DNA of 64,000 nucleotides from Dehalococcoidia bacterium (GCA_963663235.2 CAXXNO010000001.1:32001-96000); one strand, 5' to 3'; positions 1 to 64,000 are shown, numbered from the stretch's first letter. Program-made: numbers and translations. Notes: generated by a model from the sequence alone, not told the origin.

Positions 1-198
1 CTTCTGGCCGCGCCCGACGGGCCCGCCACCGTGGTGAAGCGTGACTATTTCGGCCACGACCAGCTGGTCACGGTTCGGCTGCCCTCGGGGGCGCTGCTGC
101 ACGCGCGCCTCGGGCCCGAAGAGGATTTCCGTGTGGGGGGGCGCGTACGCGTCAGCGCGCGTGGCGGGGCGGTGCTCTTCCCGCCCACCGACGCATAG
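1..198 (+). CDS. ABC transporter ATP-binding protein, C-terminal TOBE domain (5' truncated)
   Basis: Frame 1 reads ...ATVVKRDYFGHDQLVTVRLPSGALLHARLG...GGRVRV...TDA* (TAG at 196-198), typical of Fe3+/polyamine ABC ATPase C-termini. Confidence 0.7.
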   Translation, partial: LLAAPDGPATVVKRDYFGHDQLVTVRLPSGALLHARLGPEEDFRVGGRVRVSARGGAVLFPPTDA

Positions 199-205
199 CG
201 CCGCC

Positions 206-805
206 TCAGGCGCGCCGGTCGTCGCGATCCGGCGCCAGCGCTCCCAGCAACGATCGCAGCGCCTCGTACGCCCGCATCGACATGGCGCCTGCGACGACCG
301 GCTGTGCGATCGGGTCCGATTCGCCGCTCCCCTTCTCGCCTCCCGCCGGGTCGCCGTCCTCGGCGACGATCTCGTCCGGCGGGATCGGTGGCGGCGCCGG
401 CGGCGACCCGGCGCCCAGGTCGGGGAGAGGCGGCGGGGGCGGAGGCATCTCCCCCACTCCTTGCGCCGGGCTCCCGGCCCCGGCGGCCGGCGGGTCGATC
501 AGCGTCGTGCCGGGCGGAACGAAGCGCGCGTGGAAGCGTCCCGGTTCCACGGAGAAGATGTGCAACGTTGACCCCGACGGAACGTGCGCCCGCGCCCGCT
601 TGATGACGGCGGCCAGCGTCGGCGCGATGCCGAGCCGCTCCAAGACGTTCGCCGTCGCCGCCGGGGCGCTCCCGGCGGCCACCTCGGCGGTGGGCGAGGA
701 GGCCCGCGCCAGCTCTTCCGAGAAGGACGGGCCGGGCTCGGTCGCCACCCTCGATGCGGGGCGATCGCTCGGCGGAGGTGCGGGGACGGAGGGCTCGACG
801 TGCAT
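206..805 (-). CDS. hypothetical Pro-rich protein
   Basis: 199-aa ORF, ATG with upstream GGAG; small globular core (RARAHVPSGSTLHIFSVEPGRFHARF) between low-complexity regions. Confidence 0.55.
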   Translation of the reverse strand: MHVEPSVPAPPPSDRPASRVATEPGPSFSEELARASSPTAEVAAGSAPAATANVLERLGIAPTLAAVIKRARAHVPSGSTLHIFSVEPGRFHARFVPPGTTLIDPPAAGAGSPAQGVGEMPPPPPPLPDLGAGSPPAPPPIPPDEIVAEDGDPAGGEKGSGESDPIAQPVVAGAMSMRAYEALRSLLGALAPDRDDRRA

Positions 806-1006
806 GCTGATCGCTCCCGCTCCAAGCTAGACGGCGCATCCGGAGGCGGACCAGCGGGTATTTCCCGCGCCTTGCCGGGTCCGATCCCGCATGTCGACCG
901 GTACCGCCGGAAGGCTTGCCCGCGCCACGCCCTCCCTCGATACTCGCCCTGGCCGCTCCGAGGGCGGCCGTCGAGCCGGCTCCCAACCCCGAAAGGACCG
1001 AGACGC

Positions 1007-1531
1007 ATGGAGACCAGCGAGTTCTTGGACTACTTCATCGGCAAGCTGCACGATGACGTCGCGGACGCACTGGAAGGGCTGAACGACGAACAGCTCTACT
1101 TCCTGCTCAACGACAACAGCTGCCACGCCGCCTTCCACGCCTGGCACGTGGTACGCACGGCCGACAACGTGATCAACTTCGTCTGTCAGGATCGCAAGCC
1201 GCCGGTCTGGATGCGCCAAGAGTTGCCCCAGAAGTGGAACCTGCCCAAGGCGGCGCAGGGCACGGGCATGGAGCTGGCCGAGGCCCGGGCGCTGCGCGTC
1301 CCCAGCGGCGCGGCCCTGATCCAGTACACACGCGACGTGAAGGACGATATCTGCCCCTACCTCCGCGACGCCAGCGACGCGGACCTGGACGCCATCACCA
1401 AAGTCGCGCAGTTCGGCGAGAAGCCCAAGCTCTGGCAGATCGGGCAGACCATCGTGACCCACGGCAACACGCACCTGGGTCAGCTCAAGATGCTGCGGTC
1501 GGCTCAGGGCCTCTCGGGTGACGCGATGTAG
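1007..1531 (+). CDS. DinB family protein
   Basis: RBS AAGGA before ATG 1007; WHVVR...D and C-terminal H-x3-H-x-GQ (HGNTHLGQ) DinB His motifs. Confidence 0.85.
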   Translation: METSEFLDYFIGKLHDDVADALEGLNDEQLYFLLNDNSCHAAFHAWHVVRTADNVINFVCQDRKPPVWMRQELPQKWNLPKAAQGTGMELAEARALRVPSGAALIQYTRDVKDDICPYLRDASDADLDAITKVAQFGEKPKLWQIGQTIVTHGNTHLGQLKMLRSAQGLSGDAM

Positions 1532-2496
1532 GGCCCGCGCGCCGGCGGCGCTTCGCCGCCCAGCAGCGGTCCTTGCCGCAGCTCCTCCACCGCCGCCGCC
1601 CGCGCCGCGCCATCCCTGGCCCGGCGGACCGCCTCGAACGGCGCGACGGCGCCCAGGCGTCGGATGCGCAGGAAGAAGTCCCCATCCACTTCGCCGCCGC
1701 GATGCCGGTACGCCTCCACCACGCGCCAGCTGAAGTCCGCCCCGCAACTGGACACCAGCCCGGCGAAATCGATGGCCGCGTCCCCCGCTCTCGCCGCGCC
1801 GAACTCGTCCACCGCCAGAACCGTGGTCGCTTCGTCGTCCACCAGGATCCGCCCGGCCCGCAGGTCGCCGTGCACTAGGCGCGGCTCGAACGTCCAGTTC
1901 CGCTCATCGGAGAGGAAGTCCTTCCACCAGCGCCGCAGCCGGCCCAGCTCGGAGAAGCGCAGCGACCCGCGCAGCCCACCCAGCGCCTCCCGCCGCAGCG
2001 CCTCGAACCCCGGCTTCCAGGCCCGCGCGCCGGGCACGTCCAGCGCTCCCGCGCGCTCCAAGTCGAAGTCGTGCAGCCCCAACAGAAACTCGGCGATCTC
2101 CTGCGCCAGCCGGTCGGCGTTGCGCTCGTGAATCGCTTCCGCGCGCAACGGCGCCCCCGGCAACTTGCCGTGCCCGCTGAAGCCGAGCGGAACAGCGGCC
2201 GTGGAACCGGCCTGCCACGCAGGGACCGGCACCTCCGGACCCACGTGCCCCCGCAGGAAGGGGAGCAGCCGCGCCTCTTTCGCCTGCGCCTCCGCCGCGC
2301 CCTGCGTCTGCGGGAAGCGGAACACCGCGCGCCCCGCCGTCTCGACGGTGACGCAGTCACCGTCGGCGCTTCGCAGGCTCAGCGGCTCCACGTCGTCAAG
2401 CTCAGGGAACGCGGCCTGGATCGCGACCGCGTAGCGCGACAACGAATCGGCGCCGGCCTGCGAGGCGATCACGGATGCAGCCCCGTCCTCAGCCAT
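1504..2496 (-). CDS. aminoglycoside phosphotransferase (APH)-family protein, degenerate active site
   Basis: VFRFP, EARLL, LVHGDL, GDAAIDFA motifs. Confidence 0.8.
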   Translation of the reverse strand: MAEDGAASVIASQAGADSLSRYAVAIQAAFPELDDVEPLSLRSADGDCVTVETAGRAVFRFPQTQGAAEAQAKEARLLPFLRGHVGPEVPVPAWQAGSTAAVPLGFSGHGKLPGAPLRAEAIHERNADRLAQEIAEFLLGLHDFDLERAGALDVPGARAWKPGFEALRREALGGLRGSLRFSELGRLRRWWKDFLSDERNWTFEPRLVHGDLRAGRILVDDEATTVLAVDEFGAARAGDAAIDFAGLVSSCGADFSWRVVEAYRHRGGEVDGDFFLRIRRLGAVAPFEAVRRARDGAARAAAVEELRQGPLLGGEAPPARGPYIASPERP

Positions 2497-3569
2497 TGAA
2501 GCGGGTCCACGTCGCGGCCGTTGACAATCACCTCCCAGTGCAGATGCGGCCCCGTCGACACGCCAGTGGTGCCGATCGCGCCCACCTCCTCGCCCGCCTC
2601 CACCTCGGCGCCTTCCTCGACAGCGATCGCGGACATATGCCAGTAGCCGCTGTAGACCCCGGCGCCGTGATCGATGATCACGCCCAGGCCGTGGACCGGG
2701 AGCGCATCCGCAAACACGACGATCCCTGCCGCCGCCGCCCAGACGGGCTCGCCCGCGTCGGCGATGATGTCGTGTCCATGGTGCCAGTCGCTGGCCGGCG
2801 CCTCGTTGAAGGAGCGCAGCACGCCGAACGGACTATCGTCGGCGCCCTCCACCGGCCGGACCCAGGGACCGACCCAGCGCGGCGGACCGGTCACCTCGGT
2901 GTATTCCACGAAGCGCGCATGATTGTCGATCGCGACGAACTCTGGGGCCAGCAGCGCGGCGATCTCGGGGGGGAGCGTCACCTCATCGACCTCGGGCTCC
3001 GCCGCCGCCGCGCCGGGCTCGGCCGCATCGGGCGGCTCCGGCTCGGGGACGAAGACCTCGAATTCGCCTTGCAACGACTCCTGGTGTGCGCCCGTGGCGT
3101 CGAAGAGATCTACCACCGCGCTGTAAATCCCGGTCTCGCTCAACGGTGTGACGGAGACGTAGCCCAGCCAGACGCCATCGCTCAGCACCAGCGGCGTGGT
3201 GACGCCGGCGACCGTCACGACCGCCTCCGCGGCTTCCACGCCCAGGGCGCGCACCAACGCCGTCTCGCCCGGCTGAATGGCCTCCGGCGTCACGGTGACC
3301 TCGGGCTCGATCACCTCCGGTTCCGGATCCGGATCCGGCGGCACTTCGATGACCGGCGGCTCCACGATCACCGGCTCCGGCGGCGGCTCTGGCTGCGGCG
3401 GGGCCGGCAGGTCGGCGGCGGTCTGCGGACTCGGCGGCGGATCCTCGGCCTCCGGCTCGTCGTCCACACGGCCGTCCCCACACGCCGCCCCGGCCAGCGC
3501 GACCAGTGCGACGGCCGATATGAGCAACGGGCGCAACCCGCGGCGACGGCTCCCGGATGACCACAGCAC
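2469..3569 (-). CDS. M23 family metallopeptidase lipoprotein
   Basis: Signal/lipobox (AGAAC), Pro-rich linker, HHGHD and GPHLHWEV zinc motifs. Confidence 0.9.
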   Translation of the reverse strand: MLWSSGSRRRGLRPLLISAVALVALAGAACGDGRVDDEPEAEDPPPSPQTAADLPAPPQPEPPPEPVIVEPPVIEVPPDPDPEPEVIEPEVTVTPEAIQPGETALVRALGVEAAEAVVTVAGVTTPLVLSDGVWLGYVSVTPLSETGIYSAVVDLFDATGAHQESLQGEFEVFVPEPEPPDAAEPGAAAAEPEVDEVTLPPEIAALLAPEFVAIDNHARFVEYTEVTGPPRWVGPWVRPVEGADDSPFGVLRSFNEAPASDWHHGHDIIADAGEPVWAAAAGIVVFADALPVHGLGVIIDHGAGVYSGYWHMSAIAVEEGAEVEAGEEVGAIGTTGVSTGPHLHWEVIVNGRDVDPLQWLRTGLHP

Positions 3570-3623
3570 GAACTCCAGGGTACCCTGACCTCATCCGCCG
3601 GACGAAGTCATCACGGGAGCGCC

Positions 3624-4004
3624 GTGCCGGAGTCCGTCCCCCACAAGCCACGGACCGTCGAGAAGCCCTGGGGCCACGAGACGATCTACGCCGAAACCGA
3701 CCGCTACGCCGGCAAGGTGCTTTTCGTCGCCAAGGGCCGCCGGCTCAGCCTCCAGTACCACGAGCGCAAGAGCGAGACGATGTACCTGCTGCGCGGACAC
3801 GTGCGCATGACCGTGGGCCCCGCCGCCGATGCCCTGCGCGACGTCGCTCTGCGCCCCGGCGACGCGATCGACCTCCCCGCCGGGACCGTGCACCGCGTCG
3901 AGGCGATCGAGGACTCCGAGATTCTGGAGACCTCCACCCCCGAGCTCGACGACGTGATCCGCCTCGCCGACGACTTCGGCCGCGAGGGCACCTCCGCCCC
4001 CTGA
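3624..4004 (+). CDS. cupin domain protein (mannose-6-phosphate isomerase-like)
   Basis: VEKPWG, RLSLQYHERKSE, GTVHRVEA, DDVIRLADDFGR. Confidence 0.9.
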   Translation: MPESVPHKPRTVEKPWGHETIYAETDRYAGKVLFVAKGRRLSLQYHERKSETMYLLRGHVRMTVGPAADALRDVALRPGDAIDLPAGTVHRVEAIEDSEILETSTPELDDVIRLADDFGREGTSAP

Positions 4005-4007
4005 GCG

Positions 4008-4780
4008 CTACCGCGCGCCGCGGTGGGCTTCCCCCTTGGCTTCGTAGAGCGCCGCGTCCGCCCGGATCAGGATGGGCTCCACCTCGTCCCCTTCTTGCTC
4101 CGCCCACTCCGCCACGCCCGCGCAGATCGACACGCGTGTCTGCCCGCCGAACGGGAGGTCAACCGGCGCTTCGGCCACGGCGTGCTCGAACGCCGCCACC
4201 GCGCGCAGCGCATGCTCCAGGTCCGTCTGCGGCAAGAGGAGAAGGAACTCGTCGCCACCCCACCGCCCCACCAGGTCGGCCCGCCGCACGCGTTCTTGCA
4301 GCCGCTGCGCCACAGCCCGCAACACCGCGTCCCCGGCGAAATGGCCGAAGCTGTCGTTGATCATCTTCAGGCCGTTGAGGTCAGCCAAGGCGACGCTGAC
4401 CGGTCCGCCGTAGCGCACCGCGCGCGCGATCTCCCGCGTCAGCGCCGCCTGAATCGCGCGGCGGTTCTGGATGCCGGTGAGGTAGTCCCGCGTCGCCAGA
4501 TCCCGGTACCGCTCCAACTCGCGCTCCAGTTCGGCCACCACCGGCGCGCCCCGCACGGCCGGCAGCTCGAAGACCTCCAGCTCCCGGCGTGAGGCCGGCT
4601 CGATCTCGCCCAGCCGCTGCCCGGCGCCGGATCCCGCCTCCCAGCCCAGGATCTCGCGCGCCGCCCCGTTCGCGGCGACCACCCGTCCCCGCCACCGTCC
4701 ACGAGCACGGCGGCGCCCGCTGCCCGTTCCAGCAGCTGCTCCACGCCCAACGCCCCAGGCTCCACCCGCTCCGCCGACAC
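4008..4780 (-). CDS. PAS-GGDEF diguanylate cyclase (frameshift near 4687-4690)
   Basis: DYLTG, INDSFGH, RxxD I-site, RWGGDEF; PAS-like N-terminus AVLVDGGG / RVVAANGAAREILGW split across two frames at a G4 run. Confidence 0.85.
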
Positions 4781-4829
4781 GCTCTCCTCAGATCTCCCTA
4801 TCTCCCGCAGCCCAACTTATCGCCGCGGC

Positions 4830-4855
4830 TGATCGCAGGTGGCGATCCTCGCGTA
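4830..4855 (+). promoter_or_regulatory. putative ECF sigma promoter TGATCG-N16-CGTA
   Basis: Upstream of the ECF sigma gene; similar TGGTCC-N16-CGTA at 6307-6332. Confidence 0.4.
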
Positions 4856-4991
4856 CGGATTGGTCAGGATGCCAACAGCGCCGACGAAACGCTACCACGC
4901 CGCCCGCCGCGCCGCGCCGCCCACTGCCCCTCCGCTTGCCCCACCCTACCCATCACGCCGATTATCAGGGGGCACCGGCCGGAGGACGCCG

Positions 4992-5543
4992 ATGGCGGAC
5001 CGCGACGGCGACAGCCATCTCTTGGAGCGCATCGCCGACGGCGATGATGACGCGCTGCGCGAACTGTACCGCCGCTACGGCCGTCTCGCCTTCACCCTGG
5101 CCTATCGCATCACGAGGCGGGAGGATCGGGCGGAGGAGGCGGTGCAGGAGGCCTTCGTCCGCGTCTGGCGCAACGCCGGGCGCTTCGACCCCAGCCGCGC
5201 CTCCTTCGCCACCTGGTTTTCCCGCGTCGTCCGCAATCTCTGCATCGACATGCTTCGCCGCAAGGATCCGCTGGAGCGTGCCGGCGCCCTCTCCAAAATC
5301 GAGGACTGGATCGCGTACAGCGAGCCTATCGAGCCCGTGATCGTGAACCGTCTGGACGTCCGCGATGCCTTCCTGCGCCTGCCTGCCGAACAGAGCCGCG
5401 TGCTGGAGATGGCCTACTACCAGGGCTTCACCCACCGCGAGATCGCCGAAGCGTTGGCGATCCCGGAGGGGACGGTGAAGTCCCGCATGCGACTGGGCTT
5501 GCAGCGCATGCGTCGCCATCTGGGAGACGGGAGGTCCTCCTGA
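4992..5543 (+). CDS. ECF RNA polymerase sigma-70 factor (SigK-like)
   Basis: RBS GGAGG; AEEAVQEAFVRVW region 2; THREIAEALAIPEGTVKSRMRLGL region 4. Confidence 0.95.
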   Translation: MADRDGDSHLLERIADGDDDALRELYRRYGRLAFTLAYRITRREDRAEEAVQEAFVRVWRNAGRFDPSRASFATWFSRVVRNLCIDMLRRKDPLERAGALSKIEDWIAYSEPIEPVIVNRLDVRDAFLRLPAEQSRVLEMAYYQGFTHREIAEALAIPEGTVKSRMRLGLQRMRRHLGDGRSS

Positions 5544-6229
5544 TGGACCGTGAGACCGCGCGCGACCTGCTGCCCGCCTACGCCCTGGGCGCGCTTGAGG
5601 ACGCCGAGCGGCGCGAGCTCCAGGAGCTCCTCGCGGACTGGCCGGAAGGGCGCGCCGAGCTGGCGGGACTCATCGCCACCGTTGACGCGCTCCCCTACGC
5701 GCTGGAGGAAGAGCGCCCCTCCCTGGGGCTGGAGGGGCGCATCATCACCCGCGCGCGGGCCCAGCGCGAGCCCTGGCGCCGGCCGCGCGCCGCCGCGCCG
5801 CCCCGGCGCGTCCTGCGCTGGCTGCCGCACCTCATGGCGGCCTCGTTCGCGGCGGCCGCAGCGGTGCTCGGCGTCTTCGCCTTCACCGGCGGTGATGAGG
5901 TCATCGCCGGGCGCTGGTTCGACCTCCCCACCACCGACAACGCCGCCGCCTACATCACCTACTTCGACGAGCGGCCGATCGGCGTCCTCTTCCGCGGCTT
6001 GGAGCCGCCTCCCGAGGAGCGCGTCTACCAGCTCTGGCGCCTGCGGGCCGACGACAGCCGCGCCATCGTCGATACCTTCGTGCCCCGGCCCGACGGCTGG
6101 GCCGCCGTGGCGATCGTCCTGGGCGAAGACGAGGCGGTGGTCGGCTTCGGTTTGACCATCGAGCCGCTCGATGACCTGGACGCCGCGCCCTCCACCGAGT
6201 TCCCGCCCATCACCTTCCCCGTCAGGTAA
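5543..6229 (+). CDS. anti-sigma factor, RskA-like
   Basis: Overlaps sigma stop; LLPAYALGAL, one TM helix, YQLW and LTIEP RskA motifs. Confidence 0.9.
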   Translation: MDRETARDLLPAYALGALEDAERRELQELLADWPEGRAELAGLIATVDALPYALEEERPSLGLEGRIITRARAQREPWRRPRAAAPPRRVLRWLPHLMAASFAAAAAVLGVFAFTGGDEVIAGRWFDLPTTDNAAAYITYFDERPIGVLFRGLEPPPEERVYQLWRLRADDSRAIVDTFVPRPDGWAAVAIVLGEDEAVVGFGLTIEPLDDLDAAPSTEFPPITFPVR

Positions 6230-6306
6230 TGGCTCGATCTCCTCGCATGACGTTATGTTCCTTTGCGTCGCCGGAAGCACGTTGCAGGAGTCATGCTCGC
6301 CTAAGG

Positions 6307-6333
6307 TGGTCCACCGACGCTCCTGCCTCGTAA
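6307..6333 (+). promoter_or_regulatory. putative ECF sigma promoter TGGTCC-N16-CGTAA
   Basis: About 50 bp upstream of the lipoprotein gene; same spacing as the motif upstream of the sigma gene. Confidence 0.45.
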
Positions 6334-6382
6334 GGTTTCCTGAAGCAGCGGCGGTATCCACCGCACGCGGAAGGAGTCTCTG

Positions 6383-7132
6383 ATGAGCGAATCCCGCTTG
6401 ATCCGGTCGCGCGGGCGCAGGCTGTCACGACGCGCCATGTTCGTCCTGGGCGCCCACCTCGGCCTCGGTGCGGCCGGGTTGGCGCTGGTCGGCTGCGGCG
6501 GTGACGACGATGCCGAGCCGGCCGTCGCCCAGGAGCCCGCCCCAGCGCCGGAGCCGCAGCCGGAACCGCAGCCGGCGCCAGAGCCCGAGCCTGCCGAAGA
6601 GCCGGCGACGGAGCCGGAGCCCGCGAACGTCGTGATCAAGCGGGTCATGCTCGAAGGCGCCGAGGGCGTCGTGGTCCTGGCCAACATCGGCGGCCGACGC
6701 CAGAGCCTCGATGGCTGGTTCCTCTGTCAGTTCCCCACCTACTGGCCCCTCCCCGCGGTCGAGATCGGCTCGGGGGAGCAGATCGAGATCTTCACCGCCG
6801 CGGGAGAGAACACGGACTCCACGCTTTTCGCCGGCTGCGGCTTTGGCGATCTCAACGGCGGCCAGGGCGAGGTGGGCCTCTTCGTGGACGGCCAGTTCGG
6901 TTCTGCGGATTCCATCCGCAGCTACGTCGCCTGGGGCGACGACAGCACGCGCACGCAGGTCGCCCGCGACGCCGGCATCTGGGGCGATAACCTCACGGCG
7001 GCCGACGGCGACGAGATCGTCTACCGCGGCAGCGGCACCGGTTCCGAGGCCTACGCCGTGGCCAGCGCCGGCGCGGCCGCGCCCGAGACCTCCGACGACG
7101 ACGGAGCGGGGCGAGGCCCCATCTACCCCTAG
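6383..7132 (+). CDS. Tat-exported lipoprotein with lamin-tail-like domain
   Basis: LSRRAMF twin-arginine signal, LVGC lipobox, PE-rich linker, N-x-G...LDGWFLC motif. Confidence 0.75.
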   Translation: MSESRLIRSRGRRLSRRAMFVLGAHLGLGAAGLALVGCGGDDDAEPAVAQEPAPAPEPQPEPQPAPEPEPAEEPATEPEPANVVIKRVMLEGAEGVVVLANIGGRRQSLDGWFLCQFPTYWPLPAVEIGSGEQIEIFTAAGENTDSTLFAGCGFGDLNGGQGEVGLFVDGQFGSADSIRSYVAWGDDSTRTQVARDAGIWGDNLTAADGDEIVYRGSGTGSEAYAVASAGAAAPETSDDDGAGRGPIYP

Positions 7133-7275
7133 CCGTTGGCCCATAGCCGCTACCGGGGCGCCGACCACCGTCTGAGAGAGAACGCACCGGCCCACTCCCC
7201 TCGGCGCAGAAGCGGCTCTCAGAGGGTGTGAGCGCCAGGCTCGGCGCGATGAGGACCCGGGAAGGAAACCCTCCA

Positions 7276-8153
7276 ATGACGAGATTGCCGAGTAGTCGCC
7301 CAGGTCAGCCACACAGGCGGCGGCGGAGGCTCTCGCGCCGGGCCGCGCTGCTCCTCGGCGCCAACCTCGGCATCGGCGCCGCCGCGCTGGCCCTCGTCGG
7401 CTGCAGCAGCGACGACGATGACCAGGCCACTGCCGCGCCCAGCGCTCCAGAGCCCGCCCCGGAGCCCGAGGCCCCAGCCGAAGCCCCCGCCGAGCCGGCC
7501 GCCCCCCGGAACCCCAGCCCGAAACGCCCGTCGAGCAGGCCCTCCCTCCGGAGCCTGAGGCGCCGACCCAGCCACCCCCTGAGGAACCCGTCATCCAGGA
7601 GCCTCCCCCAGAGCCCGAGCCGCAAGCCGAGCCTCCCCCCGAAGAGCCGATGGATCTACCGGAGGAGCCACCGGAGGCCCCAGCGGAGCCGGCGGCGCCG
7701 GCCTTCGTCGTGATCACGGCTGTGGCGCTGGGCGGCGCGGCGGGGAGCGTGACGCTCACCAACTTCGGAGGCGAGCCGCAGAACTTGGAGGGCTGGTTCC
7801 TCTGCCAGTTTCCCGACTACTGGCCCTTCCCCGCGGTCGAACTCGGCCCCGGCGAGCGGATCGACATCTCCGCAGCGTCGGGAGCCGACACCGCCTTCAG
7901 ACTCTTCTCCAACCAGGCCTACGGCGCTCTCGACGGCGGGCAAGGCGAGGTGGCGCTGTACTCCGACGGCCAGTTCGCCGATCCAGGCTCGATCCGCAGT
8001 TACGTCGCCTGGGGCGGCGACAGCCAGCGCACCCAGGTCGCCCGCGACGCCGGCATCTGGGGCGCCGACAATCTCACCGCCAACGCAGGCGATATCATCG
8101 CCCGCACCGGCGGCGGGATCGGCGCCGACGGGTACCAGGTGGTCGGCGGCTGA
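7276..8153 (+). CDS. Tat lipoprotein paralog with lamin-tail-like domain (frameshift at C6 run 7502-7507)
   Basis: LSRRAAL and LVGC; one added C joins the N-terminus to the GWFLCQFPDYWP domain, which closely resembles 6383-7132. Confidence 0.75.
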
Positions 8154-8251
8154 CGGTAACCCCCCAACGAAGCGGGAGCGCGAAGCGGCGTCTCTCTCGC
8201 CGCGTCCGTGATCGCGCCGCCAGTTCCGCATTAGCATGCGCGCAACCAGCG

Positions 8252-8914
8252 ATGACAACACCCGAGTTGCCCTCCACGCGTCTCATCTTGGTGCGACACG
8301 CCCAGGCGGGCGGTCGGGGCCAGCCCTACGGCCCCGATGCGCCCCTGACCGACGCCGGCCGCCGGCAGGCCGATCTCCTGGCTGCGGCGCTCGCCGAGGA
8401 CGACATCGCCACCGTTTTCTCCAGCCCCTACCGGCGGGCACAGGACACGGCCGAGCCGCTGCGACGCCGTCTCGGTCGCTCCCTGGACACCGACGAGCGC
8501 CTCGCGGAGTTCCGCGTCAGTCCCGACGATCGACGGACCATCGAGGAGATCGTGGATGAGCTCCGCCACCTGATGCTATGGCGCCCGCACGATCAGGACG
8601 GGCCCGGCGGCGAGACGCTGGCCCAGTTCCAGCAGCGCGTGTCCGCCTTCATGGATGAGGCGGCCCGCCGCTCCGCGCCCGGAGCGGCGGTGATCGTCGC
8701 CCACTCGGGCACCATCGCCGCTGCCATGCGCTGGGCCTACGGCCTCACGCCCCAGCACGACTGGCACTCCGACGTGGAGGTCTACAACGCCTCCATCACC
8801 GAGATCCGGTACTGGCCGCAGGGACGCCATCCGGAGGGCGCTCCCTACGCCGCCGCCATCCGCCGCCTCAACGACGTCCGGCATCTCCCGCCGGACCTCG
8901 TCACGCAGTTCTGA
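8252..8914 (+). CDS. histidine phosphatase family protein
   Basis: LVRHA, SSPYRRAQDTA, GGET, VAHSG, LNDVRHL. Confidence 0.92.
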   Translation: MTTPELPSTRLILVRHAQAGGRGQPYGPDAPLTDAGRRQADLLAAALAEDDIATVFSSPYRRAQDTAEPLRRRLGRSLDTDERLAEFRVSPDDRRTIEEIVDELRHLMLWRPHDQDGPGGETLAQFQQRVSAFMDEAARRSAPGAAVIVAHSGTIAAAMRWAYGLTPQHDWHSDVEVYNASITEIRYWPQGRHPEGAPYAAAIRRLNDVRHLPPDLVTQF

Positions 8915-8962
8915 AGGCCGCCGCCTTGGCGCAAGCCCCCGGCCCGGCGGTATCCTGAGCCC

Positions 8963-9865
8963 ATGGACGCGCTCACCTTTCGCGAGCACCCTGAGCTGCG
9001 CAAGCCCATCCTGGTGACAGCGTTTCTCGGCTGGAACGACGCCGCCGAGTCCGCCACCAACGCCGTGCGCTACTTGCGCCGCCTGCCCAACACTGAGCCG
9101 GTCGCCGACATCGACCCCGAGCAGTTCTTCGTCTTCACAGAGCAACGCCCGCAGATCCGCCTCACCAGCGGACGGCAGCGGGAGATCCTCTGGCCCACGA
9201 TTGACTTCACCTACAGCCGCTTGCAGACGGCGGACATCGACCTCGTCGTGGGCTTGGCGGCGGAGCCCCAATTGAAGTGGAAGCACTTCGCCGACACGGT
9301 GCTCACGCTCGCGCGCGATTTGGGCGTCAGTGAGTTGGTCACCCTGGGCGCCCTCCTGTCCGATACCCCCCACACCCGCCCGGTGCCCCTCACGGGCATC
9401 GCCAGCGACTCGGAGCGCGCGCTCGCCCTCGGCTTCCAGCCCTCCAACTATGAGGGCCCCACCGGCATCGTCGGCGTCCTCAACGACGCCTGCCGGCGGG
9501 CGGGCCTCCCCTTCGTCAGCCTCTGGGCCAACTGCCCGCACTACATCGGCGGCATCCACAACCCCCGCGCCACCCAGGCGCTGCTGCACAAGCTCAACGA
9601 GATCTACTCCCTGGGCCTCCGCCTCGACGACCTGGACGCCCGCGCTCAGCGCTACGAGGTGGAGGTGACCAACGCCATCAAGGACAACCCGGACGTCCAG
9701 GAATACGTCGGACGCCTGGAGGCCGCCGCCGAAGCGAATGAGACGCCGCCGCCCGCCGCCGAGCTGCGCAGCTCCGACATCCTGGAGGAGATCGATCGCC
9801 TCCTCAAGCGCAACGAAGCCGATGACGATCCCCCCAGCGGCACGCCTCCCCTCGAAGGCGGCTAG
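8963..9865 (+). CDS. PAC2 family (proteasome assembly chaperone-like) protein
   Basis: GWNDAAESA, RP, EPQLKW, TPHTRP, YEGPTGIVGVL, WANCPHY. Confidence 0.9.
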   Translation: MDALTFREHPELRKPILVTAFLGWNDAAESATNAVRYLRRLPNTEPVADIDPEQFFVFTEQRPQIRLTSGRQREILWPTIDFTYSRLQTADIDLVVGLAAEPQLKWKHFADTVLTLARDLGVSELVTLGALLSDTPHTRPVPLTGIASDSERALALGFQPSNYEGPTGIVGVLNDACRRAGLPFVSLWANCPHYIGGIHNPRATQALLHKLNEIYSLGLRLDDLDARAQRYEVEVTNAIKDNPDVQEYVGRLEAAAEANETPPPAAELRSSDILEEIDRLLKRNEADDDPPSGTPPLEGG

Positions 9866-9883
9866 CGCCGTCGCCGTGCACGC

Positions 9884-10594
9884 ATGACCGACGCGCCCTC
9901 GCCCGACAACGACAGCCCCAGCGTCAACGAGCTGGAGGTCCGCGGCGTCATGATCGGCGTCTTCCAGGAGAACTGCTGGGTGGTGGGGAACCGGCGCACC
10001 CACGAGGCCGTCTGCATCGACCCCGGCGGGCAGCCCGATGACATCCAGCACATGGCCGCCGAGATGGGCATGCAGATCAAGATCATCGCCTGCTCCCACG
10101 CCCACATCGACCACGTCCTCGGCGTGCGCGAGCTGCAGGCCAAGACCGGGGCCCGCTTCCTGCTGCACCCCGCCGATCTCGAGATCCTGCGGGACGCGCC
10201 CGCCAGCGCCCAACGCTTCGGCTTCCAGATCGATCCGCTGCCGGAGCCGGACGGCCTCTTCCAGGACGCCGATCGCCTCCAGGTCGATGGCCTGGATCTC
10301 CAGGTGATCCATACCCCCGGCCACACGCAGGGCAGCGCCAGCTTCTACACCAACCAACTGCTCTTTAGCGGGGACACCCTCTTCCAGGGCAGCATCGGCC
10401 GCACGGACCTGCCCGGCGGCGACCAGCGCCAGGAGATGGCCAGCATCGTGGACAAGCTGCTGCGCCTGCCCGATGAGACCATCGTCCTGCCCGGACACAT
10501 GCAGCAAACGACCATCGAGGCGGAGCGGGCGCACAACCCCTTCGTCCTGATGGAGCTACAAGCGCGGGGCGCGGCCGATCCGTCGGCCCGCTGA
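9884..10594 (+). CDS. MBL-fold metallo-hydrolase (glyoxalase II-like)
   Basis: HAHIDH, HTPGHT, GDTLF, GRTDLPGG, PGH. Confidence 0.95.
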   Translation: MTDAPSPDNDSPSVNELEVRGVMIGVFQENCWVVGNRRTHEAVCIDPGGQPDDIQHMAAEMGMQIKIIACSHAHIDHVLGVRELQAKTGARFLLHPADLEILRDAPASAQRFGFQIDPLPEPDGLFQDADRLQVDGLDLQVIHTPGHTQGSASFYTNQLLFSGDTLFQGSIGRTDLPGGDQRQEMASIVDKLLRLPDETIVLPGHMQQTTIEAERAHNPFVLMELQARGAADPSAR

Positions 10595-10609
10595 GGCGAA
10601 AGGACTCCG

Positions 10610-11071
10610 ATGCCCTCCAAGACCGACGAGATCGCCCGCATCGACGCCGCCCGCGACCGTTTCCTCGCCGTCGTCCGGCCCGTGGACGATGCGCACGGCA
10701 CCTGGCAAGGCGCCTTCGGAACCTGGTCGCTGGTCAACGTCCTGCAGCACTTGGGCGGCTGGTTCAATGAGATGACCCCCGCCCTGGAGCGCCTCGCTCG
10801 TGGGGAGCGGCCCACGCCGGACGGCGTGGACTACTCGAACGACGAGCTCTGGAACGCCAAGTTCGTCGAGGTCGCAGGCGAGCAGTCCATGGCGGAAGCC
10901 ATCGCTTCGCTCGAATCCAGCCTGGCGGCGTTCCGCGCCGCCGTCGAGAGCGTGCCGGACGAACGATTCGGCGACAACAAGACGGCCAACCGGCTCGTCG
11001 ACGGGGTCGTGATCCGGCACTTCGACGAGCACGCCGAGGAGATCACCGAGTGGCTCGCCGGCTCGCACTAG
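10610..11071 (+). CDS. DinB/ClbS-like four-helix bundle protein
   Basis: WSLVNVLQHLGGW, WNAKFV, HFDEHAEEI. Confidence 0.8.
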   Translation: MPSKTDEIARIDAARDRFLAVVRPVDDAHGTWQGAFGTWSLVNVLQHLGGWFNEMTPALERLARGERPTPDGVDYSNDELWNAKFVEVAGEQSMAEAIASLESSLAAFRAAVESVPDERFGDNKTANRLVDGVVIRHFDEHAEEITEWLAGSH

Positions 11072-11099
11072 CCGTCCCCGGCGGCGGAGCGCATCGCTG

Positions 11100-11570
11100 A
11101 TGGCGGACGACGAAAGCCTGTTGACCCCCGCCATGGAGGCGGTGATCGGTCAGGACGGCGAGCCCGCCGACGTCGAGATCGCGCGCGAGGTCGTGCGTCG
11201 CATGGCCGATGCGCTGGACGAGGACGACCCCGCCATCCTCGCCGCCATCAAGGGCGACGATCCGCGCGCCCTCGTGCCGCCCTACGCGCTGATCACCATG
11301 GTCTACTTCATGGAACAGATGAATATCCCGGACCTCCCCGGCCACGGCCTCCTCGCCGCCGACGAGTGGCGCTACAGCGCGCCGGTCCGCCTCGGCGACC
11401 GCCTCACGGTGGCCCCCCGGATCGCCGATATCCAAGAGCGCATCGGCGGGCGGGTGGGCCACTCGCTCTTCGTGCATCACGAGTGGACCTGCACCAACCA
11501 GGACGGGGAAGAGGTGGTCCGCGTCCGCCGCACCATCGCCTATTACCCCGAGCGCGGAGACAGCGAGTGA
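11100..11570 (+). CDS. MaoC-like hotdog dehydratase, FAS1-like subunit
   Basis: VPP, WRYSAPVRLGDRL, TNQDGEEV. Confidence 0.85.
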   Translation: MADDESLLTPAMEAVIGQDGEPADVEIAREVVRRMADALDEDDPAILAAIKGDDPRALVPPYALITMVYFMEQMNIPDLPGHGLLAADEWRYSAPVRLGDRLTVAPRIADIQERIGGRVGHSLFVHHEWTCTNQDGEEVVRVRRTIAYYPERGDSE

Positions 11571-11986
11571 CCGCCCGCACGTACGATGCGATCAGCGAGG
11601 GCGAGTCCCTTCCGACCGTGCAGCGCACCCCGACGAACTTCACGGTGCTGAAGTTCATCGGCGCGGCCTGGCAGTGGGGCCCCCAGTTCTTCGATCCCCA
11701 GGTCGCCCATCGCATGGCGCTGGAGGGCCCCATCGTCCCCGGGCCGCTCAAGATCGCCTTCATGGAACAGTTCCTGCGCCGGTGGCTGGGCGGCGCAGGG
11801 ACGTTCCGGCACATCCAGCTGTCGCACCGCCGCCCCGACTACCACGACGCGGAGATGTCCCTGGGCGGCGCCGTCACCCGCAAGTACCAGGAGGACGGCG
11901 TCCCCCTGGTCGACTTTGAGATCTGGATCGACAACGCCCAGGGCGAGCGCTCCGTCCGCGGCATCGCCACCATCGCCTTCGACTGA
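11567..11986 (+). CDS. MaoC-like hotdog dehydratase, partner subunit
   Basis: GTGA overlap; GESLP, PIVPGPL, VTRKY, NAQGE; lacks the canonical D-x4-H motif. Confidence 0.8.
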   Translation: MTARTYDAISEGESLPTVQRTPTNFTVLKFIGAAWQWGPQFFDPQVAHRMALEGPIVPGPLKIAFMEQFLRRWLGGAGTFRHIQLSHRRPDYHDAEMSLGGAVTRKYQEDGVPLVDFEIWIDNAQGERSVRGIATIAFD

Positions 11987-11992
11987 CGCCGC

Positions 11993-13354
11993 TCAGGTCC
12001 CGCTCACCGTCAGCTGCGCCATACGGATCGTGGGCGCCGCGACCTGCCCGTGCCATTCCACGTCGTCGCCCACCATGTCGATCGATTGCAGCATCTCCTG
12101 CAACCGGCCGGAGACGTTGATCTCACTCACCGGCTCCGCCAGCTCCCCCTTGCGGATCCACAGCCCCGCCGCCCCGCGCGAGAAGTCGCCGGTGGTGAGA
12201 TTGATCCCGAACCCCATCAACGTGGTCAGGTACAGGCCCTCCACCACGCCGGCGATGATCTCCGCCGCCGTCGAGCTTCCCGCCTCCAGCGCCAGGTTGC
12301 TCGTCCCCACCGAGGGAAGCGTCCCCACGTCGCGCACGGCCGAGCCCGTGCTTCGGCGCCCTGTGCGGCGCGCGTTGTAGGTGTCGAAGAGAAAGCCGCG
12401 GAACACGCCGCGGTCGATCAGGGGGTTCCGGCGCGTCGCGATGCCGTCGCCGTCGAACGGCATCGAGGCGAGGCGCGCGGGCAGCGTGGCGTCATCGACG
12501 AGCGTCACGTGTTCGCCGGCCACCGCTTGCCCCTCGGCGTCGGCCAGAAAGGTGCTGCGACGGTAGAACGCCTCGCCGCTGGCCGCCCGGCCGATGGTCG
12601 CCACCAGGCTCGCCGCCATGCGCGGCTCCCACACCACCGGCACCACCTGTGTGGCGCATTTTCCCGCGCCCAATTGCCGCAGCGTTCGCGCCGCCGCCTG
12701 CCGGCCCACCTCTTCCGCCGCCTCCAGGCGGTGCAGCGACCGTGCGGCGCTGTACCAGTAGTCGTTGCGCAGGCCGCCGTCCTCTTCCGCCGCCATCACC
12801 TCGACGCCGAGCATGGCGGTGCTGCTCAGGTAGCTCCCGCCGAAGCCGTTGCTGTCCGCCAGCGCCACCTCCGCCACAGTGGTGCTGAACGATGCGCCGC
12901 CGCTGTTGCTGATCCGGGGGTCGGCGTCCAGCGCCGCCGCCTCGCAGGCCAGCGCCCTCTCGATCCGCTCCCCGGGCGCCAGCGCCTCAATCGCCTCGTC
13001 GTAGATCTGCAGGCTGTCCTGCCCGGACGCCTGATCGGCCGGGTCGGGCAGCCCCGAGTGCTCGTCCGGCTCGGAGATCGCCGCCAGCGCGATCACGTCG
13101 CGCACGGCCTCGTCCAGCGCCGCCTCGCTCAAGTCCGCCGTCGACACCACCGCCTGCCGCCCCCCGACGATCGCGCGCAGCCCCACCGAGCGCGACCCGG
13201 CTTCCAGGAGCTTCTCCACCGCCCGCATGCGCACCTGCACCGAGTTTTCGGTCCCCGCCACCACCACGGCATCGGCCTGGTCGGCCCCCGCGGCCCGCGC
13301 CTTGTCCACCAGCCGCTGCGCGATCTCGAGCGGGCGTTGCTGCTCCACCGTCAC
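11993..13354 (-). CDS. pmbA: TldE/PmbA peptidase subunit
   Basis: GTGA overlap with tldD; PFDGDG, TGDFSRGAAG, PVSEINVSG. Confidence 0.92.
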   Translation of the reverse strand: MTVEQQRPLEIAQRLVDKARAAGADQADAVVVAGTENSVQVRMRAVEKLLEAGSRSVGLRAIVGGRQAVVSTADLSEAALDEAVRDVIALAAISEPDEHSGLPDPADQASGQDSLQIYDEAIEALAPGERIERALACEAAALDADPRISNSGGASFSTTVAEVALADSNGFGGSYLSSTAMLGVEVMAAEEDGGLRNDYWYSAARSLHRLEAAEEVGRQAAARTLRQLGAGKCATQVVPVVWEPRMAASLVATIGRAASGEAFYRRSTFLADAEGQAVAGEHVTLVDDATLPARLASMPFDGDGIATRRNPLIDRGVFRGFLFDTYNARRTGRRSTGSAVRDVGTLPSVGTSNLALEAGSSTAAEIIAGVVEGLYLTTLMGFGINLTTGDFSRGAAGLWIRKGELAEPVSEINVSGRLQEMLQSIDMVGDDVEWHGQVAAPTIRMAQLTVSGT

Positions 13355-14796
13355 CGGACCTGCGTCCCCCCGACGGTCATCTGGGACACCAGCAGCGTGG
13401 GCACCCCGACCCCCACCGGCACCGACTGCCCATCCTTGCCGCAGGTCCAGCGGCCGTCGCTCAGCGCGAAGTCGTGGCCCACGCCGGTCACATTGCTCAG
13501 CGCGTCCGGCCCGTTCCCAATCAGGTTGACGTCGCGAATCGGCGCGGTGATCCGGCCCTTCTCGATGAGATACCCCTCGGTGACGGAGAAGACGAAATCG
13601 CCGTTGCTGATGTTCACCTGCCCGCCGGAGAACGATTTGCAATAGATCCCGTACTGCACCCGGCCGATCAACTCCTGCGGGTCGGACTCTCCCGCCGTCA
13701 TGTAGGTGTTGGTCATCCTGGGCATGGGAGCGTGCTTGAAGGTCTCCCGCCGCCCGTTGCCGCTCGGATCGGCCTGGAAGTGCCGCGCGCTGATCCGGTC
13801 CTGCAGGTACGCGGCCAGCACTCCGTTCTCGATCAGCAGGTTGCGCTTCGCCGGGTTGCCTTCGTCGTCGACGTTGATCGACCCCCGGCTGCTCGCGATG
13901 GTGGCGTCATCCACCACCGTGACCAGGTCGGACGCCACCGGCTGGCCCATGCGCCCGCTGTAGTTGCTAGTGCCCTTGCGGTTGAAGTCCGCTTCCAGCC
14001 CGTGCCCCACGGCCTCGTGCAGGAGGATGCCGGAGTCCCCGGCCGCCAGCACCACCGGGAAGACGCCCGCCGGCGCTTCTCGCGCCTCCTGTTGCAGCAC
14101 CGCCTGCCGCGCCGCCTCCTCCGCCAGTGACTCCGGCGTGTGCGCGTCGAAGTACTCCAGCCCCATGCGGCCGCCCCCGCCCCAACGCGCCTGCCGCCTG
14201 GAGCCGTCCCGGTCGGAGAGGCAGGTGACGCTGAAGCGCAGCAGCGGCTGGAAATCGGACACGAGCCGCCCGTCGCTAGTGGCGATCATGATCCGCTTCT
14301 CTTCATCCACGAAGCTGCAGTCCACCCGCACCACGCTGGGGTCATGACGCCGCGCCGCCGCATCCGCCCGCCGCAACAGTTCGACCTTGGCGTCCGGCGA
14401 CGCGGCCCTGCTGGGGCTGGGGACGGCGTAACGGTCGGCGTCGTAGTCCGTGGCGGTGACGTCGATGGGGCCGGGAGCGCCGCCGCCGGCGCTGATCTGG
14501 GCCGCCGTCTCCGCCGCCCGCCGCATCGCCTCCAGCGAGAGGTCCTCGCTGTAGGCGTAGCCCACGGCGTCTCCCTGCGCCACGCGGATGCCCACGCCCT
14601 GCGACAGCGCCGCCTGCGCCGACTTCACCCGCTGCTCTTCGTAGGAGATCGCCCCGGCGCGCCGGTGCTCGAAGAAGAGGTCGGCGAAGTCCCCACCCCG
14701 GCTCAGCGCCGTGGCCAGCAGGCTCTCCATCACGGCTTCGTCGATGCTGAAGCGGTCGTTGAAAAACTGTGCCGTCGCCGCGCTGGACTCCGCCAC
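13351..14796 (-). CDS. tldD: TldD metalloprotease subunit
   Basis: HEAVGHGLEADFNRK zinc motif, PRMTNT, CGKDGQSVPVGVG; RBS GGAGG before GTG. Confidence 0.95.
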   Translation of the reverse strand: MAESSAATAQFFNDRFSIDEAVMESLLATALSRGGDFADLFFEHRRAGAISYEEQRVKSAQAALSQGVGIRVAQGDAVGYAYSEDLSLEAMRRAAETAAQISAGGGAPGPIDVTATDYDADRYAVPSPSRAASPDAKVELLRRADAAARRHDPSVVRVDCSFVDEEKRIMIATSDGRLVSDFQPLLRFSVTCLSDRDGSRRQARWGGGGRMGLEYFDAHTPESLAEEAARQAVLQQEAREAPAGVFPVVLAAGDSGILLHEAVGHGLEADFNRKGTSNYSGRMGQPVASDLVTVVDDATIASSRGSINVDDEGNPAKRNLLIENGVLAAYLQDRISARHFQADPSGNGRRETFKHAPMPRMTNTYMTAGESDPQELIGRVQYGIYCKSFSGGQVNISNGDFVFSVTEGYLIEKGRITAPIRDVNLIGNGPDALSNVTGVGHDFALSDGRWTCGKDGQSVPVGVGVPTLLVSQMTVGGTQVR

Positions 14797-14901
14797 GCTG
14801 GCCTCCTCCCGTTCCTCTTCTCCAGTGTACCGGGCCGCCTTCGGGCCCGATCGAGACAGGTCACCCGTCCCACGCCGAATGGAACGGCTGCACCATTCCC
14901 G

Positions 14902-15182
14902 GCGCCGCCCACCGCGCCATCCTTGGCTCGTAGAAGAAAGGGGAGTCACCGATGCTCACGTACTTCGATATGCAGACGCGCGCTCGCCATATCGAGATCC
15001 GGGCGTACCATCGCCCGACCGACCTCGACGAGCTCGACGAGCACGAACTGCACAGGCTCGAACTCGAACAGGCGCGCGAAGCCCTGGAAAAGATGTTCGA
15101 TCTGTCCGACCTCAACCCCTTCATCGCCTTCGCCGGCTGAGACCATGCGGGGCGCGCCGCCCACCGCACCATCCTTGGCTCG
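14902..15182 (+). repeat. 29-bp direct repeat (14902-14930 and 15154-15182) heading two small ORFs
   Basis: GCGCCGCCCACCGC(G/A)CCATCCTTGGCTCG, 28/29 identical; each followed by GGGGAG and CCGATGCTCACGTAC. Confidence 0.9.
14952..15140 (+). CDS. small protein, 62 aa (MLTYFDMQ...)
   Basis: Strong RBS GGGGAG and high-GC3 codon usage. Confidence 0.7.
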   Translation: MLTYFDMQTRARHIEIRAYHRPTDLDELDEHELHRLELEQAREALEKMFDLSDLNPFIAFAG

Positions 15183-15202
15183 CATAAGAGGGGGAGGCGC
15201 CG

Positions 15203-15271
15203 ATGCTCACGTACATCGAGAGGATGCTCTCTAGCATCCTCTTCTCCCCCGGCGGCGGGGGCGGCAGCTGA
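15203..15271 (+). CDS. micro-peptide, 22 aa (MLTYIERMLSSILFSPGGGGGS)
   Basis: RBS GGGGAGG; shares leader, first four codons and post-stop sequence with 14952-15140; below the ORF-track cutoff. Confidence 0.55.
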   Translation: MLTYIERMLSSILFSPGGGGGS

Positions 15272-15368
15272 GACCGTACGGGGGCGCCCAGGCCGCGCCC
15301 CCGCGGCGAAACCCGCTATCATCGCGGGGCCCAGCGTCGGCCCAGCGATTCCGATGACGGGAGCCGCC

Positions 15369-15755
15369 ATGCCCCTCTCCCCCGACGACCGCCTGGCCAT
15401 CCTCGACCTCGCCGCCCGCTACAACCAGGCCATCGACGGCGGCGACGTCGACGGCTGGGTGGCCACCTGGACCGATGCCTGCGTCTTCGAAGCGCCCGAC
15501 GGCACGTTCGAGGGCCACGACGGCATGCGCACCTTTGCCAAAGGCTTCATGGAGCGCTTCCCCAACACCCGCCACTGGAACGCCAACCACGCCATCGACG
15601 GTGACGGTGACTCCGCCACCATGCACTGCTATCTGCTGCTCATCGGCGTCAAGGGCGGGCCCAAGCCGCTGGCCGCCGGTCGCTATGACGACGTCCTCAA
15701 GAAGGTGGACGGCGCCTGGCGCTTCCAGCGCCGCAAGATCGCCCTCGACAAGTAA
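15369..15755 (+). CDS. SnoaL-like/NTF2 family protein
   Basis: DRLAILDLAARYNQAID, RH, GRYDD...DGAWRFQRR. Confidence 0.9.
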   Translation: MPLSPDDRLAILDLAARYNQAIDGGDVDGWVATWTDACVFEAPDGTFEGHDGMRTFAKGFMERFPNTRHWNANHAIDGDGDSATMHCYLLLIGVKGGPKPLAAGRYDDVLKKVDGAWRFQRRKIALDK

Positions 15756-15775
15756 TCATCTGGATCGAGTTTGCG

Positions 15776-16186
15776 ATGCCGCTGACCACGGCCGACACGC
15801 TGGAGATCCTGGACCTCATCGCGCGCTACAACCACGCCATCGACAGCGACGACGGCGAAGCCTACGCCGACACCTACACCGACGACGGCGTCTTCCAGTA
15901 CCCGCGCGGCAGCGCCCGCGGCCGGCGGGAATTGGCCGAGCTGGCCCACGAGATCACCACCAACATGCCGGGCGTGCGCCACTGGTCCAGCAACTGGATC
16001 ATCGAAGGCGAAGGGGACGCGGCCTCCATGACCTGCTACGCGCTGATCAAGGTCACCGATGAGGGCAAGCCCCGCTTGGTCGGCAGCGGTATCTACACAG
16101 ACACCCTGAGGCGGGTTGACGGCGCCTGGAAGTTCCAGCGCCGCGACATCGCCATCGACGGCTGGAGCTGGCCGCACTGGCCCTGA
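15776..16186 (+). CDS. SnoaL-like/NTF2 family protein
   Basis: Paralog of the previous gene; ARYNHAID, YTDDG, YTDTLRRVDGAWKF. Confidence 0.9.
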   Translation: MPLTTADTLEILDLIARYNHAIDSDDGEAYADTYTDDGVFQYPRGSARGRRELAELAHEITTNMPGVRHWSSNWIIEGEGDAASMTCYALIKVTDEGKPRLVGSGIYTDTLRRVDGAWKFQRRDIAIDGWSWPHWP

Positions 16187-16202
16187 CGGAAGGAGCAACC
16201 CC

Positions 16203-16622
16203 GTGGGATTGTCGGCAGAGGACAAGATGGAAATCATCGAGCTGGTCGGCCGCTACAACCACGCCGGCGACGTCGGCGACGCCGACGCGTGGGCCGACAC
16301 CTTCACCGACGACGGTGTCTTCGAGTCCAAGCAGATCCGTTACGAGGGGCGGGAGACCCTGAAGCAGCTGGCCATCGACACCGTCAACGGCATCGAACAC
16401 CCCCGCCACCACACCTACAACTTCGTCATCGAGGGCGACGGCGACAGCGCCAACATGAAGTCCTCGATCACGGTCATGTCGGTCGCCCACGATCGCGGCA
16501 GCGCGCGCATCGTGGGCGTCGGCAACTACGACGACACACTCATCAAGGTCAGCGGCGCCTGGAAATTCCAGCGCCGCTTCGTGCGCTTCCTCTACTGGCA
16601 CAACCCGACCTGGCCGTCGTAG
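16203..16622 (+). CDS. SnoaL-like/NTF2 family protein
   Basis: RBS AAGGAG, GTG start; RYNHAGD, FTDDG, YDDTLIKVSGAWKF. Confidence 0.9.
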   Translation: MGLSAEDKMEIIELVGRYNHAGDVGDADAWADTFTDDGVFESKQIRYEGRETLKQLAIDTVNGIEHPRHHTYNFVIEGDGDSANMKSSITVMSVAHDRGSARIVGVGNYDDTLIKVSGAWKFQRRFVRFLYWHNPTWPS

Positions 16623-16652
16623 TCGCCTGGACCGCGACGCGGGGTCGCACCG

Positions 16653-17834
16653 CTATGCGCCGGCCTCGTCCGGCGCCGGCTCCTCCGTCGGCTCGTCGCC
16701 ACCCGGCTGGCCGTCGGTCGGCTCTTCGCTCGCGGGATCGCCCTCCGGCGGCTCCCCCTCGGGAGGGGCTTCCGCATCGGGCAACTCGCCGTCCGGCGCC
16801 GCCTCGTCCGCCGTCGTGAAGGTGAAGCCGACCGGGATCGTGATCACCGTCCCGGCGTCAATGCGGTCGCTGTTCGTCAGGCCGTTGTAGACCGCGATCG
16901 CCTCCACCGTCGTGCCGAACTCCAGCGCCAGCGCGAACAGCGAGTCGCCCGGCCCGATCTCCCGCTCGACCAGGTCCGGCCACGCCAGCAACTCCTCGAC
17001 GACCTCCGGCGGCAGTTCGGGCACGCCGCCCCCAGCGACCGCTCCGTCCGTCTCCGCGGGCGGCGGCGCGGGCAACTCGATCGTGAACCCGACCGGGATC
17101 TGGAGCAGTTGCCCCTCGACGATGCTGCCCGCGTCCTCGATCCCGTTGTAGGCCGCAATCGCCTCCACCGTCGTGCCGAACTCCGACGCCAGCGCCCCGA
17201 GCGAGTCGCCCGCTTCCACCACGCGCTCCGTGATCTCCGGCCACGCCCGCAGCGCGTCCAACGGGTCCAGCCGCCCCTCGGTGACCGTCCCTTCGGCCAC
17301 CGCCTCAGCCTCCTCGGATGCCCCCGCCGCCGCCACGCCGCTGCCGGCTTCCACTGCGGCCTCATCGGAGGCGTCGGTCCCGTCGGGGATCTGCACGGCG
17401 ACGCCCGGAGATGCAGTCGGGGCTATCGCGTCCCCGCCGTCCCGGATGAGCGCCACGACCGCCCCCAGCACCGCCGGGATCACCACTACGAAAACGGCGA
17501 TCGCCACCGCCTTGCGCCGCTCGATCTGGGGAATCTTGGGTAGCAGCGAGCGGGAAGGTGGCGGCGGCGCGTCCCGGCGCCCGCGGAACACCTGGCAGCC
17601 CTGGAAGCGCGCGTGCAGGCAGAACGCGGCCTGGTAGGCGGGATGCACCGGCGCCGGCGCCTGCCCCTTGAGACACACATGATCGCGACGCACATGGTCC
17701 GCCGACGTGGCGGGGTCGTCGAGCAGCCCCAGATAGGGGCAGCTCACGGACGGACGTTGCGGGGCGGCATCGGTGTCGACCTCGCTCCCTTCGGCACCGG
17801 CGCCTCTCTCCACGTGCCTCCCAGCTTCACTCAC
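16653..17834 (-). CDS. membrane protein: Cys-rich N-terminal domain, one TM helix, two LysM domains (start uncertain)
   Basis: CPYLG...HVC...FC...GC; TM helix; two GDSL...FGTTVEAIA.YNG LysM repeats. Confidence 0.85.
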   Translation of the reverse strand: MSEAGRHVERGAGAEGSEVDTDAAPQRPSVSCPYLGLLDDPATSADHVRRDHVCLKGQAPAPVHPAYQAAFCLHARFQGCQVFRGRRDAPPPPSRSLLPKIPQIERRKAVAIAVFVVVIPAVLGAVVALIRDGGDAIAPTASPGVAVQIPDGTDASDEAAVEAGSGVAAAGASEEAEAVAEGTVTEGRLDPLDALRAWPEITERVVEAGDSLGALASEFGTTVEAIAAYNGIEDAGSIVEGQLLQIPVGFTIELPAPPPAETDGAVAGGGVPELPPEVVEELLAWPDLVEREIGPGDSLFALALEFGTTVEAIAVYNGLTNSDRIDAGTVITIPVGFTFTTADEAAPDGELPDAEAPPEGEPPEGDPASEEPTDGQPGGDEPTEEPAPDEAGA

Positions 17835-18013
17835 CGCCGCCCGGCCATTGTCCCCGCCACCCGCCGCACACGGCAACCACCCTCCGCAGCGATTTCCAGT
17901 TGCGTTATGCCGAATCCCGATCGTACAGTGGCGGTTCGCCTGCCTCGATCAGGGCGGGCGGTGGCGGAGGGGTAGCGAGGAAGCGATCGATTCGCCCTCG
18001 AGCGACGTCAGTC

Positions 18014-19909
18014 GTGATCCGGCGGGCAGCGATCGTGCTCGGCCTGGTCTGCGCTGTCCTATCACCGGTCGTCGCCTCTGCTGACACCTATCGTGTGCAG
18101 CCCGGCGACACGCTGTCCTCCATTGCCGGCCAACTCGACATCAGCGTCGATCTGCTGTTGCTGCTCAATTCCGACATCGAGTCGCCCGACCAGGTGTTCG
18201 TCGGCCAACTGCTCACCGTACCGGATCAAGACTCGCAGACCGTAAGCCCGTCCGCCGTCCGCGTGGTCCACACCGTGCAGCCCGGCGACACCCTGAGCGC
18301 GCTCGCGAGCCTGTACGGAGTGACGCAGGCGGCGATCCTGGCGCTCAACCCCGGCCTGGACCCGGACCTTCTGATCGTCGGAACCTCGATCGTCGTCCGC
18401 GACGACTCCGCCGCTGCCCCCACTGCCGCTCCCACTGCCGCTCCCGCTGCCGACCGCTGGCCCTACGTAGTCCAGCCGGGCGACACCTTCAGCGGCCTCG
18501 CGGCGCGCTTCGGCGTTTCGCTGGACCATCTGCTGGCGCTGAACCCAGACAGCCCCCCCGATCGGCTCCTGGTCGGCGACACGATCTTCGTCCCCGCCGG
18601 GGACAGCGCCGGGGACAGCGTCGCCCCGCCGCAAGAGCCCTCCGGCCCGGCCACCGTCGACTACGTGGTCCAGCCCGGCGATACCTACAGCGGCATCGCC
18701 GCCCGCTTCGGTCTCAGCACGGCAGAACTGCTCGCCCTCAACCCCGAGACGCCCCCCAACCGCCTCCTCGCCGGTGGGGTCATTCGCGTGCCCGCCGCGT
18801 CTCCGCTGGAGACGCCGATCGACGCCCCCGTTGTGGCGCCGGAACCCGAGCCGGACCTGACGATCTACGTGGTCGTTGCCGGCGACACCGCCTACGCCAT
18901 CGCCGCGACCTTCGGCCTCTCTCTCGCGGAGCTGGCGGCGCTCAACCCCAGCATCGATCTGAACCTGCTCCCCGTGGGCCAGACGCTGGTGGTCCCGGAC
19001 GTCGCCGCCGGGCTGGGCTGGGCGCCGGCGCAGGATCCCAGCGCAGCCCTCTACGTCGTCCAGCCCGGCGATACGCTGAGCGGCCTGGCCGAATCGGCCG
19101 GCATCAGCGTCGAGGCCTTGCTCGCCCTGAACCCCAGCCTGGACGCCGACCTCCTGCCCGTCGGCGCCGAGATCGTGCTCCCCGGCGTCCAGTCGGTCCC
19201 CTCCGCCTCGACGACGGTGATCATCGAGGTAGGGGACTCGATCGAGTACCTAGCGGCTCGTTTGGGGGTGCTCCCCCACACGCTCCTCGCGAACAACCCC
19301 CACATCGCCGGGTCCGGCTTCATCCCAGCCGGCACAGCGCTGGTCATCCCCAACCGCGAGGGCGTGCTCGTCACCGTTCAGCCCGGCGACACCCTCTCCG
19401 CGATCGCCGAGCGCAACGGCACGACCGTGGAGGCCATCCTGGCCGACCCGCGCAACGGCGTCTCCGACGCCAACCGCCTGATCATCGGGCAGGAGTTGAT
19501 CGTCCCCATCGCCGTGCCCCCATTCATCTGGCCGGTCCAGGGCGATATCACGGACACGTTCGGCGTCTGCCGGGCCTCGGATTGCTCCATCCGCCACCAC
19601 GGGCTGGACATCAGTCAGCGCAACAACCCGGGCGGTCCCGTGCTCGCGGCGGCCGGCGGCGTCGTCACGTTCGTCGGCGGCACCTACTGCTGCGGCCTGG
19701 GCCTCTACGTGGAGATCGACCACGGCGGCGGCTGGAAGAGCCGCTACGCCCACCTCTCGCAAATCGACGTGGTGGTGGAGGGCCAGGTGGTGGCGCAGGG
19801 CGAGGTCATCGGCAATACGGGCTGCACCGGTTGGTGTACCGGGGTGCACCTGCACCTAGAGCTCGAGCACAACGGCTGGCTGCTGGACGCCCGGAACTAC
19901 CTGCCTTAG
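18014..19909 (+). CDS. secreted multi-LysM (about 8) M23 peptidase (start uncertain)
   Basis: Signal peptide ending ASA; repeated VQPGDT...LNP; HHGLD, YAHL, HLHLE. Confidence 0.92.
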   Translation: MIRRAAIVLGLVCAVLSPVVASADTYRVQPGDTLSSIAGQLDISVDLLLLLNSDIESPDQVFVGQLLTVPDQDSQTVSPSAVRVVHTVQPGDTLSALASLYGVTQAAILALNPGLDPDLLIVGTSIVVRDDSAAAPTAAPTAAPAADRWPYVVQPGDTFSGLAARFGVSLDHLLALNPDSPPDRLLVGDTIFVPAGDSAGDSVAPPQEPSGPATVDYVVQPGDTYSGIAARFGLSTAELLALNPETPPNRLLAGGVIRVPAASPLETPIDAPVVAPEPEPDLTIYVVVAGDTAYAIAATFGLSLAELAALNPSIDLNLLPVGQTLVVPDVAAGLGWAPAQDPSAALYVVQPGDTLSGLAESAGISVEALLALNPSLDADLLPVGAEIVLPGVQSVPSASTTVIIEVGDSIEYLAARLGVLPHTLLANNPHIAGSGFIPAGTALVIPNREGVLVTVQPGDTLSAIAERNGTTVEAILADPRNGVSDANRLIIGQELIVPIAVPPFIWPVQGDITDTFGVCRASDCSIRHHGLDISQRNNPGGPVLAAAGGVVTFVGGTYCCGLGLYVEIDHGGGWKSRYAHLSQIDVVVEGQVVAQGEVIGNTGCTGWCTGVHLHLELEHNGWLLDARNYLP

Positions 19910-19927
19910 GCGCTCGACGCCGACGGC

Positions 19928-21652
19928 CTAGAACCCCTGATACCGGTTCGCGATCGGGAAGCGCCGCTCCTTGCCGAAGGCCCGCGGCGTGATCTTGATC
20001 CCCGGCGCCGCCTGCCGGCGCTTATATTCCGCCGCCGTCACCAGCGACATCACACGCCGCACGTCCGGCTCCGGGTACCCCGCCGCCACGATCTCCTCCA
20101 GGCTGCGATCCTCCTCCACGAACGCTTGCAGGATCGGATCGAGCTCGGCGTAGGGCAGCAGCGACTCTTCATCCAGCTGATCGGGCCGCAGCTCGGCGCT
20201 GGGCGGCTTCTCCAGGACGGCCGGCGGGATCAGCGTGCGCCCTGCGCGCTCGTTGGCGTAGCGCGAGAGCCGCTGCACCAGGGTCTTGGGCACGTCCTGC
20301 AAGATGGCCAGGCCGCCCGTCATGTCCCCGTACAGCGTGGCGTACCCCGTGGCCGTTTCGCTCTTGTTGCTCGTGCTCAGCACCAGCCAGCCGAACTTGT
20401 TGCTCAGCGCCATGATCAGGGTTCCCCGGATGCGCGCTTGCAGGTTCTCTTCCGCAACGTTCGGGCGGGTGTCCGCAAACGCATCGTGGAGCGCGTCAAG
20501 CATGGCCTGAAACGGCTGCTCGATCGGGATCGACAGCAGCCGGATCCCCAGGTTCTCCGCCAGCTCCACGGCGTCCCGCACGCTCCCCTCCGACGAATAC
20601 CGCGACGGCATCGATACCCCGATCACCTTCTCCGCCCCCAGCGCCTCCGCCGCGATGGCCGCCGTCAGGCTGGAGTCGATGCCGCCGGACAGCGCCACGA
20701 CCGCTTGCGTGAACCGCGTCTTGTGGGCGTAATCCCGCGTGCCCAGCACCAGCGCTTCGTAGACCTCCGCCTCTTCGCGGAGCGGCTCCGGGATTGTGGA
20801 AGCGGCGAGCGGCTGGGGCCGCGTGGGACGCGGGTCGGAGACCTGGATCGCCTCGCCCGCCCGCGCCGACAGCCGCCGCAACCGTGGGTCGTGCAGCCGG
20901 ACCTGGGTCACGTACTCCACGTCCAGGTCCGCCATCAGCATCGTCTCTTGGAAGAGCGGCGCCGCCGTCACCAGCTCCCCTTCCGGATCAAGGATCATGC
21001 TGCCGCCGTCGAATACCAGCGTGTCCTGTCCCCCAACCATGTTCAGGTAACAAACCCACACGGCGTTGTCCGACGCCCGCGTGGCCAGCATCCGTTCCCG
21101 CAAGTTCCGCTTGCCCGCGTGGAACGGCGACCCGTTGATGTTGAGGATGACTTCCGCCCCGGCCAGCGCCTGATCCTGCACCGGCCCGGACGAATACCAG
21201 ATGTCCTCGCAGATGCTCACGCCCACGCGCACGCCCGCGATGTCGAACACCGGCGCCTCGCCGCCCGGGCGGAAGTAGCGCGCCTCGTCGAAGACGCCGT
21301 ACGTCGGCAGGTGGTGCTTGTGGTACACCCCAGCCACCGCCCCATCGTGGATCACGGCGGCGGCGTTGTAGGCGTCGATGTCCAGGTCCACGAACCCCAC
21401 CACCACTGTGACGTGCCGCCCCGCCGTCGCTTCCCGCAGCCGGTCCAGCGTTTCCAGGTTGTCCCGCAGGAACCGGCCGCGCAGCACCAGGTCCTCCGGC
21501 GGGTAGCCGGTGATGGCCATCTCCGGAAAGGCCACGAGGTCCGCGCCCTGCGCCTCCGCCTCCTCCAGCCGCTCCACGATCCGGCGCAGGTTGCCTTCCA
21601 GGTCGCCGACCGTCAGGTTGATCTGCGCCAGGGCGATGCGGAGGCTACGCAT
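19928..21652 (-). CDS. nadE: glutamine-dependent NAD+ synthetase
   Basis: Nitrilase domain (FPE, K, ICEDIW), SGGIDS, ENLQARIRG, PPSAEL. Confidence 0.97.
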   Translation of the reverse strand: MRSLRIALAQINLTVGDLEGNLRRIVERLEEAEAQGADLVAFPEMAITGYPPEDLVLRGRFLRDNLETLDRLREATAGRHVTVVVGFVDLDIDAYNAAAVIHDGAVAGVYHKHHLPTYGVFDEARYFRPGGEAPVFDIAGVRVGVSICEDIWYSSGPVQDQALAGAEVILNINGSPFHAGKRNLRERMLATRASDNAVWVCYLNMVGGQDTLVFDGGSMILDPEGELVTAAPLFQETMLMADLDVEYVTQVRLHDPRLRRLSARAGEAIQVSDPRPTRPQPLAASTIPEPLREEAEVYEALVLGTRDYAHKTRFTQAVVALSGGIDSSLTAAIAAEALGAEKVIGVSMPSRYSSEGSVRDAVELAENLGIRLLSIPIEQPFQAMLDALHDAFADTRPNVAEENLQARIRGTLIMALSNKFGWLVLSTSNKSETATGYATLYGDMTGGLAILQDVPKTLVQRLSRYANERAGRTLIPPAVLEKPPSAELRPDQLDEESLLPYAELDPILQAFVEEDRSLEEIVAAGYPEPDVRRVMSLVTAAEYKRRQAAPGIKITPRAFGKERRFPIANRYQGF

Positions 21653-21690
21653 GGGCTTGATTGCTGCTCCGCCTTGGTGCTCGGATCGAC

Positions 21691-21711
21691 TTAGTGTCAC
21701 AAGAACACTAA
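21691..21711. promoter_or_regulatory. NrtR-like operator palindrome TTAGTGT-N7-ACACTAA
   Basis: AT-rich 21-bp inverted repeat with GT-N7-AC core, about 40 bp upstream of nadE. Confidence 0.75.
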
Positions 21712-21814
21712 CTCTAAGAGTAACCGTCGGCGGCCGTCAATCGGCGCTCGCCCGCCCGGCGCTCGCCGCAACAGTCGCGCCAACGATACACTCGACGCAC
21801 TGAGTCGTTCGCCC

Positions 21815-22780
21815 ATGACCGATCCATCGTCCCAGCCTGCCGTCGCCTTGAACGGCGCCACCTTCTTGTACGAGGGCGGCCGCGGCGTTCACGACGTCAC
21901 GCTGTCCCTCGCTCCCGGGACGATCCTGGGGTTGCTCGGGCCCAACGGCTCCGGCAAGAGCACCATCCTCAGCATGGTGGCCGGGTTCCGCACGCCTGCG
22001 AGCGGCTCGGTGCGCGTGCTGGGGGCGCACTTGACGTCCCAGGCGCGCGCGCGCATGGGACTCCTCTTTCAGGAGTCGAGTCTGGACCCCCTCATGACCG
22101 TGCAAGAGACGCTGTGGCTGCACGGCCGCCTCTTCGGGCTGGGCGGCGGCGCGCTGCGCGCCCGCTCGCGCGAGCTCCTGCGGCTCGTCGGCCTCGACGA
22201 TCGCCACCACGATGCGGTCGAGACCCTGTCCGGCGGGCTCAAGCGCCGCCTGGAGCTGGCCCGCTGTCTCCTGCACCGGCCCACGCTGCTCCTGCTTGAT
22301 GAGCCCACGATCGCCCTGGACCCGGACTCCCGGGTCCAGCTCTGGGACCTGCTCCAGGCCGTCAACGCCGAGGGCGCCGCCCTCCTCCTGGCCACCAACG
22401 ACGTAGCCGAGGCGGAGCGCTACTGCCACACCGTCGCCTTCCTCGACCGCGGGCGCCTGGTTCGCGAGGGCGCGCCCGCCGACCTCAAGCGCAACCTGCG
22501 CCGCGACTCCGTCCGCATCGACTGGCCCCAGCCGCCCCCCGACATCGACGGCGCGCTGATGGGCTGGGACGGCGTCGGCGGCGTCACTTGGGCCCCGCCC
22601 ATGCTCCACGTCACGGTCGACGACGCCTCCACTTTCGTGCCGGCGCTGTTCGCCGTCTCCGGGGGCGGCATTCGCGGCCTGCGCATCCACGAGTCGACGC
22701 TAGAGGACGCCTACTTCCAACTGGTCGGCGCCCCCTTCTCGCCCAACGGGGCCGCGGGCGGAACGGACCCGCCGGAGTGA
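21815..22780 (+). CDS. ABC transporter ATP-binding protein (DrrA-like)
   Basis: GPNGSGKS, LSGG, LLLLDEPT; H-loop reads TN. Confidence 0.93.
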   Translation: MTDPSSQPAVALNGATFLYEGGRGVHDVTLSLAPGTILGLLGPNGSGKSTILSMVAGFRTPASGSVRVLGAHLTSQARARMGLLFQESSLDPLMTVQETLWLHGRLFGLGGGALRARSRELLRLVGLDDRHHDAVETLSGGLKRRLELARCLLHRPTLLLLDEPTIALDPDSRVQLWDLLQAVNAEGAALLLATNDVAEAERYCHTVAFLDRGRLVREGAPADLKRNLRRDSVRIDWPQPPPDIDGALMGWDGVGGVTWAPPMLHVTVDDASTFVPALFAVSGGGIRGLRIHESTLEDAYFQLVGAPFSPNGAAGGTDPPE

Positions 22781-23577
22781 GCGGCGTCGTCGCCACCGCC
22801 GTGGCTTGCAGCGCACTCTTGCAGCGCGACCTCCGGGCCTTCGTGCGCTCCCGCTCGCAGCTCTACTCGTCCGTGCTGCTGCCCCTGATGCTGCTGGCGA
22901 TCTTGGGGACGGGCGTCTCCGATGGCCTCGACCCCGCGTCCGAGATCATTCGCGACGGCGACTACGTCTCCTACCTCGCGCCGGGCATGATCGCGCTGAC
23001 GGCGCTCTTCTCCTCCACCTTCTCCAGCGCCTCCTTCTACCGCGACCGCGACAGCGGCATGCTGCGCACCTTCCTCGCCTCGCCCCACGGCCCGCGCACG
23101 ATCTTGCTCGGCAAGGCTCTCGCGGCCGTGGTCATCGGAACGGTGCAGGCGCTGCTCATCCTGGCGGTGGCGGTGGTGATTCCGGGCATCGATCTGGGCT
23201 GGCAGTACGGCTGGGTGGGCGGTCTGGGGATGGTGATCGCGGGCGTGCTCGCCCTGAACCTTTTGCTTTCGGGGCTCGCCCTGCTCCTCGCCACCCGCAT
23301 CCGCACCATGCAGGGCTTCCACCTGGTCATGAACCTGGTGCTCTTCCCCCTCTTCTTCCTCTCGGGAGCGTTCTTCCCCTTGCAGGAACTGCCCGATTGG
23401 CTCTACGTGCTGGGCTTGATCAATCCGCTCACGTACGCGGTCGATCTCCTGCAGACGGCAGCCTATGCGGAGAACACGCGCGGCTTCATCGGCCCGGCGA
23501 TCGACTTCGCGGTACTGGGTGGGCTCGCCTTGCTGCTCTTCACGGTCGGGCTCCGGCGCCATCCGCGCCTCATCTGA
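22777..23577 (+). CDS. ABC-2 type permease
   Basis: GTGA overlap; YLAPG, FLSGAFFP, NPLTYAVD. Confidence 0.92.
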   Translation: MSGVVATAVACSALLQRDLRAFVRSRSQLYSSVLLPLMLLAILGTGVSDGLDPASEIIRDGDYVSYLAPGMIALTALFSSTFSSASFYRDRDSGMLRTFLASPHGPRTILLGKALAAVVIGTVQALLILAVAVVIPGIDLGWQYGWVGGLGMVIAGVLALNLLLSGLALLLATRIRTMQGFHLVMNLVLFPLFFLSGAFFPLQELPDWLYVLGLINPLTYAVDLLQTAAYAENTRGFIGPAIDFAVLGGLALLLFTVGLRRHPRLI

Positions 23578-23584
23578 GCCGCCC

Positions 23585-24541
23585 CTACAGCACCACCTCA
23601 TCGACGGCGGCCGCGATGAACAGCAACGGCAAGTAGATGATCGAGTACCAGAAGAGGGTCATCGGCGCGATACGGCCTCGCCACAGGCGTCCCGCCAGCG
23701 CGATGAAGAGCAGGCCCAGCGCGATCGCCACGCCCAGATAGAGCCACCCCGCCGCTCCCACCGCCACCAGCAGCACCGAGGCGACCATCAGCGCGACGGA
23801 ATACCACAACATCTGACGCTTCGTCGCCGCCTCGCCGACGGCCACCGGCAACATCGGGATCCCGGCCCGCGCGTACTCATCCTTGTAGCGCAGCGCCAGC
23901 GCCCAGAAATGCGGCGGCGTCCAGAGGAAGACGATCAGGAACAGCAGCAGCGGTGCGACCTCGATGTCGCCGCGCACCGCCGCCCAGCCCACCAGCGGCG
24001 GCACCGCGCCCGCCGCGCCACCGATCACGATGTTCTGCGGCGTACGGCGCTTCAACCAGACGGTATAGACCAGCACGTAGAACGCGACGGCCGCCAGCGC
24101 CAGCGCCGCACTCAAGGCGTTGACGGCCAGCCCTAACTCCACGCCGCCCAGCGCCGCCAGCGCCAAGCCAAACAGCAGCGCCCGCCGCGGCGTGATCCGT
24201 CCCTGCGGCAGCGGCCGTCGGCGTGTGCGTGCCATGACCGCGTCGATGTCGCGGTCGAACCACTGGTTCATCGCGTTCGCCCCACCCGCGGTCAGCATGC
24301 CGCCGACCAGCGTCAGCAGGACCAGACCGGTATCGGGCCAGCCCTCCGCCGCCAGCACCATGGCGGGGACGGTCGTCACCAGCAGGAGCCACACGATCCC
24401 CGGCTTGGCCAGGGTCGTGTAGGCGTGCAGCGTGCGCCGGGCCTCTACGACCCAGCCCGCCCCCTGCGCCGCCAGCGGCGCCGGGAGCTCCGCGCCCACC
24501 GTCGCGGACGGCGACCGCATCTGCGCCGGCTTGCTAGTCAT
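23585..24541 (-). CDS. ctaB: heme o synthase (protoheme IX farnesyltransferase)
   Basis: DRDIDAVMARTRRRPLP, LKRRTPQNIVIGG, WTPPHFWALA. Confidence 0.96.
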   Translation of the reverse strand: MTSKPAQMRSPSATVGAELPAPLAAQGAGWVVEARRTLHAYTTLAKPGIVWLLLVTTVPAMVLAAEGWPDTGLVLLTLVGGMLTAGGANAMNQWFDRDIDAVMARTRRRPLPQGRITPRRALLFGLALAALGGVELGLAVNALSAALALAAVAFYVLVYTVWLKRRTPQNIVIGGAAGAVPPLVGWAAVRGDIEVAPLLLFLIVFLWTPPHFWALALRYKDEYARAGIPMLPVAVGEAATKRQMLWYSVALMVASVLLVAVGAAGWLYLGVAIALGLLFIALAGRLWRGRIAPMTLFWYSIIYLPLLFIAAAVDEVVL

Positions 24542-25589
24542 TGGCCCGTCTCTCCGCCATCCGCGGCCGCCACGGCCGCAGGCTGGGCCGCGGCCCGGTC
24601 CGTGCCACGGAGGGGACCCAGGCCGCTCGCTCCGCCGCCCACGCCGCCAGCACGGTTGCGCCGAGCCAGAGCGACGCCGCCACGGCCACGTGAAGCACGC
24701 GCGCCCACTCCGTGAGTGTGGTCCAGATATTAGCCGCACCGATAAACACCTGCGCCAGGTACAAGGCCCCAACCACGACCGCCAGCAGCAGGAGGCGCGG
24801 CTCCGTCCGCCGGCCTCGCCAGGCTGCGATCATCGTCGCCAGCACGACGAGTCCCACGCCGGCCGCAAGGTAGCGGTGCGCCATGTGCAGCGCCGGCCGA
24901 TCGCCCGCGGGCAGGAGACTGTCGTTGCACAGCGGCCAGCCGCCGCAGGCGAAGCCGGCCTCCGAACCCGAGACCCAGGACCCCACCAGCATTAACGCCA
25001 GCACGCTCACCAGCGTCGCGGCGGCCAGTCGCGCCGTGACGACGGCGGGCCCGCCGCCTACCCGGAGAGCGGGCCCGGCCCGCCGCGCCGAGGGCGTCGC
25101 GAAGCTGGCAAGCAATCCCACGGTGAGGAGCAGCACCAGCACGAGCGCCGTGCCCAAGTGCGCCGTCACGATCTCCGGCGGAAGATTTTCCGTGACGGTG
25201 AGCCCGCCCAGGATCACCTGCACCCCCAGCACCACCAGCGCCGCGGTGATCGGCAAGACCACCCAGGCCCGGTCCCGATGCGCCCTCCACGCGCCGATGA
25301 CGAAAGCGACGATCGCCAGCCCTACGATGCTGGCCACCAGCCGGTGCGTCCATTCGATCCACACGTGGTAGTCGCCCCCGGGTACGAGCTTGCCGTTGCA
25401 GAGCGGCCAGTCCGGGCAAGCCAGGCCGGAGTCGGTGACGCGCACGGTCGCCCCCAGTGTGATCAGGGCGACCGTTCCTGCCAGTGTGGCCATCCCCCAC
25501 AACTGGAACACGCTGGGGCGTCGCCGCCTTACGGCCCCGCTCACCGCGGTGGACCCGTCACGCTCGCGCGCCGCTCCGCGATCACGCAT
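24534..25589 (-). CDS. ctaA: heme A synthase (COX15/CtaA)
   Basis: GLACPDWPLC, EWTHR, second ACGGWPLC and HR motifs. Confidence 0.93.
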   Translation of the reverse strand: MRDRGAARERDGSTAVSGAVRRRRPSVFQLWGMATLAGTVALITLGATVRVTDSGLACPDWPLCNGKLVPGGDYHVWIEWTHRLVASIVGLAIVAFVIGAWRAHRDRAWVVLPITAALVVLGVQVILGGLTVTENLPPEIVTAHLGTALVLVLLLTVGLLASFATPSARRAGPALRVGGGPAVVTARLAAATLVSVLALMLVGSWVSGSEAGFACGGWPLCNDSLLPAGDRPALHMAHRYLAAGVGLVVLATMIAAWRGRRTEPRLLLLAVVVGALYLAQVFIGAANIWTTLTEWARVLHVAVAASLWLGATVLAAWAAERAAWVPSVARTGPRPSLRPWRPRMAERRAND

Positions 25590-26529
25590 GCCGCTTTGCC
25601 AAGTCACGCACCAGGTCGCCCCGCCGCCCTTTGAAGTGTTCGTGTTCCGCCCAGTAGTACACGGTAGTCAGGATTGCGAGGAAGAACATCATGGTGCCCG
25701 GGACCCACATGACGCCGGCGCCGATGCGCTGGTCGGTGAGAGCGCTCGGGCCCCAGTCACGCGCGACATCCACGTAGATAGCGTACAGCGGGTCGTCTGT
25801 GCCGCTCAGGATCAGCGCCAGCGCAATGGTCTGCAGGACCGCCGCGATGAGCAACGCAATCCGTCCGATGTGCGCCGGTCGCAGCCGCGTGGCGTCCACC
25901 GCGACGATCAGCCACCAGAAGAGCGCCGCCGTGACGACGAAGCTGCCGTGCTCCACGCCATGGACCACTTCGTTGCGCACGGCCGCCTGGTAGGCGCCGG
26001 GCACATGCCAGACCGAGATAGCCACGACGAACAAGACCAGCGCCACCGGCGGATAGGTGAGGACGCGCAGCGCCCGGCTCTCCAGCAGCGGGATGAAATA
26101 GGTGCGCCGCACCCGCGTCGACGCCGACCGCAGCGCCAGCGTGGCCGGCGCTCCCAGCAGCAGCAGCGGCACGACCACCATGACCATCACCATGTGTTGC
26201 ACCATGTGCACCCAGAAGAGGTCGTCGCCGTAGTTGTCGATGGGCGAGACCTCCACCAGCAGCAGCAACAGCGCCCCCGCCCCGAACGCCGCCACATGCC
26301 AGGCCGGAAAGTGGAACGTCGGCGCGCACCGCCGCAGCCGCACATATCCCCAGCCGTACAGCCCCACGAGCACCGCGACGGTCACGAATCCGACCGGGGC
26401 CAGCGACCACTCCGCCAGCGCGTCGGGAAAGCGGCCGCTCACCGCTGCTCCGCCGTGCGCCAGCGCGACGCTGGGCGTCAGCGCCAGGGCAGCCGCAGCC
26501 GCGATGATCCATGTTCGGCGCCTCAGCAC
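25582..26529 (-). CDS. ctaG: cytochrome c oxidase assembly factor CtaG (caa3 type)
   Basis: HMVQHM, WHVP, HGVEH, DQRIGAGVMW. Confidence 0.92.
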   Translation of the reverse strand: MLRRRTWIIAAAAALALTPSVALAHGGAAVSGRFPDALAEWSLAPVGFVTVAVLVGLYGWGYVRLRRCAPTFHFPAWHVAAFGAGALLLLLVEVSPIDNYGDDLFWVHMVQHMVMVMVVVPLLLLGAPATLALRSASTRVRRTYFIPLLESRALRVLTYPPVALVLFVVAISVWHVPGAYQAAVRNEVVHGVEHGSFVVTAALFWWLIVAVDATRLRPAHIGRIALLIAAVLQTIALALILSGTDDPLYAIYVDVARDWGPSALTDQRIGAGVMWVPGTMMFFLAILTTVYYWAEHEHFKGRRGDLVRDLAKRHA

Positions 26530-26585
26530 GTCCCATTCCTACCGGCGGCGCCATGGCCCACCCACTGCCCCGCGCGCACGCAAGT

Positions 26586-27197
26586 TTAGACGATGAAGAG
26601 CAGCGAGAAGAGCAGGATCCAGACCACGTCGACGAAGTGCCAGTACATCGACGCGGCCTCCACCGCGGTGTTGCGCTCGGCGTCGAAGTGGCCCAGGTAG
26701 GTCCGCAGCCACAGCGTGAAGATGAACAGCAGCCCACCGAGCACGTGCGCGCCGTGGAAGCCCGTCAGCAGGTAGAACGTGGCCCCGTACGGCCCGTCGC
26801 TGATGCCAAAGTCCAGCGCCGCCCATTCCAGCCCGGTGTTGATGATGAACGCCGTTCCCAGCACCAGCGTGAAGAGCAGCCCCCAGCGCAGGGCCCGGCG
26901 ATTGCCCGTGCGGATCGCCACCGCCGCCCACTGCATCGGGATGCTGCTGGCCAGCAGGAAGATGGTGAAGAGGATCGGCCGGAAGCCCACCTCCAGCGTC
27001 TCCCCCCCGTTGGCGGGCGCCCACACCAGCGCGTCGTTGCGGAGCGCCAGGTAGGCGGCGATGAGGCCGGAGAAGAACATCACCTCCGAGAAGATGAAGA
27101 AGACCATCCCCCAGAGCCCTACGGTCATGGGCTCTTCGCCCACAAAGATGCGGCGCAGGAAGTGGGGCTGCCGGGCGGCGTGCGCTTGGGTTGTCAT
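26586..27197 (-). CDS. ctaE: cytochrome c oxidase subunit III (short form)
   Basis: FIFSEVMFF, TGFHGAHV, YWHFVDVVW. Confidence 0.95.
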   Translation of the reverse strand: MTTQAHAARQPHFLRRIFVGEEPMTVGLWGMVFFIFSEVMFFSGLIAAYLALRNDALVWAPANGGETLEVGFRPILFTIFLLASSIPMQWAAVAIRTGNRRALRWGLLFTLVLGTAFIINTGLEWAALDFGISDGPYGATFYLLTGFHGAHVLGGLLFIFTLWLRTYLGHFDAERNTAVEAASMYWHFVDVVWILLFSLLFIV

Positions 27198-27207
27198 GCC
27201 GCCCTCC

Positions 27208-28908
27208 CTACCCATCCTTCGGCGTCGCGGGCGGCGGCTCCGACCCGTCGCTGTGCGCTTCGGCCTCGTGAACGCCCCAGCGTTGGTCGAACAACGGCCG
27301 ATCGGAGCGGATCTCCGGCAGGGAATCGAAATTGTGCGGCGGCGGCGGTGACGTGGTGGCCCACTCCAGCGTGTTGGCCTCCCACGGATCGTCCGGCGCG
27401 CGTGGCCCGTAGATGGCGGAGTAGATCAGGTTGAAGAGGAACGGCAACACCGCCACCGCCACGACGAACGCGCCGATGCTGGAGATCATGTTCATGAGCT
27501 CCCAGCCGCCGTTGGCGGCGTAGTCGTTGATCCGCCGCGGCATGCCGTCCAGGCCCAGCATCAGTTGCGGCCAAAACAGCATGTTTGCGCCGAGGAACGT
27601 CAGCGCGAAGTGCACCTTGCCCAGCCCCTCGTTCATCATCCGGCCGAACATCTTGGGATACCAGTAGTACACCGCGGCGAAGACACCGAAGGCGGAGCCG
27701 GTCGCCAGGACGTAGTGCAGGTGGCTCACCACGAAATACGTGTCGTGCAAGGCGAAGTCCACCGGCACCGCCGCGAAGAACACGCCGGTGATGCCGCCGA
27801 TGAGGAAGAGCATCAGGAAGCCCACCGCGAACAGCATGGCGCTGGTCAGCTGCACGGCCCCCCGGAACATGGTGGCCATCCAGTTGAAGAACTTCACGCC
27901 CGTGGGAATCGCGATGAGGAAGGTGGACGCCATGAAGAAGGGGAGGAAGACGCCGCCGGTGGTGAACATGTGATGTGCCCACACGATGAACCCCAGCAGG
28001 CCGATCGCCACCAGCGCCAGCACCATGGACGTATACCCGAACAGCGGTTTGCGGCTGAAGACGGGGATGATCTCGGAGACCGCTCCCATCGCCGGCAGCA
28101 CCATGATGTAGACGGCCGGGTGCGAGTAGAACCAGAACAGGTTCTGCCACAGCAGCACCTGCCCGCCCCGGCCCGTGGGGTCAAAGAAGGCGCCCCCGGC
28201 GCCGTTGCGGTCCGCGAACAGCAGGATCAACGTCGCCGCCAGCACCGGCGTCGCCAGCAGGACCAAGAACGATGTCACCAACGTCGTCCAGGTGAACAGC
28301 GACAGCCGGAACATGGTCAGCCCGGGCGCGCGCATCTTGAAAATCGTCGTGAGGAAGTTGATCGCCCCGGCCGTCGACGCCGCCCCCAGGATCACCACCC
28401 CCACCAGCCAGAGGTCCACCCCGATTCCGAGCGGTTGGGCATTGTTCCCCGTGTTGCTGGACACCGGCGCGTACGAGGTCCAGCCCGCCGACGCGCTCCC
28501 GCCGTCGAAGGCAAACGAGCTGATCAGCAGCACGCCGCCGAAGGCGAACATCCAATAGGAAAGCGCGTTGATACGGGGGAACGCCATGTCCGCCGCCCCC
28601 AACTGCAGCGGCACGATGTAGTTCATGAAGCCCGCCGACACGGGCAGGATGAACAGGAACAGCATGATGGTGCCATGCATGGTGAAGAACTGGTTGTAGA
28701 GGTGCGCGTCGAGGATCGCGCCCGTCTCCGCCAGTTCGGTGCGCATCACCAGCGAGAACGCGCCGCCCACCATGGCGAAGGCGAAGGCCGAGACGATGTA
28801 GAGGATGCCGATCTTCTTGTGGTCGGTGGTAGTGGCCCAGTCCAGCACGGCACTCACCCAGCCCACGCCCGCGTAGGGGGTTGCCGCCGGTGGTGCTACC
28901 GTCGCCAT
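27208..28908 (-). CDS. ctaD: cytochrome c oxidase subunit I, A2-type
   Basis: TTDHKKIG, YSHPAVY (A2 YS motif), WAHH, HLHYV, GMPRR. Confidence 0.97.
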   Translation of the reverse strand: MATVAPPAATPYAGVGWVSAVLDWATTTDHKKIGILYIVSAFAFAMVGGAFSLVMRTELAETGAILDAHLYNQFFTMHGTIMLFLFILPVSAGFMNYIVPLQLGAADMAFPRINALSYWMFAFGGVLLISSFAFDGGSASAGWTSYAPVSSNTGNNAQPLGIGVDLWLVGVVILGAASTAGAINFLTTIFKMRAPGLTMFRLSLFTWTTLVTSFLVLLATPVLAATLILLFADRNGAGGAFFDPTGRGGQVLLWQNLFWFYSHPAVYIMVLPAMGAVSEIIPVFSRKPLFGYTSMVLALVAIGLLGFIVWAHHMFTTGGVFLPFFMASTFLIAIPTGVKFFNWMATMFRGAVQLTSAMLFAVGFLMLFLIGGITGVFFAAVPVDFALHDTYFVVSHLHYVLATGSAFGVFAAVYYWYPKMFGRMMNEGLGKVHFALTFLGANMLFWPQLMLGLDGMPRRINDYAANGGWELMNMISSIGAFVVAVAVLPFLFNLIYSAIYGPRAPDDPWEANTLEWATTSPPPPHNFDSLPEIRSDRPLFDQRWGVHEAEAHSDGSEPPPATPKDG

Positions 28909-28958
28909 CGCTTGTCCTTCCCCGCTCTCCGGCGGACTCTGTCCGCCGCGCGGATGGC

Positions 28959-30322
28959 CTACTCCAGCGTCCGGAGCCAGGCGTGGATATCGGCCACGTC
29001 CCTGTCCGGCACGCTGTCCGCCGGGAACGCCGGCATCTGATCCCGCGGGTTGCGGTACTGACGGATCTCTTCCTCCAGCGTCAGCGCCGGCGGCCCGATC
29101 TTCGGCCCGATGCCGCCTTGCCCTGTGTCGCCGTGGCACACGTTGCAGCCGTTCTGGAAGAACAGTTGCTGGCCCCGCGCCGGGTCGCCCCTCACGGGCC
29201 CTCCCCCGCCGCTTCCGCTGCCATCCCGGGGGCCGCCGCTTCTTCCTCCGTCACGGGAGGCGGCGCAGCGCCCAGCGCCGCCGCCAGCCTCTCCAGCCGC
29301 CAGGCCTCGTATTCGTCCGGCTCCAGGGCGCGCACGGTGAAGATCATGCGGGCGTGATCGCGCCCACAGAACTCGGCGCACTGCCCCTCATAGAGTCCCG
29401 CCTCGGTCACGTTGATCCACATCGACTGCACGCGCCCCGGCACGACGTCCAGCTTGTAGAGGAACTGCGGCGTGTAGAAAGAGTGGATGACGTCCTGCGA
29501 CGCCAGATTGAACCGCACGGTGATGTCCGTCGGCACGGTCACGATCGGCGTCGGCCGGATGACCTCTTCGCCCGTCGCCGGGTCGACGCTCACCAGGCTA
29601 TCCAGCCGCCCCGGCTCGACGGCGGTTTCGGTGCCGTCGAAGATCAGGTCGATCGGCGTGCCCGCGTCGTGCTGCTCCGCCACCGTCCCATCGACGGCTC
29701 GATCGACGGTGATGGCGCCCCCATCGATCGCGGTCACCCGCATGTGCTCCACATCCAGGCGGATCACCGTGCTGAAGGGCGCCAGGCCCTGGAACGCCCC
29801 CGCGTCGCTGACGGTCAGCACGCTGCTCACGGCGCCCTCGGCGACCGCCTCGGCGACCGTGACGTCCAGCCGTTCGGAGTAGCGGAAGGCCCAGGTCCAC
29901 TGCCGCCCCAGCACATCGACCGTCTCCACCCGCTCATCCTCCGGCGGCGACGATTCGATGTCGTCCAGCACCATGAACGTCACCACGAACAGCGCGATGA
30001 CGATCGCAGCCGGCGTAGCGGTCCAGATGACCTCCACCAGTTGGTTCCCGTGCGTCTGCTTGGGCAGCGCGTCGCCCCGGCGACGGTACCGCAGCACGAT
30101 GTAGATGATCGCCGCCTCGACGGCCACGAACACCACCGCCGCCACCACGAACACGATCATGTACAGCGCGCGGATGTCGTCGCCTTGCTCGCTCTTGGCC
30201 TCGGGCGGGAACACCTGCGCCCCCGCCACGCCCGCCGTGACGGTCAGCGCGAGGAATACAGCCACCAGTGCGACGTTGAGTCGCATGAGCCCAGACCTCC
30301 ACGCCATACCGACCTCGCGCAT
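28959..30322 (-). CDS. ctaC: cytochrome c oxidase subunit II with fused C-terminal cytochrome c (frameshift at 29225-29232)
   Basis: HGN..EVIWT, DVIHSF, CAEFCGRDHARM CuA site; CNVCH heme motif and MP ligand in the adjacent frame after a GSGSGGGG linker. Confidence 0.9.
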
Positions 30323-30355
30323 GCGCGCCCCTGTCTGTCTCGCGGCCGCCTGGGG

Positions 30356-31360
30356 CTAGTGGCCCGCGGCGAACTGTTGAATGTCTTCGCTCAGCCAGCC
30401 CAGCGTGCCCAGCACGGTCAGCGCGATCCCCGCGCCCAGCAGCTCCGCGGGGAACACCACGCCGAAAGCGCTCAGCATGATACCAAGGGCCAGCACGATG
30501 GGGCTGGCGGACGGCGGCGCCACGTGCCCCGGCGCCCCCTCCGCGGCCGCCCCGTGAGCACCGACGGTGATCGCACCGCCGAACGCCAGGACGTCCTCCC
30601 ACAGCCAGCCCAGCGTGCCCGCGATCGTGATCGCCAATCCGGCTCCCAGCAACTCCGCCGGAAACACGACGCCGAACGCCGTCACCGCCGCGCCCAGGCC
30701 GATCAGGATGGGGAACGGGGATCCGTGCGCCTCATGCGCAGGGGCGTGCTCCGCCCCGGCTTCCAGGAGCGGCAGCGCCGCCTCGGTCGGCGCCGCCAGC
30801 GCGGCGGCCCCTTCTCGCCCTGCGGCACGCGGTGTCCCATACGCCGTCTCCATGCCCCGGCGCGCGGGACGGTAGACCCGCGGCCGCAGAACCGGCGGCA
30901 GCAGCATCATCAGCGCCCTCAGGACATCCGGCCCTGAATACGCGTCGATCACCTCAAAGCCGAACCGCGGCGTCCATTTCCAGACCCGCAGGCCCGCCAG
31001 TTTGATCCCGAGTTGCTGGCAGAGGCGGTTGGCGCGCCCCCCCTGGCCGGCCGGCACGTAGAGGTGCAGGGGGCCGGCCAGCGACAGCGGGAGCCAGTGC
31101 TCCCGCGCCATCTCCTCCGTCACCTCGTCCCGCAGCGTCACCACGCCGAGCATCACGATAAAGTGTCCCGGCTCTTGCACGGCCAGAATGTCTGGGTAAA
31201 TCCAGCCGCCGCTGCGGACCTGGATGCCCATCGTCCGCTCTGGGGCGTTGGTGACCGTCTGCCAGTTAGCGTGGGCCTCGTCGGGGAAGGCGAACCGCGC
31301 GCCCGCGATATGCTCGACGACATCGGCGAGCTTCGTGCGTTCCGCTTCGACCGTCGGCAT
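30356..31360 (-). CDS. hypothetical protein: soluble N-terminal domain plus duplicated oxidase subunit III/IV-like membrane hairpins
   Basis: First gene of the cox operon; two repeats of SP(F)PI...FGVVFPAELLGAG...GTLGWL.ED. Confidence 0.7.
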   Translation of the reverse strand: MPTVEAERTKLADVVEHIAGARFAFPDEAHANWQTVTNAPERTMGIQVRSGGWIYPDILAVQEPGHFIVMLGVVTLRDEVTEEMAREHWLPLSLAGPLHLYVPAGQGGRANRLCQQLGIKLAGLRVWKWTPRFGFEVIDAYSGPDVLRALMMLLPPVLRPRVYRPARRGMETAYGTPRAAGREGAAALAAPTEAALPLLEAGAEHAPAHEAHGSPFPILIGLGAAVTAFGVVFPAELLGAGLAITIAGTLGWLWEDVLAFGGAITVGAHGAAAEGAPGHVAPPSASPIVLALGIMLSAFGVVFPAELLGAGIALTVLGTLGWLSEDIQQFAAGH

Positions 31361-31540
31361 GCGCCCGCGCCCCCCGCCCTTCTTTGGACGTCGTGTGATG
31401 CCGAGACTCAGTCTGCGCGATAGTGCACCCTGGCACAAGCCCGGCAGGCACCCCCAAGCAACACGCCCATCGGCCGGGGTCAACGCTCCCGGCTGAGGCC
31501 GGCGCTTCGCGGTTTGGGGACGCGAGGGCGGTTGGGGGGT

Positions 31541-32707
31541 CTAGGGCAAGGAGCGGCACGGCTGGTTCATGGGGACGTACTTGGGCCGGTAGATCGCCAC
31601 ACCCTTGCGATTCCGGAAGCTGAGCCGCTCATCCACGATCTGGGCGCCGATCCCGGCGATCCGCGCCCAACCGAAGAACGTGGTGTAGTACTCCGGGTCG
31701 TGGAAGCCCACGGCGTTCAGCAGGCTCCCGGACACCAGGTCCACGTTGGCGTAGGGGTCGGCTATTTTCGGGTTCTCGTGCAGGATCGGGGGCACGACCT
31801 TGCGCAGCGCCTTGACGATGCGGAACTCGGGGTTATCCGGCGCGATCTCTTCCCCGACGGCAATCTGCACCTGCGCCCGCGGGTCCTCTTTGCGCAGCAC
31901 GGCGTGTCCGAAGCCGAAGATCAGCCCGCCCGACGCGATCCGCTCCCGCACCCAGCGCTCCACCTCGGCTTCGTCGGACGTGTTGACCTCCCGCACGAAC
32001 TCCAGGCAGTCCTGGTTGGCCCGTCCGTGCCGCGGCCCGGCGAGGCCGTTCATCGCCGACACCATCGACTGATACGTGTCGGCCAGCCCGGACGCCACCG
32101 CTTTCCCCACGAACGTGGACAGGTTGCCGCCGCCGTGGTCCATGTGCAGCACGTAGAAGACGCGCAGGAGGCGCGTGAGCTTCTCGGGGTCCGCCCCCGG
32201 CATCCCCAGCATGTGCACGAAGTTCTCGACGTAGCCCAGCGCGGGATCCATCGCGATCGGATCGCCCCACTCTTCCCGCAGCCGGTAGATCGCCGCCAGC
32301 ACGGCCGGGATCCGCGCCACGAGGTTGAGCGCGTCTTCCCGGTAGTCCCCCGTCTTCCCCGTCATCCCCAGGAGATGGATCCCGATGGCCAGCATCTCCA
32401 TGGGGTGGCCGCTGCGCGGCAGCGATCGCAGCACCTCGAACACCGGCGCGCCGACCGTCGAGCGATCTTGCAGCTCACGGCGGAACGCGGCGGCCTCCGC
32501 CTCGCTCGGCAGCGCCTTGTTGTAGAGCAGGTAGATCACCGACTCCGGCGGGAGGTGGGCGATCTCCGCGATCGGGTAGCCCACGTACGACACCCCGACC
32601 TCCGGGTCGACCCCGCTGGTCCAGCACGTGCCGACCGGGTAGCCCCGCAGGCCGGTGTCCAGTTGCTTTGGGGTGATGTGGAAGTCGGCTGCCGGCGGGT
32701 CACTCAT
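31541..32707 (-). CDS. gltA: citrate synthase
   Basis: GLRG, HPM, DHGGGN, GPRHG, GFGHAVLRKEDPR, NVD. Confidence 0.95.
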   Translation of the reverse strand: MSDPPAADFHITPKQLDTGLRGYPVGTCWTSGVDPEVGVSYVGYPIAEIAHLPPESVIYLLYNKALPSEAEAAAFRRELQDRSTVGAPVFEVLRSLPRSGHPMEMLAIGIHLLGMTGKTGDYREDALNLVARIPAVLAAIYRLREEWGDPIAMDPALGYVENFVHMLGMPGADPEKLTRLLRVFYVLHMDHGGGNLSTFVGKAVASGLADTYQSMVSAMNGLAGPRHGRANQDCLEFVREVNTSDEAEVERWVRERIASGGLIFGFGHAVLRKEDPRAQVQIAVGEEIAPDNPEFRIVKALRKVVPPILHENPKIADPYANVDLVSGSLLNAVGFHDPEYYTTFFGWARIAGIGAQIVDERLSFRNRKGVAIYRPKYVPMNQPCRSLP

Positions 32708-32755
32708 ACGCTTGCTGTACCTCGTCCCTGCGCCGCGCGCTCCGCGACGGGAGGA

Positions 32756-33586
32756 TTAGTCGGCCACCGATTCCACCCGGAAGCGCAGCACGCCGGAAGG
32801 CGCCGTGACTTCCACTTCGTCGCCCGCGCCGCTCCCCATAAACGCCCGTCCAACCGGGCTCGCCACCGAGATCTTGCCCGCTGTGGCGTTGGCCTCGTTT
32901 TGGCCGACGAGAGTGTACTCAACGGTCCTACCCGAGACAAGATTGGTCGCGGTCACGCTGCTCCCCATGTGCACCCGCCCGCTCACCTCGCTCCCGTGCT
33001 GCTCGAAGATGACCGCCCGGTTGATCTGCTGCTCCAGGTTCCGGATCCGCGCCTCTAGATGCGCCTGCGTGTCGCGCGCCGCGTCGAGCGGTGCGTTCTC
33101 GCGAAAATCCTTGTCGGCCATCGCCAGCTTGAGCGCCTCGGCGATCTCCGGCCGCTGCGCCCGCAACTGCTCCAAGTCCTCCTTCGCGGCGATCAGCCCC
33201 TCCGGCGTCATGCCCGCCGCTTCGTCGCGCGACGGCGCAGCGGAAGTCGCGATGGCGGAGCCAGCGCCGTCGCGCCGCGCGCGCGACACCTTCCTGACCC
33301 GCAGGTGCACGCCGAGGTTGGTCGCGGTCCACGTCTTCTTCTTCGCGTAGGCGAAGAACGCCTTCACCGGCAGGATGCGGTCGACGACCCCCACGCCTGT
33401 ACCCAACGCCTCCTGATACTGCGTCAGTTCGTGCCCGGTGACGCTGCTGAGCACGCGGCCTCCCCCATACCAGGAAACGAAACGATGGATCTCCACCCGC
33501 CCGCGCTGGTCGATGGCCTTCGCCTCGGCGTCGAGGTAGGCGGTCGCCGCAGCCTCGAGTGTTAAGCCCTCATCACTCTCCGCCAC
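32756..33586 (-). CDS. greA: transcription elongation factor GreA with ~110-aa N-terminal extension
   Basis: MTPEG, DKDFRENAPLDAAR, ISVASPVGRA; GTG start after GAGGGGAG. Confidence 0.9.
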   Translation of the reverse strand: MAESDEGLTLEAAATAYLDAEAKAIDQRGRVEIHRFVSWYGGGRVLSSVTGHELTQYQEALGTGVGVVDRILPVKAFFAYAKKKTWTATNLGVHLRVRKVSRARRDGAGSAIATSAAPSRDEAAGMTPEGLIAAKEDLEQLRAQRPEIAEALKLAMADKDFRENAPLDAARDTQAHLEARIRNLEQQINRAVIFEQHGSEVSGRVHMGSSVTATNLVSGRTVEYTLVGQNEANATAGKISVASPVGRAFMGSGAGDEVEVTAPSGVLRFRVESVAD

Positions 33587-33709
33587 GTCCGCTCCCCTCG
33601 TCCGCCGGCTGATCTCGCACTCTGCATTATCCATCGTATGGGCGAGGCGGATCGCGGTTCAAACGCACCCTTGCCCGCCAGCGCCTCAGCGCCCCACCAT
33701 GGACCCAAC

Positions 33710-34483
33710 ATGGCCCGCTCTCCCGATTCCACCCCATTCGATTCCATCGCGTTGCCCGCGGTCAACGCGGCGCTGGCTGCCGCCGGTTTCGATCTGCCGG
33801 GGGAGCAGCAGCGCCGCCTCGCGGCCTTTCTCGATGGCCTCCTCCAGGCCAACGTCCGCCTCAACCTCACGCGCATCACCGACCCGGCCGACGCCATTGT
33901 GCGCCACGTGATCGAGCCGCTCGCCGGCTGGCTCCTCCTCCGGGACCGCCTGCCTTCCGGCGCCGTCCTGGACGTGGGCAGCGGCGGCGGCGCTCCCGGC
34001 CTGCCGGTGGCCATCGTCCAGCCGGACCGGACGATCCTGCTGATCGAGACGCGGGAGCGCAAGGCCCATTATCTGGAAGAGCAAGCCCGCGCCCTGGGCC
34101 TGACCAACGTCCGCGTCCTGTGCGACCGCGCCGAGCGCGTCGGCCGCGGCCCTGCCCGCGAGTCGGGCGCCGCCGCCCTGACGCGCGCCCTGGCCCCGCT
34201 CCCCGAAGCGCTGGAGATCCTTCTGCCCCTGGTCGCGGTCGATGGGGTCGCCGCCGTGTTCTCCGGCCCGGGCCTCCCCGCGCAACTCGACGCCGGCCGC
34301 GGCGTCGCGACGCTCCTCGGCGGCGCTCCGCCCGAGACGCAGCGGGTCGACTGGCCCACCGGCGACCGCACGGTCCTGCTCGCCACGGTCCGCAAGGTCG
34401 CCCCCACGCCGGAGCGCTTTCCCCGCGGCACTCGCGCGATGCGCCGCGGCCCCCCTCAGGCGACCACCTCGCGCGCCCGGTAG
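33710..34483 (+). CDS. rsmG: 16S rRNA m7G527 methyltransferase
   Basis: NLTRIT, RH, LDVGSGGGAPG, RAE, TRA, TPERFPR. Confidence 0.93.
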   Translation: MARSPDSTPFDSIALPAVNAALAAAGFDLPGEQQRRLAAFLDGLLQANVRLNLTRITDPADAIVRHVIEPLAGWLLLRDRLPSGAVLDVGSGGGAPGLPVAIVQPDRTILLIETRERKAHYLEEQARALGLTNVRVLCDRAERVGRGPARESGAAALTRALAPLPEALEILLPLVAVDGVAAVFSGPGLPAQLDAGRGVATLLGGAPPETQRVDWPTGDRTVLLATVRKVAPTPERFPRGTRAMRRGPPQATTSRAR

Positions 34484-35670
34484 TCGGCGATCGCCGCCTC
34501 ATCCATGCCGATCGACGCCAGAATCGCGTCGGTGTCCTGCCCCGGGTAGGGGGCGGTATGCCGGATCGCCCCCGGCGTGGCGGAGAGTTTCGGTCCCACG
34601 CCCACTTGCTTGACCGGCCCCACCCCCGGCGCCTCCAGCTCCACCACCATCCGCCGGTGCAGGTTGTGCGGGTCCCCGAACGCCTCCGCCAGTGTGTAGA
34701 CCGGTGCGACGCAGATGTCCTCGTCGAACAAGAGGCGGAACCATTCATCGCGCGTCTTCGTTTTGAACGCCGCGGTGAACGCCTCCGCCAGCTCCCGTTT
34801 CGTCGCTTCGTCGTCCGTGTACTGGTGTTCGGTGAGATCGTCCCGGCCCAGCACCTTGCACAGACTGGCGAAGAACCACGGCTCCACGGAGCCGATGCTG
34901 ATCCACTTCCCGTCCGCCGTCTCGTAGACGTTGTAGTAGGGCCATCCGCCGTTGAGCCGGTGCGTCTCCGGCGCCATGACATCCCCGTCCGCGAAGGAGG
35001 CGGCCGCCAGCCCCGTCAGCAACGACATCACCCCGTCCGACATCGCCACATCGACGGATTGCCCCCGCCCCGTCTGCGCCCGCGCCAGCAGCGCCACGCA
35101 GATGCTGAACGCGGCCATCAACCCCCCACCCGCGTAGTCCGCGATGATGTTCACGGGGATCGCCGGCGGCGTCCCCTTGCGGCCGATCATGCCCAGCGCG
35201 CCGGCCATGCTGATGTAGTTGATGTCGTGCCCTACCAGTTGGGCGTAGGGACCGTCCTGCCCGTAGCCGCTCAGCGAGCAGTAGACCAGCCGCGGGTTCC
35301 GCGCCGCCAGCGTCCCGTAGTCCACGCCCAGCCGCTGCGTCACGCCGGGCCGGTAGCCCTCCAGCACCACGTCGGCGTCGGCGGCGAGCCGGTAGAAGAT
35401 CGCCCGTCCCTCTTCCGTCTTGAGGTTCAGGCGCAGGGAGCGCTTGTTGCGACCGAAGACGTTGTAGGCCGTGCGGCGGCGTCCCTCGGGGGTCTCGTTG
35501 TCGCCCCGCATGTCGGGCCGCTGCCGGCCGGCCCGTCGGCCGCGGGGCGCGCCCGCCTCCTCCACCAAGATCACGTCGGCCCCCATGTCGCCCAGCAACA
35601 TCGAGCAGTACGGGCCCGGCGCGAGCCGCGACAGGTCCAGCACCGTGATCCCCTCCAACGCCGCCTCCAT
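34456..35670 (-). CDS. CaiB/BaiF family III CoA-transferase
   Basis: LDLSRLAPGP, RNKRS, EGYRPGV, GHDINY, ADYAGG. Confidence 0.95.
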   Translation of the reverse strand: MEAALEGITVLDLSRLAPGPYCSMLLGDMGADVILVEEAGAPRGRRAGRQRPDMRGDNETPEGRRRTAYNVFGRNKRSLRLNLKTEEGRAIFYRLAADADVVLEGYRPGVTQRLGVDYGTLAARNPRLVYCSLSGYGQDGPYAQLVGHDINYISMAGALGMIGRKGTPPAIPVNIIADYAGGGLMAAFSICVALLARAQTGRGQSVDVAMSDGVMSLLTGLAAASFADGDVMAPETHRLNGGWPYYNVYETADGKWISIGSVEPWFFASLCKVLGRDDLTEHQYTDDEATKRELAEAFTAAFKTKTRDEWFRLLFDEDICVAPVYTLAEAFGDPHNLHRRMVVELEAPGVGPVKQVGVGPKLSATPGAIRHTAPYPGQDTDAILASIGMDEAAIADYRAREVVA

Positions 35671-35699
35671 TGTCGCTTCCCTTCTCTCTCGACTCGCCG

Positions 35700-36923
35700 T
35701 CAGGCCACGATCTCGCGCGCGCGGTAGTCGGCGATGGTGGCCTCGTCGATCCCATGCTCCCGCAAGATCGCATCGGTCTGCTCCCCAGGGTACGGGGCGC
35801 TGTGACGGATCTCGCCCGGTGTCTCCGAGAACTTGGGGGCGATCCCGATCTGTTTCACCGGCCCCACGCCCGCCGCCTCCACGTCCACCACCATCCGCCG
35901 GTGCAGGTTGTGTGGATCGGCCGACGCCTCCGCCAGCGTGTACACCGGCGCGACGCAGACATCGAGAGCGGCGAGATCACGGAACCACTCGTCGCGGGTC
36001 TTGCGCTTGAACGATGCACGCAGGAACTCGGCGATCTCCCGGCGTTTGGCCGGATCGTCGCTCCACTGGTGCTCGGCCAGCTCTTCGCGGCCCAGCTCGC
36101 GGCACAGATCGGCGAAGAACCACGGCTCGTTGGCGCCGATGCTGAGCCACTTGCCGTCGGCCGTCTCGTAAACGTCGTAGTTGGGCACGCCGCCGTTGAA
36201 GCGGCTCGTCTCCGGCGCCAGGTTCTCGCCCGTGTTGAAGTGGGTGCCCGCCAGCCCGGACAGCAGCGACATCACGCCGTCCGACATGGCCGTGTCGATG
36301 TACTGCCCCTGTCCCGTCCGCTCCCGCGCCAGCAGCGCCACGCAGATGCTGAACGCGGCCATCAGCCCCCCGCCCGCGTAGTCCGCGATGGTGTTCATCG
36401 GGATCGCCGGCGGCGTCCCCTTGCGGCCGATCATCCCCAGCGCCCCGGCGATGCTGATGTAGTTGACGTCGTGCCCCACCAGTTGGGCGTAGGGACCGTC
36501 CTGCCCGTAGCCGCTCAGCGAGCAGTAGACCAACCGTGGATTCCGCGCCGCCAGCGTCTGGTAGTCCACGCCCAGCCGCTGCGTCACGCCGGGCCGGTAG
36601 CCCTCCAGCACGACGTCCGCCGCGTCGGAGAGCCGGTAGAAGATCGCCCGTCCTTCTTCCGTCTTCAGGTTGAGGCGGATCGAGCGCTTGTTCCGTCCCA
36701 GCGCGTAGGCCGCCGCCCGCCGACGCCCCTCGGGGCTGGCGTCGCCCCGCAGGGAGACGGTGGGCGTCTTGTGCACCTGGCCGCTGCGGCGCCCCGCCGC
36801 CAACCCCGCCTCCTCCACCATGATCACGTCGGCGCCCATGTCCGCCAGGAGCATGGAGCCGTAGGGACCGGGCGTGAGCCGTGATAAGTCGACGATCTTG
36901 ATGGCCTCCAGCGCCAGCGTCAC
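35700..36923 (-). CDS. CaiB/BaiF family III CoA-transferase (tandem paralog)
   Basis: Same motifs (GHDVNY); RBS GAGGAG before GTG. Confidence 0.95.
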   Translation of the reverse strand: MTLALEAIKIVDLSRLTPGPYGSMLLADMGADVIMVEEAGLAAGRRSGQVHKTPTVSLRGDASPEGRRRAAAYALGRNKRSIRLNLKTEEGRAIFYRLSDAADVVLEGYRPGVTQRLGVDYQTLAARNPRLVYCSLSGYGQDGPYAQLVGHDVNYISIAGALGMIGRKGTPPAIPMNTIADYAGGGLMAAFSICVALLARERTGQGQYIDTAMSDGVMSLLSGLAGTHFNTGENLAPETSRFNGGVPNYDVYETADGKWLSIGANEPWFFADLCRELGREELAEHQWSDDPAKRREIAEFLRASFKRKTRDEWFRDLAALDVCVAPVYTLAEASADPHNLHRRMVVDVEAAGVGPVKQIGIAPKFSETPGEIRHSAPYPGEQTDAILREHGIDEATIADYRAREIVA

Positions 36924-37081
36924 GGCATCGACTCCTCTTCGCGGATCCCGCGATCGCGCGGGCCGATCGGCATGATCGAGAGCGGCTGGCCCGGCGTCAA
37001 GGCTGCGCCTCCTGCGGCGGGCTGATCCGGGCATTGCCGCCGCCGAACCGCCTTGCCTACGATGACGGAGTTGAATCTCGT

Positions 37082-37157
37082 GGGGCTGTAGCTCAATTGG
37101 GAGAGCGTTTGACTGGCAGTCAAAAGGTAGGGGGTTCGAATCCCCCCAGCTCCACCA
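37082..37157 (+). tRNA. tRNA-Ala(GGC)
   Basis: GGGGCTG acceptor with G3:U70, anticodon arm TTTGA-CTGGCAG-TCAAA, GGTTCGAATCC, CCA end. Confidence 0.98.
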
Positions 37158-37281
37158 GCCGCTCAATCGCGTCCACTGTTCCCACGCACCGAGCAGGCAG
37201 CGAACTCCCCACACAGGGGTCCCCGTCGCCCCCGCCCGCTCCGCGGCCGACGGGAAGCGGCTTGGCTGCCGCCCGTTTGGG

Positions 37282-39504
37282 TTAGGTGGGGACCTCGATC
37301 TCCAACCCCGTGTTCGTGACGATCCAGAGCACCACTCCTTGGCTGAGCGCGAAGTTGGTCACCCCCAACGCCGGGATGAACGAGATCCAGCTGACGGCGG
37401 CCGGGTCGAACAGCCAGGCGATCTTGACGGCGCCGAACACGTCCGCCGCCAGCGCCGGCCCGAACGCCCAGAAGACGAACTGCCCGCCCGCCACCAAGGA
37501 CAGCGTCTCGCCTCCGCCGATGGGAGGCTGCTCCTCCGGGGGCGGCTCCTCCTCCGAGGGCGCGTCCACGTCGATGCTGGCCGTTGCCGTGTTGTTGCTC
37601 GGGTCGATGTCTTCGTTCGCCGCGGTCGCGGTCGCCGTGACCGTGACTGTCCCCGCTTCGAGAGGCCGCACCGTCACGACTGCCTGCGCCGACGCGCCGG
37701 CCGCGAGATCCCCGAACTCACAGCGCACTTCCCCGTCCGCCACCTCGCAGCCCGGCGACACGGACTCGAACTCGACCTGATCCGACAGCGTGATCGTCAC
37801 CATCACGCCCGCCGCATCGTCGGGGCCGTTGTTGGTCACCTCGACCTGGAATTGCACCGCCGGCACCAGGCCCGCGGACACTAACGCCGTTGGTGGCGCT
37901 GATTGATTGGCCACGCTAATGATCACGATGAGGTCGATCAGGCTGCGCTCGAAGGCGCCGATGTCACAGAAGGCCGCGGGCCGCGCGACGCCACGCTGGT
38001 CCTGAGGCAAGCAGAAGGATGCCGCCGCGGCGTTGATCGCCGGGCTGGCCGGGTCCAAGGCGTGGGTAAAGGTGGGGCCGCCGTTGCCCTGAAGCGATCC
38101 CAAGATCGGATTCACCCCGGAGAGCGACGCTCCGCAGCTCGTGTCGCCGTCCAGGTTGTTCCCCAGCACCGTTATCGTGCCAGAGCAGTCGCCCCCGGTG
38201 TTGTCGGCGACGATGGTGTTGGTCACGGTAACGGCGGTGGCGAGGGCCTCGCGGATGCCGCCGCCGCTGCCGCCGGCATTGTTGTTCGCGATCGTCAGGT
38301 GCGTGAGATCGGCCGTGCCGCTGCCGGCAAACAGCGCTCCGCCGTCGGCGGCGGCGCTGTTGCCGCTGAGCGTGCTGTTCTCCACCGTGGCGGCCCCGCT
38401 GTTGAAAATGCCGCCGCCGTCGTCCAGAGCGGTGTTGTCGCGGATTGTGGAATCGGTAATCGTGACGACGCCGAACGCGCCGATCCGGATTCCCCCGCCG
38501 TCGTCGGCTTCGTTGCCGCTCAGCGTGCTTCCCGTGATGGTGACCTCGCCGCCGATGACGTTGATCCCGCCGCCGTCGGCGGAGCCGGTGGCGACGTTGT
38601 CGTCCACCGTGCTGGTCGTGATCGTGAGCGTTCCATTCGTGGCGATGCCGCCGCCGCCGGTTGCGCCGCCGCCGGTATTCTCGCGGACGATCCCGTTGGT
38701 GATCGAGACGGTCCCGCCGCTGACGTTGTCGATGCCGCCGCCGTTCGTCGCGGCGGTGTTCGCGGTGACGATGCTCGCGCCGGCCACATTGCCGACGATT
38801 GTCAGGTCGCCGCCGCTGTTGAAGATGCCGCCGCCGGCGTCACCGCTGTTGCCGCGGACCGCCGTTCCGTCGAGCGTCAGGGCGCCGCTGCTCAGAATGC
38901 CGCCGCCGTCGTCATCGGCGACGTTGTCGCGGACCGTGCTGAGGGTGAGCGTGAGCGACCCTCCGCGGTTGATGATGCCGCCGCCGCTGAAGCCGGTATG
39001 GCCGTTCGTCATCGTCACGAACTCGATCTCCACAACCGCGGAGTCATCGATGTCGAAGATTCGGTCGAGGCCGCCCCCGTCGATGATCGTGGTGGGCATC
39101 GCCCGCAGGCCGCCGGCGGCCGTAATGGTCAGATCCGTGACCAGCGGATCGCCTTCGCCAAAGATCTCCAGATCGCCATGCACGACGGTGGCGGCTGTGT
39201 CCGGGTCGATCGTGGCGGGTGGAATGGTGAGGGTATGAGTGCCCTCCGGCAGGGTGAGCGTGTCGGGGCCGGCGAGCTCGTTCGCCTCCTGAATGGCCGC
39301 GCGCAACGTGCAGACGCCGGCCGCGTCGGCGCAGGTCCCATCACCGGGCGCCGCGTCCGGTGCGTCGGTGTAAGGCGGGCTGGCCACGGTGAAGGCCGCC
39401 GCCTGCAGCGGCTGGGGACTCCCCGCCACGATCGCGACGGCCAGCCCCAGCGCGACCAGCGCACTCCAGATGAAGGCGGATCGGTGTGACGCCCGTTGCA
39501 ACAT
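37282..39504 (-). CDS. secreted CSLREA-like beta-helix protein with choice-of-anchor Q and DUF11-like domains
   Basis: Signal peptide, CTLRAAIQEAN, N...GGGI repeats, NGGPTFTHAL...DQRG...CDIGAFE, VTNNGP...DPSNN. Confidence 0.85.
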   Translation of the reverse strand: MLQRASHRSAFIWSALVALGLAVAIVAGSPQPLQAAAFTVASPPYTDAPDAAPGDGTCADAAGVCTLRAAIQEANELAGPDTLTLPEGTHTLTIPPATIDPDTAATVVHGDLEIFGEGDPLVTDLTITAAGGLRAMPTTIIDGGGLDRIFDIDDSAVVEIEFVTMTNGHTGFSGGGIINRGGSLTLTLSTVRDNVADDDGGGILSSGALTLDGTAVRGNSGDAGGGIFNSGGDLTIVGNVAGASIVTANTAATNGGGIDNVSGGTVSITNGIVRENTGGGATGGGGIATNGTLTITTSTVDDNVATGSADGGGINVIGGEVTITGSTLSGNEADDGGGIRIGAFGVVTITDSTIRDNTALDDGGGIFNSGAATVENSTLSGNSAAADGGALFAGSGTADLTHLTIANNNAGGSGGGIREALATAVTVTNTIVADNTGGDCSGTITVLGNNLDGDTSCGASLSGVNPILGSLQGNGGPTFTHALDPASPAINAAAASFCLPQDQRGVARPAAFCDIGAFERSLIDLIVIISVANQSAPPTALVSAGLVPAVQFQVEVTNNGPDDAAGVMVTITLSDQVEFESVSPGCEVADGEVRCEFGDLAAGASAQAVVTVRPLEAGTVTVTATATAANEDIDPSNNTATASIDVDAPSEEEPPPEEQPPIGGGETLSLVAGGQFVFWAFGPALAADVFGAVKIAWLFDPAAVSWISFIPALGVTNFALSQGVVLWIVTNTGLEIEVPT

Positions 39505-39693
39505 GCGCTCTCGCCCCTTATCGCTGCCCCACGCGGCCGCGCCCCGGCCGGGGCGGCCCGTCTCGACGGGGAGAGGATACCGCAGCCTCACGCCGGGGAG
39601 CCGTGGCGCGAGATTTCGCCCGCCAGCCGTCACGTCCAGATCGTTCAGCGGTCCTATACATGCGCGCGATTGAGCCGTTGCAGGAGTAACCCG

Positions 39694-39891
39694 ATGCGAT
39701 CTGTGATGCTGACTTGCCTCATCAAGGCGCGAGATAAGCGCCAGCGCACGCTCCGCGAGGAAGAGGGCGCAGGAGCCCTGGAATCCGCCCTGGCCGCCGT
39801 GCTGACGACGGCCACCCTCGTCGCCGCCGTGGCGGCGTGGGTGGTGGACATCCCCGCCGCCGCGGAGGCCGCGCTCAACGCCGTGATCTAG
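39694..39891 (+). CDS. Flp/type IVb pilin-like small protein
   Basis: RBS AGGAG; REEEG|AGALE followed by a hydrophobic helix. Confidence 0.6.
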   Translation: MRSVMLTCLIKARDKRQRTLREEEGAGALESALAAVLTTATLVAAVAAWVVDIPAAAEAALNAVI

Positions 39892-39927
39892 TCCGCACGG
39901 GATAGAGTCCCGTCGGGCGTCAGCTCC

Positions 39928-40706
39928 TCATCCGGCCCGATCTGCCCGTCGGACACGCCGCTGCGCCCCGACGCCCCTTATGCGCCGGCTCGCTCTCGCT
40001 GCTGGCGTTCCCAATTCCTCTTGGTTGGGCGAGGCCGGCGGATCCTTCACGCGCAGGTCGTAGTAGAGCGGGACGTAGGGCTTGTAGATCTCGTAGGCCC
40101 GGCGCAACTCCGTCACGGCATCGTCGAGCACGTCGACCCGCAGGTCGATGAGCGCGTACGGCTCCCACTCGTGGACGATGAGCGCCGCCGACCGCTCGTT
40201 CAGGCGTCCTTGCCCGCCGGCCTCCCGCCCGGCCTCCACGGCGCGCATCAGCCGCTCCGCCAGATCCTCCTCCGGCGCGGCGCTGTACGCCTCGGCCATG
40301 GCTCGGACAACCGACTCGCCGGCCAGCACGTTCCCCATGGTCACGAAACCGTCGCCCACGATGTGGCCGGCCCAGGGACGGGTCTTGAGGCCGCTATGGG
40401 CGGCGGACTCCCCATCGCGATCGACCACGCCGACCTGCCGGTAGTCGAAGTAGCTGTCGCTGGTCGCCAGCTCCTGGATGACCTTGGGGGCGGAAACCCC
40501 ATCTCCAGCAGGCTCATCGCCGGAGGGAGGAGGCGTGGATCGGCGAAGGCCTGACTCGACACCGCCCCCACGTTGGCCCGGACGGCGGGACAGTAGCCTC
40601 CCACGGCGAGCGAGTAGGTGGCGATGCCCACGCCCAGCTGGCGTGTCCGGGGGCAGCGCCCAAGGACCGTGAAGGTGTTGCGCTCCACTCCCATACGGAA
40701 GGTCAT
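39928..40706 (-). CDS. DUF1028 family (Ntn-hydrolase-like) protein (frameshift near 40486-40496)
   Basis: TFTVLGRCP..GVGIAT..LAVG..CP...VGAVSSQA in one frame; RQVGVVD, GNVLAG, GG, SAAL, DLRVD in the next. Confidence 0.85.
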
Positions 40707-40896
40707 CCGGCTGTCCTCTCCATGCGCCGCTGTCTTGCGAACACGTGACCGCGGCCGTCCAAGCCCGGCCGCCGGGCAGTGTAACCGCCGCGACTCGTAT
40801 CCCGCGCGTGGGCGATTCAAGGTGCGCCGCACGCAACCGCCGTATCGAAATGCCCGACGGGACCACGGTCCGCGCTCCGCCTCCGCTTCGCGCGCC

Positions 40897-41931
40897 TCAG
40901 ATCATGAGCGCAATCCCGCCGACCACCAGCAACGCGCCCACCAACAGCCACATCGTAATCCGCTCGCGCAAAAAGATCGCGGCCAGGATCATGCCGAACA
41001 GCGGCGACGTGGAGAACAGCACGGTGAACTCACCCGCGCTGATGTGCTGCACCGAGATCACGATCAACAGCCCCAGCACCCCAGTCCCCAGGGCCCCCGA
41101 GACGGCGAGGGGAATGTGGCTATTCCGCGGCAGCGTCCACCGTCGGAGATCGGTGCCGGGCTGGGACATCGTCAGGACCAGCAAGAACAGGACGACGGCG
41201 GGCATCCGCACGGAGCTGGCGGCGGCGGCCTCGAATCCTTCGGAGGCGCTGCGCAGCCACACCGTCGCCCCGCCCCACAGCATGCCCATGACGACCGCCA
41301 GCGCCAGCCCCACCGTCTGCGCCTGCGCGGTCGGGCGGCCCGCGCGGGCAGCCTTGTCGAGAATCGCTATCCGCGACGAGTGCGCCTCCGGCGGGCCGCT
41401 CCCTCCCGCGATCGGCGGGTCCCGGCGCAGCAGGGCACGCAAGCCTGAGAACCGTCCATCGCGTGTCCCCTCCACACGCTCCGCCGCTCCGTCCCGCGGC
41501 CGGCCGTAGATCGCGACCACGTAGACCCCCAACACCACCACCGCCGACCCCAGCCCGATCCGCCAGGTGACCTCGTCGCCGATCAAGATCGCGCCGAAGA
41601 CGAAGGCGAACACCACCGTGCCGCCGGTGGTGATCATGAACGTGCGATTCAACCCGATCAGCGGGATCGTGATGGCGTACAGCGTCTGCGCCAAGCCGGT
41701 CGCCAGGAAGCCGGAGCCCGCCAGTTGCGCGATGTCTCCGGCGCTCATCCTCCCGTAGTCGGCGTCCGCCCCCAGCACAAAGGCGGCCGCAAAGAGGAAG
41801 AGCAGCGCCCAGAGGGCGCGCACGAGGCTGAGCGAAAACGGATCGATCCGCGACGCCTGACTCGCGATCAGTGCGCTGGCCACCGCCCAGACGACGGCGG
41901 CTCCCAGGGCCGCGGCGATACCCACGCCCAT
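40897..41931 (-). CDS. DMT/EamA family transporter
   Basis: About 10 TM helices in two repeats; LIGDE and FLRERIT motifs. Confidence 0.88.
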   Translation of the reverse strand: MGVGIAAALGAAVVWAVASALIASQASRIDPFSLSLVRALWALLFLFAAAFVLGADADYGRMSAGDIAQLAGSGFLATGLAQTLYAITIPLIGLNRTFMITTGGTVVFAFVFGAILIGDEVTWRIGLGSAVVVLGVYVVAIYGRPRDGAAERVEGTRDGRFSGLRALLRRDPPIAGGSGPPEAHSSRIAILDKAARAGRPTAQAQTVGLALAVVMGMLWGGATVWLRSASEGFEAAAASSVRMPAVVLFLLVLTMSQPGTDLRRWTLPRNSHIPLAVSGALGTGVLGLLIVISVQHISAGEFTVLFSTSPLFGMILAAIFLRERITMWLLVGALLVVGGIALMI

Positions 41932-42081
41932 GCCAGACGCCCCGCTTCACTTCGGCGACGCCCTATCAGCGCCGCCGTCGTGAGCATCGTACGCAACAGC
42001 CGTGCGTCCGGGACGCCGTGTTACGGCTCGGTACCGAGGCGATGGGGCGGCCCCCGTCGCTCCGCCGAACCCTCCTGAGCC

Positions 42082-42366
42082 CTACGCCTGCGCGAAGAAC
42101 TCTCGCAGCGCCTCCAAGGAGATGATCGGGTGTGTCTCGATGCGTCCGAGATCGCTGACCTCGTTCAAGAGGCCTGCGAGCTCTTCGGCCGAGTCGACGT
42201 TGAAGACAAAGAAGCCGCCGCGCGCATCGGCGAAGATCCCGCTCGTCTCCAGCTTCCCCGACGCCTCCCACTCCCCCGTCTGCTCCCCGAACGTCTGCTG
42301 TGCCCGGACGATATCATCCGGTGAGATCGATGTCTCGAACGCCTCGATCCGCACGAAGATCCGCAT
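42082..42366 (-). CDS. small dimeric alpha/beta-barrel protein (muconolactone isomerase/DUF3303-like)
   Basis: SGKL..SG.FA..RGGFFVFNVDSAEEL...ETHP; RBS GGGAG. Confidence 0.6.
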   Translation of the reverse strand: MRIFVRIEAFETSISPDDIVRAQQTFGEQTGEWEASGKLETSGIFADARGGFFVFNVDSAEELAGLLNEVSDLGRIETHPIISLEALREFFAQA

Positions 42367-42617
42367 TGCGCCCCACTCCCTTTCAGTGCTGCCGCCGAAG
42401 GTTACGCCAGAGCATAGCCACCGTCACGCGCCGCCGGGGCGGGCACAGGAGGCGGAAGCATTCTCCGTGGCCTTGCAACTCAGCGCGACCCGCGGGACCG
42501 GGCCGCTTCTCGTCCAGGCGTTCGACCGCTCCGTCGGCGCGGAGAGTTGGCGCTGGACGCCGACGCCTCCTAGCGATCCGCTACGCTCGTGCAGGCTCTC
42601 GCGCTCATGGAGGGTGG

Positions 42618-43886
42618 ATGCACCTTTCGTCTCTTCCTCTGCGCGCGCGCATCGCGCGCCGTTTCGCGCTCGTCGCGCTGCTGGCGCTGATCGTGTCGGC
42701 CACGGCGCCCGCCGACCTGCGAGCCCGGCAGGACGACGGCGATGCTGGCGCAACTCTCACCCTCAGCGACGGCGGCCAGTTCGTCTTCTGGAGCGCCGGA
42801 GATACCACCGTCTCGGCCGTCTTCCGCAGCGTCAAGATCGCTTGGCTCTTCGACGAGGGAACATGGATCGCCTTCAACCCCATCCTCGGCTCTGTGGACT
42901 TCCCCATCTCCGACGGCACTGTCCTCTGGGTCGTCTCCGTCGGTCCCCAGACGATCAACATCGGCGCGCCCGCGGAGGACACCGACGATGAAGCGCCCGC
43001 GGAGCCGCGCTGGCTCGTGCTCGCGTCGATCGCCGGTGGCCCCCGCCAGGAGACGGGGGGCGTCGCGTTGAACGGGGAGATCTACTTGATTGGCGGCTTC
43101 GACGCCGATAGCCGCGTCGTGGCCACCGTCGAAGCCTACGACCCGCAAACCGACCGCTGGCGCCGCACCGCCGACCTTCCGCTGCCGCTGCACCACGCCA
43201 ACGTCGCCGTCGTGGACGGCGCGCTCTACGTCGTCGGCTTCCTCAGCGGCGGCGGCTTCACCGCCGACGGCCGCGTCTTCGCCTACGACCCGGCCGCAGA
43301 CGTCTGGACGACGAGAACGTCGATGCCGTCCGGAACCGAGCGGGGCGCGTCGGCCGTGGCCGTGGTGGACGGGAAGATCTACGTGGCCGGCGGCTTCCGC
43401 AACGCCGCCGTGCGCGATGTCTCCGCCTACGACCCCGCCACCGACACCTGGGAGATCCTCCCGGACCTCCCCGCGCCGCGCGATCACGTCGTCGGCGGCG
43501 CGATCGATGGCGTCATCTACGTCGCCGGCGGCCGCGACTCTTCCATCTTCGCCGTGAGCGGCGCCGTCTACGCGTTCGACCCGGCCGCCGGCCGCTGGCA
43601 GGAGCGCGCTTCGATGCCCACGCCCCGGGGCGGGGCCGCTGCGGCAGTGCTGGACGGCCGCCTCTACCTCTTCGGCGGCGAGGGCGACCGCAGCGTCGCC
43701 TCCGGCGTCTTCGATCAAACCGAGGCCTACGACCCGCTGACCGATCGCTGGGAGTCGCTGCCGCCCATGCCCACCCCCCGACACGGCACCGGCGCCGCCG
43801 CGCTCGACGGCCGCATCTACGTCCCCGGCGGCGCCGACGTCCAGGGCTTCGCCGCCGTCGACACCAGCGAGGCGTTTGTTCCCTAG
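42618..43886 (+). CDS. secreted Kelch-repeat beta-propeller protein
   Basis: Signal peptide; six repeats G.IY..GG...YDP..D.W. Confidence 0.92.
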   Translation: MHLSSLPLRARIARRFALVALLALIVSATAPADLRARQDDGDAGATLTLSDGGQFVFWSAGDTTVSAVFRSVKIAWLFDEGTWIAFNPILGSVDFPISDGTVLWVVSVGPQTINIGAPAEDTDDEAPAEPRWLVLASIAGGPRQETGGVALNGEIYLIGGFDADSRVVATVEAYDPQTDRWRRTADLPLPLHHANVAVVDGALYVVGFLSGGGFTADGRVFAYDPAADVWTTRTSMPSGTERGASAVAVVDGKIYVAGGFRNAAVRDVSAYDPATDTWEILPDLPAPRDHVVGGAIDGVIYVAGGRDSSIFAVSGAVYAFDPAAGRWQERASMPTPRGGAAAAVLDGRLYLFGGEGDRSVASGVFDQTEAYDPLTDRWESLPPMPTPRHGTGAAALDGRIYVPGGADVQGFAAVDTSEAFVP

Positions 43887-43906
43887 CGCGGATCGTCCTC
43901 GCCGCC

Positions 43907-44323
43907 CTACGCGGGCAACAACGTCAGCGCGTCGACGTGTCTGGGACGCATCATGCTGAAGTGGCGCCGGTCCAGCGTCGCGAGCTTCAGCTCGTTCAGC
44001 CGTTCCACCACGGCAAGCACGGCCGCATCGACGAAACCGATATCGGCATCGGCGTACCGATCGCACAACTGGCGCACCCGCCGGTAATCGTCGGGCTCCA
44101 ACTCCGCTACCACGTACGCCCCCGCCGCCACGTCATCGAGCAACGCCACGAGCACGCCGGCGTGCAGGCGGCGTCCGATCCAGTAATCCACCTCGACGAT
44201 CACGGGCGCCGGGATGACCAGCGCCTCCGCCGCTCCCTCGATGAGCTCCCGGCAGGCCGCGTGGTCCGCGTCGCTGCGATCGAGCGAGGCGTAGAGAGGA
44301 CCGGTATCCAGCACTAGCGCCAC
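43907..44323 (-). CDS. vapC: PIN-domain toxin
   Basis: LDTG, EVDY, VDAA, TLDRRHF. Confidence 0.93.
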   Translation of the reverse strand: MALVLDTGPLYASLDRSDADHAACRELIEGAAEALVIPAPVIVEVDYWIGRRLHAGVLVALLDDVAAGAYVVAELEPDDYRRVRQLCDRYADADIGFVDAAVLAVVERLNELKLATLDRRHFSMMRPRHVDALTLLPA

Positions 44324-44538
44324 GACCGCGGCTCCGGTCGCTCCTCCCCGACCCGCCGGGCGGTGTCGAGCCGGCCCGAAGCCCCGATGCCGAGGCTGCG
44401 AGGCCGGGGCCGGGCGCCGTGCGTCTTCTCCTCCAGCGCCTCACGGATCAGCGTGGCCATGGACGTGCGCCGTTCGGCTGCCAGCGCCCGCAGGCGCCTC
44501 AGCAGATCCTCGGGCAGCGAAATGGTGGTGCGCTCCAT
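44314..44538 (-). CDS. vapB: ribbon-helix-helix antitoxin
   Basis: MERTTISLPEDL...SMATLIREAL; overlaps vapC. Confidence 0.9.
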   Translation of the reverse strand: MERTTISLPEDLLRRLRALAAERRTSMATLIREALEEKTHGARPRPRSLGIGASGRLDTARRVGEERPEPRSWR

Positions 44539-44741
44539 AGCATCATGATAGCAGCCGTAACATCATCTCCTTCCCCCCGCCCGCAGCCCCACATCCCCGG
44601 CGGCGCCGACGTCCAGGGCTTCGATGCCGTCGACACCAGCGAGGCGTTCGTTCCCTGACCGCAGCGGCGTCGCGCCTCGTCCCGCCTACGGATCGCCGCT
44701 GCTATCCTCGAAACAGCGACTCAAAACGGAGCGATCGCGGC

Positions 44742-47216
44742 ATGCCCAGCAACGATCAGGCGGCCATTCCGCCCTACCGCCCGCAAGAGATCGAGCCCAG
44801 GTGGCAGGGCCGCTGGGAGGCCGACGCCCTCTACCGCACCTCCGACGACGATCCCCGCCCCCGCTGGTACATGCTCACCATGTTCCCCTACACCAGCGGC
44901 GACCTGCACATCGGCCACTGGTATGCCATCGCGCCCTCGGACGTCGCCGCGCGCTACCAACACATGCGGGGCAACAACGTCCTCTTCCCCATCGGCTTCG
45001 ACGCCTTCGGCCTGCCGGCGGAAAACGCCGCCATCAGCGAGAACATCCATCCCCACACCTGGACCTACCGCAACGTGGAGCGCATGCGCGCCCAGCTCCG
45101 CCGCATGGGCGCCTCCTTCGACTGGACCCGCGAGGTGATCACCTCCGACCCCGAGTACTACAAGTGGACCCAGTGGTGGTTCCTGCAACTGTTCAAGCAC
45201 AACCTCGCCTATCGCAAGCAGGCCCCCGCCAACTGGTGCCCCTCCTGCCAAACGGTGCTCGCCAACGAACAGGTGATCCGGCACGAAGGCGAGGCCGGCC
45301 GCTGCGAGCGCTGCGAGTCGGTGGTCGAGACCCGCGACCTGGAGCAGTGGTTCTTCCGCATCACCAACTACGCCGATGAGCTACTCGACTTCAGCGCCAT
45401 CGACTGGCCCGAGCGCATCGTCACCATGCAGAGCAACTGGATCGGCCGCTCCGAGGGGGCGGAGATCCACTTCCCCTTCGACGCGCCCGTCGCCGGCGTC
45501 GACCGCATCCGCTGCTTCACCACCCGCGCCGATACCGTCTTCGGCGTCACCTACCTGGTGCTCGCCCCGGAGCACCCGCTCGTCGAGCCGCTCACCGCCC
45601 CCGACCGGCGCGATGTGGTGCAGGAATACGTGCGCGCCGCCCGCGCCGCCACCGAGATCGAACGGCAGTCCATCGTGCGCGTCAAGAGCGGCGTCTTCAC
45701 CGGCGCCTCCGCCCGCCACCCCCTCACCAACCGGCTCCTGCCCATCTGGATCGCCGACTACGTCCTGCCCTCCTACGGCACCGGCGCGGTCATGGGCGTG
45801 CCCGCCCACGACGTCCGCGACTTCGCCTTCGCGCGACAGTTCGATCTGCCCATCCCCACCGTAATCGCCCCGCCTGACTGGGACGGCGCCCCGCTGCCCG
45901 AGGCCTACGTCGGCGACGGCCGCATGGTCAACTCCGGCGACTTCGACGGTCTGTCGGTCAAGGAGGGCCAGGCCGCCGTGGCCGCCCGTTTGCAAGAGAT
46001 GGATCGCGGCGGCCCTGACGTCAGTTACCGCCTCCGCGACTGGCTCATCAGCCGCCAGCGCTACTGGGGCGCCCCCATCCCCATCATCTACTGCGCCGCC
46101 TGCGCCATCGTCCCCGTGCCGGAGGAGGACCTGCCCGTGCTCCTGCCCGAGGACGCCGAGTTCCTGCCCACCGGCGAGTCGCCGCTGGCCGGGCATCCCA
46201 CCTTCACCCAGGTCGCCTGTCCCCAGTGCGAGGCCCCCGCCCGTCGCGAGACGGACACCATGGACACCTTCATGTGCTCCTCCTGGTACATGTTCCGCTA
46301 CCTCGATCCCCACAACGACCGAGAGCCCGTCCGTCGGGACCTCGCCGAGAAGTGGCTCCCCGTCGACCAGTACACCGGCGGCGCCGAGCACGCCGTGATG
46401 CACCTGCTCTACGCCCGCTTCTTCACCAAGGCGGCCCGCGACATGGGCGTCCTACCAGTGGGGGAGCCGTTCGCCCGCCTCTTCAACCAGGGCATCATCC
46501 TCAAGGGCGGGCAGAAGATGTCCAAGAGCCGCGGCAACGTCGTGGCGCCCGATGTGTGGGTCGACAAACTCGGCGCCGACGCCGTCCGCCTCTACCTCAT
46601 GTTCCTCGGCCCCTGGGACCAGGGCGGCGACTGGGACGACAGGAACATTCAGGGTCTCTCGCGCTGGCTCAACCGCGTCTGGACCCTGGTCCTCCGGCCG
46701 CCCGAGCGCGCGCCCTCAGAGGAGAGCGCCCGCACCATCCGACGCCTCACGCATCAGATGATCCGCCGGGCCACGGAAGACGTGGAGCGCTTCCGCTTCA
46801 ACACCATGCTGGCGGCGATGATGGAGTGCACCAACGCGCTGGCCCGCGAGCGCGACGCCGGCCCCGTCGACGGCGCCGCCTGGGACGAAGCCGTCCAGGC
46901 TCTAATCCTCTGTCTGGCCCCCTCCGCGCCGCACATCGCGGAAGAGCTCTGGCAGCGGCTCGGCCGGCCCTACTCCGTGCACCAGCAGGCCTGGCCCGCG
47001 TGGGATCCGGAACTGGCGGCCTCGGAAACGGTGACGCTGGTCGTGCAGGTCAACGGCAAGCTCCGCGACCGCCTCACCGTCGCCGTCGGCCTGCCGGAGT
47101 CGGAGGCCCGCGCTGCTGCGGAGGCGTCGGCGAACGTCGCCGCCCACCTCGCCGGCGCCGCCGTCCGCAAGGTCGTCTACATCCCCGACAAGCTGATCAA
47201 CTTGGTGGTGGGCTAG
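44742..47216 (+). CDS. leuS: leucine--tRNA ligase
   Basis: MFPY..HIGH, NWIGRSEG, GTGAVMGVPAHD, KMSKS. Confidence 0.98.
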   Translation: MPSNDQAAIPPYRPQEIEPRWQGRWEADALYRTSDDDPRPRWYMLTMFPYTSGDLHIGHWYAIAPSDVAARYQHMRGNNVLFPIGFDAFGLPAENAAISENIHPHTWTYRNVERMRAQLRRMGASFDWTREVITSDPEYYKWTQWWFLQLFKHNLAYRKQAPANWCPSCQTVLANEQVIRHEGEAGRCERCESVVETRDLEQWFFRITNYADELLDFSAIDWPERIVTMQSNWIGRSEGAEIHFPFDAPVAGVDRIRCFTTRADTVFGVTYLVLAPEHPLVEPLTAPDRRDVVQEYVRAARAATEIERQSIVRVKSGVFTGASARHPLTNRLLPIWIADYVLPSYGTGAVMGVPAHDVRDFAFARQFDLPIPTVIAPPDWDGAPLPEAYVGDGRMVNSGDFDGLSVKEGQAAVAARLQEMDRGGPDVSYRLRDWLISRQRYWGAPIPIIYCAACAIVPVPEEDLPVLLPEDAEFLPTGESPLAGHPTFTQVACPQCEAPARRETDTMDTFMCSSWYMFRYLDPHNDREPVRRDLAEKWLPVDQYTGGAEHAVMHLLYARFFTKAARDMGVLPVGEPFARLFNQGIILKGGQKMSKSRGNVVAPDVWVDKLGADAVRLYLMFLGPWDQGGDWDDRNIQGLSRWLNRVWTLVLRPPERAPSEESARTIRRLTHQMIRRATEDVERFRFNTMLAAMMECTNALARERDAGPVDGAAWDEAVQALILCLAPSAPHIAEELWQRLGRPYSVHQQAWPAWDPELAASETVTLVVQVNGKLRDRLTVAVGLPESEARAAAEASANVAAHLAGAAVRKVVYIPDKLINLVVG

Positions 47217-47806
47217 CCCGACGCGTCAGTATCGCGGCGCTGGTCGCGGATGCGGGCGTTCCGCGACTCCACCTCCCACTGCCCCTGCTCGCGCTCCAGC
47301 TTCTTATCCAGTTGCTCGATGCCCGCACGGATGCTGCTCAGCAGCGCCGCGAGCTGTTCCTCCAGCCGCCGCAGCACATCCAAGGAGTAGCGGTCCGCCT
47401 CAATCGCCTGCTCCACCGCTTGGCTGGTGGCGCTGCCCCGGATCGCCGCCGCTTCGTTGCGCGCATCCTCGGCGACTGTCTTCGCCTCCGTGGTCACCTG
47501 CGTCATGATCTCGGTCGCGCGGCGCTGGGCATGGCGCACCAGCTCGTGCCCGCTCAGTTGCGCCTCCGCCTCCCTTTTCGCCTGCGCGACGAGCAGCCGC
47601 CCCTCTTCCTCCGCTTCCTTCATCACCCGTTGGCGCTCTTGCAGCACGGCGCGCGCATCCGCGATCTCCGCCGGCACCGCGGCGCGGACCTGATCGATCA
47701 AATCGAGCAGCCGCTCCCGGTCCAGCACCATGCCACCCCGCAAGCGGGCCTTGCGGCTCGAGAGGAGCGTCTCCTCCAACTGATCGATCAACTCCAGGAT
47801 GTCGAT
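47213..47806 (-). CDS. coiled-coil protein downstream of coaD (DivIVA/ATPase-b-like); probable ATC start
   Basis: (M)DILELIDQLEE...LDLIDQVRAAVPAEI..A; SD GAGGAG 8 nt upstream of ATC. Confidence 0.8.
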   Translation of the reverse strand: MDILELIDQLEETLLSSRKARLRGGMVLDRERLLDLIDQVRAAVPAEIADARAVLQERQRVMKEAEEEGRLLVAQAKREAEAQLSGHELVRHAQRRATEIMTQVTTEAKTVAEDARNEAAAIRGSATSQAVEQAIEADRYSLDVLRRLEEQLAALLSSIRAGIEQLDKKLEREQGQWEVESRNARIRDQRRDTDASG

Positions 47807-47836
47807 GACGGCAGCTCCTCGGCGCGACGCGGGCGC

Positions 47837-48322
47837 CTAGGCCGGGCGGCCCGGCCCCAGCTTGGTGCCCAGCGCCTTGGCGACGTGGGCCGGCACCAGG
47901 TCATCCACGGCCCGCCCCAGCCTCGCCAGTTCACGGATCCGGCTGGCCGAAATATACAGGTGCTCCAGGCTGGCCATCAGGTACACCGACTCGATCTCCG
48001 GCGCCATCTTCTGATTCATCAGCGCCATGTCGAACTCGGCTTCGAACCCCGTGACGGCGCGGATCCCCCGCACCAGCGCCGTCGACCCCACGGATCGCGC
48101 GAAGTCCACCACCAGCCCGTCGAACCGCGACACGCGCACGTTGGGGAACGCCCGCACCGCCTCCCGCAGCAACGCTTCGCGCTCATCGATTGCGAACAGC
48201 TGCTCGTCGCGCGCGTAAATGGCGACCACCAGCTCATCGAAGAGCGTCGACGCCCGCGACACGATGTCCAAGTGCCCGTTCGTCACCGGGTCGAACCCCC
48301 CGGGATACACCGCGATGGTCAC
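47837..48322 (-). CDS. coaD: phosphopantetheine adenylyltransferase
   Basis: YPGGFDPVTNGH, RGIR, ISAS. Confidence 0.96.
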   Translation of the reverse strand: MTIAVYPGGFDPVTNGHLDIVSRASTLFDELVVAIYARDEQLFAIDEREALLREAVRAFPNVRVSRFDGLVVDFARSVGSTALVRGIRAVTGFEAEFDMALMNQKMAPEIESVYLMASLEHLYISASRIRELARLGRAVDDLVPAHVAKALGTKLGPGRPA

Positions 48323-48888
48323 GCTGCCCCCCCGACGCCGTACGTGTCCAGGACGCCGTCACCGTAGCGACGCGTCTCCCTGCGTGCCAGCGCTCCCAGG
48401 CGCTCCGGCGCCGGCCGTTTCAGCGGGTGCCGCCAGAGCAGCAACCCCGTCTCCGCCAGGATCTCGGCCTCCGCCAGCCGCTCCAGCGCCGTGACGGCAT
48501 CCTCCTCGTAGGGTGGATCGGCGAAGCACAGCGCGTAGGGCCCGCGGAGCCGCGACAGAGCCCGGCCCACGTCCAGACAGAGCACCCGCGAGCGCTCCCG
48601 CCCCTCCACCACCTCGACGTTCCGACGGATGACCGCGCACGCCGCCCGCCCACGCTCCACGAAGTCTACCCACTGCGCTCCCCGGCTCAAAGCCTCGGCT
48701 CCCAGCAAGCCCGCCCCCGCGTACAGGTCCAGCACCCGCCCCTCGGTCACTGCCTGAACGTCTGGACGGTTGAAGATCGCGGCCCGCAACCGCGCCGTCG
48801 CCGGGCGGGTCCCCGGCGCGGCTCCATGCAGGTGGCGGCCCGCGTAGCGGCCGCCGGTGAGGCGAACGACCGGCCCCGCCGCGCTCAG
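48319..48888 (-). CDS. rsmD: 16S rRNA m2G966 methyltransferase; probable CTG start
   Basis: RLTGGRYAGR..TRPAT..RAAIFN, LDLYAGAG, DPPY, RYGD. Confidence 0.9.
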   Translation of the reverse strand: MSAAGPVVRLTGGRYAGRHLHGAAPGTRPATARLRAAIFNRPDVQAVTEGRVLDLYAGAGLLGAEALSRGAQWVDFVERGRAACAVIRRNVEVVEGRERSRVLCLDVGRALSRLRGPYALCFADPPYEEDAVTALERLAEAEILAETGLLLWRHPLKRPAPERLGALARRETRRYGDGVLDTYGVGGAA

Positions 48889-50624
48889 GGCTCCACCGCG
48901 ATGGTCAGCCCGTGTCCCACGCGCACGTCGCCGTCGCTGACAATCAACCGCACCTCGTAGTCATCCGGGATCGTCGGCGTCTCCCACACAACCCAGCCGG
49001 CCCCGCCGGAGCCGCTCAGCTCCCCGACGTCCGCCTCCCACACCGGCACCAGCAGCTCCGGGTTGGGCATCACCAACAGCGCCTCGCCCGATTCCAAGAA
49101 ACTGGTGATGACCTCCCAGAGATTGGCCGTCTCCTCCGTGCCGGACACGTCCTCCAACGCCAGCCCGCCCAACTCGTACTGCGCCACCACCTCCAACTTG
49201 AACGCGATGCTGAAGCGGTTCTCCACCCATACCGTCACTGGCTCGTCCGTCTGCTGCGGCGCTACGAACGACACCATGTTGGCGAACCGGTCCCAGAACA
49301 GGCCGCTGGCCCCCGCGTCCAGAAAGATGTTCTCGCCCACCAGCGTCACCCGCTGGTTCGTCAGGATCGGGCCCGCCTCGCGCACGCTCAGCTCGCTCGC
49401 CAGCCCCAGCGCTTCGCGCTGGCTCAGCAGCCGGAACCCTTGCAGGCTCTTCTCCACGCTGTACGGCGAGAGCGTCAGCAGCACCTTCTCCGAGGGCACC
49501 CGCTCCAGCACCCGCGGCATCCCCGCCGCCAGCGTCTCCGCCCACACCGACTGGTCCCGCGGCACCACCAGCTTCAGCAGGTCGGCGGCCGCGCCGAGCG
49601 CCGTGAAGTTGTAGGCCCCTTCATCCACCCCCGAGGCATCGCGACGTGGCAGCGGCACCGTGAGGCTCAGCCCGCGTCCGTCCCGATGCAGTTGATCGGC
49701 CAACTCCGTGATGAACTCACTGAACGCGTCCCGCAGTGCGGTGCTGATCACCTGGTAGTCGATGTCGACGCCGTCGTGCCGCCCCGTCTGCACCATCAGC
49801 AGGATGTTGTTGATGTGCTGGCGCCGCAATTGCGACGACGCGATCACCGTGTTGATGATGTCGGCCTCCGGTTCGCCCGCGAACACCACCGGGTACACCG
49901 GCTGCGTCACGTCGGGCGGGAGCGCCTCCACCCGCCCCAGCAGCGATGCGTCCTCCGCCGGGGTGAAGCCCACCGGATTGATGATCGTGAGCACGTTCAG
50001 CGCCTCCACGGCGATCTCCGCCCCGGCCGGCAGGCGGCCGGTCACCGTATCCTGAAACTGCAGCCGCCGCAGGATGGCCAGGTTGGACGGCACGACTTCC
50101 AGTTCCACCCGGGCGCCGGCGCCTTCGTCGGTCAGCAGCGCCGCCGTGATCCGCTCCCAGGCCCCGTCCCGGTAGGTGTAGGCCCCCAGGTTGCGCTGGT
50201 CCTGCGTCGGCTGGATCAGCCGCAGCGTGATCGCGAAGGGCCCCGGCAGTATCGGGGGCACGCTGAGGTCGTAGAGCAGGCTGGCGGCGCGCAGATGCTC
50301 GGGCACGTCCGGCATGCGCGATCGCGTGCTGGCCGCGATCTGGCGGCCCCGGTCCTCCTCGACGGCCGTGGCCAGCGTCGCGTCCGCTTCGTCGTCGTTC
50401 CCGCCGATCAGCGCGATCGGCGGTACGAACAGGATCACCAGCAGCAACGCCAGACCCAGCCCGGCCAGCGCGACCAACACCAGCAGCCGGCGTCCGCTCC
50501 CCTGCCCGTCGCCCCCCCGCGCGCGGCTCTGGCGCCGCACGGGGCGCCGCCGGTCCGGCGGCTCCGGCGCTCGACCCGTGATCCGCCGCGGCTCGCGCGG
50601 TTCGAACGGGCTCTCGTCGCTCAC
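48885..50624 (-). CDS. membrane-anchored GH18-like protein, catalytic Glu replaced by Gln
   Basis: TM helix; DGVDIDYQ; AYNFTALGAAAD; WVEN..S...K...Y.LGG. Confidence 0.75.
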   Translation of the reverse strand: MSDESPFEPREPRRITGRAPEPPDRRRPVRRQSRARGGDGQGSGRRLLVLVALAGLGLALLLVILFVPPIALIGGNDDEADATLATAVEEDRGRQIAASTRSRMPDVPEHLRAASLLYDLSVPPILPGPFAITLRLIQPTQDQRNLGAYTYRDGAWERITAALLTDEGAGARVELEVVPSNLAILRRLQFQDTVTGRLPAGAEIAVEALNVLTIINPVGFTPAEDASLLGRVEALPPDVTQPVYPVVFAGEPEADIINTVIASSQLRRQHINNILLMVQTGRHDGVDIDYQVISTALRDAFSEFITELADQLHRDGRGLSLTVPLPRRDASGVDEGAYNFTALGAAADLLKLVVPRDQSVWAETLAAGMPRVLERVPSEKVLLTLSPYSVEKSLQGFRLLSQREALGLASELSVREAGPILTNQRVTLVGENIFLDAGASGLFWDRFANMVSFVAPQQTDEPVTVWVENRFSIAFKLEVVAQYELGGLALEDVSGTEETANLWEVITSFLESGEALLVMPNPELLVPVWEADVGELSGSGGAGWVVWETPTIPDDYEVRLIVSDGDVRVGHGLTIAVEP

Positions 50625-51730
50625 GATGTCCGTGCCTCGGGCGTCACGCTGACGCGGCGCTCGCGATCATCCTGGACGTAGACGACTTCCACCGCCACCC
50701 CAGGCTCCAGCCGCGCCAGCACGTTCAGATAGGGCAACTCCGGCGTGATCGCCAGGCCGTCAATGCTGAGCACAATGTCCCCGGGACGCAGTCCCGCCAC
50801 GGCCAGCGGCCCGTCCCGCCTGATCTCCAAGAGGAAGCTCCCGGTCGTCGTCGGCAGATCCAGCTGCTCGGCGGCGAACTCCGTCACCGATTCCTGCCGC
50901 ACCACGCCGAAGTCGGGCCGCGGATACCGGCCCGCGCTGATGATCTGCCGCGCGATCGGCAGGATCACGTCCATCTGCAACGCGAAGCCGATCCCATGGA
51001 CGATATCGCCCGTCTCCGTTGTCCGCACCACCAAGGAGGTGAGGCCCACCACTTCGCCCGCGCGGTTGACCAATGCGCCGCCGCTGTTGCCCTGATTGAG
51101 CGCCGCATCGGTCTGAATGAGGTGCTCCTGCAGGACGCCGCCGTCCCGGAGAGTCCGCGTATCGGTCTGACTGACGACCCCCACGGTAACCGTCGGCTCC
51201 TCCTGTCGCAGCGCATGTCCTACCGCGTACACCGTATCCCCCTGCCGCAGCGACGACGACGAGCCGATCGGCACCGCCGTCAGTCCTCCCCGCACCACCC
51301 GCAGGACGGCGACGTCGTTGAAAGGGATGTCGCTTCCCACCACCACTGCGCGACGGACCTCGCCGCTCGGCAGCACCACCTCAATGTCGCCCGACACCGC
51401 TCGAATGTTATGTTCGCTCGTCAGAATATAGCCTTCGCGATCGATAACCAGGCCGGTCCCGGTCAACTCAGTCTGGACCAGATTCCCCTCGGGATCGGGC
51501 GTCACCCCCAGGTCGACGATCACGGCGACCAGCCCGGGGATGACGCGCGCCACCGCCTCGCCCACGCTGAGGGGGTCGCGAGCGGCCCGTCCGGGCTCTG
51601 CCTCCGAGACCGCGGGCGCCTCGATAACGGCGGCCGGCCCGCCGTTATCGTCAAGCAACGCGACGAGCACACCGCCGATGGCGCCACCCAGGACGCCGGC
51701 CACCACCGCCGCGAGTATCGTCTGTCTCAC
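50621..51730 (-). CDS. HtrA/DegP-like serine protease with PDZ domain
   Basis: GTG, TSEH, DVAVL, QTDAALNQGNSGG, C-terminal PDZ. Confidence 0.93.
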   Translation of the reverse strand: MRQTILAAVVAGVLGGAIGGVLVALLDDNGGPAAVIEAPAVSEAEPGRAARDPLSVGEAVARVIPGLVAVIVDLGVTPDPEGNLVQTELTGTGLVIDREGYILTSEHNIRAVSGDIEVVLPSGEVRRAVVVGSDIPFNDVAVLRVVRGGLTAVPIGSSSSLRQGDTVYAVGHALRQEEPTVTVGVVSQTDTRTLRDGGVLQEHLIQTDAALNQGNSGGALVNRAGEVVGLTSLVVRTTETGDIVHGIGFALQMDVILPIARQIISAGRYPRPDFGVVRQESVTEFAAEQLDLPTTTGSFLLEIRRDGPLAVAGLRPGDIVLSIDGLAITPELPYLNVLARLEPGVAVEVVYVQDDRERRVSVTPEARTS

Positions 51731-51805
51731 GCAGCGTCCCTGGATCCCGCCCGCCAGCGGCGTCCTCCCCGCCCGGGCCAGTTTATCACCACCCCTTTGG
51801 GCGCG

Positions 51806-51835
51806 TTTACGCCGCCTCGTCGCAAGTCCTATAAT
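51806..51835 (+). promoter_or_regulatory. sigma70 promoter of greA-lysS
   Basis: TTTACG-N18-TATAAT. Confidence 0.65.
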
Positions 51836-51864
51836 GGGGCCGAGCCGACGAGTTTGAACCTCAT

Positions 51865-51898
51865 GACTGGGGGCGCGACAGCCTCCGGTCGATTTTTT
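51865..51898 (+). terminator. intrinsic terminator/attenuator in greA leader
   Basis: 10-bp stem GACTGGGGGC/GCCTCCGGTC, 6-nt loop, followed by GATTTTTT. Confidence 0.7.
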
Positions 51899-51956
51899 AC
51901 GCACCGACTCGATCGCGCGCCGCCAGCGGCCGCGAGAGGGAAAGGAGCCCGCGCGG

Positions 51957-52433
51957 ATGGCCGTGCAGAAGCCGGTCCCCATCACCCAGAACGGGTTGGA
52001 GCGCCTGCGCAAGGAGCTGCACGAGCTCGTGACCGTAAAGCGCCCGGCGACGGCCGAGCGCATCCATGAGATCCGGGAGCTCTCCCCCAACACCCAGGGC
52101 GACGGCGAGTACGAAGACGCCAAGAACCAGCAGGCGTTCGTCGAGGGACGCATCCTCACCCTGGAGAAGATCCTGGCCAACGCCGAAGTCATCGACGAAG
52201 ATGCCGCCCACAACACCGACACCGTTCATCTGGGCGCCACGGTGACCGTGCAGATCGGGGAAAAGTCGCAGGAGCTCACCATCGTCGGCATGCCCGAGGT
52301 GGACCCGGCCCACGGCTTCGTCAGCGATGAGTCGCCCGTGGGCAGGGCGCTCTTGGGGCGCGCCGTGGGCGACACCATCGAGGTGAGCGCTCCCGCCGGC
52401 ACCATCGAGTACAAGATCAAGGCCATCCGCTAG
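51957..52433 (+). CDS. greA: GreA family factor with atypical coiled-coil tip
   Basis: ITQNG, EYEDAKNQQAFVEGRI, VSDESPVGRALLG; upstream of lysS. Confidence 0.9.
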   Translation: MAVQKPVPITQNGLERLRKELHELVTVKRPATAERIHEIRELSPNTQGDGEYEDAKNQQAFVEGRILTLEKILANAEVIDEDAAHNTDTVHLGATVTVQIGEKSQELTIVGMPEVDPAHGFVSDESPVGRALLGRAVGDTIEVSAPAGTIEYKIKAIR

Positions 52434-52523
52434 CGCCGCCGACCGTACTGGCGACCGTTAACGGGCGTCCCGCGGGGCGCCCGTTCTACTATGGCGAGCG
52501 GCCTACCTGGAGGGATGCGCCGC

Positions 52524-54020
52524 ATGGCGGACCAGCCTAGTGAGCGTCTGCGCGAGTTGTTCGAGCAGCGACGGCGGAAGGCCGACGCCTTGCGCGAGCG
52601 CGGCATCGACCCCTACCCGCCCCGCACGGCCGCGAAGCTGACCCCCGTCGCGACCGCCCGAGCCCGCTTCGAGCGCTGGGAACAGGGCGCGCTCAAGCGC
52701 CAGCCGTCGGTGCACGTCGGCGGTCGCATCACCAGCGTCCGCGACTTGGGCAAGCTGGCCTTTCTCGACCTGCGAGACGGCTCCGGGGTCATCCAGCTGT
52801 TGTGTCGTCGCAATCGCCTCGGTGAGAGCGGCGCGGCCGTGCTGAAGGCGCTCGACCTGGGCGACTTCGTGGAGTCGAGCGGACCGCTGATCCGCACCAA
52901 ATCCGGCGAGATCTCCGTGGAGGCCCGGGACCTCCGGCTCCTGGCCAAGGCGCTACGGCCCCCGCCGGAGAAGTTCCACGGCCTGCAGGACGTGGAGGCG
53001 CGGTACCGGCAGCGCTACCTGGACCTCCAAGCGAACCAGGACTCCCGCGACCTCTTTATTACCCGCTCACGGGTGATCTCGGCCCTGCGCCGCTGGATGG
53101 ACGACCGCGGCTTCCTGGAGGTGGAGACGCCGGTGCTGCAGCCGGAGGCGGGTGGCGCCGCCGCGCGACCCTTCGTCACCCACTTCAACGCGCTGGATGA
53201 AGAGCGCTACCTCCGCATCGCGCTGGAGCTGCACCTCAAGCGGTTGATCGTCGGCGGCTTCGACAAGGTCTACGAGGTCGGCCGCATCTTCCGCAACGAG
53301 GGCACCTCCACCACGCACAACCCCGAGTTCACGATGATGGAGTCCTACGAGGCCTACACCGACTACCACGGGGTCGCCGCGATGGTCGAGGAGCTCGTGG
53401 CGCACCTCGCGCAGACCATCCTCGGCGCCACCACCATCCCCTGGGGCGACGCCACCATCGACCTCGCCCCGCCCTGGCGCCGCCTCACCATGCGCGACGC
53501 CCTCATGCAGTACGCCGGCATCGACTTCCTGGAATACCGCACGGCGGACGCCCTCCACGACGTGCTCCAGCGGCACGGCATCCCCATCCCGCCGGATGCC
53601 TCCTGGCACAAACTGCTGGGCGATCTGCTGGCCCACGCGGTCGAGCCCCACCTGATCCAGCCCACCTTCTTAATGGACTGGCCCGTGGAGATCTCGCCCC
53701 TGGCCAAACGCACCCCCGACGACGACCGCCTCGTGGAGCGCTTCGAGGCGTACGTGGCCGGCTGGGAGATCGCCAACGCCTACAGCGAGCTCAACGACCC
53801 CATCGACCAGCGCCGGCGCTTCCAGAACCAGGTCGCCCTCCGCGCCGCCGGCGACGAGGAGGCGGAGCTGATGGACGAAGACTTCCTCGTCGCGCTGGAG
53901 CACGGCATGCCGCCCACCGGCGGCCTCGGTATCGGCATCGACCGGCTGATCATGGTCCTCACCAACTCCCGCTCCATCCGCGACGTCATCCTTTTCCCGC
54001 AACTGCGGCGGAAGGAGTAG
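52524..54020 (+). CDS. lysS: lysine--tRNA ligase (class II)
   Basis: RYRQRYLDL, GGAAARPF, FRNEG, HNPEF, GMPPTGGLGIGIDR. Confidence 0.98.
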   Translation: MADQPSERLRELFEQRRRKADALRERGIDPYPPRTAAKLTPVATARARFERWEQGALKRQPSVHVGGRITSVRDLGKLAFLDLRDGSGVIQLLCRRNRLGESGAAVLKALDLGDFVESSGPLIRTKSGEISVEARDLRLLAKALRPPPEKFHGLQDVEARYRQRYLDLQANQDSRDLFITRSRVISALRRWMDDRGFLEVETPVLQPEAGGAAARPFVTHFNALDEERYLRIALELHLKRLIVGGFDKVYEVGRIFRNEGTSTTHNPEFTMMESYEAYTDYHGVAAMVEELVAHLAQTILGATTIPWGDATIDLAPPWRRLTMRDALMQYAGIDFLEYRTADALHDVLQRHGIPIPPDASWHKLLGDLLAHAVEPHLIQPTFLMDWPVEISPLAKRTPDDDRLVERFEAYVAGWEIANAYSELNDPIDQRRRFQNQVALRAAGDEEAELMDEDFLVALEHGMPPTGGLGIGIDRLIMVLTNSRSIRDVILFPQLRRKE

Positions 54021-54024
54021 CCGA

Positions 54025-54049
54025 CGTTCGTCCTGAGCCCGTCGAAGGG
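54025..54049 (+). repeat. REP-like element CGTTCGTCCTGAGCCCGTCGAAGGG
   Basis: Resembles the widespread GTCCTGAGC..GTCGAAGG repeat family (reads PSTGSG on the minus strand); single copy in this window. Confidence 0.45.
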
Positions 54050-54072
54050 GCAGCGGCTACCATCCGCACAAG

Positions 54073-56994
54073 ATGCCCAACAACGCCACCACTCCGACGC
54101 TGACCGCCGCCGAGTTCGCCGCCAAGTGGCTCGGCAGCAGCCTCAAAGAGAGCGCCGCCTCCCAGTCTCACTTCAACGACCTCTGCCGCGTGCTCGGCGG
54201 CCCCACTCCGACTGAAGCCGACCCCGCCGGCGATTGGTACACCTTCGAGAAGGGCGTCGAGAAGACCGGAGGCGGCAACGGCTTCGCCGACGTCTGGAAG
54301 CGGGGCCATTTCGCCTGGGAGTACAAGGGCAAGCACAAGGACCTGACCGCCGCCTACGACCAACTGCTCCAGTATCGCGAGGCGTTGGAAAATCCACCCC
54401 TCCTCGTCGTCTGCGACCTGGAGCGCTTTGAGGTCCACACCAACTTCACCGGCACCCCCAAGCAGGTCTACGCCTTCGACCTGCACCAACTCCGCGACGA
54501 CCCCGCGGAACCGCTCCGCATCCTGCGCTCAGTCATGCGCGAACCGGAGGCCCTGCGCCCCAAGCGGACGCGCGAGCAGGTTACCGAAGAGGCCGCGCGC
54601 CAGTTCGCCGAACTCGCCGGCCGCCTCCAGAATCGCGGGCATGAGCCGCACCAGGTCGCCCACTTCCTCAACAAGTTGCTCTTCTGCTTCTTCGCCGAGG
54701 ACACCCGCCTGCTCCCGCGCGACCTCCTCTCCAAACTCATCGCCGGCACCCGCAACAAGCCCGCCGATTTCACCGAACGCCTAGCGGAGCTCTTCCGCAC
54801 CATGTCCGACAAGGACGGCTGGTTCGGCGCCGAACGGATCCAGTGGTTCAACGGCGGTCTTTTCGACGGTTCGGCAGTCCTCCCGCTTGAGGCAGACGAC
54901 CTTGAGGTGATCGCGGCAGCCTCTCGCCTCGATTGGGCCGAGATCGAGCCCTCCATCCTGGGCACCCTGTTCGAGCGCGGTCTCGACCCCGACAAGCGCG
55001 GACAGCTCGGCGCTCACTACACCGACAAGGGCTCCATCATGCGCGTCGTCGAGCCCGTCGTCCTCGTTCCGCTTCGCCGCGAGTACGCCGCCATGCAGTC
55101 CGCCGTCGAGACGCGGCTCGCGGGCCGCACGCCATCTCCGCTTACGCGGGACGGCCTCCCCCGCAAGAAGCGGCCTCGGTGGGAGCGCGATGCCGAGGCG
55201 GAGTTCTTCCAGTTCCTCGATCGCCTTCGAGATCTACGCATCCTGGACCCCGCCTGCGGGTCCGGGAACTTCCTCTACGTCGCCCTCCAGTGCGTCAAGG
55301 ACCTAGAGAAAGAGACGACCCAGTGGGGCTGGGAGAACCTCCACCTGATGCGGCCCTTCCCAGCAGTTGACCCCTCCATCGTCCACGGCATCGAGATCAA
55401 CGACTACGCCGCCGAACTCGCCCGCGTCACCGTCTGGATCGGCGAGATCCAGTGGATGCTCAACAACGGCTTTCACTACCGCGACGACCCCATTCTCCGT
55501 CCTCTCGACAACATCGAGCGCCGCGACGCCATCATTGATCTTTCGGACCCCGAGCACCCTCGCCCAGCCGACTGGCCGGAGGCCGAGTTCATCATCGGCA
55601 ACCCGCCGTTCTTGGGCAGTCAGCTCGTCCTGACTCACCTGGACGACCAGTACGTCGAAGACCTGAGAGACGCATGGAGAGATCGGGTGCCCGCATCAGC
55701 GGATCTCGTCTGCTACTGGCACGAGAAGGCCCGCGAGGAGATCGAGCACGGGCGCGCGAAGCGGGCCGGCCTGCTGGCGACGAACAGCATTCGTGGCGGC
55801 GCGAATCGCCGGGTGCTGGAGCGCATCAAGCAGACCGGCGACATCTTCATGGCCTGGAGCGACGAAGAATGGGTCGTCGAGGACGCTGCCGTGCGCGTCT
55901 CGATCGTCGCGCAAGACGACGGCTCGGAGACAACGCGGACGCTCGACGGCGAGCCTGTTGGCGTCATCTATTCCGACCTGACGAGCGGGATCGACCTCAC
56001 GATCGCTCGCCGTCTGCGAGAGAACGTGAGCGTCGCATTTCAAGGACCCGTCAAGGTTGGTCCATTCGACATTCCGCGCGAGACGGCACGTCAACTGGTA
56101 CAGCAGCCGAACCCGAACGGGCGATCGTCCATTGAAGTGGTCCGTCCCCTGGTGAACGGGACGGACATCGTTCGTCGCTCACGGGACATGTGGATCATCG
56201 AGTTCCCGGACCATCTGTCGGAAGCGGAAGCAGCGCAGTTCGAGGCACCGTTCGAGTATGTCCGGGAGCACGTGCGGCCGATCCGCGCCAAGAACAAGGA
56301 CTCTCAGCGACGGACCTACTGGTGGCGTCTCGGGCGAAGTGGCGCGGATCTTCGCACCGCTGTGAACGGCCTGTTCCGTTTCCTCATGACGCCGCGCGTG
56401 TCCAAGCACCGCGTGTTCGTCTGGGTGCATCCTCGCACGCTCGCCGACTCAGCCACGATCGCCATCGCCCGCGACGTTGACTACACGTTCGGTGTCCTCC
56501 ACTCCCGCGCGCATGAACTCTGGGCGCTACGCACGGGTACCTGGCTCGGGAAAGGCAATGACCCGCGCTACACGCCCACCACCACCCTTGAGACCTTCCC
56601 CTTCCCTTGGCCTCTCGACACGCCGGACGACGCCCTCACCCCGGAGCAGCGCGCCCACCGTGACACCATCGCCGCCGCCGCTTACGACCTCAACGAGATC
56701 CGCGAACGGTGGCTCAACCCGCCGGACCTCGTCCGCGAGGAGCCGGACGTCGTTCCATCGCTGCCGCCCCGTCTGATCCCCGTGGATGAAGAGGCGGCCA
56801 ATATCCTCAAACAGCGCACGCTTACCAAGCTCTACAACGATCGTCCGCAGTGGCTTGACAACCTCCACCGGGACCTCGACGCCGCCGTCTTCGCTGCTTA
56901 CGGTTGGCCCGCGGACATCTCGGATGAAGACATCCTCCGCAACCTCCTCGACCTCAACCTCCAGCGCGCCGCCGTCCAGCAGCCCCGGAAGTAG
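54073..56994 (+). CDS. MmeI/YeeA-like type IIL restriction-modification enzyme (nuclease, N6-adenine MTase, TRD)
   Basis: FAD...WEYK nuclease motif, FNGGLF, GAHYT, LDPACGSGNFL, GNPPF, RYTPT..ETFPFP, H..LD.AV..AYGW. Confidence 0.92.
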   Translation: MPNNATTPTLTAAEFAAKWLGSSLKESAASQSHFNDLCRVLGGPTPTEADPAGDWYTFEKGVEKTGGGNGFADVWKRGHFAWEYKGKHKDLTAAYDQLLQYREALENPPLLVVCDLERFEVHTNFTGTPKQVYAFDLHQLRDDPAEPLRILRSVMREPEALRPKRTREQVTEEAARQFAELAGRLQNRGHEPHQVAHFLNKLLFCFFAEDTRLLPRDLLSKLIAGTRNKPADFTERLAELFRTMSDKDGWFGAERIQWFNGGLFDGSAVLPLEADDLEVIAAASRLDWAEIEPSILGTLFERGLDPDKRGQLGAHYTDKGSIMRVVEPVVLVPLRREYAAMQSAVETRLAGRTPSPLTRDGLPRKKRPRWERDAEAEFFQFLDRLRDLRILDPACGSGNFLYVALQCVKDLEKETTQWGWENLHLMRPFPAVDPSIVHGIEINDYAAELARVTVWIGEIQWMLNNGFHYRDDPILRPLDNIERRDAIIDLSDPEHPRPADWPEAEFIIGNPPFLGSQLVLTHLDDQYVEDLRDAWRDRVPASADLVCYWHEKAREEIEHGRAKRAGLLATNSIRGGANRRVLERIKQTGDIFMAWSDEEWVVEDAAVRVSIVAQDDGSETTRTLDGEPVGVIYSDLTSGIDLTIARRLRENVSVAFQGPVKVGPFDIPRETARQLVQQPNPNGRSSIEVVRPLVNGTDIVRRSRDMWIIEFPDHLSEAEAAQFEAPFEYVREHVRPIRAKNKDSQRRTYWWRLGRSGADLRTAVNGLFRFLMTPRVSKHRVFVWVHPRTLADSATIAIARDVDYTFGVLHSRAHELWALRTGTWLGKGNDPRYTPTTTLETFPFPWPLDTPDDALTPEQRAHRDTIAAAAYDLNEIRERWLNPPDLVREEPDVVPSLPPRLIPVDEEAANILKQRTLTKLYNDRPQWLDNLHRDLDAAVFAAYGWPADISDEDILRNLLDLNLQRAAVQQPRK

Positions 56995-57110
56995 GCTAAG
57001 GCTCCGCCAACGTCGTCAACCCCCGCGTCTCTCGCCCGCGCCCGTCCCGTCACCCGACGCGTACGATCCGCCCCCTACAATGAACGGCGTTCGAGCGCGG
57101 TTAACGAAAA

Positions 57111-57626
57111 ATGAAACGCCACTTCACCGTTACGGCCTTCATCTCCGCCGAGGGGCACACGCTCCTGCACTGGCACGCCAAGAACCGCATGTGGCTGCCC
57201 CCCGGCGGGCACATCGAGCCGGACGAAGACCCGCCGCAGGCCGTCCTGCGCGAGGCCCGCGAGGAGACGGGCATCGTGGTTGCCGTCCTCCCGGCCGCGA
57301 CGCCGTTCCCCTACGACGCCCCGCCGCAGCTCCCGCCGCCCGCCACCATCATGGTCGAGGAGATCCCCGCGACGGACGACGAGCCCGCCCACCAGCACCT
57401 GGACCTGATCTACTTCACGCGTCCCGTCGACCCCGGCCTCCCCACCGCTACGCACGACGGCTCGCACCCCGGCTGGCGCTGGGTCTCGGCGAAAACGTTG
57501 CAGGCCGCTGAGCGCATCGCCATCGGCGAAGGCGCGCCCGCCGTCGCTCCCCCGCAGGACGTGCGCGTGCTCGGCCTGGCCGCCATCGCCCGGGCCGACT
57601 CCGAACCTCCGCCCCAAGACGACTAG
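57111..57626 (+). CDS. NUDIX hydrolase
   Basis: PGGHIEPDE...AVLREAREETG Nudix box; HQHLDLIY. Confidence 0.93.
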   Translation: MKRHFTVTAFISAEGHTLLHWHAKNRMWLPPGGHIEPDEDPPQAVLREAREETGIVVAVLPAATPFPYDAPPQLPPPATIMVEEIPATDDEPAHQHLDLIYFTRPVDPGLPTATHDGSHPGWRWVSAKTLQAAERIAIGEGAPAVAPPQDVRVLGLAAIARADSEPPPQDD

Positions 57627-57726
57627 CGCTACTTCGACGTTGGACACCGAATCGAGCACCTCGGCAGTCCGGTGACTGTCAGGCCTTCAAAGGCTGAGTT
57701 GCACCACCCGCCTGTGCAAAATTGTT

Positions 57727-57766
57727 GACAAGGAGACTTGACATGACGACAAGTGTCCTTTACATT
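57727..57766 (+). promoter_or_regulatory. sigma70 promoter overlapped by tandem operators
   Basis: TTGACA (57738)-N17-TACATT (57761); two GACAAG-N4-CTT(G/T)ACA boxes 21 bp apart. Confidence 0.8.
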
Positions 57767-57811
57767 CCTCCCTGGAAGGGGTTGCGATAGCCCCAGAGGA
57801 AAGGAATCGCC

Positions 57812-58240
57812 ATGACGAAAGTAATTCACGCGTCGAGCAGCCTCTGGCGTCGCATCAGGCTCTATTCCGGGGATGGGCGGTATGGTCGCGAGTTGGTCGC
57901 CGCCCTTGTGGCGTACGCGGCCGTCTTGGTCCCGACGATCGTCGTCGTTAACGCAAATCAAGACGCGGCCTGGCGCTTCCCCGTTGCCGTGCTCCCCATG
58001 ATCCCGCTCGTCTTTGCACTGTTCGCTTGGGTCCGATTCTTCCGTCGCATGGACGAGCTGCAACAACGGATCGCCTTGGAGGCGCTCGCCTTCGCCTTTG
58101 GCGGCACCGCGTTGATCACCTTCAGTTATTGGTTCCTCCAGGATGCCGGCTTCCCGGACCTCAACTGGTTCTACGTCTGGCCGATCATGGCTGGGCTCTG
58201 GACCATCGGCGGCCAGCTGGCGAAGCGGCGCTGGCTGTGA
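57812..58240 (+). CDS. 4-TM membrane protein (DUF2178-like)
   Basis: MDELQQRI.LEA motif; translationally coupled to an HTH gene. Confidence 0.8.
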   Translation: MTKVIHASSSLWRRIRLYSGDGRYGRELVAALVAYAAVLVPTIVVVNANQDAAWRFPVAVLPMIPLVFALFAWVRFFRRMDELQQRIALEALAFAFGGTALITFSYWFLQDAGFPDLNWFYVWPIMAGLWTIGGQLAKRRWL

Positions 58241-58437
58241 GGAATTCACTGCGCGTCCTGCGCGCGGAGCGCGATTGGTCCCAGAAGACGCTCGCCGAGA
58301 GCCTCGCGGTCTCCCGCCAGACCATCAACGCCATCGAGACCAGCAAGTACGACCCCAGCCTACCGCTGGCGTTCAAGATCGCCGAACTGTTCGATCGCCC
58401 GATCGAGGAGATCTTCCGGCCGGACGGGACCGGGTAG
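58237..58437 (+). CDS. XRE-family HTH transcriptional regulator
   Basis: GTGA overlap; WSQ..LA..VSRQTINAIE..KYDPSLPLAFKIA. Confidence 0.95.
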   Translation: MRNSLRVLRAERDWSQKTLAESLAVSRQTINAIETSKYDPSLPLAFKIAELFDRPIEEIFRPDGTG

Positions 58438-58520
58438 CCTGCCACGTCGCCGCCATCGACCGGGCGGCGGAGCACGAGTAAAAGCGCCCGCCCTACCTCT
58501 CGCCGATCCTGCACGCAATA

Positions 58521-59798
58521 ATGGCGGCGATGCTCTCCATCCAGCTCATCCGCGAGCACCCCGACGAGGTCCGGCGCGCCCTCGCGCTCCGGCGAGCCGA
58601 CGCTCCGCTGGACCAAACGCTCGCGCTGGACGAGCAGCGCCGCAAGATCCTCGTCGAAGTCGAGCAGTTGAAGGCGGAGCGCAACCGCGCTGGCAAGGCC
58701 ATCGGCAAGGCCAAGGACAAGGCCGAGCGCGACACGCTCATCGGCGCCCAGCGCGCCGTGGCCGATCGCATCGACGCCCTCGACGCCCAGCTCCGCGACG
58801 TCGACGCCCGCCTCCACGACGCGCTCTCGGAGTTCCCCAACCTCGTCGACCCGTCGGTGCCGGAAGGCAGCGACCCCTCGGCCAACGTCGTGCTGCGGCA
58901 GGTCGGCGAGCCACCCCGCTTCGACTTCGAGCCGCTGCCGCACTGGGACCTGGGCGAGCGCTTGGGCATCATCGACGTCGAGCGCGCCGCCGCCATGGCC
59001 GGGACCCGCATGGCCCTGCTCAAGGGCGAGGGCGCCCGTCTTCAGCGCGCCCTCATCGACTACTTCCTGCTGACGCACTCGGAGAACGGCTACACGGAGA
59101 TCTACCTTCCCGCCATGGTCCGCGAGGAAACGATGTGGGCATCGGGGCAGCTGCCCAAGTTTCGCGACAACCTCTACCACGACGCCGACGAGGACTACTG
59201 GTTCATCCCCACCGCCGAGGTGCCGCTGACCAGCCTCCACCGCGACGAGATCCTGGACGAGGCGGACCTGCCCCTGCGCTACGCCGCCCACACTCCCTGC
59301 TTCCGCCGCGAGAAGGTGAGCGCCGGCCGCGACGTCCGCGGCCTCAAGCGCGTCCACCAGTTCGAGAAGGTGGAAATGTACCAGCTCACCACGCCGGACA
59401 CCTCAGCCCAGGCGTTCGAGGAGATGATCGCGGCGGCGGAATCGCTGTTGCAGGGGCTGGAGCTGACCTATCGCGTCGTGCGGCTCTGCGCCGGCGACCT
59501 CGGATTCAGCGCCACCGTCACCTACGACCTGGAGGTCTGGTCCCCCGGCGTCGATGAGTGGGTGGAGGTCAGCAGCATCTCCAACTGCGCCGACTTCCAG
59601 GCCCGCCGCGCCAACATCCGCTACCGCCCCGTCGAGGGCAAAGCGCAACTCGTCCACACCCTCAACGGCAGCGGCCTCCCCACCGGCCGCGTCCTCGCCG
59701 CCATCCTGGAGACCTACCAGCAGCCCAACGGCGACGTCATCGTCCCGGACGTCCTCCAGCACTGGATGGGGCACCTGGGGCGGATCAAGTCGCCCTAG
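58521..59798 (+). CDS. serS: serine--tRNA ligase
   Basis: PTAEVP, CFRRE, RVHQFEKVE, FQARR, HTLNGSG. Confidence 0.98.
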   Translation: MAAMLSIQLIREHPDEVRRALALRRADAPLDQTLALDEQRRKILVEVEQLKAERNRAGKAIGKAKDKAERDTLIGAQRAVADRIDALDAQLRDVDARLHDALSEFPNLVDPSVPEGSDPSANVVLRQVGEPPRFDFEPLPHWDLGERLGIIDVERAAAMAGTRMALLKGEGARLQRALIDYFLLTHSENGYTEIYLPAMVREETMWASGQLPKFRDNLYHDADEDYWFIPTAEVPLTSLHRDEILDEADLPLRYAAHTPCFRREKVSAGRDVRGLKRVHQFEKVEMYQLTTPDTSAQAFEEMIAAAESLLQGLELTYRVVRLCAGDLGFSATVTYDLEVWSPGVDEWVEVSSISNCADFQARRANIRYRPVEGKAQLVHTLNGSGLPTGRVLAAILETYQQPNGDVIVPDVLQHWMGHLGRIKSP

Positions 59799-59899
59799 CC
59801 GACGCGCCACGCAACCACGACGCCAGACCGAAAGACCGGGTGCACTAGACCGTCGAATCGCGCAGACACCCTCGCCGCGTTGTGACCACGTGCACTCCC

Positions 59900-60070
59900 T
59901 TACTGGATCTTCCCCAACGACCCCGACCAGACGCCGCCCAAGCCGTCGCGCACCTCGAAGAACGCCGACGTGTCCGTGCGCCCCATAAGTACCACGCTCC
60001 ACTGCGGCTCCTTTTTCTTAGCGCCCTCGCCCGAGTCCGGGGCCTCGCCCTGATCGCGCTCTGCGTTCAT
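59900..60070 (-). CDS. small hypothetical protein, 56 aa (not in ORF track)
   Basis: RBS GGAGG, ATG...TAA; MNAERDQGEAPDSGEGAKKKEPQWSVVLMGRTDTSAFFEVRDGLGGVWSGSLGKIQ; high GC3. Confidence 0.55.
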   Translation of the reverse strand: MNAERDQGEAPDSGEGAKKKEPQWSVVLMGRTDTSAFFEVRDGLGGVWSGSLGKIQ

Positions 60071-60286
60071 TCCGCCCTCCCAAACGCGTCGCTTACCGCC
60101 ACACCTCCACCGCCACTCGATACCGGTGCGCCGCGCTCTCCTGCGTCCGTTCCGGCAAGTCCGCGTCGATGGTCACGCCGCGATGCTAGCAGCCGCCCGA
60201 TCCACGGGTGCTACGCTTTCGCCGTCGTGCGTAGTGTGGCCACCCCGCCTCTGCCCTCGCTGCCCCGGACCTCCGAAGGCTAGCGC

Positions 60287-60925
60287 GTGCTGTTTCGACG
60301 CCTGTTCCGGCGCGGACCGTCCGGGCCCCACCGCGTCACCACCCAACTGGTCGAGGCGCTCACCGCCGCCGGCCTGCGCGCCGAGCCCGCCGACGCCGAC
60401 GCGCCCGAGCACGCGGCCGGCCGCCCGCCCGGCGCCCGCTCCCGCGGCCTCATCCGCATCGCCAACGGTCCGCCCGACTTCCTCAACGTCACCGGCGTCG
60501 ACGCCGGACCGGGCGATCTGCCCACCGGCGGCGCGACCGGCTTCCACTGCCTCATGCGCAACGATCGTCTGAGCGGTCCCTGGCGGGCGGCCCGCCTGGA
60601 AGCGAAGCGGGAGTTCGCCGCCAGCGACGTCGGCGCCGCCCGGCGTTTCCGCTGGACCCCCAGCGATGACGCTCCCCCCTCCCGGGCCGCCGCCGAGGCG
60701 CTCCACGGCACGGGCACGATAAATGATCGTGTCATGCGTCTGCTGCGGGAGCCCGGCACGCTTGCGCTGGAGATCGCGCCGGAGGAGGAGGTGGGCGCGC
60801 TGCGCCTCTCCCTCTTCCTCGGCAGTGAGCAGTCGCTGGAGCCGGACGAGATCGCGCTCCTCCGCGACCTCTGCCGGTCGATCGTCGGGCAGGGCGCGGC
60901 CTCGACGCCCGAGCAAGAGACGTAG
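60287..60925 (+). CDS. hypothetical protein
   Basis: 212-aa ORF with genome-typical codon usage. Confidence 0.55.
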   Translation: MLFRRLFRRGPSGPHRVTTQLVEALTAAGLRAEPADADAPEHAAGRPPGARSRGLIRIANGPPDFLNVTGVDAGPGDLPTGGATGFHCLMRNDRLSGPWRAARLEAKREFAASDVGAARRFRWTPSDDAPPSRAAAEALHGTGTINDRVMRLLREPGTLALEIAPEEEVGALRLSLFLGSEQSLEPDEIALLRDLCRSIVGQGAASTPEQET

Positions 60926-61039
60926 CCGAGTCGACGGCGGCGAGTCATCGGGAGCGGGACGCATACGGGCTATGAACAAGGTGAAAACCAGATCCCGTGG
61001 CTGTCACCGTGGCTGTCATTTGGCCCGATCGCGCGGCCC

Positions 61040-61119
61040 GACGTCACCCGGACTGCTGAAATCCCGGTACGTTCGCCCGAGGAGGGGTGGCAGAGTGGAT
61101 GAATGCGGCAGTCTTGAAA
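61040..61119 (+). repeat. att-like duplicate of tRNA-Ser promoter and 5' half (tRNA fragment 61081-61119)
   Basis: 76/80 identical to 62158-62237; ends at the anticodon loop. Confidence 0.9.
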
Positions 61120-61633
61120 TCTAAACCGCGGCGTTCAGGCAAGTCTGCCAAGGTCCGCCGCCAGTTAGAGTCGGCGTTCGTCAGTCCGACTTCGTCTGCC
61201 GTCGTCGCTGTCCGTTCATCGGCGTTGCTGTCAAAACCGCTGTCAGCCATCGGACACGAAGGGTGATGCGTTCACTCCTTCTAGTTGTTCGTTGAGCCCG
61301 TCACCCACTAGAGGTCGCGCGGGCCTGCCGGTGGCGTTAGCGCGCACGTGGGACGGCATCCTTCGCACGTCGCGCTTGACGATGACAACCGTCGCCGCAA
61401 AGGGAAATACGTTGTGGCCGCCCAAGGGTGAAGCGCCGCACGGTCTTGGTAGCCCGACCTGGTGATTCTGTTCTCTGACCGCTCGTCGCTGAGCGGCGCG
61501 ATTACAACCTGGTCCTCAAAGGGGGCTAGCGACCGCGGCCCCGGCCGGCCCGCCTTTCCCGCGGGGATGGCGAGTGTTAGCTTTCCCTCTCCCATGAGTT
61601 CCGACGATCTAGGGTGCAGAGGAAGGATAAACA

Positions 61634-62101
61634 ATGGCTACGGTCGAGCAGCGGCTTCAACGGTTGGAGGACATCGAGGAGATCCGCACGCTCAAGCAGA
61701 AGTACGCGAAGCTGTGTGACCAGAGCTACGAACCGGTCGGTATCTCCAACCTGTTTACCGAGAACGCGCACTTCGACTCCGACGTGCAGGACGTCCACCT
61801 CAAAGGGAAGAAGGAGATCCACGACTTCTTCAAAGATGTCTCCTCAAGCTTCACGTTCGCGTTGCACTACACGCTGGGGCACATCGTCGACGTGAACGAC
61901 AACGGCGTCGACGCGAAGGCCACCTGGTACATCTGGATGCCGGCGACGGTGAACAGCTCCGCCACCCTCTTCGCGGCCACCTACGAGGACACCTACAAGA
62001 AGGTCAGCGGCACGTGGCTGTGCGACACCGTGCGCATCCACCTGGGCTTCTTCACCCGCTACGAGAACGGCTGGGTCAAGGAGCGCGTGGCGGAGCTCTA
62101 G
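61634..62101 (+). CDS. SnoaL-like/BaiE-type NTF2 family protein
   Basis: RBS AAGGA; LEDIEEIRTLKQKYAKLCD, LFTENA, H, YEDTYKKVSGTW. Confidence 0.9.
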   Translation: MATVEQRLQRLEDIEEIRTLKQKYAKLCDQSYEPVGISNLFTENAHFDSDVQDVHLKGKKEIHDFFKDVSSSFTFALHYTLGHIVDVNDNGVDAKATWYIWMPATVNSSATLFAATYEDTYKKVSGTWLCDTVRIHLGFFTRYENGWVKERVAEL

Positions 62102-62198
62102 TCACCCGCTTCTGGGGACGCGCGGCCTCCGAGGCAGTGCTGTGGCTCGTGCGGGACGACGTCACCTGGGCTGCTGAAATCCCGGTACATTCGCCCGA

Positions 62199-62288
62199 GG
62201 AGGGGTGGCAGAGTGGATGAATGCGGCGGTCTTGAAAACCGCTAGGTCCGCAAGGGCCTCGTGGGTTCGAATCCCACCCCCTCCGCCA
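62199..62288 (+). tRNA. tRNA-Ser(TGA)
   Basis: GGAGGGG/CCCCTCC acceptor, GCGGT-CTTGAAA-ACCGC anticodon arm, long variable arm, GGTTCGAATCC, GCCA end. Confidence 0.97.
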
Positions 62289-62491
62289 GATCGCCCTGGC
62301 TCTGTCAGATCTCAGACCACGAAAGGAATCTCGCGCGAGGCTGTGAGGCACGAATCATCCATCGGTTCCGTTTTTCGGCGTGATCGACTGGCGGAGTGCG
62401 CCTCATCAGCACCCGAAACTAGAATAGCTGTAGTTTTGGCGCCCCACAGGCTCAAATCCAGCGTTGATTGCGCAACGAAGGAAGCGGAGCG

Positions 62492-63916
62492 ATGACGACC
62501 AACAGGGAGACCCGCACCGTAGCGGCGATCGCGGCCGGGCTGGCGTCCGGCGAATATTCAAGCCGGGAGATCACGCAGGTCTTGTTGGATCACATTGAGC
62601 GGACGGACGGCACGATCAGGGCCTTCAATCGGCTCACGCCGGAACGCGCACTGCGCGCGGCCGACAGCGCGGATGAGCGCCGGCGCGCCGGCCGTCCGCT
62701 TGGCCCACTGGATGGGGTGCCGTATGTAGCCAAGGACCTGGTCGAGACCGCCGGGATCGAGACGACCTCGTCGTCGAGGGTACTCCAGGGGCACATCCCC
62801 GACCGAAGCGCCTCGACGGTGGAGCGGCTCGACGCCGCGGGCGCGGTCCTCATCGGGAAGACGAACACACACGAGTTCGCGTACGGGGTGCAGACGCCGC
62901 CCACGCGCAATCCCTGGGACAGGGAGACGGCGCGGGTGCCTGGGGGGTCAAGCGGCGGGACCGCTGCGGCCGTGGCCGCAGGCCAGGTGCCGGTGGGCCT
63001 GGGCACGGACACCGGCGGGTCGATCCGCATCCCGGCCTGTTTGAATGGGATCACGGGACTGAAGGCGACCTTCGGCCGCATCCCCAAAGATGGCGTGCAC
63101 GTCGCGTCGTATTCAATGGACCACATCGGGCCGTTGTGTTGGACGGCAGAGGACGCCGCCCTCGCGCTGAACGTGCTCGCTGGGTACGACCGGCGCGATC
63201 CGAACTCGTCCAGGCGGCCCACAGAGGACTACGCCGCGGCTCTCGATGGGGGCGCCAAGGGACTGCGCGTCGCTGTGCCGCGCAACTACTTCGTCAGCCA
63301 CTTCCCGGGCGTGGCCACCGTCTTCCAGACCGCCGTCGCGCAGCTGAAGGCGCTGGGCGCCGACGTGTTCCCGGTGACCGTGCCCGAGCGCATCGAGGCG
63401 ATTGGGCCCGCAGGCTTCGCCCTCTCGCTGTCGGAGTCCGCAGCGTGGCACGCTGGGCGGTTGCGTCGTCAGGGGCCGGATTACCAAGCCGACGTGCTGG
63501 GCTTCCTGAAGATGGGCGAGGGCATCCTGGCGACGGACTATATCAACGCGCGGCGCTTCCGGTCGCGCTTTAACGCGGAGATGCGCCAATTTTGGCAGGA
63601 GGAGCGGATCGACGTCATGGTCACGCTGACCCTGCCGGTCACGGCGGCCCGCCACGGCCAGATGGAGTACGAGGCGCCCGACGGCTTCGAGGAGAGCCTG
63701 ATGTCGGCCTCCATCCGCTGCACGTTCCCCTTCAACCTCACGGGACAGCCGGCCCTCACCGTGCCTTGTGGTTTTGACGAGCAGGGACTCCCAGTGGGGC
63801 TGCAGATCATTGCGCGGCCGTGGGCCGACGCCCTTACGCTGCGGGTGGGGCACGCCTACCAGCAGGCGACCGACTGGCACACAAGGCGTCCGGCGCTTGC
63901 AGCGACCGGCGCCTGA
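62492..63916 (+). CDS. amidase signature family protein (GatA-like)
   Basis: [42 protein letters not shown]. Confidence 0.93.
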
Positions 63917-64000
63917 AGGGCTACCCCGCGTGGCCAGCGCCTGTTGTTGCTGTAGTTGGCGTCTCACATCGCAAGTGCACACGATCCGTCGGCCGTATGC

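Follow-up and report, generated by a model that had tools for sequence, protein, structure and literature searches.

Gre factors are usually described as small two-domain proteins that diffuse to RNA polymerase and have to compete for its secondary channel. Why, then, should a GreA-like protein carry a further folded domain of about 90 residues ahead of its two Gre domains, and what might that domain do? The question is raised by a gene from a Dehalococcoidia bacterium, located in a stretch of 64,000 nucleotides that we analysed as a whole (the window). An initial annotation, made from the sequence alone, had described the gene as greA fused to the core-binding (SAM-like) domain of a tyrosine recombinase. 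We found the open reading frame where it had been placed, on the minus strand at 32756..33586, and every one of the peptide strings quoted for it (TLEAAATAYL, EIHRFVSWYG, RVLSSVTGHELTQYQEAL, RILPVKAFFAYAKKKTW, TNL and DFREN) is present in the translation. The figure of some 90 residues ahead of the Gre part also stands, in that the structured residues 24-113 precede the Gre domains.

The upper coordinate, 33586, is a GTG codon that lies sixteen codons inside a longer frame opening with an ATG at 33634 (32756..33634, minus strand, 292 aa); residue numbers are counted from this ATG throughout. A Shine-Dalgarno-like GAGGGGAG (33592..33599, minus strand), read from the sequence, precedes the GTG with a 5-nt spacer, and no comparable site was seen before the ATG. 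In an alignment of 44 homologues, the proteins start 7-10 residues ahead of a conserved TL(E/R)xAA motif. Residues 1-21 are predicted to be disordered, with pLDDT values below 50 in a full-length AF2 model, and the ATG is separated by only 3 bp from a divergent rsmG-like ORF at 33638. On account of the Shine-Dalgarno site, the N-termini of the homologues, the disorder of residues 1-21 and the 3-bp gap, the likeliest reading of the long greA gene is the one from the GTG, with 276 aa and a stop codon, and we regard GTG 33586 as the likely true start on these sequence grounds.

The Gre part of the protein was readily recognized. Residues 142-209 (33008..33211, minus strand) form the N-terminal coiled-coil domain, which matches PF03449 (GreA_GreB_N) at an E-value of 3.3e-18 with 66.1 bits against a Pfam cut-off of 24.5 and appears as two long helices in the AF2 model. 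Residues 218-291 (32762..32983, minus strand) form the C-terminal globular domain, which matches PF01272 at an E-value of 8.5e-23 with 80.6 bits against a cut-off of 26.9. E. coli GreA (1grj) matches residues 139-291 from end to end (HMMER, E 5.4e-20), and it differs from the long protein in being without the approximately 115-140 extra N-terminal residues, which comprise the folded domain of about 90 aa and a disordered linker. The D41 and E44 carboxylates at the tip of the GreA coiled coil are required for the stimulation of cleavage. In a residue-by-residue HMMER alignment to 1grj, D176 of the long protein falls on D41 and E179 on E44, so that the coiled-coil tip D176-F-R-E179 (33098..33109, minus strand) has the acidic pair of E. 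coli GreA and the D-x-x-E that had been read from DFREN is indeed retained. Neither D176 nor E179 varies among 44 long homologues, in which the tip sits in a near-invariant block, A-D-K-D-F-R-E-N-A-P-L-D-A-A.

The cut-offs of the NCBIfam GreA equivalog models were not reached, the best model (NF001263 and its siblings) giving 132.4 against 145 bits and TIGR01462 giving 123.3 against 139 bits. Because the equivalog match runs through the whole of the model (positions 6-158 of 160; residues 139-291), this shortfall reflects divergence and not truncation; it matters for the naming of the protein, not for its membership of the Gre family. With both domains and the tip residues present, the sequence identifies the protein as a Gre family member, and it is predicted to be a functional transcript-cleavage factor of the GreA type.

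We then turned to the N-terminal extension. A word-indexed homologue search gave 1792 matches among 8000 scored candidates, and the best 120 were inspected. The extension was kept in all of these 120, with 83-100% coverage of the query; the proteins are 250-310 aa long, and those that bear names are called GreA and come from Chloroflexi or Dehalococcoidia MAGs. Such conservation across homologues means that chance does not account for the open frame of the extension. The precomputed Pfam annotation of the same 120 proteins contains the two Gre domains only. Among the 44 aligned homologues, F52, W55, R60 and N106 are invariant, and Y33, G57, H68, G78, F93, K99, H110 and R112 are conserved in at least 90%. 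In pairwise comparisons, the mean identity is 0.45 for the N-domain (residues 24-113) and 0.20 for the linker, compared with 0.62 for the Gre coiled coil and 0.54 for the Gre C-terminal domain. The difference between 0.45 and 0.20 suggests that the N-domain is under purifying selection.

The N-domain (33296..33565, minus strand; residues 24-113) has a pI of 9.6 and is predicted to consist of four helices and a short fifth one. An AF2 model of residues 18-125, calculated from a 60-row alignment without templates, had a pLDDT of 86.7 and a pTM of 0.79; its helices span positions 9-19, 26-39, 50-60, 66-82 and 90-93 of the model. When this model was compared with 48,161 representative PDB chains using VIA-align, in which chance can give helical bundles middling to high Z, ranks 1-20 were all of the tyrosine-recombinase fold (Z 12.7-7.4). 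Nineteen of them are integrases or recombinases or the N-terminal domains of such proteins, and rank 20 is SroF, a DNA-binding protein of phage Phi3T (Z 7.4). The best match was 3nrw (Z 12.7, rmsd 2.4, 94 aligned), and lambda Int (1z1b, Z 12.0), 2oxo (Z 11.3) and XerD (1a0p, Z 10.9) were also among them; an unrelated fold first appeared at rank 21, with Z 6.8. Foldseek ranked members of this family highest (3nrw with a TM score of 0.72, lambda Int, XerD and Tn1549 Int), with no match at E≤0.001 and a best E-value of 7e-3. Sequence identity to the structural matches of the two programs is just 5-18%. By both comparisons, the N-domain resembles the core-binding domains of tyrosine recombinases.

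Because helical bundles can reach high Z by chance, we sought independent sequence evidence for this relationship. A profile of 76 rows was made from 75 N-domains of Chloroflexota genome loci and that of the window, and a second profile from 28 Phage_int_SAM_1 domains of genuine Chloroflexota integrases. Compared by hhalign, the two profiles aligned with 96.05% probability and an E-value of 3.7e-9 over 83 columns, from helix 2 to the basic tail, whereas a negative control, in which the N-domain profile was compared with short Gre proteins, gave 0.05% and an E-value of 0.82. In 151 Chloroflexota genomes, an HMM of the 76 N-domains found 33 strong matches, each of them a long GreA, and a further 15 that were weak, with E-values from 1e-5 to 7e-4, in frames 303-428 aa long. 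All 15 weak matches fell on the SAM-like domains of proteins that have a Phage_integrase catalytic domain. Three of them coincide with known SAM_1 matches; the other 12 were fetched and examined, and each had a Phage_integrase catalytic domain and SAM_1 at the matched position.

When the 76 N-domains were searched one by one against Pfam at E≤10, Phage_int_SAM_4 was found in 12 of 76 (best E 0.011), Phage_int_SAM_1 in 11 (best E 0.0017), Phage_int_M in three and SAM_5 in one. The families touched most often thus belong to the Phage_int_SAM group, and all of these matches lie below the gathering threshold. For the window's own protein, no Pfam match was obtained in residues 1-138 even at E≤10, and NCBIfam gave nothing in residues 1-136. 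PDB sequence searches with the single N-domain and with the 76-sequence profile stayed at chance level (E 1 or higher). A search of the window's own genome for paralogues of the N-domain found none, the other matches having E-values of 0.065 and 0.31. Protein language-model neighbours of the N-domain were SAM-like clusters with a top score of 0.90, which we treat as a lead only. Annotation by Pfam, by NCBIfam and by the names given at source misses the N-domain entirely.

Taken together, the AF2 model, VIA-align, Foldseek, hhalign (96.05%) and the HMM (15 of 15) agree with the assignment of the N-domain to the integrase/XerC type that had been made by pattern recognition, and the domain is very probably a diverged homologue of the tyrosine-recombinase core-binding domain. 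It shares the four-helix fold and a basic C-terminal tail with the core-binding domains of lambda Int (75-160), XerD, 3nrw, 2oxo and 1a0p, and at the profile level its N-x...K tail stands at the position of the integrase 'NP...PK'. It differs from them in several ways. An invariant signature, F52, W55, G57 and R60, is the long GreA N-domain's own, and its scores against Phage_int_SAM_1 and Phage_int_SAM_4 remain under the Pfam gathering thresholds. In recombinases, the core-binding domain is followed by the catalytic domain, whereas in the long GreA it is followed by the Gre coiled coil. The recombinase catalytic domain (PF00589, with its R-H-R-Y active site) was absent from the Pfam scan of the protein, where the linker and GreA follow the N-domain. 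The protein is, therefore, not a recombinase.

How widely is this fusion distributed? In our sample of 151 Chloroflexota genomes with a completeness of at least 85%, at least one Gre C-terminal domain was found in every genome and the fusion in 33, namely the window's genome, 15 of its 16 class-mates and 17 of the 134 others. (One of the genomes counted, G039, is flagged as unpublished; it lacks an N-domain match, and none of our conclusions depends on it alone.) The mention, in the initial annotation, of long GreA proteins in Dehalococcoidia was accurate, given that they are widespread in genomes labelled Dehalococcoidia and occur in 15 of the 16 class-mates. The fusion is the sole PF01272 match in 12 of the 33 fusion genomes, and two or more such matches were found in the other 21. 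The 12 genomes are mostly 1.3-1.9 Mb in size, and several of them are single contigs with a completeness of 99-100%. In a collection of genome contigs, relatives of the N-domain are encoded by at least 198 of 564 pattern-matching stretches. The best 80 of these carry the labels Chloroflexota, Dehalococcoidia or SAR202, with two exceptions, one contig of a 'Calditrichales' MAG and one labelled just 'bacterium'.

A profile search of 1.84 billion representatives gave 523 proteins at E≤0.001, of which 337 were at E≤1e-10, and the domain was N-terminal in all of the best 150 of the 523 matches. We also considered whether the N-domain occurs alone or in other fusions. This was rejected for the 15 short or odd-length cases among the best 150, which look like fragments, frameshifts or chimeras: nine enter the start of the Gre coiled coil and then break off or change frame, five stop within or just past the linker, and one (P0122) continues as unrelated sequence.

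A maximum-likelihood tree of the Gre parts was calculated from every second row of two match lists, leaving out P0002, which is identical to the window's protein, and three rows lacking an exact copy of the tip motif. In this unrooted tree, one branch with 100% SH-aLRT split 57 long from 60 short proteins, a split that is partly expected because the rows were picked by their similarity to each paralogue. These sequence data are consistent with a single origin of the fusion, although a tree made in this way is no stringent test of it. Gene neighbours were compared at 80 loci, where citrate synthase was found in 16 and rsmG in 19; a conserved neighbourhood was, on these counts, too weak to be taken as a clue to function, and the genomic context at the 80 loci offered no functional hint.

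The N-domain is basic throughout the family. Its pI is above 8 in 75 of 76 cases, with a median net charge of +4, and the corresponding values for the integrase SAM domains are 22 of 28 and +3. Nine positions in the domain and its tail are K or R in at least 85% of the sequences (R51, R60, R86, K91, K98, K99, R112, R114 and K115), and these fall on helix 2, on the loop after helix 2, on helix 4 and on the tail. The linker that follows (33212..33295, minus strand; residues 114-141) has a basic start, RKVSRARR, and then becomes low in complexity; it is 18-29 aa long and variable in sequence among the 44 homologues. In the full-length AF2 model, which had a mean pLDDT of 82.7 and a pTM of 0.39, residues 117-135 of the linker had pLDDT values below 50. 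The model suggests that two modules are joined by a flexible tether, and it predicts no fixed packing between the domains.

How could such a protein act on RNA polymerase? For the Gre module, we use the solved GreB-RNAP complexes 6ri7 and 6rin as a model. The Gre C-terminal domain would dock on the rim of the secondary channel, the contact for which a passage of PMC8195603 names the beta-prime rim helices. The coiled coil would then enter the channel, and the acidic tip would be placed at the active site, where it would stimulate the cleavage of backtracked RNA. With the N-terminus of the coiled coil expected at the mouth of the channel, the N-domain would have to remain outside the channel on its tether, whose reach we estimate, without calculation, at several tens of angstroms. 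Isolated core-binding domains bind duplex DNA with little sequence specificity. The basic N-domain might likewise bind nucleic acid, most likely duplex DNA and with little sequence specificity, and tethering of this kind would enrich GreA at the template or at elongation complexes, thereby raising its effective affinity for the channel.

The best overall explanation of the locus, to which we assign a probability of roughly 0.6, is a GreA with a recombinase-derived, nucleic-acid-binding N-domain that serves as a tether. A low-specificity nucleic-acid anchor is the simplest form of this reading, in which we infer DNA binding by analogy. That the tether acts specifically through DNA is a more tentative proposal, which we would put at somewhat less than an even chance. 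In recombinases, the core-binding domain clamps DNA jointly with the catalytic domain, an observation that speaks against a DNA tether; on its own, a core-binding domain may bind weakly or may have been re-used for protein contacts.

A role in protein contacts is the main rival to the nucleic-acid anchor. The N-domain would then be an adaptor for the surface of RNA polymerase, for example for an insertion that is specific to the lineage and lies close to the secondary channel, or for some other factor, and would anchor or regulate GreA in that way. Such an adaptor would be a parallel to the helical N-terminal domain I of eukaryotic TFIIS, which recruits partners and is not needed for cleavage. 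The layout of the long GreA, from helical bundle through flexible linker to catalytic hairpin, is in keeping with this role. Extra affinity for the polymerase could also be useful in the 21 of 33 fusion genomes that have other Gre-domain proteins, which could compete for the channel. Moreover, F52, W55 and F93, which are among the invariant residues, are not basic but aromatic or hydrophobic. However, these three residues, on helices 2 and 4, align with the hydrophobic core of the integrase SAM domains and, thus, probably stabilize the fold. The pI above 8 in 75 of 76 domains and the nine conserved K/R positions suit nucleic acid better than a protein partner, and no partner gene is conserved at a neighbouring position at the 80 loci. 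We consider the adaptor unlikely, though it is the strongest of the alternatives.

Returning to the nucleic-acid tether, a narrower version would have the N-domain recognize a specific DNA sequence or structure and target GreA to particular promoters or genes, which would make the protein a locus-specific regulator. The initial annotation had named specific DNA as one possible target and elongation complexes as another. Core-binding domains contribute to sequence recognition by recombinases, and domesticated DNA binders of the recombinase fold, MrpR (8a0a), SroF (9rd5) and ALOG (8p5q), are among the structural matches of the N-domain. Against this, the long protein is the sole Gre-domain protein in 12 of the 33 fusion genomes, which argues for a general role; the surroundings of the gene are housekeeping in character and poorly conserved; and no conserved DNA motif is known. 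Locus-specific targeting is accordingly improbable in our judgement, and we think non-specific tethering likelier than recruitment to specific DNA sites. We give equally little credence to the idea that a DNA-reading N-domain places GreA at particular sequences or structures, such as sites prone to backtracking or to conflicts. If it were true, transcript cleavage would be targeted by DNA and would not rely solely on diffusion into the secondary channel; we know of no DNA-directed secondary-channel factor of this kind. That the resemblance to core-binding domains is convergence or an artefact of structure prediction, and the extension an unrelated, lineage-specific helical domain, is very improbable, for although the window's own sequence has no Pfam or PDB sequence match, identity to the structural matches is only 5-18% and helical bundles often score a high Z, the profiles align at 96% (E 3.7e-9, against 0.05% in the control), all 15 weak HMMER matches lie exactly on integrase SAM-like domains, and the top 20 structural matches belong to a single fold family, with the scores dropping before any unrelated fold appears.

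Precedents for the re-use of this fold were found among the structural matches (Z 4.7-7.4). Plant ALOG (8p5q), SPbeta MrpR (8a0a), Phi3T SroF (9rd5) and yeast Ndc10 (3sqi) have recombinase-derived folds that serve in transcription or at chromosomes without recombination. The ALOG domain is said to have been traced to the N-domains of recombinases by Iyer and Aravind in 2012. These four differ from the long GreA in that they are themselves regulators or kinetochore proteins, and none is fused to a secondary-channel factor. Two NCBIfam models, NF004969 ('transcript cleavage factor/unknown domain fusion protein', 718 positions) and NF011309 (906 positions), also have a C-terminal Gre module, and they presumably represent chlamydial and spirochaete proteins. 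Their N-terminal regions are much longer, and their match to the long GreA is confined to the C-terminal Gre ends. In the main text of open-access papers and bioRxiv preprints, we found no description of a fusion between GreA and a core-binding domain. The section of PMC8195603 on GreA/B-C domains deals with conflict systems, in proteins other than the long GreA. InterPro or Gene3D superfamily annotations may already flag the N-domain. The architecture is well supported, and the fusion of GreA to a recombinase-derived domain is undescribed in the literature that we searched.

A whole bacterial lineage carries a recombinase-derived and probably nucleic-acid-binding domain on a catalytic GreA, and this lineage includes small genomes in which the long greA is the only Gre-domain gene. 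Should the N-domain indeed act as a tether to DNA or polymerase, the lineage would offer a natural experiment on the control of secondary-channel occupancy, and also on whether proofreading and the rescue of backtracked complexes can be enhanced or targeted. The long GreA adds a bacterial core-binding domain to those that have been domesticated away from recombination, beside ALOG, MrpR/SroF and Ndc10.

The window also encodes a short Gre protein of 158 aa (51957..52433, plus strand), whose gene adjoins a lysyl-tRNA-synthetase-like ORF. In an alignment with E. coli GreA, N and G take the places of D41 and E44, and the closest relatives of the short protein have S/N or N/G there. Because the short protein is without the acidic tip pair, the long protein is the only Gre of this genome with the canonical pair. 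Gfh1 of Thermus (2f23/2eul) has the two-domain Gre fold in common with the long protein (E ~1e-16). In comparison with non-cleaving homologues of the Gfh1 type, the long protein retains the canonical D-x-x-E, whereas the short paralogue of the genome departs from it. We asked whether a short Gre that resides with a long one has always lost its acidic tip, and this was ruled out: of 18 such proteins, taken from genomes that have the long form, 12 are acidic at both tip positions (mostly D-x-x-D) and six are not. In genomes without the long form, 19 of 20 short Gre proteins are acidic at both positions, and the tip of the remaining one could not be aligned. Three of the six non-acidic cases are from class-mates of the window's genome (G072, G099 and G135).

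The second Gre-family gene in this genome lies at 51957..52433 on the + strand, directly upstream of a lysyl-tRNA-synthetase-like ORF (52491..54020), and encodes a short protein of 158 aa in which both Pfam Gre domains are present. The positions of D41 and E44, the acidic pair at the coiled-coil tip of E. coli GreA, are occupied in this protein by N and G, respectively, and its near relatives carry either S/N or N/G at the equivalent sites. The same loss of the acidic tip was found in three genomes of the same class within the 151 sampled Chloroflexota genomes, but 12 of the 18 short Gre proteins that reside with a long form in other genomes keep acidic residues at both positions. Judged from its sequence, the short Gre protein may be a non-cleaving secondary-channel factor, similar to the Thermus homologue Gfh1.

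The long greA gene (32756..33586, - strand) is divergent from an rsmG-like ORF (33638..34483, + strand). The gap between them is about 50 bp (33586..33638) when the likelier GTG start is used, and only 3 bp with the ATG start. We compared this arrangement with 80 related loci, the best of at least 198 contig stretches that encode relatives of the N-terminal domain, and found rsmG as the divergent neighbour in 19. The long greA at one locus (L091, contig JAIWFK010000024.1) is of Chloroflexota type, yet the contig is assigned to a Calditrichales MAG by its label; its title gives a contig coverage of about 0.67x. This contig is probably mis-binned and not evidence of the GreA fusion beyond Chloroflexota.

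Two tandem ORFs on the - strand (34456..35670 and 35700..37214), putative family III CoA-transferases, are clearly paralogous, their translations sharing long identical stretches; homologues of both were found near long greA in 5 of the 80 loci. Another - strand ORF (30356..31483), with homologues in 6 of these loci, adjoins a cytochrome-oxidase-subunit-II-like ORF (29192..30322). Two adjacent copies of a hydrophobic segment, FGVVFPAELLGAG..T..GTLGWL.ED, are present in the C-terminal half of the former, and this tandem repeat looks like an internally duplicated membrane hairpin.
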